64,000 nucleotides of DNA from Eledone cirrhosa (Eukaryota), in the NCBI GenBank assembly GCA_964016885.1, contig OZ024743.1, forward strand, positions 245,272,001 to 245,336,000. The letters run 5' to 3'. Position numbers and translations under genes: made by a program. Shown in pieces: positions 1 to 64,000 of the stretch. Position 1 is the first letter of the stretch. Each line of letters begins with the position of its first letter. The notes under the pieces were generated by a model. The model had not been told where the DNA came from and did no database searches. It worked only from the letters and a program-made list of their open reading frames with translations.

Positions 1-223
1 CAGAAAAAAGAGTTGTGCGTACAATTCAAAGGGCCAGACTTGTCACACACTGTTCTCCCAGAGAACTATGTTATGGGTGCATGTGTCAATGAAATGCTCA
101 GCCACTTGCATATTCATTTCATGAGCAAGCTGTTCTAAAATGTGTGGTGTATCTGTAGTAGCATTGTTTAATTAGTTATTATAAGGCACAGAACTCTAAA
201 TGTTCTACTTATCACAGCAGTAT

Positions 224-856
224 TTAACCCTTTCATTGCCACATTTCTAATGAATGACAATGTATGATTTTTAAATTATTTTGAAAATATTAATTTTATA
301 ACTTTCACGTGAAGGCTAGAGCATTGGACTTGCAATTGAAAGGTTGTGAGTTCAATTCTCGGACCGGGTGATGTGTTGTTTCCTTGAGCAAGACACTTTA
401 TTTCACGTTGCTCCAGTTTACTCAGCTGAAAATGAGTACCAGTAATAGCTGGAGGTTTAACCCTGCGATGGACTGGCGTCCTTTCCAGGGGGCAGTCTTG
501 TGCTCTCAGTCGCTTCACGCCATGAAGTCGGGATAAGCACTGGCCAAATGAGCCTTCTGGCTTAAGACAGACTTTAGACTTAGGCCTGCCCACCCAACCA
601 GTGGGATGGTGTCAACGTATGTTTAAAACAGCAACGTGCTGTGACCAGCGGCGCCGAATGGCGCCTGACAGACTGGTCAGTCAAGGTGAGATGATAACTT
701 TCACATTATTAAATTGGTTTTGGGAAAATAATTTCACAAAGGTTCTTACATAAAATTAAAATGGAAAGTATTCAGATAAATATAAACACTTTAAAATACA
801 TTTTTGTATCATAAGACCACTAGTAGTTTCAAGCAGTTTTTTATCAAAAGGGTTAA
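224..856. mobile_element. piggyBac-type MITE family B with a nested SINE (related copies near 3277-3472, 16609-16836, 20090-20350, 32730-32955, 43327-43552)
   Basis: TTAA|CCCTTTCATTGCC ... CAAAAGGG|TTAA termini, with a shared internal sequence between copies. Confidence 0.7.
309..693 (+). mobile_element. tRNA-derived CORE-like SINE nested in a MITE
   Basis: B box GTTCAATTC and the central motif ccttgagcaagacactttatttcac. 11-bp TSD ATAACTTTCAC at 298-308 and 694-704. Confidence 0.8.
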
Positions 857-2199
857 CATTCCATAAACTTTCTGTGGTTATTGACTGGTTAGTTGGCTGG
901 TAGGCTATTGTGTAATAACTGTCTGTTGTCTGTCCATTGGTTACTAGTGAGTAGGGAGAGTGACAGCTGGCTCTTTTGTATACTGTCTAGATAGGTGCTG
1001 ATTTAACATGTGTGGTGACTTGGTAGCCTGCACTATGCTTTTACTTATGTTTTTTATGTGCTCATGAAGTCATGAGCAGACATAGACAAATACTGACTTG
1101 GCCCTCCCACCTTTGATCCAGCAGAATATCCAGGGTATGAAAACTACAAGAAAAGAAGTCTGTAACAGCTCTGACCTGGTGTAATGTTTATCAACCACCA
1201 GAAAGATAAAAGCCAAAGAAGGCTTTGACGGGATCTGAACACAGGACAAAGCTGGGACAAATATTGTAACACATTCTATTTATCACCGAAATGACTGCAA
1301 ATTAACTGCCATAACTATGTATAGCAGAATTTAAACAAGCCTGCTAAATTGGACTATAAAAGGTTATTTTTGCCAATCTGTTTTGGCAAAGATTGATTTT
1401 TATAGTTTGACTATTTTAGTTGATTTGATAGTAGAACTGGCATATATTTTCTGTTTTCTAGGGTTCTTATTTAAATTTAAATCTTTCAACATAATTTGAC
1501 ATATGAACCTTTTGTTAACCCGTTAGCATTTACATTACTCTATATATACTATTGTATTGTCACGGTAAAGGCTTTACCTCACGTATTATCGAATCTATGA
1601 GATTTTGATATTATTTATTTTGAGAACAATAACTTAACATCAGTATGAATGGCCAGTTACAGCTGGTTTGAACAGAAAGAGATGAGAGAATTCTGGCCAG
1701 ATACAGCCGGTTTAAATACCATATTATTAATGAAATGATTATTTTAGTAAACCCTTCCAAATTCTTCAATAATTTCATTATAAATATGGGAATGAAAGGG
1801 TTAACATTCCTTTTCATTTCAATTATTTAGTGTCTTGAAAGAATGGAGACAATGTAGAGCAGAAACCTGCAAGGACTCTTTAGTCTAACAGAACAAATCA
1901 ACCTCTCTTGTCTTGTTAAAATACAATGGTTTGCAAATGAACAAAGATTCAGGGTAGAGAGAATTCTTTAGTCTTGTTGAGGATCTCTCTAGTACTGGTG
2001 TAATGATAAAAAGCATCCAACCATAGAAATTATGTCAAAACATACAAGCAAGACATAACAGCCCCCCCCCCCCCCCCCCTTCTCTGAGTGCAGTATCTCT
2101 AATTAACAATTAACTTTGACCGTGATGACCCATTCAATTCACGCTAGCATGAAAGTGAACAGATAATGGATGATTGTTGTGATTTTACACCCTAGATGC

Positions 2200-3035
2200 G
2201 CACAAGTGTACCACCATGCATTTTGGAAGGAAAAATCCAGCGTCCACATACTCCCTCCACAACACTGACATCAAAAAGTCCTCTTGTGAACGTGACCTGG
2301 GCATTACTGTCAGCAACGATTTGCGTTGGACAAAGCATGTCTCTAAGATTGTCAAGAAGGCCGAGGGTGTCTTGGCATCACTCAGCAAGACCTTTGTTAG
2401 CCGCTCTCCAGCCATCTATTTAAAACTGTATACAGCTATGGTGCGACCATACTTGGAATTCGCATCATCAGTCTGGAACCCCTATCTTGCTCGGAACATT
2501 GACCTCCTGGAAACTGTTCAGAGACGTGCAACCAAGCGCATACCCTCCATCAGACACCTACCATACTCTGAACGCCTTGCTTCCCTGGGCATGGATTCAT
2601 TGAAGCTCCGACGTCTGGCAATGGACTTGGTGAATACCCACAAAGTTTTTAACCATCTCGCCAACTGCAACCCTGAGCGCCTCTTTGATCTCCATGTGTC
2701 TAACACACGTGGACATGCCTACAAGATAAGAAAACAGCACAGCTCCCATGACTTTCGCTGACATTTTTTCACGCTCAGAGTTGCTGAAGCATGGAACAAA
2801 CTACCTGCGTCAATTGTTAGCTGCCGAGACACTGCATCCTTTAAGACACTCATGCTTCCCGAAATACGCCAAAACTACACCTGATGTGCCCCTTCCATAC
2901 ACATGCACACATGTGTGCACTGTTCATTTTACTGATGTTTGTGCATTGCCCTATGTACTGTACATGCACTTTTTTGATGGGTTGTGGTGCACCTGGGCAC
3001 TGTGCACAATATTTCATTATTGTTATTGTTATTAT
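2200..3035 (+). mobile_element. 5'-truncated CR1-clade LINE
   Basis: ORF 2216-2761 (ERDLGI, RPYLEFASSVWNPY, VQRRATK, TRGH), followed by the 3' UTR hairpin and an (ATT)n tail. Confidence 0.9.
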
Positions 3036-3037
3036 TT

Positions 3038-3167
3038 CATGACTCGTACACTGTTTATTTTCCTGACATTTGTACATTATTCTATGTACTATACATGCAC
3101 CTTTGATGAGTTGTAGTGCACCTGAGCACTGTACACAATAATTTCATTATTATTATTATTATTATTA
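3038..3167 (+). mobile_element. Short CR1 3'-end copy in tandem with the preceding element
   Basis: gatgagttgtagtgcacctgagcactgtacacaataatttc followed by (att)n. Confidence 0.85.
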
Positions 3168-4966
3168 TCTTATGTTGATTCAAGAAAAGAATTACTGCCA
3201 TATTTGTAATTTCTGAATATCTTCAAACTATAACAAATTCTACAGTTTATGTTCTTAATAACTCCATTTGTATGTTACCCTTTTAATACTATGGAAACAA
3301 AACCACCCATTTAAAGGGTTACTATTTAAACTAAAAACTTTTCAACATGTATTTAACCTTTCGTTATGTTAAAATTACCATCATTATGAAATAATAATTT
3401 TAGTAAATCCTTCCAAGTTCTTCATTAATTCCTTTAAATACTGTATTTCATTAGAAATGTGGTAATGGTTAAAATGTCTTTACACTATATGAATATTCAT
3501 CAAATATATAAATTTTAAAAGATATAGTATGTTCACATTTTGTTTGAAAGAAAGCATTGCTAAAACTGAGATTGCTTTTTTGTTTTATAAATCTCTGACT
3601 CCTTGCCAATATAAAGTGGTGGGGGTCATAATTTAAATTTATAATTTTCAAATATTGCTGCATTTCACACTGTCATAGGATTTCATAAAAACCAAGCCTA
3701 TGTTCAGCTAGTACTTCATAGCTACCTTATGTTTATATAATTATAACCTTTAAGTTCTTTTTGTAAATTTAAATAGTAACACAAACCAAAAATTATGGAC
3801 AATAAAGGCACCTATATATATATATAGGGAGAGAGAAAGAGAGATGAACTGGCTAATGTTGCATAACTAGCTCTTGTTTCTTGTCTATATTTCACTCTAG
3901 TTATATTAGTGTGTGAGAAAGAGAGAGTAAAAAAAACACTAATGACAGGAATATCAAAATACATTGTTGTCCAGACTTCTGGTCTATTGTGTTGTCAGTA
4001 GATAACATAACCTTTGTGCTGAGACAAATTGAATAGCTACAATAATTTATTTCTCAATTAGTTTGCTTAATCCTTTTGTCACAATATTTCTAATGAAAAA
4101 CACTTCCTATAATTATCAAATAATTTTTAAAGAAACCAGGAATTTTGGAGTGTTTTAGTAATTAAAATTGCAACACCGTGAAGACAAATATTAGTGATAC
4201 ACTCTAGTTAAATATCTTTGTGTAGAAAATGGTTATTCTCATCTTGAATGCCTATTACTATAGCAACTATTTTTAACTTGTTACTAAATACATGTTGGCA
4301 TAATTGATAGCTCATGTACCTTTATAGACCTTAGTTCTGGAGAATCTCGTTATTCTTATCTATATATATCATACAATTGTAGTGGAACCCAGGTTATGTT
4401 TGTTTCGTTAATATTAGTATTTTTATCTTAAATAAACCAGATATTTTTATATTGTGTCCATACTCATTAGTGCTTGTGTTATCTGATTTAGTCAATAAGT
4501 TTGCTTTCTTTGTACATCTTGATTTTCATTTTCTTTTTCTGTCTCTTTTGTTGTTTTTTTTCCCCCCATTATTTCACACCTGATTTCCATGCTGCCATGG
4601 GTTGGATGGGTTGTTGCAAGCCAAGTTAGTTCTTATTTTGAGTTATTGCCCTCTTAAAGAGGTTCTAGGATCATTCCTCACTCATACATTTGAAATCTTT
4701 CTACAGCTCGATGCCCTCAACACCAACCACTTTACAGAATATACTGGGTACATTTTATTATTGCACCAGCACTAGAGATTGTTATGTCCCTCCTTACATT
4801 GTCTTCAATTGCCAACCACTTTAGAGTGTACAGGGTGCATGGCAAAAGAGTTATCTCTATTCTAATTTTCCATGTGTGTATTCATTTGACAGTTAAACTA
4901 TTTTGAATTGATATAAATTGTGTGCAAGTTTTGTTTAATTCTTAATATTTTTGTTTCTCTTTTCAG

Positions 4967-5160
4967 TGATTAGGTTTTTCCAAGAGTACAGTGAACCAGA
5001 AGAAGGTGGAGAAACAATTAGCCAGCCACCTTCACGTCGGGACTTCAACCCTCTCCATCCTCTCCCAACTGGTCCCTCCGAAGAAAACGTTTTGCTTCCT
5101 CTGCCAGAGAACACACTCAACTGTAATTTAGGGATACCTATTGTAGTACTTGTAACAAAG
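4967..5160 (+). CDS. DYNC1LI: Cytoplasmic dynein 1 light intermediate chain, internal exon (first visible; 5' exons lie upstream of the window)
   Basis: tttcag acceptor and AAG|gtatgt donor. Encodes IRFFQEYSEPEEG...LLPLPENTLNCNLGIPIVVLVTK, matching the LIC G-domain motif (vertebrate LIRDFQEY...LTHNLGIPVLVVCTK). Confidence 0.95.
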
Positions 5161-5806
5161 GTATGTACTCTGTAAGTCTACTATAAGGACCAGGCATGCC
5201 ATGGGCACACCCCTTTCCTCCAGAACAGACTAATAATAATAAACATAATACAATCAGCTATTTAATTTATCAAAACATGTCTGAATCTTTAATGTGATTG
5301 TAGTTGACACTATGAAATAGCTCTCCTTATTGGTGCAGACATTTTCTTTAAAACTATTTGTTGTCAAGTTTGATTCAACTGCTTGACACCTTGATGTCTT
5401 CTGTAAACTCATGTCAGCCAATGCTGTGTGTGTGAATTTGTGGAAAGGGACTGTGACAAACTGTCAATGTTCTCTTTGAGTATTCACAGTTGGTCAGTTT
5501 TTTCATCTACTAAATTCATTCACAAGAATAAATTTAGTAGACAGAAATTGTGAATGCTTTGATCAGGATTGACCTGGGGCTACACATCCTTAGCTTGCAA
5601 GTTTTTCAAATGTTTTAGTAGTCATATTCTACAATTTTCTCATTGCTCCAGAAGTATCTTCAAAATACTAATGTATATATCACTCCTCTATTTTATTTAT
5701 AATTACAATGTGGCATGCCTTCTGAATTGAGGTTTTTGTAGGTCCAGTAAATAAGTTGCATGCTGGCATTTCACATTGGATTTTTGTAGAAAAAGATGCA
5801 ACTTAT

Positions 5807-7562
5807 AATAATATAATAATGATGATAATGAAATTGTGTACAGTGCTCAGGTGCACTACAACTCGTCAAAGGTGCATGTATAGTACATACAATAATATAC
5901 AAATGTCAGGGAAGTGAATAGTGTATGAGTCATGATATACATGTGTGTATGTGTATGAAGGGGGAACATTAGGTGTAGTGTTGGCAAATCTGAAGAAGCA
6001 TGGAGGTTTTAAAGGATGCAGTGTCTCGACAGCTAACAACTGATGCAGGTAGTTTGTTCCATGCTTCAGAAACTCTGAGCGTGAAAAAATGTTTCCGAAA
6101 GTCATGGGAGCTGTGCTGTTTTCTGACTTTGTGGACATGTCCATGTGTGTTAGACACATGGAAATCAAAAAAGTACTCAGGCTTGTTGTTGGCAAGATGG
6201 TTAATAATTTTGTGAGTGTTTACCAAGTCAGTTGCCAAACGTTGGAGCTTCAATGTATCCATGCCCAGGGAAGCAAGGCGTTCTGAGTATGGTAGTTTCT
6301 GAACAGTTTCCAGGCGGTCAATGTTCTGAGCAAGATAGTTCTAAGTGTGGCCGCACCATAGCTATATACAGCTTTAAATAGATAGCTGGAGAGCGGCTGA
6401 CAAAGGTCTTGCTGAGCGATGCTAAGATACCCTCGGCCTTCTTGACAATTTTAGAGACGTGCTTCGTCCAATGCAAATCACTGCTGACCGTAATGCCCAG
6501 GCCACGCTCACAAGAAGACTTCTTGATATTAGTGTTGTGGAGTGAGTATGTGGACGCTGGGTTTTTCCTCCCAAAATACATGGTGGTACACTTGTCCACA
6601 GCTAGCTTGAGTTGCCAGTCTGTGATCCATTGTTGCATTGTATCCAGGTCAAATTGCAGGCAAGATCTATAATGTTCAGGATCTGTCCTTTTTATCTCAA
6701 GGTACAGCTTGATGTCATCTGCATATTTCAGTACTGTGGCATTCTTTAAGTTGGCATCTATGTCATTAATATATGCCACAAACAAAAGGGGCCCAAGAAC
6801 AGGTCCCTGTGGTACACCAGATGACATCTCATATGGTGAGGAATGCTGTCCTAGAACCGTGACTACTTCTCTTCGACTGAGAGACTTCAACCAGTTAAAA
6901 AAATCATCCTTCACACCCATTGCAGAGCGTTTTGCCATAAGTCTTTTGTGTGGCACAGAATTGAAAGCTTTAACAAAGTCAAGGTAAACAACATCCACCC
7001 ATGAGCTGCCATCAGTGATCTGGGTGATGTCTTCAAGAAACTCGATAAGTTGATCACAGCAGCTAGAGTTAGGGATAAGACTGTGAGAGTTCCAGAAGTT
7101 CAAAAGCGTTTCTCTAACACAGGATTCCATCAGTTTGGCAATGCAGCTAGTAAGACTGACTGGACAATAGTTCTCAGGTGATGTGCGGTCACCCTTTTTG
7201 AACAGAGGAATGACACTGGCATTTTTCCACTGTTTTGGAGTAGCACCGTTGTTCAGACAGAATTGGAAGAAGCGTAATAGCTGGTGCAGAAGGAAGTACC
7301 CACCACATTTGAGAAGCAGGTACGTAACACCATCAAGACCAGGAGAGGCATGGTTGCGTTTATTGTTAAGGTGACGTCACAGTATTGCAGGTGTAAATTC
7401 CATAGTTGTAATAGAATCCGGTGTCATAGGTGGTGGAGACGGTCTTCAACAGTGAAAACGCCTGCATAGCATTCTGCAATGAGTTCTGCACATTCCTTGG
7501 GGTCGTCAGTAACCTGGCTTGTGTGGGGATTGCGAAGAGGACCAACTGGAGAGTGAGGCCTC
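5807..7562 (-). mobile_element. 5'-truncated CR1-clade LINE with small internal deletions
   Basis: RT ORF 6318-7130 (YLDFVKAFNSVPH, GVPQGPVLGPLLF, YADDIKLY) and an (ATT)n tail at the left end. Confidence 0.92.
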
Positions 7563-7854
7563 TGCTTTGAGTGAACATACATCCAGAACACCTTACTGTC
7601 AGGGCTGGTTGCTATGCACTGCCTTTTTTGTCACCTGTTTGAGATTGTTGGATGATTTATTTCGCTTCTTCCTATTGATATCTGATTTATGCAGTTTGTA
7701 CTCACGTTCAGCATTATATACAAGTATACACAATAGATATGCACACATGCATATATATATATATTTTTATTATAAGAACAGATTAAAATTTAAGAATTAC
7801 TGCTTTCACCCATTTATATATAATCCTTACCGAGACCACTTCAGATTTTAGTCT

Positions 7855-7978
7855 TCACATTTATTATTACTATATATATGACATTTGTGTATTATTCTAT
7901 GTACTATACATACACCTTTGACGAGTTGTAGTGCACCTGAGCACTTTAAACAATAATTTCATTATTATTATTATTATT
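7855..7978 (+). mobile_element. Short CR1 3'-end fragment
   Basis: gacgagttgtagtgcacctgagcact...caataatttc followed by (att)n. Confidence 0.8.
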
Positions 7979-8459
7979 CTAAAACCTACTCTTCTCATAT
8001 ACAAATATTTTAAATATATTTGTTACTTCAAACTCTTAACAATATTTTAAATATATGTTATTATTTCAAACTCTTAATTCCCGCTCCTTAATACCTCTCC
8101 CCTTCCACCACACTCTACAACATGCGGTCAAATCACCACCACCACCACCCCCCTCTCTCTCTCTCTACCCAACCCATATACATATATGACAAAGTAATTC
8201 ACTTTCGCCAAACTTGTGGCTGAACTTCATTCATTCATGGTTATAATGTAATGTACTCATTTTTCTACCTCTTCTAACATCCGCCTAATTCCATAGTCCT
8301 TCCAACAGCATTTTTAGTCCTTCCAATAGCATTTTTTCTATCCTCTTTCCATTCCCCATGTATTTTCCAAAAGAAATCTCTTGTATTTCTGTCATGCTTG
8401 TAAAAATACGGAAGTTTTTGGCGTATTTTACTAAACAAATCTTGTATTTTTGTTCGTTA

Positions 8460-11400
8460 ATACGGGGTTCTCACTTAAACCTATCCTTCTCGCTAACAAC
8501 TCAACACCCCTCCCTCCCGCCCCCACACACCACCATTATTATTACGTGGACCAATCATAAGCCAGAGGCCTATACTATCGCTTACCTGGTCGCCTTCGAT
8601 ATGTAGGATGGAAGGACTACGGAGTTCCGGAGAGTTGAAGAGAGAAAAATCTGGACGCTCAGCGACAATGCCAAAGTTAAAGACAATCACACCTCGTGGA
8701 CGAGAATGCGAGCATGCCTCTTTGTTTCGGCCGCGGATGGCTAACATAACCCCATCACCCCCCGCTCCCCACCTTTCCAACCCCCCAAACGCAATCCAAA
8801 ACTTCAGATTTGGTACCTTGAATGTAGGCACCTTAAAGGGTCGCTCTAACGAGGTTGTAGAAATGCTTGAACGTAAGGAGGTCGATGTTTGTTGTATTCA
8901 AGAGACCAGGTGGAGGGGTGGATCTGCTAGATACATTGTGGGTAGAAAACGATGCTATAAGCTTTTCTGGGTGGGAAACGACAATGGGCTGGGTGGAGTA
9001 GGAATCATGGTAGCAGAAAAGTGGGCAGATAAGATAATAGACGTAAATAGAGTGAACGACAGAATAATTAAAATACGACTTGTCCTCAATAGAACTACGG
9101 TGACAGTAATATCTGCGTACGCACCCCAATCCGGACTGCCCAGCACTATAAAAGACAGATTCTATGAGACACTGATGCTCACTACCTCCCAAATAACCGA
9201 CAGTGACTATATAATTATTGCAGGCGACCTAAACGGTCACGTTGGACAACATTGTGACGGCTACGACGAAATCCATGGAGGCTATGGGTTTGGTACTAGA
9301 AATGAGGAAGGCTCCAGAATCCTGGAATTCTGCAACGCAAATAACCTAACTATCTGCAACACTAACTTCAAAAAACGAGACAATCACTTGATCACCTACA
9401 GATCAGGGGAACATACTAGCCAGGTAGATTATATCCTTACCAGAAGACGTGACAAAGTGACTGTCGTAAACACTAAATCCCTCCCCCATGAAGAATGCAC
9501 TTCCCAACATACTGATAATTAGCGACCTAATAGTCAGGACGAGACGTACTAGACAACAGAAGAGGACTATCCTCAGGAGAAAAATATGGAAGCTAAAGGA
9601 CCCCACAGCCAAAAATAAATTCCAAAGCATATTACTTGATGCTTTCGACAGTGAGGAAGAGCAATTAGAGACGTACAAGGTAGAGGAACAGTGGGAATTC
9701 CTGAAAGCAAACCTGCTGACGGCGGCAGACGAAGTCTGTGGCTGGAGCAGGCCTGTAGGCAGAAGGAGAGTAACATGGTGGTGGAACAGTAAGGTGGAGG
9801 GGTCAATTAAGGCCAAAAAGCAGGCTTGGAAAGTATGGCGGGATGGGGGAAGCAGAGAAGACTATCAAGTGGCCAGGAAGGAAGCTAGGAGACAAGTGTA
9901 CTTCGCAAGAAGGGAAGCAGAGGAAAGAAAGTTCAAGCATGTTCTACAACGTGAGGACCAAAAACGTGAGGTGTTCAGGATTGCTAGGCAATGTGTCAAG
10001 GAAAACAGTGATATTGTCGGGGAGAAGTGTGTACTTAACGATGACGTCGTACTTGCCATCACCGACGCCGATAAGAAGGTAGCTTGGAAGTGTCACTATG
10101 AAAGGCTACTAAATGAGGAGAATAAATGGGAGAAAGACAGTCTCCCCCACATCGACCCAATAGAGGGACCAGCAGTGTTAGTCGAGGGTAGTATAATAAG
10201 TAAGGCAATCAAAGATATGAAGACAGGCAAGGCGGCTGGGCCTTCGGAAATAGTTGCCGAGATGCTGAAGGCATCTGGTACGGTGGGACACACCATGGTC
10301 ACCCGGATAGTCAACCAAGTCATACAGAATGGGGTTGTTCCGAAGGACTGGCGTAGCAGCATTATTGTTAACTGTTATAAGGGTAAAGGAGATGCCCTAG
10401 ATAGTAGTAACTATAGAGGCATTAAATTAATCGACCAGGTCATGAATGTCACGGAAAAAGTAATAGCGCAACTAATCAGAGAGCGAATTGATCTAGATGA
10501 AATGCAGTTCGGGTTTGTGTCAGGAAAAAGTACCACAGACGCTCTTTTCATTGTACGACAACTACAGGAGAAGTACCTAGCTAAAAGTAAACCCCTATAC
10601 TTAGCTTTCGTCGACTTGGAGAAGGCCTTCGACAGAGTCCCCCGTTCCATTATCTGGTGGGCTCTTAGAAAACTAGGTGTTGATGAATGGCTTGTGAGAG
10701 CTATACAAGCCATGTATAAAGAAACAGTCAGCAAGGTTAGAATTAACAACGAATATAGTGAAGAGTTTAGTGTAAAAGTTGGTGTTCATCAGGGCTCTGT
10801 TCTTAGCCCCCTACTATTTATTATTGCCCTCCAGGCTATAACAGTGGAGTTCAAGACCGGCTGCCCATGGGAACTCCTATACGCAGATGATCTAACGCTC
10901 ATAGCTGAATCAATGGCCGAGCTAGAGAAGAAATTCCAAACATGGAAGCACGGCCTAGAATCAAAAGGCCTTAAAATTAACCTGGCTAAGACTAAAGTTC
11001 TAGTTTGTAAGAAAGAAAATAAGGCGGTGGTCCCCTCCGGGAAGTGGCCATGCGCAGAGTGTAGGAAAGGCGTAGGTAGAAATTCCATTTTGTGTCCCAA
11101 ATGCAAAGTTTGGGTGCATAAAAGATGTAGTGGGATCACAGGTAAGCTAACTAAGAACATAGATTTTACATGTGGCCGGTGTTCTGGGGCAATAAGTAGC
11201 AGCAAGTGCCCACAAAATACTAGATCTTTCAACTGCGCAGAGGGTTCTATAGAAATAGTGGACAGCTTCCGTTACCTGGGTGACAAAATCAGCAGTGGGG
11301 GAGGGTGCTCTGAAAGTACAGTAGCTAGAGTCAGAATTGGGTGGAAAAAGTTCAGAGAGCTTATACCACTATTAGCCGCTAAAGGGTTCTCCCTAAAAAT

Positions 11401-12215
11401 GAAAGGCAGGCTGTACGATGCCTGCATACGAACAGCAATGTTGCATGGCAGTGAGACCTGGGCATTGTGTGCAGAGGATATACGCAGACTAGAGAGAAAC
11501 GAAGCTTGCATGCACCGCTGGATGTGTAATAGTAATATACGTGAACGACAAAGCATAAACGAACTAAGGAAAAAATTAGAAATAAGAGGGATCAGATGTT
11601 GTTTACTAGAGAGAAGGCTACGTTGGTATGGTCACGTGATGCGCATGAAGGACGATAGCTGTATAACAAAGTGCAGGGCAATAAAGATAGACGGTAGCCA
11701 CGGAGTAGGCAGACCCAGAAAAACCTGGGACGAGCTGATAAACTCCGACCTCACACACTTACACCTCACCAAGACAATGTCACTGGACCGAGACCTTTGG
11801 CGGTACTCAGTAATAGAGAAGACCCGCCTTACCTAAATACAAAGTAAAACCTACTACAGTCAGTAGGCATCTCTAACAAAATACACCCCCGTCCCACACC
11901 CTCACCCCATCCACACCGCCCCTTCTATGTAAAGTTATGTTGGTGCCGCGCCATCCAGGCCGAAACAAATGAGATCGTGTAGGTGTCACGACAAAAAAAA
12001 CACACAGTCCACGCTGTAATGTGGCCGTGTAGGCAACACGGTAAAAACCTCCCAGACCCACACTGTAAATGTGGTTGGTGTTAGGAAGGGCATCCAACTG
12101 TAGAAAACCTGCCAGACAGTCCTATGCGAGCAAGACAATCACTCTTGCCTCAAGTGGGAAAACCCCCGTCCAAACCCATGCAAGCGTGGAACACGGACGT
12201 TAAACGTTGATGATG
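8460..12215 (+). mobile_element. Near full-length RTE-clade non-LTR retrotransposon in a Dlic intron (5' end approximate)
   Basis: APE endonuclease ORF 8608-9522 (TLNVGTL, CIQETRW, SAYAPQ, AGDLNGHVG, SQVDYIL). RT ORF 9488-11836 (NYRGI, QFGF, DLEKAFD, GVHQGSVLSPLLF, YADD, RLRWYGHV, GRPRKTW). One frameshift near 9511; (TGA)n tail. Confidence 0.95.
8608..11836 (+). pseudogene. RTE endonuclease-reverse transcriptase ORF, split by a single frameshift
   Basis: Two overlapping ORFs join at ECTSQH/LIISDL into a continuous APE-RT protein of about 1075 aa. Confidence 0.9.
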
Positions 12216-12623
12216 AAATTGAAACCTCACCCTCTTTTCCACATCAGATTAGTTTTAAATGTGTCAGTGTTTGTATATGTCTGAGGACACTGATCTAAAA
12301 AGTCAACTCATGTTAATTCAGAGTGGTTATGAACTTGATCATTGTAGAAATGATCATTATGTCATGAACATTTCACACTGATTTTAATATACTCTACAAT
12401 TATACCTGATAGTGGCTTGCTCCCCGGTCCTACTATACTAAAAGAACATTAGGGAATCGACATATGGGTGGATGCTGTTTTGTCAACAATTGCATTGAAT
12501 GCTGAATGTGCTTTATGCCAGGATTAACTACAATTTAATAAAAAACGAAACTTTATATATAACTGCAATTACAGTCAGTTGCTATAAAAATCAAGTAAAG
12601 ACCCTTAGGGACGGAAAAATGTC

Positions 12624-12667
<44 letters not shown>

Positions 12668-12925
12668 TATGTATATATACTTCTGTTTTGAATGTTTTGC
12701 AAAATTTCTTATCTGTAAACGTGTTGAAACAGTGTGGATTGGAGGCTGGGGTGGAGATTGGAGAGGTAGGTCAAGGGTGGGGTGATAGGACGCACGCGCA
12801 CACACACACACACACTTTGATGCTACGGGAATGTGAATAAGAAGCTGTAATATTTAATGAGTAATTGCTATGTTGTAATTATTTTTTATTGTGCTTATGG
12901 GGATAACATTTTCTTTATTTTTCAG

Positions 12926-13019
12926 ACTGATACAATTTCAGTTTTGGAAAAGGAACATGATTATAAAGAAGAACATTTTGACTTTATCCAGCAACATTTG
13001 AGGAAATTTTGTTTAAACT
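12926..13019 (+). CDS. DYNC1LI: Dynein LIC exon
   Basis: ttcag acceptor. Encodes [31 protein letters not shown](Y). Ends in phase 1 at a GTATCCTT donor. Confidence 0.96.
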
Positions 13020-14371
13020 GTATCCTTCAACAAAAAACACATTTATCAATGATGTAATTGAGATATTGTGAGATCTTTACACTATTTTATATTTAACTGT
13101 ATTCTAGAACTTAGACTTGTAAACCTGCCTGAGCCCATCCCTCTCCAGATCTGAACATAGCCAGTTTCTTTCAGGAGAAAGGGAGAAGAGGAAAAATGGA
13201 TCCTAGTACTAGACTGGGACTTTATTTATCAACGTCGAAGGATGAAAAGTTAACTTCCCTAGAATTTGAACTCAGAACACAAAGAACCAGAACAGATACT
13301 GTGAGGTGTTATGTCTGATGCTCTAATGATTCTGATAGTCCATTTCCCTAGACTAGTATTTTGTCAATCCCTGGAGAGATGAAAGTTAAATGTGAAATTT
13401 AAACTCAGGATGCTAGGAGCCAGAATAATTACCCCAAGGCATTTTGTTTGATGTTCAAACCTTTCTACCAGTTCACTGTCTATTATGGATATGAACTCCA
13501 TGTTTTTATTTCATAACCAAACACTGTATTCTTACAGTAGTGATAATTGTCTAGCTGCTAAACCTTGTACCATTATGTTAAGGAATTAATATTTTAGTAG
13601 CTTTTTGTTACTTTGCTTTGGTAGGGGGAGATAAGCAAGTATTGATGACTTGTAAAGACATTAAAGCTGGTCAATTTAATTTTCCTCACAAGCTGCCATC
13701 AAAGGATTTGTTGGGTATAATTTCTCACGACTAAATATATTTGTGACAACTCATCCAATGCTTGCTAGCAAGGAAAACGGATGTTAAATGATGACTGTGT
13801 GTGTGTGTATCTAATATTTAAATTAGGTGTCTAGTATGTGTAAGGAACCGGCTGCAATTCAAACTAATGCCTTTAACATCTATTTTCCATGTTTACATGG
13901 GCTAGATTGGCTGTTGTTATGAGGCCTGACAGGTTGGGTGACCATGACTTGCTCATATGATCATTTTTTGGCTGGATGCCCTTCCTAATGCCAACCACCT
14001 TATAGGGTTAATTGAGTGCTTTTCTCATGGTTCCAGTACAACCACCATACAGGTTGAACAGGGTGCTTTTCATTGTGGCACTAGCACTACCACTGTACAG
14101 GATGGGCTAGGCATTCATGGTTTCAATTTAATTGACTTCCTCTCCCTCCAAAATTTCTGGCCTTGTGACTAAATCAGAAACAATTGTTAGTATTATTTAT
14201 GGAGTGCATTTGAATATAAAAATTTATTAATCGTGTTTAAATCTCAGAACCACCAATCCATATTTGCCTAGAAAACTGGAAGACTTTTCCATTATATTTA
14301 CAATAAAATTGTAATTTAACCATGTTGTTTGTGAGAAGATAAGATGCTGTGAAGTTTCTTTAACTGTGAAG
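13020..14371 (+). other. U12-type (minor spliceosome) GT-AG intron
   Basis: The 5' site is GTATCCTTC. The branch site TTTCTTTAAC (14355-14364) lies just before the AG (14370-14371), with no polypyrimidine tract. Splicing restores the codon T|AT (Tyr) of FCLNYGAAL. Confidence 0.9.
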
Positions 14372-14507
14372 ATGGTGCTGCCCTAATATATACGTCTGTG
14401 AAAGAGGAAAAGAACTGTGATCTTTTGTTTAAGTATTTGGTCCACAGGATATATGGATTTTCATTCTCAATGCCTGCATATGTGGTAGAAAAAGATTCTG
14501 TGTTTGT
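14372..14507 (+). CDS. DYNC1LI: Dynein LIC exon
   Basis: Encodes (Y)[44 protein letters not shown](V); gtaagt donor. Confidence 0.96.
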
Positions 14508-15259
14508 GTAAGTGGTTATATTTTTTGTTGGTTTACTATTAAAACCTTTCTAATACTTTTAATACATTTAATGTTATTGATGGAATGTGTAGATCAGCTC
14601 TGATTAGAAAGGGGTGTAGCATATAAATATTCTAATATTTGATGATTTACAAGTTTAGCACAACAGTATGTACTAGCAACAATATGTACTAGCAACCATA
14701 TCCAACTTTGCCCAGATTTTATAAATATAATCACATGAATTATATTTTGGATAAATTGCTTTAACCTGTATTGCACTGCCAGGCCTATATATTGGACATG
14801 ATAATGTGGCCTAAAAATGTAATGCTTTTTTATTTTTGACAATTATCATGTAGTATTTTTGTTCTATAGTAAAAAAGGGTTATAGCACTAAAAGGGTTAA
14901 AATGGTATTTGACATGGATCAAGTTGAGCTTCACAAAAATGTGCAAAAAATATACAAATATAGAACGTAAAATAAAATATATGTATATATTTTTTCATTT
15001 TTCTTTTTTTTTTAGAAACATTTTCTTTTTCAAAACACTACTAATTTACGTAATTACTTTAAATTATTTTCTAATAAGTAGTTTCCATTGCTTGGAGGAA
15101 TTTTTTTTTTTTTTTTTTTTTTGTGGTGGTTGGCTTTCTGTCGGAAGCTAAAAAGAACAAATATTTAAAAAAGTTGTATCGCTTATGACTTACTCTGTGC
15201 AAATTTTCAGCTACCTAGGTGCAAAACTATGGCTTCTTACTTGAGATATATATTTGCAG

Positions 15260-15870
15260 TCATCATCATCATCATCATCATCAGGTTTAGCGTCCGTGTT
15301 CCACGCTTGCATGGGCTTGGACGGGGGTTTTCCCACTTGAGGCAAGAGTGGTTGTCTTGCTCGCATAGGACTGTCTGGCGGGTTTTCTACAGTTGGATGC
15401 CCTTCCTAACACCAACCACATTTACAGTGTGGGGCTGGGAGGTTTTTACCATGTTGCCTACACGGCCACATTACAGCGTGGACTGTCTGGCGGGTTTTCT
15501 ACAGCTGGATGCCCTTCCTAACACCAACCACATTTACAGTGTGGGGCTGGGAGGTTTTTACCGTGTTGCCTACACGGCCACATTTACAGCGTGGACTGTG
15601 TGTTTTTTTGTCGTGACACCTACACGATCTCATTTGTTTCGGCCTGGATGTTGTGGGACCAACATAACTGTACATTGAAAGGGGCGGTGTGGATGGGGTG
15701 GAGGTAGTGGGACGGGGGGGTGTTTTGATAGAGATGCCTACTGACTGTAGTAGGTTTTTACTTTGTATTTAGGTAAGGCGGGTCTTCTCTATTACTGAGT
15801 ACCGCCAAAGGTCTCGGTCCAGTGACATTGTCTTGGAGAGGTGTAAGCGTGTGAGGTCGGAATTTATCAG
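15260..15870 (-). mobile_element. 5'-truncated copy (ORF end and 3' UTR) of the same RTE family, inverted
   Basis: Reverse complement closely matches 11735-12215. (TGA)n tail and a duplicated internal 3' UTR unit. Confidence 0.92.
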
Positions 15871-17253
15871 ATGTTTGTATTTTAATATATTTAAAGACCA
15901 TGGGGAGACAAGAATCCTGACATTACTAACAAATCCCTTTGTTGGAACAACATTGAATTGTTTATTGTAGATCCCAGCTTAGAGCCCTAAGGCAAAGGGC
16001 TAGGGTTTACTAATTATTGGACATCTTGGTAATCTCGCGACTGTCTTGATCAGAGTTTTCCAAACTTTCTACTTTGGTAACACACTTTATAAAAATATTT
16101 TTGTGATACATTAAGTTTTGTTAGCAACACAAAATTGACAAAATTAATAAATGATCTCTTTATAAACAATTAGATATTATTACATTTCACCTGTCACATG
16201 TCACCTAATTGTATGCAATGTTGTCAGATCTCAGATATACTTTACAGCTAAATAAATATTTGCCAACATTGATCAAATTTGACTTAATTTCATGACACAT
16301 CGAGATTATCAGTGGCACAGAGAAAACTGCTGATCTAACTTCAATTGAAATATTTGTATTTTAAAATCTTGTGTGTTGTAATTTATGAAATTTTATCATT
16401 CAGCTTACTTTTTAGTTATAACTTTGCCATATTATCTAATGTTTTAAGTTGAGATGACAATGATATTTTTGAAGGTAGATTCTTGTTGAAATAACTTTAT
16501 AGAATGTTTGTTCATCTAGTGGTTATGTGATAGTGATGTTACCACTCTTGCAAATTTCTGTGACAGTAGATTTTGACTAGAGGACAATGTTTTAAAATTT
16601 AGTTTCTCTTAGCCCTTTTCATACCAAACGATGTGGAACACTCCTGGTCCTACGAAACAAAACTTTGTTTTAAAGTGTTTATATTTATCTAAAATCCTTT
16701 GATCTTAATGTTATGTTATAACCTTCATATTCCAAACACCAACTTAATGAGTTATTTTACTAAATTTTGATTGTTTTTAAAATTAGTTGACAATCCATGG
16801 CAGTATCTTTAATTAGAAATATGACAAAAGGGTTAATGAACAAATTACTAAAAAAAATGAACAAAAGATTGCTTTTAAATCCTAAATTTTCTTATTGTTG
16901 TTATGGTATGTTTTTGACCTGTTGTTAATGTATGTTGGCACAGGATCCTGTTACTTGTTAATTGCTGTTTGATCTTTTGACCCATTTGAATCAATTTCAA
17001 TTAAGTCTGTTTATTGTATAAAACCTAAAGTTGTATCTTAGAACAACAAACAGTTGGATGTATTCCAAAAAACAGCAGTTACTGACAGAAAGTAGCTGGA
17101 CATTTCCTAAGATGTTATTAAACTGTTATCTTTTAACTTAACCTGTATTAAAACAAGAAATCAGTCGTAGTTTAGTAAGACTTTTTTTTTTTATTTATAT
17201 TGATAAATTAAATATGTCTTCCTCATATTTCTTATTCCATTCTCTTAATTTAG

Positions 17254-17365
17254 TCCTGCTGGTTGGGATACAGAAAAGAAAATATCTATTCTAAATGAAA
17301 ATCTTGCAAACATGAAAGCTGAGGACCTGAGCGAAGATATTCCCAGTAAACCAGTTGTAAGAAAG
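17254..17365 (+). CDS. DYNC1LI: Dynein LIC exon
   Basis: tttag acceptor. Encodes [37 protein letters not shown] (conserved PAGWD motif); AAG|gtatct donor. Confidence 0.95.
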
Positions 17366-18949
17366 GTATCTTCAAATATTTACTGACATCATCCTGCTGA
17401 TTTCCATTCTTGCCTCAGTTGGTTAATTTCTCACAGTCTGAGATTAGACAAGTTGGGAGAGGGGTCATGTTTTGTCTATATTTTGCATTTTTGGCATGAT
17501 TTTTACAACTATCATGGCATCAACAATGCCGCTTTACACAGGGTACTGGGTGCATTTCATCATGCACCAGCACCACCCTTTACACATTGTACAGGATGCA
17601 TTTTATCATGAGGCCAACACAAGGGAGGTCATTGTGACAATAGTATCGCACATACAAGGCATTTTATATTCTATTGGTGTTGGCATTTATTGACAATCTG
17701 AAACAATGCTGCCATGCAGTATCTTAAATTAGTTGTATAAAAATCCTAGTTGACAATAAATTCAAATTACTGTATGATGATGATGATCATCATCATTTTA
17801 CATCTACTTTTCATGCTGATATTAGTTGGACAAGTCATCATGGTCTGAGACTAGGCTCACGCATTTCATATTTGGCATGGTTTCTACAGCTGTATGCCCT
17901 TCCTTACTCTACAAAGAGTACTAGGTATATTTTATCATGGCACCATCACTAATTTATAAATGTTTATGGATGTAAAATATTAAAATGCAACACTACATAA
18001 CTACATAGTGGCAAATTAATCTTTCTGTAATTACGAAATCATGAAACTAATAAAGTTGTCTTTTCTTTTTTCTTTTTTTTTCTTTTTTTTTTTACCCTGG
18101 TATGTAGCTCCAAATTTGTTAGAGAAAATGTACAGGATATTTGTTAAATTAGTTGGAATGGCTTTTAATTATTTTATAGTTTCATCATCATCACTACTTT
18201 TATCTTGGTTTTTTCATGCTGGCATTGGTTGAACAAGATTCTTTTTAGACAATTTTCTATGGCCAGGGGCTCTTCCTTATTGTTTTTTTTAAGTAAGGTA
18301 CTTTTTCCATTGAACTTTGCATGTCAAACTTCTGAGCTGTCTAGCATAAACAAACATCGCTGGTTGCTTTAAGTGTTGTCAATATAGACATGCACACACC
18401 ATACACACAGAGGTATTTGCAAGTTTTTGCACAGTTTGTTTACCAATTTCACTCTCAAGATATTGGTTAGTTCATGGCTATCGTAGAAGATACTTGCCAA
18501 AAGTGCTACACAATGGAATCAAACCCCAAATTATATGGTTATGAAAACATTTCTTAGCCACACAACCATGCCTGCAGCTATAGTCTGTAGTTTGGAAAAA
18601 GAAAATGAATAACCTATACATCATTTAATAAATTTACAGATTAGTTAGTATATTGGAAAATCCTTGTTGTCAGAAGTTTTTTTTATAAAACTTGCTACAA
18701 TCACTTTAGCACTTAACATGAAACTGCATTAGCAAAACATTCTCAAAAAGTATAAAACAACACTGGGACTGCATCATATTAAAAATTAGTCTTTTACTCT
18801 AATATTGCACATTTTTACAACTATTTTCTGTCCAATAGTAAAGATACTATCATAAACATTCAAATTAATAAATTTGTTTTTAGAGATTTCCTGCTAAATT
18901 ATTATTAGAAGTTAAGATTTAACTAATTATATTCTATGTATATTTACAG

Positions 18950-19051
18950 CCTATCCAGAAAGATGCAGAAATTGTTGCTGAAGATGAACAAGTCTTTCTT
19001 ATGCGTCAACAAACTCAACTTTCCAGTCAACCTGCCCCAGGTTCTGCCCCG
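18950..19051 (+). CDS. DYNC1LI: Dynein LIC exon
   Basis: tttacag acceptor. Encodes PIQKDAEIVAEDEQVFLMRQQTQLSSQPAPGSAP (conserved AEDxQVFLM); phase-0 donor gtctgt. Confidence 0.9.
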
Positions 19052-20393
19052 GTCTGTAATGTTTTATATATTATGTTTTATAATTCAGTCAACTTACCTT
19101 TTAATATGTTTCCCCCTGCAACAAATGTTTTTCTTTGATATGTTTATTTTCTCCCCCATCACATATAAACATTTTTACTAATAGCATGTTAAGTATGTCG
19201 GAGGTCACCAACCTAACTAATATTGCTTTTGGGGAGCTTTCTTGAGGAAATTATGCAGCAGTAAAGTATCCTATTTTACTGTCAAAACTGAACATTTAGC
19301 TGTACTTTTTTTAATACCAGACTACCAGAAACTGCCCCTGGTTCAATGTTAGAAAACTTTTAAATTGTTTGTATTTATCTAAAAACCGTCCATCATAATT
19401 TTATGTAAGAACCCTTATGTTCAGAGACCAGCTTAAGTTATTTTACTACATCCCTCCAAATTTTTAATTATTTTCAAAATTATTTGAAAATTATAAGCAG
19501 GATCTTTCATAAGAAATATGTTAATGAAAATATAACAGCTTAATTATCCAGTAATTAACGTATCTAAATAATTATTCTTATACGTAATTTTATTCAATAG
19601 AATGGTGTATAACTTAGCCCTGAATAGGCCATTTTCCGTTTTTATAGAATTTATCATTACTTTACATCCACTTTTCTATGCTGACATGGGTTGGACAGGT
19701 TATTACAGACCAAGCTAGTGCTTAGTTGAAGCTACCATCCTAGGCAGACCAGGAAACCTTATCTTACATATATTCCAGTTTTGGCATGGTTTCTATGACT
19801 GGGTGCTCTTCTTAACATCAACTACTTTACAGCATATACTGAGTGCATTTAGGGATATTGTCATGACCTTGGTATGATTATGGAGTCCTCTCAGCCAATT
19901 TATTTTCTTTTTTTGGCATGGTGTAAACATGTGGCCTAATGGTTGGTGTGTTGGGCTTATAATTGATTCCTGCACCTGGTGGCATGTTCTTTTGCTGAGT
20001 AAAACATTTCAATTCACATTGCTCCAGCCAACTCAACTGAAAATTAATATCAGCAACAAGCTGGGGTTAAACTTGCATACCTCCATTATTTAGCCCTTTT
20101 GATACCAAACCACCTGAAATTGCTCCTGGTTTTACAATACAACATTGTTCTAAAATGTTGATATTTTATCTAAAAACCTCTCTTAATTTTATGTAAGAAC
20201 CTTTGCTAAGTGATGCTTGAAACACCTGCTTAATAATAAAAGTTAATTATATTAGTAAATCCCTCGAAATTCTTGATTGTTTTCACAAAAATTTGAAAAT
20301 TATACGTAGTGTCTTTTATTAGAAATGTGGTAATGAAAAGGGAGAGGGTTATTTCCTGTTCTTAACTTTCGGTCCATTTTTATATTCTGCTAG

Positions 20394-20495
20394 GAAACCC
20401 CCATTCGTTCATCAGCAGGTGTCGCTAAGGGATCTCCATCTTCCCGATCATCGCCAGGAGGCACTGGTTCTCCTACTTCAGGATCAGCTAGAAAA
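20394..20495 (+). CDS. DYNC1LI: Dynein LIC exon, Ser/Pro/Gly-rich linker (3' end may be 20501)
   Basis: ctag acceptor. Encodes ETPIRSSAGVAKGSPSSRSSPGGTGSPTSGSARK in the correct phase. There are two in-frame donor candidates: gttcca at 20496 and gtgaat at 20502. Confidence 0.8.
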
Positions 20496-23400
20496 GTTCC
20501 AGTGAATATCACCAATTTTTTCTATCTTTATAATCTACTTTTACTTCTCTAATGTTGAATGAGAGAGAGGGTGTATTGTTTTTAATTGTTTGAAAATTAA
20601 GCATGTACCTTAAATTGCTGCGTACAAGTCGATCTTAAGATTCTTAGATAAAAATTCTGTGTTCAACCTATACCTGCCATATAGGTCGACTCTAAAATAT
20701 ATTATAGAGTAACGAAATTGTCGAAGGGATGTTTTAATTGATCTCTCATGTGTAAAGATTAGCATTTTATCCTAACTGTAGGATTAGAGAGATATTTCAG
20801 ACTTAGAAAAGTCTATTTGTATGCCACAATTTCCTGTATTTATTTCATTTGAAGTGTTTGACATCATTGCTTAACATACTACACATTGTTCTGCCTATAG
20901 GCAGAGGTGATTTCTCAGCAGTTTTCTCTGCCAAAGCTAACATTAAATGTTTCAAATAAGGCTTACCTATGCTCACAATTCTAACATACTGCCTGAAAGG
21001 GTATTTTGATTTTAATTTAACTACATTGACAAACTATTTTCTTTTTATATAAGGTTTTTATTTATTTTTTTTTTTATTTTTTTTTTTCTTGTAAGCTTTT
21101 GATGTGTGTGTGTCCCACTGTTTCAAGCCATTAACAGATAATTTATTTTGAATCACATTTAGTGATTTTTACAGGCTTCCAACTGGCCAATCACTGGTTC
21201 ACTGCATATCTGACAATGAGAATGCCAAGAGAGTGTCTGCAACTCACTGCAGAACTATTATCACATAGGACTTTATTAAAAAACAACCAGTTTTTCAGTT
21301 TATTTTTCTTATTTTTACATGCTTTGCTGGAAGAGGCATACATGGTGGCTGTTGACTTGCTTACAAGTTTGACCACGATTTGTGCTTCCTCCTTTCATCT
21401 TAAGATGCAATGTCTCATTGTCATAGATTCCCATGACAATGAAGGCATGCATTGGCATGGCAAAACCAACACTCCATCTCCCGGACACCAACAGCACTTA
21501 AGTGGATTACACAGCCGCTCAGGCAACCAGAGAGTCATGGCTATTTTCGGTTATGTTATGCTTGTATGCCCTCAGAAGTGGTGGTATTTCACTGTCATAG
21601 ACAAACATGATAACCCAATTACTGCAAAGAAAAGTCCAGCATATGTGTGTAGTTCTATGAAGTCTGAGTCTTGATCGACACTGGAAAAAGAAGTGGGGTG
21701 CAAAAAATACCTGCCTGTCAAATCTTGTCATGGCAAGCACTTGTGCAACATGAGTGCCACTCTCTAAATGCTTGAAAGCATTAAACTAACAAGTTTTAAA
21801 AAAGTAAGATGGTCAAAAACTATAAATACTGTAGGTTTCAAGTAACTGTATGCTATGTTCATACACAGACTATTGGATGGTTTTTGATTCTCCTGAGTTC
21901 ATCCTCCTTGTGACTGGTTTTTGTTTTCATCTTATGAGGTGTCCAAAAATCTTTTTTGCCAAGCAGATTTGAATAGGTTGACAGGCTAACAATGATCCAG
22001 CCATGCAATAGGTTGTACTAGTTTGTTATTAGCAATGCTCAGGAGTAACCTGACATACACAATGGGCTTCTCCATAATTTCTGTTTATCCAATCCTCATT
22101 TTATTGGTAAACCTTAAGCTATGGTAAGAGGTGATTCAAAGTAATGGTGCCAGAAAGGGCATCCCACTGTAAAACTTTGTCTCAAAAAGGACTCCATGAT
22201 GAGTATGAAACCTGTCATGGGGCCCCAAAAGGCCAACCCCTACACTAGCATGAAAAATAGCCTTAAACATTGCCCCTGTTGTGTGGCATCAAGGCTAGAA
22301 CTATGTGGTTGTAAAGTGAACTTAACCACACAGCCATACCTGTTCTATATAACTCACCACATCCACTTCATTTATTTGTTTGGTGTCAGAAATAATATTA
22401 TTAAAGGAAATTATATCTGATTTAGTTTTCAACATTACCAATAGCCAGTGAAATATGTTAAAAATATACTCTATAGGAAATTGACATATTGCCTTATTTA
22501 TCTCATTCCTGTTTTGTTGTTTTTTTTTGTTTACTCTATGATGGATAATATTTATAATGGTACTTTTTCTTTGGTATTGTTAAAAATGATTAAATAAGTG
22601 TTAGATTTGTTTTTTGAGACCATACAGTAGTGCATACATAATTAGATCTTGGTACATTGAACTGAAAGTGACTAGTTTAAAATAACCAACACTGATTTTG
22701 AAGACATGGAACATAGATAAGTGCTACAATATTTTGGTGCCAACATCTCCACTGAAGTGAGGATACTAATGACAAAGTTCAGTGAGTAAATCATTGAAAA
22801 TCAGAAATCTTTTTGTTTTGGAACAGACTAACTTATCTTTTTAATAGAGACATTCCAAATAAGCATTATATCTTGAAAACGTCAGATATTTAAATATTGT
22901 TCTTAGATACATTTGCTATATAGTGTTAAATCTACTTTGGTTTCAAATTCTTTCAATATTATATATAGTCTTTTCAAAATACATTTATATCATAATGGCA
23001 TAAATAAATGAAAATATAAAATACAAAAGGGTGAGGGTAGGGAGAAATGGGGAGCAGTAAACTACGCCCTTGGGTGGACAGACTAGATGGCAAAAGCATA
23101 GCAACGGAGAACAGCCAGTGGTGCCCTCATTTCAATTTTGTGAAGGAAGAGAGCAATCTGAAGGTCAAAGACATAAAGTCTCAGTGAAGACCAGCACAAA
23201 AAGGAAACAGTTAATCAATGCCTGGTATTTAGTTATCTTGTGCTCCTCTGTGTTGCAGTTAGCGGTGCCCAGGTTTATGGCTAAAGTGATTAGTTTGGCA
23301 CTAGGGAGTTGCAATATGCATCTCTATTGAGTGACTTACATTATACAGTAGATGTAAAATCTGTTATGGATCTGAATTCCTTCAGTATTGTAGATGTAGC

Positions 23401-24672
23401 TATTGTGGTTCTGAAAATAAAAACATCTGATAATTTACTTTCTTGAGGAATGATTATTGTCATTGTTACTGTGTAAGAATGTTAGCTTTTGACTGAAATT
23501 TCCTTAGTAAACTATACTAAGGTGTTTTGTAATTTTAAAATGTTTACTGAGGATAATTAAGACAACTAGCTGATGCAGTGATACATTGAAGAAATATTAC
23601 AGAAATACTGTTATGATAATTAGATAAAGCCTTAGTGGTCACTCAATATGTGAAATATTTGATTTTATGGTGTGAATGTGTGTGTATATATATATAAATA
23701 TATGTATGTATCTATATTAGGGTGTACCACATGAAATGTATTTTAAAGGACTAAGAAAACACATAAATGGGATTAAACAAATTTGATCAGAATATGCCCC
23801 ATTATGTTCAATAATCTTTCAGAAATGTGATGTTAAATTAGATATTTTTATTTTAAAAACACTGTCTTTTGAGTCTTTGAACTGCTGAAGTGTTTCAATT
23901 AAGAATTCTTGATTCACAATTGTTTTGTTACATCTAAATTGACACAAGCATGGCTCAAAGTTTGCTTTGAAACCATGAGGTCTCAGGTTCAGTCGCATTG
24001 CAAGTGTCATTACCCTAGCCTCAGGTCGACCCAAGCCTTGCGAGTGAAATTGGGTAGGTGCAAACTGTATGGAAGATCATCAGATGGATTGTCTGTAAGT
24101 CGTTTCAGCCTCGTCACATCATCACACTAATCCAACTTGGAAATTATGTTATGGACGAGTTGGGTGTTTGGTTGATCGAACAACTGAATGCTCATCGTTA
24201 AAACCGATAGAGGATCCATCATTGCATGTACAAATAATCCTTATTGTTTGAAAAAATGGTAATCTGTTGGAAGATATATAAGTTTAGTGTGGCAATATTT
24301 TATTTTTTCCTGCTTGGTCACTTTCTTATCTGTATAAGTTTACAGTAATTGCTTCCCCTTGTTCGAAAAACAGAACAGTGGATTATGCCTTCTGCTCTAA
24401 CCACCATGTAATCACTGTAACTTACATCGGGTGCAGCATTTGCTTTAGAAACTGTTTTGAAGATTTTTCTGCAACTAATAATTGCCCTGATTGTTTATTA
24501 TTGTTAAACAATATCCAAGTAATGATATAGGGGAAAATAAAGGCTCAATTTTATTGCTGATTAGCATTGCTGAACACACCTCAATGTAACATTATTCCAA
24601 TGGTTCATAAATGCAGTTATAGGAAATAATTGCCAAGTTTGCAAGTTGTTGAACTGTTCTTTAATAGTTTCT

Positions 24673-24867
24673 TTACTCTGGTTCTTTTATTTGGTTTCCT
24701 TTGTGACTTTGAAGGCTCTTGTCTCCAGATTGAAGTTTCAGAAACCACCTCTGTACCATTTGTAGGTTAACATAACTCTCACCTAATGTCAAATGGAATC
24801 TTTTTGTAGCTTCATTTGCAATATGTCCTAATTTGATACAGCAACACAATAAGTGTTTTAAGGCCAT
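24673..24867 (-). pseudogene. Mariner transposase N-terminal HTH relic
   Basis: LGHIANEATKRF...LGESYVNLQMVQRWFLKLQSGDKSL resembles the Mos1/Hsmar HTH pattern (GHNAxEAxRNI...VSxRTVQRWFxKFRSGDxSL). Confidence 0.75.
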
Positions 24868-25361
24868 TTTCTATTCACAGCTGCAGAGATTAGCCTTGCA
24901 GGCTCTATGATGCATCTTTTCTGAGGCAATATTTTACAGCTGGATTTCCTTCCTGGTGTCACCTTACCACACACAAGGGGATATGGTGTACTTTGGCAGG
25001 TGTAAGAAATAAAGAAAAGTCTTCTAATTTGATCTCCAATAAAAAAAAAAATTGTACTATTTCAATCATCCTCTTATCAAGGGGAACAAAATTAATCTTA
25101 CAGGACAAACACCAACTGGAAAGTAAAGTGAAATGAATATAAAAGCCAAATAATACAAAATGTATTAAACTGTAATCTACTTTCTCTAATATTATCATAA
25201 CTTAAAATTGGTTTATAACAAAACACGATATTTCATGGGTTACTCCCTAATATGAATATAATAATGTTTCCAATTGTAAAACTGTCAGTATGTAGTATGT
25301 TGCAGACATTTTACTAAAACTTCTCTTTGTCTCTCTGCTAATTCTTTGATCTATATTTCAG

Positions 25362-25452
25362 CTTGATTCCAAAACAGCTGGTACTGAAGGGATGTTGGCT
25401 AATTTCTTTAACAGTCTTCTCAGCAAGAAAACAGAGGCAGGTAACAAATCAG
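25362..25452 (+). CDS. DYNC1LI: Dynein LIC exon with the adaptor-binding helix-1
   Basis: tttcag acceptor. Encodes LDSKTAGTEGMLANFFNSLLSKKTEAGNKS (conserved EGxLANFFNSLLSKK). Donor gtaaat, with an alternative same-phase donor at 25441. Confidence 0.95.
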
Positions 25453-25856
25453 GTAAATGGATATTACATTATTCCATATTTTGACTTTTACTAATGCATT
25501 CATTATGGCAGCAAATTCGCAGAATCATTAGAATGTTGCTATTTTTATAAAGTTCTCTGCACTCCAAGTTCAAATCCCGTTGAGGTCGACATTGCATTTC
25601 GCCCTTTTCGATTGGTCGAATTGTTAGAGATGGACAGGATTCCTTATGGTATCTGATCCAATTTTGTGCATTTTGAGTTGAAATACTGTCTCCCCTGCTG
25701 TTAGGAGTTGCAACCAGCAGATAGTATTAGCAGTGAGAAGACCAATGGGAACTTAATTTCCTTGGTTAAATTTGAGGATAAGTTCCTTTCCTTGCTTTTT
25801 ATTCATTTGCTGAGTCTTCATGCTATATGTTTAGTTTGTGGTTATTAACAATTAAG

Positions 25857-26195
25857 AGGCACGTGGCTTAGTTGTTAGAGCATTGGCTTTGCAATCGAAA
25901 GGTTGTGAGTTCAATTCTCAGACTGGGTGATGTGTTGTTTCCTTGAGCAAGACACTTTATTTCACATTGCTCCAGTTTACTCAGCTGTAGAAATGAGATG
26001 ATAGGGACTGGGATCCATATCATTCCACTGCAAAGTGGTTGTGGAGGTGCCACAGCAAAAAAAAAGCACCCAGCACTCACTGTAAATGAGGTTGGTGTTA
26101 GGAAGGGCATCCAGCTGTAGAAATCAAGCCAGAATCAGTTCCCGTCCCACCCTTGCAAGCAGGGAAAAGCGGACGTAAAAATGAAATGAAAATGA
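25857..26195 (+). mobile_element. tRNA-derived CORE-like SINE with RTE-type 3' tail
   Basis: A box TGGCTTAGTTG, B box GTTCAATTC and the same head and core as 309-693. Its tail ggttggtgttaggaagggcatccagctgtagaaa is shared with the RTE 3' UTR. Confidence 0.85.
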
Positions 26196-26694
26196 AGAGT
26201 TGATGAAGGTCTAAACCCCAATAGGTACAGTATTCCTGTGGGAAGCAGTGACCCCCCCCCCCTCCTCTCCCCCAGGTATTATGTTTAAAAGATACAAGTC
26301 TGAAGCAAGTAGGAGTTGTAGTTGATCATATTCATTTTTTCCTATCACACTCTCACTCTCTTCTTTAATTAGTCCCTGTTGTTACTATTTCCCTATCATT
26401 ACTGGAGAATGACATTGAAACACAATTTCACATCACGAGTTTTTAAAAACAAATACAATTTTTTTTTTTTTCGGCTTAAGTGACCATCATACATTAGATC
26501 TAATTTTCTTATTGTATATCAGAATATTTAAATCTTAACTGGGGATGCATCGATGAGAAAATTAGTGGCCTTGCCTTAGCTGATACCCTTTAAACAGCCA
26601 AATTTAGCTATAATATTGTGATATAAAATGTGTATTATATTTAATTGTAAGTCATATAGAATATTTAATCACAATTATGCAGCTACTATTTGAA

Positions 26695-26779
26695 AGTGCA
26701 TGATAACTGTAGGAAGTAATATAGTGCATGATAACTGTAGGAAGTAATATAGTGCATGATAACTGTAGGAAGTAATATA
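26695..26779. repeat. 28-bp tandem repeat, 3 copies
   Basis: AGTGCATGATAACTGTAGGAAGTAATAT repeated perfectly. Confidence 0.95.
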
Positions 26780-27589
26780 TATGAGTCAACAAGAAATTGC
26801 TAATGTGCTAAAAATGGAGAAAATTTGACCTTGATGTATAATTTACAATTTCTTAAATTTGATCAAGTTTTATTTTTTAAGTTGAAATAAAAGGATCATT
26901 ATTACTAGGAAATTTTTGAATCCCTTTAATCCTTTAGTATTTAAAGCGGCTGTATCTGGCCAGAATTCTTTCAGCTCTTTCTGTTCAAACGGCCGTAACT
27001 GACCACTCAGTGATATGGTATTGTTTTCAAAATATATATTATTAAAATCTCAGATTCAATATTATGTGAAATAAGGCCTTTACCACGAAAATACAAGATT
27101 AATGTAAATGTTAAAGGGTTAAATAAACATCTAATCGGAATTTTTACAATTTTGACATTCCTTTTTAAAAGATCAGTTTAACATATCTTCTCAGATGGAT
27201 AAAAGGTTCTCTCTCTCTTACTTTAAATTTTAACCTATGGGGAGTTATGCCCTCCTAGTCTGTCCCAAGTAATTTCAGTGCATTTTATCACTCAAAACAG
27301 GACACAAATCTAAGCCTATCAGTGAAATGTAACTAAGAAATATGTATGTATTATGTATTTTTACATGTTGAAGCCAATATGTTTTCTGAATTTCTCTGTC
27401 ACTCATGCTCCAAAACAATAATGGCTGATTATAAAAACCAATTAACAAAATTCTCAGCGCCACTGATACTGATTACCTGCCAATTAATCAGTGTAACCCT
27501 ACTCTTAACATCCTGTACTGCATGAAACTATATTAGCAAAATATCCATGTAAAGTATTAAATAACAGTATAACTTCATCACATAAAATA

Positions 27590-28629
27590 TTGGTCCCCTT
27601 TTGTTTGTGGCATATATTGACATAGATGCCAACTTAAAGAAGGCCACGGTACTGAAATATGCAGATGACATCAAGCTGTACCTTGAAATCAAAAGGACAG
27701 ATCCTGAAATCTACAACTCCCTACAATCAGACCTGGACACAATGCAGCAATGGGTCACAGACTGGCAACTGAAGCTGGTTGTGGACAAGTGTACCACCAT
27801 GCATTTTGGAAGGAAAAATCCAGCGTCCACATACTCCCTCCACAACACTGATACCAAGAAGTCCTCTTGTGAACGTGACCTGGGCATTACTGTCAGCAAC
27901 GATTTGCGTTGGACAAAGCATGTCTCTAAGATTGTCAAGAAGGCTGAGGGTGTCTTGGCATCACTCAGCAACACCTTTGTTAGCCGCTCTCCAGCCATCT
28001 ATTTAAAGCTGTATATAGCTATGGTACGACCACACTTGGAATTCGCATCATCAGTCTGGAACCCCTATCTTGCTCAGAACATTGACCTCCTGGAAACTGT
28101 TCAGAGACGTGCAACCAAGCGCATACCCTCCATCAGACACCTACCATACTCTGAATGCCTTGCTTCCCTGGGCATGGATTCATTGAAGCTCCGACGTCTG
28201 GCAATGGACTTGGTAAACGCCCACAAAATTATTAACCATCTCGCCAACAACAACCCTGAGCACCTTTTTGATCTCCATGTGTCTAACACACGTGGACATG
28301 CCTACAAAATCAGAAAACAGCACAGCTCCCATGACTTTCGTAGACATTTTTTCACGTTCAGAGTTGCTGAAGCATGGAACAAACTCCCTGCGTCAGTTGT
28401 TAGCTGCCAAGACACTGCATCCTTTAAAACCCTCATGCTTCCCGAAATTCGCCAAAACTACACCTGATGTACCCCTTCCATACACATGCACACATGTGTA
28501 TATCATGACTCGTGCACTGTTCATTTTCCTGACATTTGTACATTACCCTATGTACTATACATACACTTTTTGATGAGTTGTAGTGCACCTGAGCACTACA
28601 CAATATTTCATTATTATTATTATTATTAT
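27590..28629 (+). mobile_element. 5'-truncated CR1-clade LINE
   Basis: Open ORF 27601-28467 (YADDIKLY...WNKLP), then 3' UTR and (ATT)n tail. Confidence 0.93.
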
Positions 28630-28836
28630 CAAGGGCGGTGGATTGGCAGTATCGGTAGAGGGTCGGACGCCATGCTTTCCAGCATAGTTACGTCCCTTTA
28701 CGATCTGAGTTCAAATCCCGCCGAGGTTGACTTTGCCTTTCATCCTTACGGGGTCGATAAAATAAAGTACCAGTAATGCACTGGGTAATTTCTGGCCTTG
28801 TGCCTAAAGTAGAAACAATTATTATTATTATTATTA
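28630..28836 (+). mobile_element. Young tRNA-derived SINE (second family), inserted in the CR1 (ATT)n tail
   Basis: A box TGGCAGTATCGG, B box GTTCAAATC, central gactttgcctttcatccttacggggtcgataaaataaagtacc and an (ATT)n tail. Confidence 0.85.
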
Positions 28837-29022
28837 ATATTGCAAATTTTCACAACAATCTATCTACTAGTAAAGATACTATAAGCAAATCAGCTGACAA
28901 GTCTACATAAAGATATTTCCTATTAAATCAGTACATGCTGCTAAGAGTTAAAAAGTAACTTATTTGATTGTGAAGTGAACACTGTTTACTGAACTCTAAA
29001 TGTTTGTCTTTTAATTTACTAG

Positions 29023-29144
29023 TTGACAAGGCTGCCGTGACTCGCGATGCTGCTGCCGAACTGGACCGATTGAATCGTACAAAGAAAACAGTAACTGCAG
29101 ATGGTTCTCCCAGAGGTTCTAATGAGCCAGCCACGCCAACATAG
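29023..29144 (+). CDS. DYNC1LI: Dynein LIC terminal coding exon (helix-2)
   Basis: ctag acceptor. Encodes (V)DKAAVTRDAAAELDRLNRTKKTVTADGSPRGSNEPATPT-stop, matching the vertebrate DVHAELDRITRK motif. Confidence 0.92.
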
Positions 29145-29613
29145 AAGCCTTCTGTAGTCAATATGGCTTTGTGCGGCAGCCAAAAGGATTATAAGTATGC
29201 ATGGATGAATGAATGCTCCACCAGAGAGGACTCTGTCTAGTCATCAGACTCTGTTGCAAACCATTACAGTTGCTGGTTGTTCATGCCCCATCATGTCAAT
29301 GTTACCATACTGATGATGGTGCTGTTAGTACCATATCAGTTGTTAACAGATCTATTCTGATATATCTGGCTGTCTTTTTGTTTTTTAATCCCACTTTTGA
29401 CCCTTTTGTCAGCTCTGCTAGCTCCCACACTAACCCTCTCCACTGCCCATTGTTGCCTTGATACTCCGTTGTTTGGAATCAAAATATATGTATGTCTATA
29501 CATATTGGTATATGCATATGTGTGTGTATATATATATTATATATAATATATATATATATGTGTGTGTATGTATATATATATGTATGTGTGTGTATGTATA
29601 TATATTATATGTA

Positions 29614-29692
<79 letters not shown>

Positions 29693-31157
29693 ATATATAT
29701 ATATATATTATATGTATGTGTGTATATATATATATATAAAGTGATAATAGTGGGATTACTTTACTTTAGCTTGCACCTTCCTGCCCACTTGATAATATCC
29801 CTAGTTATCTTAACCACTGCTAATCTATTTTGCTAACCTATAGCTCCCTTTCATTTACTCGTCTATTTCAAAGACCTATTCTTTTACTGTTATCAATTCT
29901 CCAATTCAGTTTCCTTTTGTTCAGACCTTACCCCTTTTACACTTTTTGTCATTATCACTGTTGTCAAAACAATTGCCAAATAATTGTCTGTTGGCACAGG
30001 TCTCTCTATATTTTAAGGTTAGGTATATTAAAGATGGGCTCCCCTCCTCAGTTTGTTTGCCATAAATAAATATATAAGCAATTATTGTCATACTGAGTTT
30101 TACCATCTTCTATTTTCAATGCTGAAATATGTTCAGTTGGGACTATTAGGATAAAAGAATGCATGGAATAATATTAATAATTATGGAATAAAATAATCTG
30201 TACACAGATAATTGAGTACATTTTAGTGGTTTAAACATTGTTGTATATAGGCTTAAGCTAGTTGTTATTTATTTACCTTCTGCTCTCTAACCCACATTTC
30301 CCTAACCAGTATACAAACAGTTATCCAGAATAATCTTGGATCCATTAGAAAAAAAATCCCTTTTCGCCTCTTTCTAATGGATAAAATAAAGATTATCTGA
30401 GAAACTGAAAGTGACCTCATGCCAGAGATCCCAGCACTGTAAAGGTAGGGACCGAGTATTCCTCTACTTATGTTCCAACATTCTTCTGCAATGCATTCAT
30501 CGCGAATTCTAAGGCCCAGAGCTAACCCTCCCTCCCCCCTCCCCGATGCCGCAGGCCCTGTTGTGTCTCGAGCAGAATCTGTTTTTCTGCTCCTCCCCAC
30601 TTTTGCTGACAGCAGTGGACTATGTGTCAACCTTGTACAGAACAGCATGTTGACTTTAAAAAATAAAATAATAATAATAATTTTAAAAATCCAGAAAATA
30701 AATCAAATAAAAAGGAATGAAAACATACTTAAAACAACTACATCATCCTTGAAAAAAGTGTAAAACAAAATTATTAAAAAAAAACAGTTAAAATGGAAGA
30801 ATGTTTTTGTTAAAATATAATTTATTAACAATTTTGAATATTGTATTTCAATCTTGTTTGAAATACTAATTATGTGTGCATATATATATATGTATGTATA
30901 CATGTTTGTGTATATATGTATATATATATATACTGATATATTAGTATTTCATTTAGGAAGAAAGCAATTATAAAATATTTCAAAATATCCATTGTGTATC
31001 CTTAGATGCTTGTATTTTATTGCGGCTGACTATAATATATATATATAATATATACATATATTTTTTTTAACCCTGAGTTCTGTTCACCAACCCCCACCAC
31101 ATCCCTTAATATCTATGTCCACTCCTCATTTGTTTTTTTTTTCTCTTCTGTAATAAA
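29145..31157 (+). other. Probable Dlic 3' UTR with (TA)n/(TG)n microsatellite and candidate AATAAA signals (30065, 30187, 31152); may extend further (AATAAA at 34187)
   Basis: Sequence following the stop codon that is largely free of transposons and contains several AATAAA hexamers. The true end cannot be determined from sequence alone. Confidence 0.45.
29485..29738. repeat. Compound (TA)n/(TG)n microsatellite
   Basis: Direct inspection. Confidence 0.95.
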
Positions 31158-32146
31158 TTTATTTCAAACTACATCCCTACATTTGTTCTAGCACTGCTCT
31201 AGCTTTCAAAGTGTTCTCTCTCTTATTTTTCTTTTTTTTTGTGTATGTGTGTTTGTTTGTTTCTACTCTTTTGAGGGCACATGGCCTAGTGATTTGGGTG
31301 TTGGACTAGTGTTCGTAAAGTTGTGGGTTCAATTCCTGAATTGGGTGATATATTGTGTTCTTAAACAAGATTTCATGTTGCTTTTCATGATAGGACTAGT
31401 GTCCTTATCATTAAAATATCCAAGAAACCTATTAAATACAATTTCATAGGTGGCCAGCTAAACCTGCATAAGTGTCAGCTGTAAATTTTTTTTTTTTTCA
31501 TTTCCTTAGCTTTCCATGGTCCCCAAAAATATTTTTATTGCTTATGTCAGTGGTGTTCCTTACATAATATTTGTAATTAAAAATAATAATACATGTAAAT
31601 ATAATTTTGCTTTATGTCGAGCAGCAGCAGCCAGTGATGTTAGCCCCTTGCCCTTCCTTCCTCAATATACTGTGATCCCTTACATTGTTGCCAAGCACAG
31701 CAAATAGTATCCCTGGCTCCAGGAATGTTGCTGCTCTTATTCTTCTTTAGGGAATCTGCATGTCACCCATTATTCTCTTTATCTATCTATCTATCTCTCT
31801 CATTATTATATATTAATTTAGTAAGGGCAAGTCAGTGGCCTTTTGCTCTGGCGTTTCTCCTGTGTTTACAGAGCCTTCAGACTGTTTAACTGAACATTTC
31901 AAAATAGAGATGGGCTCAAATAACTACATTGGATTCCTTAGAGAGAGACAGACCCTATAACATATGAGAAACCCCAGAATAATGGGCTATCTGACTTGAC
32001 CGTAATAAACTATTAATCTCTCCTATGGTTTTGAGTACTCATTCTTGCATTTGTCAATACTAGATGTGTTTGTATGTATGTGTATATAATTTATTTCCAA
32101 TGGAAATGACATTTACAGGACTATCACTGTTTCATTATGTTGAAAT

Positions 32147-32326
32147 GTGGATTGGCAGTATCAGTAGAGGCTCGGACGCCATACTTTCCAGCATAGTTAC
32201 GTCCCTTTACGATCTGAGTTCAAATCCTGCCGAGGTTGACTTTGCCTTTCATCCTTACGGGGTCGATAAAATAAAGTACCAGTAATGCACTGGGTAATTG
32301 CTGGCCTTGTGCCTAAAGTAGAAACA
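32147..32326 (+). mobile_element. SINE, second family
   Basis: Near-identical to 28630-28836. 13-bp TSD ATTATGTTGAAAT at 32134-32146 and 32327-32339. Confidence 0.88.
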
Positions 32327-32346
32327 ATTATGTTGAAATCACCAGG

Positions 32347-32407
32347 GAAGTCCTTTCCTGATGAGTTCAACCGAATGAAATAGTCCTAGTCCTGTAGAAG
32401 TCATTTC
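32347..32407 (+). ncRNA. Type I hammerhead ribozyme (probably from a Penelope-like or retrozyme repeat)
   Basis: CUGAUGA at 32358-32364; stem II GUUC-AACC-GAAU; GAAA at 32377-32380; stem III AUAG/CUGU; cleavage triplet GUA (32394-32396); stem I UUUC/GAAG extended by GAAGU/AUUUC. Confidence 0.7.
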
Positions 32408-35400
32408 GATCTAAAATAAATTATGTACCCTCTTTACTTAATGTATCGAGTAACTTACTTAACTGTGGTCTCTTTCTATTCCTTTACGGAAAACCCTTCT
32501 ATATATATATATATGTGTGTGTGTGATTAAAACTTATAGTTTGAAATTTATTTTCACTCATATGAGAAAAAAATAGTTAGGGAATTTCTTAGACAACGAG
32601 TTATGTTAGATGACTTTTCAGTATCTAATTCATGAAACTCACTGTTCTGTGTTCAGTCCTTGTCAGAATTGACATTTCTGAATGTCAATTAGTAAACCAG
32701 TAAGAAACTATGATCTAATTACTCTATCACCCATTTTATATCAACCCAACCAAAACCAGCTCTGGTTCTATGAAACAAAACCAACCATTTTAAAGGGTTC
32801 CTATTTAAATTACAATCTCCAGTTTAATTTTATATAAGAACCATATGTTAAGTTACTATCTAACTAATGAAATAATGATTTTAGTAAATTCCTTGACATT
32901 TTTCACTAATTAATTGAAATGGTATTTCATTAGAAATACAGTCATGGAAGGGCTAACCTCATTTCCCAATAATGACTCTGTGTCTAATAGAAAATCATTT
33001 GTAATTAGCTTTAGTTGTAAAAATTATTTCAATGTTTCTGTTGATTAACCAACCCCTATCACCAACTCAGTCTTTTATCTAACACACCCCTACCCCTTTC
33101 TATGTTTCATTAGTAAATTAGGCCAACAGGGCTTTTATTTCTTAGACCATAATCAATAATGTGCTGAAATTGTTTCACTCTCTTTTCCTCTTAGTGTTGC
33201 TTAACGATGCCAGAAGTAAACTGCAATTTCTGTATCCCTAAATTAACTCTTTGTGCTTTGCTTTCTAACATTGATGAGATGATGATGATCATCATTACAC
33301 CATACCCCCTATATAAAAGGCTAACAATTCAAACCAATAACTAGCCATGTAGGGGAGGGGGACATACTCTAGTTGTTTATTATAACTCTAGGCCACATCA
33401 TTGTTTTCTACTCAGAAAAAGCCAGTGCTTTCTCAAGTGTGTGTGTGAGTGGGTACATGTGTGTGTGCGTTTTGTTTTTTGTTTGTTTGTTTTTTATTTA
33501 AAAAAAAAAAACGAATTTTTATTGTTAAATCAATTTCAGGATGTGAAGTTTTTGAAATCAGAAGCATAATTTCCATGTTTGCCTGCCTGAGTATGGTAAT
33601 TATGTGTGAGAATTATACTACAATCTTGTGTGTGTGTATCTCTCTAGCCTCTCTCTCTCTCTTACTGCAGTCCCCTGTCCTCTCTCAACCATTCTACTAC
33701 TTGTAAACAATGTCTCTCTGCCAATTGACTAAGCGAGTATGTCAGTTACATTCAGTGCATCTTCAAACCCTTAGTGTTGCAGCTGCAGTTATAATGTGGC
33801 CCACTTGTTTGAATGTTAAAATCAAGGCAGATTGCCTTGATTTAACTTATTTTTCTTTGGTGCCGTCACAATCTTTGACCAAAATGTCTAAACTGGTTAA
33901 TTACGTGCTTGTCAAGCTTTCGGACCAACTGATTGTGCCTCAGCTGAACAAGACATTTATTGATTATTATTTTATCATATTATTATTTGTTTGTTTTTGT
34001 TTACCAAGAAATTTGTTATCAGATCTGTTCAAGCTATTTTCACGTCTTTGGTTTGCCAGACGGAGTTTGATTGCTTGTGTAAATGGTATTGTGGTAACTC
34101 TGATTGTGAAGCTTAAGTTCTCAGATGTTTAGATATTGAGCCAACATCTTATTAAAATATTTTCCTGTCTCATAATATTAAAAGAAAAATAAACGAAACA
34201 AAACTACTCTAAAATGTTTATTCAGCTTCTGGGAGTTTTTGTTTTTCTCTCTTTCCTTACAAATATATTTCATTATATATATCAAGTCAGTGAGGTTGGT
34301 GGAAGAATCGTTAGAGCATCAAACAAAATGCTTTGCTGTATTTGTTTTGGCTCTTTATTTTCTGAGTTCAAATCCCGCCAGGTCAATTTTGCCTTTCATC
34401 TTTCTGGAGTTGATAAAATGAAGTAGCAGTCAAGTACTGAGATCAGTTTGACTTTACACTCTCCCCCCAAAACAATTAGTCTTTCTGCTTAAATTAGAAA
34501 TGGATATTAAATGATATGTATCGAGTCAGATGGTGAGAATCATATACTGTGATCAACTGATTAAGGCTACTATATATAAACAATACCTGGTTTGTTATTG
34601 TTCTCAACTTTGCTCTCTGGTTTGGTCAACAGTGTTAATAGAAAGTCCTCTCCCAACTGCTCTCCTTTCAACTATACTGTAAATATATTTTTTAATTAAA
34701 AACCTCTATATTCTCAGTCTTTACTCTAAAACAGCTACAAGGGTTACTTTATAAAACAAATCAGTGGGAGATAAACAATACCTTTCTCTAGAAAGACCCC
34801 AGAGTCACAATAGTGTGATCTTTTTTTTTTCCATGAACCTCAGAGATATGATTTTTATTTTTTTTAAATACTATTTTTGATTTAATCCCCATAGAATTTG
34901 ATACATTTTTAGGTTTAATAAATGTAGTATTTATATATATATATATATATACTCAGAGGCTTAATAAATCCAGTATCTATATATATACTCAGGTTTAATG
35001 AATGCAATATCTATATACACTTGATGGTTTTATTTTCAGAGCTTGACTAGGATATATATATATAAATATATGTTAAACATTGGGAAAATTTGAAACGTAA
35101 TGGTCCCAATGTAAATTATTATGATAATAGTTAATCACTGTAAATCATAGTTGAGAAATGTATTGAGCGAGACCTGTTCCTCCAACTATTATTTATAGTG
35201 ATTGACTATAATTATAGTCATTTATGTTGAGATGACTACATTTCATATATAAACTTGTAAATTTCTTTTGATTTCAAAAGAAACATACTTTTTTTTTTTT
35301 TTTTTTCTAATCTATGATATATTTTATTAATGTAGGTCTAATTTTTGTAACTTAATTATTAATCGTTATTTAACAAATTTAAGTTGTCAGTCAAAATTAC

Positions 35401-36071
35401 CCGGTAATTACAACCTTCATTTCTTCCACTGTTAATTTATCCTTCCATATATTCACTTCTTTCATAGCTGAACCTCTAGATTATGACTGCAATTGCTACT
35501 TTGGCTTCTCCAAGCTGCTCTTTTCATTTACGTTTTTTATACTTGTGTAATATTGTAGCTGGGTGTGGCTCAACATTTAAAATAAAGAACCCTTCACAAG
35601 GAACTGTCTTTGTTTTCTATTTTCTGTTGTTTACTCATCAACAAAATTACTTGATGGTTTTGCAGTTAACCTTAAACAACTTTACTACATTCTCAATCGT
35701 CTTAAGAACCATAAGCACATTGATTTCAACATTCAGTAAACTGGAAGGACATCCAGCCATAGAAATCTTAATAAAAAGGGTAGAGAGGACTCCTAACTCT
35801 TTCATTATCATATTTCTAATGAAAGTCACTAACAATTTTCAATTTTGAAAATAATCAAGGATTTATTAATGTAACTAGCTTTATTTCTGAGCTGGTGTTT
35901 GGAATATAGTTTAACAAAGGTTACTACATAAAATTATAATGGGAAGTTTTAGATAAATATAAGCATTAAAACAAACAGTTTTAAACAATTTAATATCAAG
36001 ACATGCCAGCTTCTCTAGTGCTGGTGCCACAATAAAATGCACTTCATGCACTCAGCATTAGGAAGAGCATC

Positions 36072-37110
36072 TACCTGGGCGATAAAATCAGCAGTGGGGG
36101 AGGGTGCTCTGAAAGTACAGTAGCTAGAGTCAGAACTGGTTGGAAAAAGTTCAGAGAGCTTATACCACTATTAGCTGCTAAAGGGTTCTCCCTAAAAATG
36201 AAAGGCAGGTTGTACGATGCTTGCATACGAACAGCAATGTTGCATGGCAGTGAGACCTGGGCATTGTGTGCAGAGGATATACGCAGACTAGAGAGGAATG
36301 AAGCTTGCATGCTCCGCTGGATGTGTAACAGTAATATACGTGAACGGCAAAGCATAAACGAACTAAGGAAAAAATTAGAGATAAGAGGGATCAGATGTTG
36401 TTTACTCGAGAGAAGGCTACGTTGGTATGGACACGTGATGCGCATGAAAGTCGATAGCTGTATAACAAAGTGCAGGGCAATAAAGATAGACGGTAGCCAC
36501 GGAATAGGCAGACCTAGAAAAACCTGGGACGAGCTGATAAACTCCGACCTCACACACTTACACCTCTCCAAGACAATGTCACTGGACCGAGACCTTTGGC
36601 GGTACTCAGTAACAGAGAAGACTCGCCTTACCTAAATACATAGTAAAACCTACTACAACCAGAAGGCATCTCTAACAAAATACACCCCGTCCCACCACCA
36701 CCACCCCCACCCCGTTCTATGTAAAGTTATGTTGGTGCCGCGCCATCCAGGCCGAAACAAATGAGATCGTGTAGGTGTCACGACAAAACACACAGTCCAC
36801 GCTGTAATGTGGCCGTGTAGGCAACACGGTAAAAACCTCCCAGACCCACACTGTAAATGTGGTTGGTGTTAGGAAGGGCATCCAGCTGTAGAAAACCCGC
36901 CAGACAGTCCACGCTGTAATGTGGCCGTGTAGGCAACACGGTAAAAACCTCTCAGTCCACACTGTAAATGTGGTTGGTGTTAGGAAGGGCATCCAGCCGT
37001 AGAAAACCCGCCAGACAGTCCTATGCGAGCAAGACAACCACTCTTGCCTCAAGTGGGACTACCCCCGTCCAAACCCATGCAAGCATGGAACACAGATGTT
37101 GATGATGATG
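36072..37110 (+). mobile_element. 5'-truncated copy of the same RTE family, inserted into an older SINE tail
   Basis: ORF 36198-36635 is nearly identical to the C-terminus of ORF 9488-11836, followed by a (TGA)n tail. The flanks ggaagagcatct|agccatagaaa form a split SINE tail. Confidence 0.93.
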
Positions 37111-37462
37111 ATCTAGCCATAGAAAGGATGCTGAAAATGGAATGTACTGAGACATGTCCTCCAACACATCTAGGACAGTAATTCTGACCAAGTAATGACT
37201 TGGTCTGAAACTACTCATCTAACCCATGCCAGCATGGAAAAACACAGAATGATGGTGATTCAAGTAGTTCTTACTAAGTGAAAATGATACCTGTCAGTTC
37301 ATGTTAAGCTAGCTCAATACTGAAAGGGCTAGAACTGGGTGGGAGCAATGTAAATTAAAGTGTCTTGTTCAAAGAGACAACATGCCACTGGGAATCAAGC
37401 TTATGACCTTATAATTGTGAGCCTAACCACTGAGCCATACACCATATGTATAAAATCACTGT

Positions 37463-37665
37463 TTAACCCTTTAGCATTTTCATTACCCTATGTATACTAT
37501 TGTATATTCGCAGTAAAGGCATTATCACACATGATATCAAATCTGAGATTTTGATGTCATTTATTTTGGGAACAATACCTTAATGTTAGTTGAGCAGCCG
37601 ATTATGGCTGGTTTGAACAGAAAGTGGTGAGAGAATTCTGGCCGGTTTAAATGCTAAAGGGTTAA
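37463..37665. mobile_element. piggyBac-type MITE family A (related copies near 1516-1715, 26926-27122, 43727-43890, 46341-46538)
   Basis: TTAA|CCCTTTAGCATTT ... AAATGCTAAAGGG|TTAA: terminal inverted repeats with a TTAA target duplication. Confidence 0.8.
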
Positions 37666-38497
37666 TGTCTATTGTGCATGCTTGTATAGGTTAGATAGTT
37701 TATTACGTGAGGCTAGCTAGGTAAAGTGACATCTTGCTCATATGGATCTGTTTTGGGCTTGGTTTCTTAATACCAACCACATTGCAGCATGTACTGGGAG
37801 CTTTTTTTCATGGCACCATCAATACCACTTTACAGAGTAGACTAAGTGCTTTTCAGTCTGGTTTTAGAATGACCACCTAACCAGGGTGGACTAGGTGTTT
37901 TTGTCATGGCACCAGTACAACTACCTTCCAAGGGCTTTTCTTGTTGAGGCACCAACACTATTACTGTGCATGGTGGACTGGGTGTTTTGTTTTGGCACCA
38001 GCACTGGGAGAGCAGGAGTGGAGTGTGCATGGACTATTGAGGTGTTCTCTGTGAGCCTCAGGCATTTAAAAATTTATATATGATAAATGTGTAGGTCACA
38101 GCCAAAACTAAAAAATAGTAGCTCATTACAAAAAGAAGTTACTGATCCTTGCATTGAACTTAATGTAGTATTGAACCATATGTTGAGGTATACTTGTTCT
38201 GCTGACGGCAACTTTACCTTTCATTCTTTTGTGGGGTTATTAAAGTACCAATCCAGAGAAGCTTTGCAGTATCTGAGCAGTCTGAGTTCAAATCCCACCT
38301 CATATCCCTGGGTAAATGATGACAGGATAGGATTGGACCCCTATTGTTAAAACATCAAACAAACCCAGAGGATGTAACTACAACTGGTACATATTCATCC
38401 TGGAAAGATGAAATGTAGTCAGCCTCTGGGATTTGAATTTAGAATACAGAGGACAATCTACTGATTCTGTCACTCTCTGTTTTCCTTGAAGTATTAA

Positions 38498-38743
38498 TAC
38501 AAATAATAATTATTTTTACTTTTGGCACAAGGCCAGCAAATATCCAGTACATTACTGGTACTTTATTTTATCGACCCCCGTAAGGATGAAAGGCAAAGTT
38601 AACCTCGGCAGGATTTGAACTCAGATCGTACAAATAATAATTGTTTCTACTTTTGACACAAGGCCAGCAATTACCCAGTGTATTACTGGTACTTATTTTA
38701 TCGACCCCCGTAAGGATGAAAGGCAAAGTTACAAATAATAATG
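38498..38743 (-). mobile_element. Two truncated SINEs of the second family in tandem
   Basis: Reverse-complement SINE 3' halves, separated and flanked by three copies of TACAAATAATAAT. Confidence 0.8.
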
Positions 38744-38869
38744 GTTTCTTTTGTCGACTGTCAAATGATTAAAGGCAGTCAAACTTAGTAGGATTTGAAC
38801 TTAGTTCATAAAGGGAGATAACTAATCCCTGCAAGGCAATTTCCAAGCAGTCAAGTGTTTCTGCCATAT

Positions 38870-40225
38870 ATATCATCATTGTTTCAACATCCGTTTTTCC
38901 ACGCTTGCATGGGTTGGACGGATCCTTTTTCAGCACATCTCTCCACATTCCTTCGTTATCTCAGATCAGCTCTCACCAATTCTGTCTGCCCAGGTCTTCC
39001 TTGGTCTACCTCTTCTGCAGCTTCCTTCCACTGGGATTTCCTGGTACTTCTTCATCCAGTGATTATCATATGTCCGTACCAATGCAGTCTTCTCTCTTGT
39101 ATACCATTTTGGTTTGGTCTTGTAACTCCTGATAGAATCGTAAGGGCACTGTATTGACATACGGCGTTTCTTAGGCATTTTAAGCCTGGTGGTGCCCATC
39201 CCTCTCTAGGTCTGAGTACAGCAGATTTCTTTGGAAGAGAGGGAGCATCGACCCCAGTACTAGACTGATACTATTTTTTTTATCGACCTTGAAAGGATGA
39301 AAAACAAAGTTGACCTCGGCGAGACTTGAACTCAGAGAGGTGAGAGCCAGAACAAATACTATAAAGTATTCTATTTGACCTTCTAACGACTCTGCCAATT
39401 CACCGCCTACACCATTTTGGGTTCCTTTAAAACTGTTTCTCCCTCAGTTCATCCCAGCTCTGCTTTTCTCTCACATTTAGATTTCACATCCAAAAAGTAT
39501 GGTTGCTTCATTTCTCTCCAGCTTACACATGTCCTCTGCAGTCACTACCCATGTTCCACTACCATGTAGTAGCATCATACTTCACACACAAGCAACATAC
39601 AGTCATCCTTTTGTGACAGTGGTACTAGCTCTGACCTTTTGATTTCAAATTCTGTTTCCACAGTCGTAATTTATTCTCTAGTTCTTTTATGGATTCAGCT
39701 ATAAGGACCAGATCATCTGCAAAGAGAAGTTCCAATGGACAGCCAATTTTAAACTCCTCTTTTATGGCCTGGAGAACTATGATGAACTGCAGTAAGCTGA
39801 AGACTGAACCCTGATAACTCCTACCTGTACCTTGAATTCCTAACTACTCTCACCTTGCTGACAGCTCCTCTGTAGATGACTTGCACTGCTCTCACAAGCC
39901 ATTCTTCCACATCTAATTTTCTTAAGGACCACCAGATAATGGATCAAGGTTCTCTGTCAAAGGCCTTATCAATACTAGCAAAAGCTAAATATAGTAGCTT
40001 ATTCTTGGCTAGGAACTTCTCTTGTAGTTATATCATCATGAAGAATGCATCTGTAGTACTTTTCCCTGGCATGAAACCAAACTGCATATCATCTAATTTG
40101 ACTCTTTCCCTAATTAGCTGTGCTATAACTCATTCTGTCACTTTCCTTAGTCCATTAGTTTTATTCCTCTATAGTTTCTCCTTTCTAGAGCTTCACTGTT
40201 ACCCTTGTAGCAATTTATGATTGTA
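38870..40225 (-). mobile_element. Old, fragmented RTE LINE with a nested SINE
   Basis: Remnants of GRPRKTW, LHGSETW-like, LFADDL and QFGFMPGKSTTDAFFM motifs on the minus strand, with many deletions. Confidence 0.75.
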
Positions 40226-41109
40226 CTATATATATATATAGAGAGAGAGAGAGAGTGTGTGTGCATGCACACAGAAAAACAGTTACATAAGATGAACAGA
40301 CTACTACAACCCTACCTCATGGACCACATGCTGGAGTTCAATTTCGCACATTAAGGTTGTATTACACTTCTAATGATAGTTTGCACAACAAATTGGAGAA
40401 CTGCTCTGTTGGTAAATTGTGAGATGATGTCACAAGAAAGAATGGGCAGGGAAATTTAAGGGAGTTTTTTTTTTAACAAAAAACAGATACATGAATACAT
40501 TATGAATTAAGACTGAATTCATACATTGTAAAATGTGCAACAAGTTAATACTGGATAAATGTGAGTCGAAGGAATGTGGTTGCCTGGCAGTCGATTAAAT
40601 TGACCCCAGTGCATTACTGGTACTTTATTTTATCGACCCCGTAAGGGTGAAAGGCAAAGTTAACCTTGGCAGGATTTGAACTCAGAATGTAAAGAGCCAG
40701 AACAAATACTGTAAAGGCATTTTATCAAATGCTCTACCAATTCTACCAATCCACCACCCAATAATAATAATGGTTTCTAATTTAGGCACCAGAACAGCAA
40801 TTTGGGGCGAGGGGAAAGTTGATTAGATTGCCCCCAGTTATTTAGTGGTGGTGAGACAATGCAGTTAACATTTCAAATCCTATACATAAAAAGTAACTGC
40901 CAAATAACAGACAATGGTGAGTCACTAAACCAGTGGTTCCCAACTTGGCAGCCACGCATGTAATTTGTGAGTTAAGTTCAACATTTTCAGTATTTTGTTT
41001 AGAAAGCTATTGGGTATCCATTCTTTTCTAAGTGTAAGCATTTCTATTTTTTTTATTGTCATTCTAACTGTATAACAATCTCAAAGAGCTGATTGGAATA
41101 AAACACTAG

Positions 41110-41290
41110 CAACTCAAGTGGCTAGGCCACACACTTGGACTGGTCCAGATGACATAAAAGGTAGCATTAAGAAGAGACACAACCTAGAAAGGGAAAGCTT
41201 AGGTGGCCAAATCACACCTGGCACAGAACAGTTAGGACGTGATTAGAGAAATGATGCTTACATGGGACAAGGTACAGAGTTGCTAAAGAC
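41110..41290 (+). mobile_element. Decayed LINE C-terminal fragment (RTE-like) that seeds the adjacent minisatellite
   Basis: Translates with frameshifts to QLKWLGHT...VAL...WPNHTWHRT...LTWDKVQ, resembling RWxGHxLR...GRPKxTWRR...GLTWxxAxxxAxDR. Confidence 0.55.
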
Positions 41291-42247
41291 TGGTCTTACA
41301 TGGGACACGGTACAGAAAGTTGCTAAAGACTGGTCTTACATGGGATAAGGTACAGAAAGTTGCTAAAGACTGGTCTTACATGGGACAAGGTACAGAAAGT
41401 TGCTAAAGACTGGTCTTACATGGGACAAGGTACAGAGTTGCTAAAGACTGGTCTTACATGGGACAAGGTACAGAAAGTTGCTAAAGACTGGTCTTACATG
41501 GGACAAGGTACAGAAAGTTGCTAAAGACTGGTCTTACATGGGACAAGGTACAGAAAGTTGCTAAAGACTGGTCTTACATGGGACAAGGTACAGAAAGTTG
41601 CTAAAGACTGGTCTTACATGGGACAAGATACTGAGTTACTAAAGACTGGTCTTACATGGGACAAGGTACTGAGTGTTGCTAAAGACTGGTCTTACATGGG
41701 ACAAGGTACAGAGTTGCTAAAGACTAGTCTTACACGGGGCAGAGTTGCTAAAGACTGGTCTTACATTGGACAAGGTACAGAGTTGCTAAAGACTAGTCTT
41801 ACATGGGACAAGGTACAGAGTTGCTAAAGACTGGTCTTACATGGGACAAGGTACAGAGTTGCTAAAGACTGGTCTTACATGGGACAAGGTACAGAGTTGC
41901 TAAAGACTGGTCTTACATGGGACAAGGTACAGAGTTGCTAAAGACTGGTCTTACATGGGACAAGGTACAGAGTTGCTAAAGACTGGTCTTACATGGGACA
42001 AGGTACAGAGTTGCTAAAGACTGGTCTTACATGGGACAAGGTACAGAGTTGCTAAAGACTGGTCTTACATGGGACAAGGTACAGAGTTGCTAAAGACTGG
42101 TCTTACATGGGACAAGGTACAGAGTGTTGCTAAAGACGGGTCTTACATGGGAAAAGGTACAGAGAGTTATTAAAGACTGGTCTTATATGAGATAAGGTAG
42201 AGAGAGTAGCTAACGATTGGTCTTATATGGGACAAAGTAGAGAGAGT
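41256..42247. repeat. 38/40-bp minisatellite, about 25 copies
   Basis: Unit TGCTAAAGACTGGTCTTACATGGGACAAGGTACAGA(AA)GT. Confidence 0.97.
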
Positions 42248-44149
42248 TAAGGCAGAGTCGTTAAAGACGTTGGATAGAATGTTTTACGGTATTCGTCCCA
42301 CCTCATTGCGTGCTCTCAGTTCAAATCCCCTCATGGTCAACTTTGCCTTTCGAGGTCGATAAAAAAGTACCAGTCCAGTACTGGGGTCGATTCTTCCTCT
42401 ATAGAAAAAATTGGCTGTGTTCAGACCTGGAGAGGTTTGGGCTCCACCAGGTTTAAAAGTGCCCTAGACATGACGTATGATGGTGCCTCTATGACTCCAC
42501 AAGGAGTTATGGGATATTTATCCTTTTTATCCTACAGAGAATTACTAAACACTGGTTTTATATGAGACAAGGTAGAGAGGCAGTTGTTAATGACTGGTCT
42601 TACATGGAGCAACATAGAGTTACTAAAGACTGGTGTCAAATCATTGAATCCTTATTTTTCAACTAAGAAGAAAAAGACTAATAACAATGATAATGATAGA
42701 GCACCAACTTTTAAAATGCTCAACACCATCAGTTTTCCATGTTTTTCCATGCTGGTAATAACTTTTGAGAAATCTAAGCCCAGAGGAAACCCTTCTCATT
42801 TAATCCTTATTTTTTTTTTTTTTTTTAAATAAGGTGCCAATCTTTGCTCATCTAATTGAGAAGTGGGATCTCTGTATATGTGGAACATAAACAAATATCA
42901 CCACCTGTGATGTCAATTTTTAAAGAGTAAGAAAAAGAGACAAATACAGATATACATATGGGCTTCCATGCAGTTTCTGCCTACGAAACTTCACTGCAAA
43001 GTGGGATGGAGCCCAAGGCCACATAGTTGTAATGTGAACATCATAACCACACAGGCTATGCCAGCACCTAGAAATATGACAGCTGTTTGCTAGAAGACTC
43101 ATTCAGAGTGGAACAGTTTAACTCAGTAAAAACCATCTTTCAATAACTTAAGAGCATCACAGATTAGCATTGTGAAATGGAACCTACTTTACATGGAAAT
43201 TCATCAGAGATTCTTAAAGAATCAAAGAAAATTAATACATAATTTGAACTTACATTGACTACTTTACCCAATGTATCCTATTGTATTTTAAGGGAGCATG
43301 GTGTGATATGATGAAGATTTAGCTCATTAACTCTTTTGGTACCAAACCACTAGAAGTTGCTTATGGTTCTATGATACAAAGGTGTTTATATTTATCTAAA
43401 AAATTTCCATCATAATTTTATGTAAGAACCTTTAAGTTATGAAAAAATGAGAAAGTTAGTTACTGAAATTTTTTAAAGTCTTGGTTATTTTCAAAATCAT
43501 TTGAAAATCATAGGCAATGTCTTTCATTAGAAATGTGGCAATGAAAGGGTTAATAATATCGATTTCTTCATTTAAAAAACTTTTTTAGAAGAAAAAGCAA
43601 AGTTGATCCTGGTCATAAAGAGCTGTACCTAAATATCACAAGACATTTTGTTTGGTATTCTATTCATTCTGTTAATCTTCTATGAATCACATTTCTTTAG
43701 ATTGATAGAAATCATGGCTAACATCAATTAACCCTTTAGCATTTACATTACTCTATATATACTATTGTAGTCGAATCTACAAAATTTTTATGTTATTTAT
43801 TTTGAGAACAATACCTTTACATTAGTTTGAGTGGCCAGTTACAGCCAGTTTGAACAGAAAGAGGTGATGGTATTCTGGCTGGATACAGACAATATACAGA
43901 CCTCTCTCAACAAAAATCCAGTGTTTTGTCTGATTTATTTAGATTAGTGTACTCACTTTAGTTGTCCTAAATAAAGAGCTGGAAAAATATTGCATGATGA
44001 ACAATAAGAAATGAGCTGTGTGTTCTCCCCCGGATAATATATATATTCGGGGTCTCAAATTCTTCATATTACCCACTCTACTACACCAAGTATTGAGTAC
44101 TCTAGTGAGTAATTGTCTAACTGGTTTTTACTGCATCCATTCTGATTTA

Positions 44150-45525
44150 TATATAGGTTTAGCAAAGAATTTAGTATGCAGGTTAGTGTCCACCAAGGCT
44201 CAGTTCCTAGCCCCCTCTTGTTTATCATGGGAACTTCTGTATGCAGATGACTTAACCCGTATAGCCAAATTAGAGATGAAATTCCAAACCTGGAATCTAA
44301 AGGTCTTAACATCAATGTAGCAAAGACTAAAGTTCTAGTAAGTAGAAAGGTTAACAGGGCCCAGATCTCCTTAGGGAAATGGCCTTGTACAATGTGCAGA
44401 AAAGGAGTAGGTAGGGATTCCATACTGTGTCTCAAATACAAGATATGGGTACACAAGGGATGTATAGGGACCCCAGGCAGGTTAACAAAGAATTTTTACA
44501 TGCAGTTGATGCACAGGAGCAATAAGTAGCAAGAGCTCTCAAGAAACAATCACCTTCAACTGCCTAGAGGGCTCTATAGATAGCTTCTGTTACCTGGGTG
44601 ATCAAATCAGCAGTGGGGGGAGAGTGTTCCAAAAGTACAGTAGTCAGAGTGAGATCGGATTGGAGAAAGTTCAGGGATCTACTACCGCTGCTAACTACAA
44701 AAGGATTTTCCTTCAAAATGAAAGGCAGACTGAATGATGCATGTATAAGAACTATGTTGCACAGTACAGAGGACCTGCATAGATTGGAAAGGAATGAATC
44801 CTCTATGCTTCAATAGATGTGCGATAGCAATATTCACAAATGGCAAAGCATAAATGAACTTCGCAAGAAATTAAGCATAAGAGGGATGTTGTATGCAGGA
44901 GAGGAGATTGCATTGATATGGACAAGTGATGTGTATGAAGGATGACAGCTGTATAAAAAAGGTACAGAGCACTCAAAGTTGATGGTAGCCATGGAGTAGG
45001 CAGGCCTAGGAAGACTTGGGATGTGGTTATAAGAGCTGACTTCGCTCAATTACACCTCACTAAGGTGATGACACAGGACCATGACCTCTGGCGCTATGAA
45101 GTATTACAGATGATGTGCCCTCTATTATTCTCGGGCTGAGGCATATACTTAGTAGGTAACACCATTCCCTACCATCTCCCCTCCCTAACCCTTATACTTA
45201 CGTCCCCAATTTCCCAAAGCAGCCCCCACCCAAATTTTCAACCTCCTCTACAAAGTGATCCCCCCTGGAGCCATCACAAAAGAGCCTGGCCCACTAAAGA
45301 GGTCATGTAGGTGTCACAACAAAAAGCACTCAGTCCACACTGTAAAGTGGTCATGTAGTTGTCACAACAAAAAACACCCAGTCCACACTGTAAAGTGGTC
45401 GTGTAGGCGACACAGCAAAAAGCACCCAACACACACTGTAAATGTGGTTTGTTAGGAAGGGCATCCAGCTGTAGAAATGAAGCCAAATCAGTTCTGAGTG
45501 AAAGATGGATGTTAAACAATGATAT
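44150..45525 (+). mobile_element. Decayed RTE LINE 3' half
   Basis: WELLYADDL, WPCTMCRKGVGRDSILC (PHD remnant), MKGRLNDACIRT and GRPRKTW remnants, plus an RTE-type 3' tail. Confidence 0.85.
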
Positions 45526-46650
45526 GTGAAGTGAACTGAATTAATAGCTTTTGCTCTGGGGGTTTATATGCTCTGCTATTATTAGACTGTTTTCTGTTGT
45601 CAAAACTACAACGAAAGCTACATATTCAATTCAATTTTCAAATTCCACTGCTGTCTTCTAAACATGTGAATATATATTTATATAAATATATATACATATA
45701 TAGTGAATTTTGTAAAAATTACATCCAAAGTTGTAATATCCAAAATTTGGTTAAATTCACATTTTCATTCGTTTATCCAGAGAAGTTATAACTTTGGCAG
45801 CTCATGAGACAAAGTAATAATTCTCCAACGAAATACACGTATTTCACAGATCAAAATGCTGTGAATTTTACCAAATGTTATATGTGTGCGTGTTTGTATG
45901 TGTGTAAGGGACAGCTCTACTGGCAGGTTTTACAAGAGGACCGAGGATGATTTGTGTAGAGGTGGTAAAAGACTCTCAGGATCTAGGACCTCACAAAGGA
46001 AAGACACATGTGGAGAGATGCTGTACTGAAGAGAATTCGCTTAACCCATACAAGATTGGAAAAAAGGATGTCAAAATTATATGTGTGTGTGTATATATAT
46101 GTACAAATCACAGTAAGATACTTTACACGTACAGAATATAAACTTCAACATACATACACCTGTTAAAATTTAATCATACACTCACACATCTCAGACATAC
46201 GCAAACACTACCAGATACTTTACATACACAAAAAATAAACATCAACGCACATTACAGTACACACATTCATACTTATATTCACTCACACATAAAAAGTCCA
46301 CTATCTCACACCAGACAGATATACACATAAACACACACATTTAACACTTTAGCATTCATATTGCTCTATATTTACTTTTGTATTTTCACAGAAAAGACTT
46401 TATCTCACATAATATTGAAGCTATGAGATTTTGATAACAATAAATACCTTATCAGTATGAGCAGCCGGTTATGGCTGGTTTGATTAGAAAGTGAGAGAAT
46501 TCTGGCTGGATACATCCAGTTTAAATGTTAAAGGGTTAAACATACACATAATATCAACACTAATACACACACATTTCACTTTGTGTTCCTAAATCGTTAC
46601 CAAGATTACCTAACAGTTTTTGTTTACTCTCATTATTTTCGTTTTTTTTT

Positions 46651-46756
46651 AGTTCAAATCCCACCGAGGTTAACTTCATCCTTACGGGATCGATAAAATA
46701 AAGTACCAGTAATGCACTGGGGTACTTGCTGGCCTTGTGCCAAAAGTATAAACAAT
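46651..46756 (+). mobile_element. Truncated SINE, second family
   Basis: Runs from the B box to the tail; TSD ATTATTTTCGTTTTTT. Confidence 0.8.
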
Positions 46757-46966
46757 TATTTTCGTTTTTTCTTTTTTACTTGGACTACCTTTTATTTTCT
46801 GTATCTATTCTTTGTGATCCTGTCTCTATTTTTGTACTCCCGAAGAAGGGCTAAAGCCGGACACATCGAACTTTCTTTCCCCCTTTTCATATAAAGCATG
46901 AAACTAATAAGACTTTTTGTACCTGTTTTGTTGTTTCCTTGAACTATATATATAGTAAATTGATAG

Positions 46967-47248
46967 ATTTGTTAGTCTACTAATGCAGTGTAGTATTTGT
47001 TAGTCTACTAATGCAGTGTAGTATTTGTTAGTCTACTAATGCAGTGTAGTATTTGTTAGTCTACTAATGCAGTGTAGTATTTGTTAGTCTACTAATGCAG
47101 TGTAGTATTTGTTAGTCTACTAATGCAGTGTAGTATTTGTTAGTCTACTAATGCAGTGTAGTATTTGTTAGTCTACTAATGCAGTGTAGTATTTGTTAGT
47201 CTATTAATGCAGTGTAGTATTTGTTAGTCTACTAATGCAGTGTAGTAT
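46967..47248. repeat. 28-bp tandem repeat, about 10 copies
   Basis: Unit ATTTGTTAGTCTACTAATGCAGTGTAGT. Confidence 0.97.
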
Positions 47249-49035
47249 GTTCCAGCTCTCTGCACTCTCAATTCACATCAAAGCCAACTTTGCCTCTCTT
47301 TCCTCCAAAGTTGATAAATAAAGTAGCAGTCCAGGGTAGTGGATTTGTAAAATAAGTAGAGCATCAGACAAGATGCTTTGCATTATCTGTTCTAGCTTCA
47401 AAATAGCTGAAATGTCACCCTACAGTAGATCAAAAATGACTGGGCAGAAAAAAACATCATAATCTTCATCAGTTTTATGTCTATTTTCTACACTGGCATG
47501 GGTTGGATGGATTGTCACATTCTGAGGCTGGTCAGGATAAATGACCATGTTATGTTCATACATTCCATTTTGGTATAGTTTCTATAACTGGATGCCTTCT
47601 CTAATGCCAACCACTTTACAGCATGTACTGAGCACATTTTATCATGGCATCAGCACAACCACCTTACAGCATGTACTGGATGTATTTTATCTTTATACCA
47701 GCATTACCATTTTACAGTGTCTTGGATGTGCCATGAAAACACCAACATCAGACCTACCAAAATTACATACCTCAACTTAACATTCAGCCCACAAGTGACA
47801 TCAGTTTCACAGGGCAGAAGAGCTTCCAGACTCAATGTTACCTCCAGAGCACATGTGAACATATACCTGACACCACTGAATTCTCTCAAAGTTAACAGCA
47901 TCATTGAGATGCAAACTATCCCGTGCTTGCTTACTCATCTGCTGTTATTGTCTTATTACCACCACCATGTGACATGAAACAACCAATAGAGGCCTTAAGC
48001 AACATGCCATTCAACTCCATTCACCATTTTGTTTTTCACTTATTCTCCAATCCATCTGTTTAAGTCTTGATACCACTGGCAATGTGGAGTTAAGTGAAAC
48101 TGTTAATACAAAAACAATCATCATTGTTGCTATCACTTTTTAATGTCTATTTTCCACGCTTGCATGAGTGGGACTATATATGTACCGACACAGAATAGTT
48201 TCTCTCACTATTGAACCTATTAGTGTGCACTCTGCTTTCCTTTTATCTTAATGATGCTGGCTTAATTAAAGCATTAAGCGAGTGAGAAAACAGTCAAAGA
48301 TATATCAGTCCTTCCAATTATATTTGTTAAGCCTTCATTATGTTTATTGATTGGTGATGTATATTTCGCTATTGATCAGCTCAAGGTTCGATCTGTATCG
48401 ATCTGGCCCGATTCTGGAATCAAAAGCTCGTCGGACCTCCCTGGATATGGGGAGTATTTATGACTTAAGAGACATGAGTAAATAACATTTGAAAGGGGGT
48501 GAGGAGTAAAGACTGATTTAGTCAGTTCAATAAATAAACAAATACATAAAACAAACAAAAACCAGATTTTTTTTTTTCAATCATTGAATAGCGACTATTA
48601 TCATTATTATTATTATTAATAGTTTATATATTTATATATAGTCATTGGGGCCTGCTTAATGAGGGGAGGTTCTCCACTACTTATGTACCTCCCCTTATAT
48701 CACAGGTTGTGTCTATCCCTCATATAGGAATGGTTTTACAATTAATTAGTTTTTAGGCCAAATGAATCGAATGAAGAATATCAGAAGAGATATTACAATG
48801 AAAATAATGATACACACACATTTCCAATCAGGATTATTTATCATAGAAGCAACATTTAGTCTTCTGTTGTTGTTGTAGCAGTGGTGGCTTGTAGTTCACC
48901 AGAATTCCAAAGTGTTGGAAGAAGGGAAATATAGTCTGAAATTGAAGATGATATTACAACAAAAACAGAACAGGACTTTTTCTCAGGGATTGAACATAAA
49001 ATAGCAGCAAGCAGAGTGTGGGGTATTGTGAGTAA

Positions 49036-51098
49036 CAGTGTGGTTTAGAGTGATGTGTAATGGTGTACTCTAGTGTGGTGTGTAATGGTGTACTCTAGTG
49101 TGGTGTGTAATGGTGTACTCAAGTTTGGTGTAGTGTCATATAGTGTGGTGTGTAATGGTGTACTCAAGTTTGGTGTAGTGTCATATAGTGTGGTGTGTAA
49201 TGGTGTACTCTAGTGTGGTGTGTCATGGTGTTCTCTAGTGTGGTGTAGTGTAATGGTGTACTCCAGTGTGGTGTGTAATGGTGTACTCAAGTTTGGTGTA
49301 GTGTCATATAGTGTGGTGTGTAATGGTGTACTCTAGTGTGGTGTAGTGTCATATAGTGTGGTGTGTAATGGTGTACTCTAGTGTGGTGTAGTGTCATATA
49401 GTGTGGTGTGTAATGGTGTAGTGTCATATAGTGTGGTGTGTAATGGTGTACTCTAGTGTGGTGTGTCATGGTGTTCTCTAGTGTGGTGTAGTGTCATATA
49501 GTGTGGTGTGTAATGGTGTACTCTAGTGTGGTGTAGTGTCATATAGTGTGGTGTGTAATGGTGTACTCAAGTTTGGTGTAGTGTCATATAGTGTGGTGTG
49601 TAATGGTGTACTCTAGTGTGGTGTAGTGTCATATAGTGTGGTGTGTAATGGTGTACTCTAGTGTGGTGTAGTGTCATATAGTGTGATGTGTAATGGTGTA
49701 CTCTAGTGTGGTGTAGTCTCATATAGTGTGATGTGTAATGGTGTACTCAAGTTTGGTGTAGTGTCATATAGTGTGGTGTGTAATGGTGTACTCTAGTGTG
49801 GTGTAGTGTCATATAGTGTGGTGTGTAATGGTGTACTCTAGTGTGGTGTGTAATGGTGTACTCTAGTGTGGTGTGTCATGGTGTACTCTAGTGTGGTGTA
49901 GTGTGTAATGGTGTACTCTAGTGTGGTGTAGTGTCATATAGTGTGGTGTGTAATGGTGTACTCTAGTGTGGTGTGTCATGGTGTACTCTAGTGTGGTGTA
50001 CTCTAGTGTGGTGTAGTGTATTATAGTGTGGTGTGTAATGGTGTACTCTAGTGTGGTCTAGTGTCATATGGTGTGGTGTGTAATGGTGTACTCTAGTGTG
50101 GTGTGTCATGGTGTTCTCTAGTGTGGTGTAGTGTAATGGTGTACTCAAGTTTGGTGTAGTGTCATATAGTGTGATGTGTAATGGTGTACTCTAGTGTGGT
50201 GTGTAATGGTGTACTCTAGTGTGGTGTGTAATGGTGTACTCTAGTGTGGTGTAGTGTCATATAGTGTGGTGTGTAATGGTGTACTCTAGTGTGGTGTAGT
50301 GTGTAATGGTGTACTCTAGTGTGGTGTAGTGTATTATAGTGTGGTGTGTAATGGTGTACTCTAGTGTGGTGTAGTGTCATATAGTGTGGTGTAATGGTGT
50401 ACTCTAGTGTGGTGTAGTGTCATATAGTGTGGTGTGTAATGGTGTACTCTAGTGTGGTGTAGTGTCATATAGTGTGGTGTGTCATGGTGTACTCTAGTGT
50501 GGTGTGTAATGGTGTACTCTAGTGTGGTGTGTAATGGTGTACTCTAGTGTGGTGTAGTCTCATATAGTGTGATGTGTAATGGTGTACTCTAGTATGTAGT
50601 GTATTATAGTGTGGTGTGTCATGGTGTACTCTAGTGTGGTGTAGTGTCATATAGTGTGATGTGTAATGGTGTACTCTAGTATGGTGTAGTGTATTATAGT
50701 GTGGTGTGTCATGGTGTACTCTAGTGTGATGTGTAATGGTGTACTCTAGTGTGGTGTAGTGTATTATAGTGTGATGTGTAATGGTGTACTCTAGTATGAT
50801 GTGTAATGGTGTACTCTAGTGTGATGTAGTGTCATATAGTGTGATGTGTAATGGTGTAGTGTCATATAGTGTGATGTGTAATGGTGTACTCTAGTGTGGT
50901 GTAGTGTCATATAGTGTGATGTGTAATGGTGTAGTGTCATATAGTGTGATGTGTAATGGTGTACTCTAGTGTGGTGTAGTGTCATATAGTGTGGTGTGTA
51001 ATGGTGTAGGTTAGTGTGCTGTAGTGTACTCTAGTGTGGTTTAGTGTGATGTGTAATTGTGTAGTATTTTGTCGTATAGTGTGATGTGGTGTGATGTA
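49036..51098. repeat. Complex GT-rich satellite built from 5-nt modules
   Basis: Shuffled modules TAGTG, TGGTG, TGTAA, TACTC and TCATA form variable units in 5-nt steps (e.g. 25 and 45 bp). Confidence 0.95.
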
Positions 51099-51221
51099 TT
51101 GAAGAGCCACAGTGATGGAGGGATACTTGGTGTGAATGCTTGCCAGTCCTGCCTTTATTATATTGTTGTTGTGCTTTTAATTTTAATGTTCTTGGTTCTA
51201 TAGCCAAGGAAATATGCCAGG

Positions 51222-52160
51222 CAGTGTTGTTACTGTCCTCAGTACAACTATAGTGGTCAACAGTGTTGGTACTGTCCTCAGTACAACTATAGTGGTCAAC
51301 ACAGTGTTGTTACTGTCCTCAGTACAACTATAGTGGTCAACAGTGTTGGTACTGTCCTCAGTACAACTATAGTGGTCAACAGTGTTGGTACTGTCCTCAG
51401 TACAACTATAGTGGTCAACAGTGTTGGTACTGTCCTCAGTACAACTATAGTGGTCAACACAGTGTTGTTACTGTCCTCAGTACAACTATAGTGGTCAACA
51501 CAGTGTTGTTACTGTCCTCAGTACAACTATAGTGGTCAACACAACACAGTGTTGTTACTGTCCTCAGTACAACTATAGTGGTCAACACAACACAGTGTTG
51601 TTACTGTCCTTAGTACAACTATAGTGGTCAACACAACACAGTGTTGTTACTGTCCTCAGTACAACTATAGTGGTCAACAGTGTTGGTACTGTCCTCAGTA
51701 CAACTATAGTGGTCAACAGTGTTGGTACTGTCCTCAGTACAACTATAGTGGTCAACACAGTGTTGTTACTGTCCTCAGTACAACTATAGTGGTCAACACA
51801 GTGTTGTTACTGTCCTCAGTACAACTATAGTGGTCAACACAACACAGTGTTGTTACTGTCCTCAGTACAACTATAGTGGTCAACACATCACAGTGTTGTT
51901 ACTGTCCTCAGTACAACTAAAGTGGTCAACACAGTGTTGTTACTGTCCCCAGTAAAACTATACTGGTCAACACAACAGTGTTGGTACTGTCCTCAGTACA
52001 ACTATAGTGGTCAACACAGTGTTGTTACTGTCCTCAGTACAATTATAGTGGTCATCACAACACAGTGTTGGTACTGTCCTCAGTACAACTATAGTGGTCA
52101 TCACAACACAGTGTTAGTACTGTCCTCAGTAGAACTACAGTGGTCAACACATCACAACAT
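51222..52160. repeat. 39/41/46-bp palindromic minisatellite, about 22 copies
   Basis: Unit CAGTGTTG(G/T)TACTGTCCTCAGTACAACTATAGTGGTCAA with variable CA/CAACA additions. Confidence 0.97.
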
Positions 52161-52519
52161 AAGTTTGGCATTGTCCTTAATAGAGCAAAACAAAACAAAG
52201 CAGAAAAACTAAAGAAATCTCCCTCTGTGATACTGACCAAAGAAGCAACTATGTTCCAACAACCAACACTGAATGGTAAGCATTTGACCAATACAACTAA
52301 TTTACCACCATCAAATTTCTTTCTTGCACCTTTTCTTTTACTCTATCAGCAACAAGAGGGCTGGTGAACAGATGAAGAGATAAGAAAAAAACAAACTGGA
52401 GGTAAAAACAGGCTAGTGGTTGCTTCGTTTAAAATATTTAGTGAAAAAAGGTAGAACTTATGCACCAAGTGTTGCAACAGAGACTCATGGTAAATTTCTT
52501 TGGAATTTGTACAAGAATA

Positions 52520-53370
52520 TTTTAGTGTGTGTATATATATATGTATATATATATACATAATGTATTTATCATAAATGAGTACAAGTGTGTGTGTGTATGT
52601 ATATGACTGTATGTATGTTTGTAACTTTACACACACAGACACACATATATACACACACACCCATGCAAGCATGTAAATGTGTATATGTGTGTTCACATTT
52701 ACACAACCATGTAACTATATATTCACTTACGTAGGTATGTGAATATGCATTCATAGTCACACACTCAGACAAATACAGCCATGTATGTGTATGCCTAGGT
52801 ATATACATATCTATATATACATCTATGTAAACTTGTGTGTTTGTGTTTTTACTTACACATTGACAAATACATCTATACACATGTGTGTTTTCACTTACAC
52901 CTAGGCAAATACATGCATACATATCCACATACACATGTATGTATTCTCACACACACACACACATGCATACACATATATATGTGTGTGTGTGTGTGTGTAT
53001 ATATATATCAGAAAAGGTGTGGTGAAATACCAGGTGGACCATAACCCACCAGAGTACTCGATACTTAGGGTAGTAGAGTGGGTAATATGAAAAGATCAGT
53101 TCGGATATTGCTGTCGAAACGACCGGAGCTCAGCCGTCGGGGTCCTGAATCTTTTCATATATATACATATATATATACACATACACAGTGTGTGTGTATA
53201 TATATATACATATATATACACACAGTGTGCATGTGTTTTCACTTACACTGAAGACAAATACACTGATACATATACACATATGTATGTATATAAGTATACT
53301 TTAGTATATATGTATCCATATATACACACACCCATGTATACACGTAAATGCTTGATTGTACATATATATA
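52520..53370. repeat. Degenerate (TA)/(CA)/(TG) low-complexity tract, probably in the 3' UTR of the minus-strand gene
   Basis: Direct inspection; lies downstream of the stop codon at 54214. Confidence 0.8.
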
Positions 53371-54213
53371 AAATTTGAAGCAAGTTACCATAGCAATTTA
53401 CAAAGTGATTCCTTTCCAATTATTTTAAGTTCAGCAGCAGACTTTCACACGACCCAAGACTAGTCTACCTCACAAAATGCTTATTGATGAAAATGAAGAT
53501 TATTATTGGAAATTGTTCTAAGTTGTCACTGGGGGTGTGGAAAAGGGGTATTATTATAAAGTCAGAATTAAATCCAACATCTTTCTTCTTTTGCAATCCT
53601 AACAATTATAAACGTTTTCTTCCTCCTCATTTACACTCAGCTGAAATAAAATAATGCAAGACATCCAGCACCCACCCTGAAATAAAAATTTTTTTTTAAA
53701 AACACACCAAAAAGATAAAGTACATCTCATGTGTTGGGACATAAGTCAAGTTGAAATCTTTTTTTAGGGTAATTTTCCATTTTTTTTTCAATACAATACA
53801 TTTAGCATCTTGATGAGTGCTTCCTTCTGTGGATGTGGAGGAGGAACTTTTTTTTTTTAAAAAGACAAGAATTTGGAGCCAGTATTCTGCAATGACAGCG
53901 CCTTAGTTATTTTATATTGAGAAATAATGGGCCATAGCAGATATCTTTCTGTAATGAAAGAAAAGACGGTGGTTGTAAGAACAATGACATCAGCACCAGG
54001 GGATGGTAGACAAAGACAGGCAAAGCTCAGTTAGCAGCCAGTCAGGTAGTGTTGTAGTTTGTGTTGTTGTTGTAGAAGGAGGTGGAGTTTGGGGAATCCT
54101 GGCCAAACTTCGTCAGGAATCGATGTACTGTAGTAGAATGGGGTACTGATATACACTGGCAACCATTTAAGGAGAAAGCAATGAAACAGTTGTTGTTCTG
54201 TTTGTTCGGCTGA

Positions 54214-54374
54214 TCATACAAAGTCATATAAACTAGTGTTGACTGGATTGCTCGATGGATGGCTACTACTTTGACTTGCTGCTGCTGCCGCTGCTGCTGC
54301 CGTCTGTTTCACAATTTTTTTCTTCTTTGTCACTGGTGGTTTCAATGGTTTGGCTGGACCGCGTTTTCGAGAAC
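54214..54374 (-). CDS. Terminal coding exon of an unidentified, probably nuclear protein
   Basis: Minus-strand ttgcag acceptor. Encodes (G)SRKRGPAKPLKPPVTKKKKIVKQTAAAAAAAASQSSSHPSSNPVNTSLYDFV-stop, with a bipartite NLS-like basic pattern and a poly-Ala run. Confidence 0.75.
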
Positions 54375-56119
54375 CTGCAAATTAAAGAACGAAATAAACA
54401 GTTAATATTCTCTCTTTAGAATAGTGTGAAGATGTATAGCCTCGTGGTTAGGTTGTTTGACTAACAATCATAAGGTTGTGAGTTTGATTCCTGAACCAGG
54501 CAGTGTATTCTTGAGCAAAATGCACTTCAGCCTTTTTTTCATTAAAACATCCAAGAAGCCTTCTATGAGATACAACCTCATAAGTAGCTTGCCATACCTA
54601 CATAGGTGTGAGCAGTAAATTTCATATTTTTTATCATTTCTTTAGAATACTATGGCCATTACTCACAATTGAGTATGACTTAGTAGTATCTACCATACTT
54701 TCATCAAGTATTTTAGGTGTCTATGCAGTCACAAGCAGACAGATATCCTCTTGACCTCATTTCCCTTGATCCAGTGGAACATCCAGAATGTGACAGCTGG
54801 AAGGAGAGAGGGCTGCACCAGCACTGGGTTGGTATTTTCTTTATCAACTCTGAAAGGCAATGTGCTCATACCCCAACTGTAGAAATAATGCCAAAAAGTG
54901 TTGAGAGGACGTGTTAGTCACAACACAAACTCTTTATTGCTGGTGCCAAGAAAAATTCACCCAGTATACCCTGTAAGGTGGTTGGTGATAGGAAAGGCAT
55001 CTAGCTGTGAAAACCAAGCAAAAAAAAGGATGAAAGGATTATTTGGTTGTATCAAGGGCACAATAAGCTCTCTAGTATTGGTGATGCAATAAAATGTACC
55101 CAGTACACTCTGTAAAGTGGTTGGTGATATGAAGAGCATCCAGCCATAGAAAAGAGTTGAGAGGACTTTCCAGTTATGTCAAAGACATGACAACCTTCCT
55201 AATGATGGTACCATGATTAAATGCACCTAGTGCAGTTTGTACAGTGCAGGGACATATATAAGTAAGATGCAGCAATTGGCCCATCTGAGAGGTCAGTAGC
55301 TCTGATTTAGTACTGACTTGGTTTGTAACAACCTGTCCAACTCTTGCTACCATGAAAAATGGACACTAAATGATGATAATGATGACCTCTGTGGGATTTG
55401 AACTCAGAATGCAGAGAGCAAGATCAAATATCTAACTGCCACTCTTTAGAATAAGCACACTATATATCTATGTGTTGTAAGAAGGGTTTGTGTCAAGATG
55501 GGCATCCGGCTGTAAAACATTGCCCTAAAATTCCTTTCCAACCCATGCCATCATGAAAGGGTCAATGTAAAAACAATGATGATGATGATGATGAAACAGA
55601 TGATTTGAACCAGGAATTTCCTGCCTATATGGTGAAGATCCCACTGTTTACTTAAACCATCTTCATTCTAATCATCAACAATTTAAAATCCATTTTCCCA
55701 TGTTTATATGAGCTGGACATGTCCTTACCAACACAATATCTCTGCACTTGTCTTTTTCCTTTGATATCTCTTTTATGAGTACTTCTTTACCCAACAATTA
55801 TCATCCATACATATTACATTTCCAAGCCAGTGCAATCTTTTCTCTTACATCTAATTCCTTTTATACCCAGTTTATCTCAAGTCCTCAGTGTTTGGTTAAA
55901 TATCAAAGCATATATAAATACATATAGATAAAAATGTGAAACCTTTAAGTTTTTAAATCTGTATGTACATGAGAAGTAGCAATAGTTCTTTCTTGCAAGT
56001 AGTCTTTCTCATGTTCTACCTTATGCTTCATTTCTTTACCTGTTACAAAATGTTATGGTCCAGAGACACTACTGTATTGCCTTAATGCTCCACAAGATTT
56101 AAAGAGAGTAAGATTGTAT

Positions 56120-56720
56120 GATGCACTGACAGTTAGGTTCTCTAGAAATAGTTGATAGCGTCTGTTAGTTAGGTGATATAATTAGCAGTGAAGGAGGGTA
56201 TTCTGAAAGCATAGTAGCCAAAGTAAGTACAGGGTGGGAAAAGTGCAGGGACCTATTATCACTGCTGGCAACAATGGGAGTTCTCTCTGAAAGCCAAGGG
56301 TAGATTTATGGTGCTTGTGTGCAAAGTGAAATTTTGCATGGTAGCAAAACATGGGAACTGAATGCAGAAAATGTATGTGAAAGTTGAAAAGAAATGATAT
56401 GAGAAAGCTCCTCCACTGGATGTGTGCATGAACAATGGAGTAGAAATGAGTTGAGAGAAATCGGATGCATTGTACAAGAGAGAAAATTCTGCTGGTGTGG
56501 ACAGGTGACATTTTTGGAGAACGAGAGATAGAAGGAACTTGTAGAAGTGGAAGACAAAGGAACATATGGATAAAACGATGAAGGTTGATCTCAGAAGTCT
56601 GAACCTCATAAAAGAGATGACAAAGGGCCATAACAAGCAGTGAAACATTATGGTGATGAGATGCTGTAGTGGAGAAGACCCACCCAAACTTGGAAAAATG
56701 GACTTAAAATGGTGTTGATT
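56120..56720 (+). mobile_element. Very decayed RTE 3' fragment
   Basis: Degenerate similarity to the RTE thumb and C-terminal region (ctagaaatagttgatagc...ggtgatataattagcagtg...ttgcatggtagc). Confidence 0.6.
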
Positions 56721-57666
56721 TTGAATAGATATAATAGAATAATAATTAAAACTCCAAAAATATATATAATTTTATACACATCATCATCATCATTTAAAAT
56801 CCATTTTCCCTGCTAACAAGTTTTGGAGAGTTCATCACAGACCAAGTCAGTGTTGACTCATAATACCAACCACTTTACAGAGTGCACCAGCACTACTGCT
56901 TCACAGAATGTACTGGGTACATTTTATTATGACATCAACACTAGAGAAGTTGTTATATGCTCTACTAAACTGAATAGTCTTCTTTACTCAATGACCAACT
57001 CCTTTACAGAGTGTATTTGATGCATTTTATCATGGCACCAGTACTAGAGGTCCTCAAATGCTCTACCAGACTGAAGACTTCTCTCTACTCTATATTGTCA
57101 CTGCTCAATCACTTTACAGAGTGAACTTGATATATTTTATCATGGTACCAACACTGGAGAGGTTACCATATGCTCCACCAGACTGAAGACTTCTCTCTAC
57201 CCAATCATCATCATCATTTAACACCCTCTTTTCCTGCTAGCAAGGGTTGGACGGGTCAACATAGACTGAGTCAGTACTGAAGTGGGGCTACTAATCTCCA
57301 AGACAGGCCGGGGTGTCTGTATCCTGCTTATGTAGTCATATCAAGTGCAGAGGAGAAGCTGCTGTGTCTTTTGACACAAACTGAAGGATCCTCCTAACCC
57401 CTTGTTTGGCAGGCTTTCTATGGGTGGATGCCCTTCCTAAAACCAACCACTTTACAGCGTGTACTGGGTACTTTTATTGTGTAGATCACCAGCACAATGG
57501 AGGCTGTTATGTCATTGACACAACCAAAGAGTCCTTCCAACCCTTTGTTTGGCAAGTTTCTATGGCTGGATGTCCTTGCTTTCACCAACCACTTTATACC
57601 GTGTGCATTTTATTATAGCACCAGCACTAAAGAAGAAACCAAAAATAACAGAAATAAGATATTTAC

Positions 57667-57800
57667 CATTACTAGATGATGTTGAATCAACAGGAGAGGT
57701 ACTGCATGATGCCTCCCAATGTAAGGTGTCTCTTAACGATTGTCCATCACCATCTTCATAGCCATCTATATCAACCTGTACATCATCTGCATCTGGATGA
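57667..57800 (-). CDS. Penultimate coding exon of an unidentified gene
   Basis: Minus-strand tttcag acceptor and G|gtaaat donor. Encodes HPDADDVQVDIDGYEDGDGQSLRDTLHWEASCSTSPVDSTSSSN(G); its phase fits the next exon. Confidence 0.75.
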
Positions 57801-58290
57801 CTGAAATTTAGAAAAGAAAGTAAAATTTCAAATGATTGCAATAAATAAAAAGGAGAGATGTTGTATTAACCCTGATAAAGGCAGTAGATTGGCAGAATTG
57901 TTAAAGCTTTGTGCAAATTGCTTTGCAGTATTTGTTGTAGCTCTTTACATTCTGCATTCAAAGTTAACTTTGCATTTTACCCTTCTGAGAACAATAAAAT
58001 AAAGTAACATTCAAGTACTGGAGTTGGTAAAACTGATTTTTTCTCCCTTAGAATTGTTGGCTTTGTGTCAGAATTGAAAGAATTATTTCTTATTATCACT
58101 AGCTAGATCCATTCAATTCTACTTCAGCAGATCTATTATCAAAGGCACGCCAGTCATGACCATCCCATTTCGTTTGTACACCTTCCTTTTTTAAGACAGT
58201 AAGTTGAGATTTAATTGAGATTTGGCTGCTATTTCTAGCAGATCAAATGCGTGCATAGAGGCACCATCATTGGCTTGAACCTGTTGCTGT

Positions 58291-59229
58291 TATAATAATG
58301 ATAATAATAATAATGAAATTATTGTGTACAGTGCTCAGGTGCACTACAACTCATCAAAGGTACATGTATAGTACATAGAATAATGTACAAATGTCAGGAA
58401 AGTGAACAGTGTACGAGACATGATATACAGGTGTGTGTGTATGGAGGGGGAATATTAGGTGTAGTGTTGGCGAATCTCAAGGAGCATGGAGGTTTTAAAG
58501 GATGCAGTGTCTCGACAGCTAACAACTGATGCAGGGAGTTTGTTCCATGCTTCAGTAACTCTGAGCGTGAAAAAATGTTTCCGAAAATCATGGGAGCTGT
58601 GCTGTTTTCTGACTTTGTAGGCATGCCCACGTGTGTTAGACACATGGAAATCAAAAAGGTGTTCAGGATTGTTGTTGGCAAGATGGTTAATAATTTTGTG
58701 GGTATTTACCAAGTCAGTTGCCAGATGTTGGAGCTTCAATGTATCCATGCTCAGGGAAGCAAGGCGTTCAGAGTATGGTAGATGCCTGATGGAGGGTATT
58801 CGCTTGGTTGCACATCTCTGAACAGTTTCCAGGAGGTCAGTGTTCTGAGCAAGATAGGGGTTCCAGATTGGTGATGCAAATTCTAAGTGTGGCCGCACCA
58901 TAGCTATATACAGCTTTAAATAGATAGCTGGAGAGTGGCTGACAAAGGTCTTGCTGAGTGATGCTAAGATACCTTCTTGACAATTTTATAGACGTGCTTC
59001 GTCCAACGCAAATCGCTGCTGACAGTAATGCCCAGGTCACGCTCACAAAAAGACTTCTTGATATTAGTGTTGTGGAGGGAATATGTAGACGCTAGGTTTT
59101 TCCTCCCAAAATGCATAGTGGTACACTTGTCCACAGCCAGCTTGAATTGCCAGTCCATGATCCATTGCTGCATTGTGTCCAGGTCTGATTGCAGGAAAGA
59201 TCTATAGTGTTCAGGATCTGTCCTTTTAT
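58291..59229 (-). mobile_element. 5'-truncated CR1-clade LINE in an intron of the minus-strand gene
   Basis: ORFs 58455-58901 and 58964-59173 belong to the same family; (ATT)n tail. Confidence 0.92.
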
Positions 59230-60179
59230 CACTGGATAGACCTAGCCAGTTCTATTTCATCAGATCTATTATCAAAAGCACTCCACTCATGACCATCTCA
59301 TCTTTTTATATATCTAAGACTACATTATCTAATGTGTCTTTCCTTTTATAAGACAGTAAAGTATGATCTGAAGGAGATTTGGCTGCTATTTCTAACAAGA
59401 TGGGGCTGCACCATTAGCTTAAGGTTGCTGTTATTGTTATTATCACTAAATAGATTGTGTCAGTTATATCTAACAAGCATTGAACAGTGTTTTTATCCAC
59501 AGATATCCTGTCCTTATTTTAGTGATTTAGAGGTCTAAACTTTGGTACGGCTTTATAAACAATAGAGTTTGTTGAAAGAGATTTGGCTCTCACAATGACT
59601 GAGTTAATGAAATGGAATGGGCTGCCATTGGTTTCAACAATGAGTATTTAAGTTGTTTGATCAATGGAACAGCCTGCTCATGAAATTAACATGTAAGTAG
59701 CTGAACATTCCATAGATACACGTACCTTAATGTACCACATATACTCGAATATAAGCCGATCTCACTATTTTATGTCTAAGAAATGGTCAAAAATTGAAAC
59801 CTTATTTACATAGAATTTGAAGTTGGCAAAAAAATGCACACACTCACACAAACAAGTAATTGTCATCTGCTGGAATGATATACGAATAGAACAAATACAG
59901 AAAGAAACTATTAGGTCGTTGAGTTTGATTCTCAGAGAAAGTTTGCTAAGAGTGAACGTATCTGTGGAAATCGTTAATTTCATGATCAGGGTGTTCCGTT
60001 GTTTGAACAATTGGACCACTCTATTCTTTCTTATTTCATCTTACTCTTCTTTGTCATCCATATTTTTTCGCCATGGAAGCAAACGACACAAATTTATTTA
60101 ACAACAGTCATTTCAGAAAATTACGATATCAATATTAATTGTTTCTACTTTTGGCACAAGGGAAAGGCTCTCAATTCAA

Positions 60180-62457
60180 AGGAGAAATGAAATCAGAGAA
60201 GAAAACAGATTAGCTCTCCAAGAGTTGAGAGGAAATTTGACAGAAAAAAGAAGAGATGAAATAAGAGAGGTAAATAGAATTTCCCACATTGAAGCAAGAC
60301 ATTCTTAGATTAGGGAGGAACAAGAAATTGTAACTCAAGTAAAAAGATCAAGGTATATTGAACTACGTAGTTCTGTTAATGCAGCATTTGAATATGATCC
60401 AAGTAAAAATTATGATAATCTATCAAATTTAGGAACAATGTCAGTAGTTTGTAAGCATTGTTGTGCAAAACTATTTAAAGATAAACTTAAGGGATTATGT
60501 TGTTCAAATGGTAAATTTAAGTTGAATTTAATTGAAAGACCACCTGAACCTTTAAATACACTAATGCTGGGGGAGAATTGGAATTCCAAAAACCTTTTAA
60601 ATATAACAAATTGTTTTCAATGACATCCTTTGAAGTCAGTGAATCAATATCTCTGCTGGGATTGATGCCAGTTTTTAAAATACAAGGTAACATTTATCAG
60701 AGAATAAGTTCATTGTATAATGCAGTTGATAATATTCCTAAATATACTCAAGTTTATTTTATTGATGATTTAAATGAACAAATCAATATTAGAAATAGTA
60801 GGTTTTCTGAAACACACTTACACACAATAAGACACACCCAAGAGATGCTTTTGGAAAATAGTGAGCTTATCAGACAAATTAAAAATATGACATCTTTTGT
60901 TAACAGTTCAAATCTTCACTTGTCCATTTGTGCAGATAGTGTACCAGCTGGTGAGCATACACGAAGGTACAATGACCAAATATGTAACGATGTGGGATTA
61001 GTAATGGTTGGAACTGAATTTCCATGCAGAAACATTATTTTTATTTATAAAGATTACATTATAAAGAAAATCAATGAATTACATAGATCCTTTAATTCAT
61101 TGGAGAGGAAATGATGGCTATTCATTGGATTTACCTTTATACAACCCAAATACAAATCAAACAGTCCCAAATAAGAACGTTACATGCAGGCAATATTATG
61201 CATACCATTTACAACTAAGAAATATTTGGAATCAAATTGTAAGATGTAAACGATTGTTCCAAATGTATTTAGTTGATATGTATGCCAAAATTGAGTTTGA
61301 ACAGTTATTGTACATTAAACAGCACCAAACCAAGCTAAGGGTCGAAGAGTATTCGCTTTTAAAAGATTCTCTAAATAATGAAGGAATACTCAATGCACAA
61401 GGTAGGGCTGTAATTTTACCTTCTACTTTTGTTGGAAGTCCAAGATATTGGAAGGAAAGAACTCAAGATGCAATGTGTTATGTGAAAGAATATGGTAGGC
61501 CTGATTTATTTATAACATTCACTTGCATTCCTAAATGGAATGAACTCATGGAGAACCTATACAAAGGTCAAAAACCCAAAGATAGGCACAACATAATTGC
61601 AAAAGTTTTCAAGCAAAAGTTAAACAAAATGATGAAAATATTGGTTGATAAGGGAGGTGAATATTTGGCAAAACAAAGGCCTACATATATACAGTAGAAT
61701 GGCAGAAAAGAGGCTTACCACATGCTCATATCTTACTTTGGTTAATAGTGGAATACCTTACAAATAATGTAATTGAAGCAAACATACTAGATGGAAAGTA
61801 CAAAAATGAATTAGTATTATTACTAAGAATTAAATTACTTGCAAAGGAGCCAGTGAGGTTTACAAGATTTCAATTTCCAGTTAAACTCTCTTTTGCTATG
61901 ACAATAAATAAATCACAAGGTCAAACATTTAAAAAAGTTGGTATCAATCTTAAAAATGAAGTATTTTCCCATGGACAACTATATGTATCACTTTCAAGAT
62001 TGGGAAATCCTAATAATCTTTATTATTACACGGTATTAAAGGGCGGTGAATTGGCAGTATCGGTGGAGGGCCGGACGCCATGCTTTCCAGCATAGTTACG
62101 TCCCTTTACGATCTGAGTTCAAATCCTGCCGAGGTTGACTTTGCCTTTCATCCTTACGGGGTCGATAAAATAAAGTACCAGTAATGCACTGGGTAATTGC
62201 TGGCCTTGTGCCTAAAGTAGAAACAATTATTACACGGTAGAGGGTCGGACGCCATGCTTTGACGCATAGAGTTACGGCCCTTATCATTCTGAGTTCAAAT
62301 CCGGCCGAGGTTAACTTTGCCTTTCATCCTTACGGGGTCGATAAAATAAAGTACCAGTAATGTACTGGATAATTGCTGGCCTTGTGCCAAAAGTAGAAAC
62401 AATTATTACACAAAAGATGAAAAAGTTAAAAACTTTGTTTATGATGAAGTTGTTTAG
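60180..62457 (+). mobile_element. Helitron RepHel pseudogene, frameshifted and internally deleted, interrupted by two SINEs
   Basis: Zn-finger-like CxHC...CC (60438-60510) and Rep motifs LPSTFVGSPRY, PDLFITFT and [17 protein letters not shown]. These are fused to the Pif1 C-terminus [19 protein letters not shown] and [12 protein letters not shown]. The ORF end (TKDEKVKNFVYDEVV-stop) resumes after the SINEs. Confidence 0.93.
62036..62402 (+). mobile_element. Two SINEs (second family) inserted successively at one site in the Helitron ORF
   Basis: TSD ATTATTACACGGTA at 62022-62035 and 62226-62239; ATTATTACAC occurs again at 62402-62411. Confidence 0.88.
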
Positions 62458-64000
62458 ATACAAAAAAAAAAAGCAAAAGTAAAACCAAAACTGAAAAAAA
62501 GACCCCCAATAATTAACTGGATGATTTAAAATAAAACATTATACTCGCTACTGATCAAATTTTATCAATATTATGTGTTGTTGAATATACTATTCTGAAG
62601 CGAGGTTATTGTTAAATTAAATTTTTTTTTCATTTAAATTGTTAATTACATTATTTATATTTGAGCAACAAGGAATTTTTTTTACTATAATTCATTTCAT
62701 AATTTCACCATTGAGTTTTATTTTTTTCAATTTATTTTTCATTCTTTCGGTAATCACAATAATTGATTTCAATTTCTTGAATTCTTTTCCATATTCTGAA
62801 CAGTAAGTATTCTCCGAGGGAGAATGAACTGGATTTGTCTATTAATGTAATAAATAATGATATAAGGAAAATGTCCCAGCAAAGCTATTGTTAAATTCAT
62901 TTATTATTACTTTTTTTTCATTTGAATTGTTATTTACATTATTTATATTTGAGCGTCAAGGACATTTTTTATTATAATTCATTTCATAATTTTAACATTT
63001 ACTTTTACAATGTTTTCATTCTTTTGGGAATCACATCAACATGCGTGTGTTTATATATATATATATCCCCTTTTATCTGATATAATTTATTATGTGCCTT
63101 CTCTCTTTGCTATGATTTATAATGTGTGTGTATATATATATATACACACACATATATATATATATATATATAAAGAGAGAGAGGGTGGCTATAATATATA
63201 GAGTGGGAGCAATGACATGGAAACGTAGCAAACAAAGCCAACAAGAGATAGAGAGATAGTGAGAGAGTTGTAGAAAGAGATTAGATAGACAGAGAACTAT
63301 AACGTTGCAGTCATTATACTGTGTGTGTACATCTGTTAGAGTGACTGCAATTGACCCTTAATCTCTCTGCCTGTGTGCCTGTCTGTCGTACAGGGAAGGG
63401 CCATGTTGTGGTAACCTGTCTTGCTAGATATGACAGCAAAATAAACTGTAGCTTCTACAACACACACACATTGAGTTGTACCTCTATGTATAACTCTTTC
63501 TGTATCTATTTACCTACCTACCAACCTACATATCTATCTATCTACTTACAAACATATCTATCTATCTGTCTATCTATTTACCTACCTACCTACCTACATA
63601 TCTATCTATCTATCTACCTACCTTCAATTGTTTGTATTTCTTTCCCCCATTCTTCTGGCAACCACAATAATCAATTTCAACTTCTTGAATTCATTTCCAT
63701 ATTCTGAACAGTAAGCCAACTACACAAAGCATTCTCCAAAGGAGATGGACTGAATTTGTCTAGTAATTCTAATAAAACTGAAACATATCTGGAATTGTCA
63801 CCCTTGCCAAAACACATAAATTTAATATTAGTACTTGTGCTAATATTATTCTCCCTCACACAATGTTTATTTCCAATTCTTAATTAATTGAATTTAGATC
63901 ATGTAGTCCAGTGGTTCCCAGATATTTTGGTAGTAAGGTCCCATTTATTTAAATGATTTTTTCCTCCGACTCTAGTCATTTAAAAGGCTTCTCTATTCAA

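Follow-up and report, generated by a model that had tools for sequence, protein, structure and literature searches.

The window analysed here, a 64-kb stretch of the Eledone cirrhosa genome, contains at positions 2202-3168 a single copy of a LINE that belongs to a young subfamily whose 3' end is doubled, a G-rich inner unit being followed by an A-type terminal unit. The copy lies on the plus strand and begins within the 3' part of ORF2 (2202..2884; stop codon at 2882-2884), the non-LTR retrotransposon being truncated at its 5' end. The inner 3' UTR unit (2885..3015) stems from a single-UTR lineage, type B, and keeps B-specific letters. Relative to B- and C-type copies, it has gained G for A at 2888, 2943, 2948, 2960, 2980, 2986, 2996, and 3004; changes at 2915 and 2966 are ambiguous, since C-type copies can carry G there. 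Its other changes are C to T in a CpG (2936), C to A (2931), one inserted nucleotide, and the loss of 14 bp, and its hairpin (2986-3001) is altered. The inner trinucleotide tail (3016..3033) has A-to-G changes at 3022 and 3028; in earlier subfamily stages this tail is pure and variable in length. The terminal 3' unit (3034..3145), of C-type origin, is almost invariant across the family and has an intact hairpin (3115-3130), and the terminal trinucleotide tail (3146..3168) is the true 3' end of the insertion.

An earlier note on this DNA had listed ten Gs at which sister copies in the window have A (2937, 2943, 2948, 2960, 2980, 2986, 2996, 3004, 3022, and 3028). All ten are indeed G, and the other window copies do carry A at these sites. 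To that list can be added A-to-G sites at 2888, 2915, and 2966 and one inside the 14-bp segment deleted in this copy. One of the supposed sister copies, at 3038-3167, is in fact the terminal unit of the same element: in 30 of 30 fetched loci, sequence matching 2885-3035 runs on directly into an A-type terminal unit.

Relatives of the element lie elsewhere in the window. A B-type single-UTR copy (27615..28629, plus strand) represents the predecessor lineage and has A at the changed sites, and behind it lies a companion SINE with the same type of tail (28634..28828, plus strand). This SINE is often inserted in the trinucleotide tails of this LINE, the inner tail included (L155, L314, and the window copy at 28634-28828), and hyper-edited members of its family at other loci bear the independent ADAR-like footprints described below. 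An older C-type copy (58291..59195, minus strand) serves as an outgroup and belongs to the type that gave rise to the terminal unit, while an older D-type copy (5800..6780, minus strand) is inverted 2.6 kb from the focal copy. The window also contains two long ORFs of 304 and 782 aa, probably another LINE (8608-11836, plus strand), with a related piece near 36072-36571, as well as minisatellites at 41238-42657, 46911-47302, 48994-51000, and 51222-52151, with periods of about 38-40, 28, 45, and 39-41 bp.

A full relative of the element (L185) has an open ORF2 of 957 aa with endonuclease and reverse transcriptase domains and an ORF1 of 476 aa with a cysteine-rich start; a search of this ORF1 against Pfam for a PHD or esterase domain gave no match above the cut-off. 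The ORF2 domains, 5' truncation, and a simple-repeat tail are features of an APE-type non-LTR element. Named relatives of the reverse transcriptase are bird, turtle, and Hydra proteins that lack clade labels and that we take to be CR1, and a CR1 label is plausible from these sequence matches. Terminal, B, and C units all retain the hairpin, and by likeness to the LINE ZfL2 (PMC4176376) the terminal one may be the signal recognized by ORF2p. Two copies (L129 and L160) of another repeat, whose trinucleotide tail is long, bear the same terminal unit and are possibly a second chimeric family mobilized by this 3' end. In run X4, organism B has a homogeneous family (compared with L185:4900-5670) with mid-stage ORF2 letters and no inner unit, the end of the ORF being joined directly to a terminal-type unit, possibly through a secondary loss of the inner unit.

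The Gs are widely shared. A search of 2885-3035 against its own genome gave 829 candidates, and the 40 matches that were scored were all 100% identical. Two patterns diagnostic of the doubled 3' end matched 1,298 and 1,454 places, and the window's states at 2980 and 3004 occurred jointly in 22 of 90 pattern-sampled copies. Tallies leave out 25 duplicate loci, an array (L031), repeats of other loci (L262, L266, and L271), and four loci that were misaligned or without a unit (L114, L156, L072, and L085). Because the Gs are common to copies of the subfamily, the cluster is a subfamily mark and is not private to this insertion. The earlier note had proposed that an edited RNA templated this very insertion and had itself named a common subfamily state as evidence to the contrary; such a state is what was found, and private hyper-editing of this copy is ruled out by the identity of the sequence at all 40 loci that were scored. 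Contigs of run X1, which is possibly, though not necessarily, independent of this assembly, span the inner unit at high depth, with G at the equivalent of 2980 in about 12% of the depth, so a family-wide assembly artifact is unlikely. One contig of run X5 also has the G-rich unit. Arrays of 3' UTR units occur too: one comprises about 12 tandem units with mixed A and G states (L031; G000:C27:8066680-8069805), and another is smaller (L381).

The direction of change is A to G, as evidenced by A at the changed sites in B-type (28) and C-type (30) copies. Type B is near-ancestral: across 1,530 ORF2 sites, the path to the youngest subfamily has 40 changes and that to B has 3. An ancestral G is thereby excluded, except at 2937 and possibly at 2915 and 2966. 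At 2937, 20 of 28 B-type copies have CG and 29 of 30 C-type copies have A. The CA-to-TG difference at 2936-2937 does fit an A-to-G change followed by CpG decay, as had been suggested, but the G at 2937 predates the cluster and its direction is unrooted. CpG decay as the cause of the whole cluster was rejected, as it fits only 2936 and possibly 2915. The sense-strand G-to-A changes expected of APOBEC-type DNA editing were not found, two outgroup lineages giving A to G.

In the source lineage, the inner unit together with its tail gained 11 unambiguous A-to-G changes at 43 As (13 if ambiguous sites are counted) and no T-to-C change at 63 Ts (11 versus 0, p=5e-5), and the gains are confined to this unit. 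For shared derived transitions, 13 of 37 A sites changed versus 0 of 51 T sites (p=3e-6). Equally frequent T-to-C clusters, which the note had named as contrary evidence, are absent from the source lineage, but private clusters, discussed below, occur on both strands and to that extent count against an editing origin. The changed As also have distinctive neighbors. The reported 5'-T bias holds, with T upstream of 9 of 12 changed versus 5 of 25 unchanged As (p=0.003), and G lies downstream of 3 of 12 changed and 0 of 25 unchanged As (p=0.03). A preference for 5' U or A and 3' G has been reported for metazoan ADAR sites (PMC9989829). Two sites, 2980 and 2996, changed despite a disfavored 5' G.

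The timing of the changes was examined with a tree of 165 copies based on ORF2 only, with CpG columns masked and many nodes weakly supported. It forms a ladder from B through early doubled copies to the gain of the tail Gs, then 3004, then 2980 and 2888, and then the 14-bp deletion. The Gs thus arose in source elements, through one burst followed by further steps, and not at this insertion as first supposed. Of 348 matches, the first 100 were scored at 2943, 2948, and 2960: the three sites were A throughout in 56 and G throughout in 41, two were G in 3, and no match had a single G. The terminal unit was present in 0 of 20 fetched all-A copies, and an unedited doubled ancestor was found neither among these 20 nor among the pure-tail doubled copies examined. 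Between 9 pre-burst single-UTR copies and 17 early doubled copies, there were 0 fixed differences over 1,548 ORF2 sites; 3 majority differences separate pre- and post-burst ORF2, and all were polymorphic before the burst. The burst itself, which dates to the founding of the subfamily, comprises 5 to 7 A-to-G changes inside 82 nt, at 5 to 7 of 19 As versus 0 of 62 other bases, and may have taken a few quick rounds.

Some copies depart from the ladder. Four (L281, L166, L151, and L152) have partial, non-nested sets of A and G states, indicating some recombination, conversion, or reversion as well. G-rich inner units also end at their own tail in L312, L326, and L114, so priming at the inner tail happens; in L318, the unit is interrupted by another insertion. 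L312, which is G rich and single-ended, nests inside the doubled family, and this position suggests priming at the inner tail.

A possible RNA substrate emerges from structure prediction. The pre-burst UTR (L292) is predicted to fold into an imperfect rod of 38 pairs (-33.1 kcal/mol; z -3.43; 0 of 200 shuffles better, for a fold window picked after the fold was seen), which covers the burst sites, 2980, and 3004. The corresponding z is -1.95 for the window's B copy, -0.1 to -0.7 for terminal, C, and D units, and -0.7 and -1.1 for post-burst units. A rod in the pre-burst UTR, and not in the terminal unit, would explain why the inner unit was hit and the terminal one was not. Predicted local pairing did not separate changed from unchanged As (p 0.16-0.70), the whole doubled UTR folded no better than shuffles, and a search of a full element (L207) for a long inverted partner of the UTR found none. 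Pairing with a nearby inverted copy, of which the window has one 2.6 kb away, or with an antisense RNA is possible.

Similar clusters occur at other loci, all of them found by targeted patterns or by eye, so that they give no estimate of frequency. A copy of the youngest subfamily (L382) differs from L010 at 8 places in 1,090 nt, and 7 of these are private A-to-G changes inside 46 nt of the terminal unit, ending before the terminal hairpin, which is spared. A companion SINE between the two units in L314 has 7 A-to-G and 0 T-to-C changes. In L371 and L359, an inverted SINE pair (at about 2300-2620) within a 1.1-kb host repeat has A-to-G changes on both arms and on one strand, the host strand being inferred from the host's simple-repeat tail. 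The sense arm was changed at 17 of 26 As in L371 and 12 of 27 in L359 versus 0 of 16 and 0 of 15 in the respective loops. The two loci share some changes, L371 having more; its predicted hairpin reaches -162.7 kcal/mol, and the pair shows the clearest ADAR-like footprint. Three alternating SINE copies in L360 also have A-to-G changes on one strand, and in L378 (G000:C17:14633544-14633804) inverted SINEs about 240 bp apart each have the same double A-to-G change on their own strand. Across 11 clustered SINE loci, which were selected once they had been inspected and are in part dependent on one another, changed As favored 5' A and U and 3' G, in line with metazoan ADAR sites (PMC9989829); the 5' neighbors scored A 0.38, U 0.37, G 0.20, and C 0.14, with 5' C thus lower than 5' G, and the 3' neighbors G 0.44 and U 0.13.

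Taken together, sequence comparison shows the G cluster to be an inherited subfamily mark, which was likely left by ADAR editing of source-element RNA, with inosine fixed as G by reverse transcription. The idea that ADAR-edited LINE RNA was copied into heritable DNA, first raised from this copy, is thus supported more strongly than by the window alone. The genome has ADAR genes, with matches to PF02137 on C6, C1, and C25, and an exon on C6 is 95% identical to Octopus vulgaris ADAR2. A search of RNA runs for the element found none that contains it. The process might have run as follows. The 3' UTR RNA of the predecessor would fold into the predicted imperfect rod, which spans most changed sites, and an enzyme that was presumably ADAR would edit the rod in the RNA of a source element. 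Reverse transcription of inosine gives G, and the element's own reverse transcriptase would in this way have fixed the edits in DNA. Before or after the editing, an older subfamily may have supplied a second 3' end, itself unedited, by tail insertion or a template switch; this terminal end would serve as the recognition signal, and the edited inner unit would be carried along free of selection. Later source elements would have added further edits, and all of this would have to take place in the germ line, as inheritance requires. Editing is rare at any one insertion, yet edits build up because source elements go through an RNA stage again and again.

The alternatives must account for a burst of one type of change and for spared loops, which relaxed selection, reverse transcriptase error, or selection alone do not supply. 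First, ordinary mutation, or an A-to-G bias of a polymerase or of the reverse transcriptase, may have altered an inner unit that drifted after the terminal unit had taken its place. Release of this unit from selection is plausible, and ORF2 on the same lineage gained 13 A-to-G and 4 T-to-C changes when nonsynonymous ones are included. Synonymous ORF2 transitions on the same path are even, however (A to G, 5 of 106; T to C, 4 of 165; C to T, 5 of 179; G to A, 5 of 79), and A-to-G changes in the inner unit exceed those at synonymous ORF2 As (p=5e-4 for 11 of 43; p=6e-5 for 13 of 43). Relaxed selection should also raise all changes, yet other transitions amount to 1 of 119 in the inner unit versus 14 of 423 in the synonymous ORF2 comparison, and the remaining substitutions of the unit are one C to T in a CpG and one C to A.

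Private changes bear on this reading from both sides. In 172 doubled copies they are strand symmetric, with A to G at 83 of 57,267 and T to C at 72 of 59,146 (p=0.30), a symmetry that fits drift and speaks against editing; their commonest classes, C to T and G to A, speak against drift. A scan of the same 172 copies, with tails outside its range, found none with at least three private A-to-G changes in 100 nt, and the terminal unit alone had 10 A-to-G and 5 T-to-C private changes (p=0.07). Drift would account neither for 5 to 7 changes in 82 nt with no fixed change in ORF2 nor for arm-only changes in hairpins, and we regard it as unlikely.

Second, the Gs may have arisen by ordinary mutation and been selected among source elements, for they could make the rod less stable, eliminate UpA or AU-rich signals, or prevent priming from the inner tail. 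The rod is indeed weaker after the burst, and inner priming happens (L312, L326, and L114), so tail Gs could reduce it. Nevertheless, T-to-C and C-to-T changes and transversions would serve equally and are nearly absent, and selection does not supply several changes at once. Selection in place of editing thus seems quite improbable, though it may have acted on top of editing.

Third, adenine may have been deaminated in DNA, either on the cDNA strand of an RNA:DNA hybrid or at the source locus itself, within an R-loop. In model substrates, DNA:RNA heteroduplexes can serve as targets of ADARs (PMC12925331), and the mirror image of the A-to-G pattern, T-to-C clusters, does exist. Among the LINE copies, a mirror test returned one A-to-G cluster (L382) and one T-to-C cluster (L385). 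Among SINEs T to C is the more frequent: the mirror pattern matched 32 places (23 with one array collapsed), 14 of which had further T-to-C changes versus 1 of 40 for A to G, and in fetched loci 8 to 20 T-to-C changes were present in 12 of 19 mirror loci and a large A-to-G cluster in 1 of 30. A second site-pair pattern gave 3 matches and has no bearing on strand asymmetry. In 154 unselected SINE copies there was likewise no A-to-G excess (48 A to G, 74 T to C). At L359, L371, L365, and L360, the T-to-C changes read as A to G on the strand of the host element.

No host element was evident for the heavy T-to-C clusters of L361 and L385. On the basis of the tail-bearing strand, these lie at about 2300-2900 in L361 and about 1366-1593 in L385 (element orientation), and those of L361 seem to reach into flanking trinucleotide repeats. 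Such host-less clusters fit a cDNA-strand event and leave room for either cDNA-strand deamination or an unrecognized passenger RNA. For the window, though, a cDNA-strand event would yield T to C on the sense strand, not A to G, and a hybrid would not spare the loops of L371 and L359, which point to double-stranded RNA rather than RNA:DNA hybrid. DNA deamination is therefore a very unlikely origin of the Gs described here.

Fourth, the inner unit could have come from a G-rich relative outside the sample, through recombination or conversion. The element is already chimeric, non-nested states occur, and 2915 and 2966 could derive from C-type sequence. Against such a donor, the inner unit keeps its B-specific letters and differs almost only by A to G, the later gains are stepwise, and a search with the G-rich unit gave family members only among the 40 scored matches; we consider this highly improbable. 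Finally, hyper-editing of the RNA that templated this very insertion is hardly conceivable with the same sequence at all 40 scored loci, even though the cluster and its context are real and private events are known elsewhere (L382).

A broader proposal can be advanced only tentatively. ADAR may be a germline mutagen of octopus retrotransposons, whose hyper-editing of a self-folding 3' UTR would have crippled the recognition signal of a source element; the lineage would have escaped by capturing a 3' end that does not fold and would then have become a dominant young subfamily. LINEs, SINEs, and passenger RNAs might together hold a fossil record of such editing. Editing of repeat RNA in coleoids has been proposed as a transposon defense (PMC9068888). 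Speaking against the editing explanation, ADAR1 in cultured cells did not edit human L1 RNA (PMC5224506).

A full-text literature search, covering few subscription journals, returned no paper in which genomic copies of non-LTR elements inherit ADAR-type clusters, and the accessible part of a review of editing and retrotransposons contains no such case (PMC5974252). In another study, an excess of G alleles at edited sites was read as adaptive, and a higher A-to-G mutation rate was considered an unknown mechanism (PMC7186786). If our reading is true, the Eledone LINE provides direct genomic evidence that A-to-I edits have been made heritable by retrotransposition in an animal germ line. The action of ADAR on transposon RNA in germ cells, and editing as a driver of transposon sequence evolution, become testable from assemblies alone. 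Coleoid cephalopods are the lineage best known for RNA editing. A caution applies, as genomic repeat copies with editing-like Gs can mimic RNA editing when reads are mis-mapped.

The Eledone LINE invites comparison with several known systems. UnaL2 is a stringent LINE with a 3' stem-loop recognized by ORF2p. ZfL2, also stringent, shares with the Eledone element a 3' hairpin before a short tandem tail, an ORF2 with endonuclease and reverse transcriptase, and a companion SINE; its stem-loop is recognized by ORF2p (PMC4176376), as that of the Eledone LINE may be. Literature search results on stringent LINEs contained no 3' end that is doubled and has an edited inner unit. ADAR editing of repeat RNA in coleoids (PMC9068888) and metazoans (PMC9989829) involves the same enzyme family, repeat targets, and a neighbor preference, but as described there it consists of differences between RNA and DNA, while the Eledone signature is in the DNA itself.

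Among retroviruses, the avian isolates RAV and ALV have, within an inverted repeat region, ADAR-like clusters that were carried through reverse transcription (PMC12925331). These are virus isolates, in contrast to an endogenous non-LTR lineage with serial, inherited gains. A further parallel is APOBEC-edited endogenous retroelements (PMC4866542, PMC2873906), in which deaminase clusters were likewise fixed in germline copies by reverse transcription and in which strand bias and a neighbor motif served as tests. The available text of an APOBEC screen of LTR elements describes only G-to-A and C-to-T changes as notable, with invertebrates at noise level (PMC4866542). In the APOBEC system, deamination of cDNA produces G-to-A changes in vertebrate LTR elements (PMC4866542, PMC2873906). 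The Eledone case differs in being A to G, probably at the RNA level, in a non-LTR element of an octopod, and inherited by a subfamily of more than 1,000 copies; if true, it would be the RNA-level counterpart of APOBEC-edited endogenous retroviruses.
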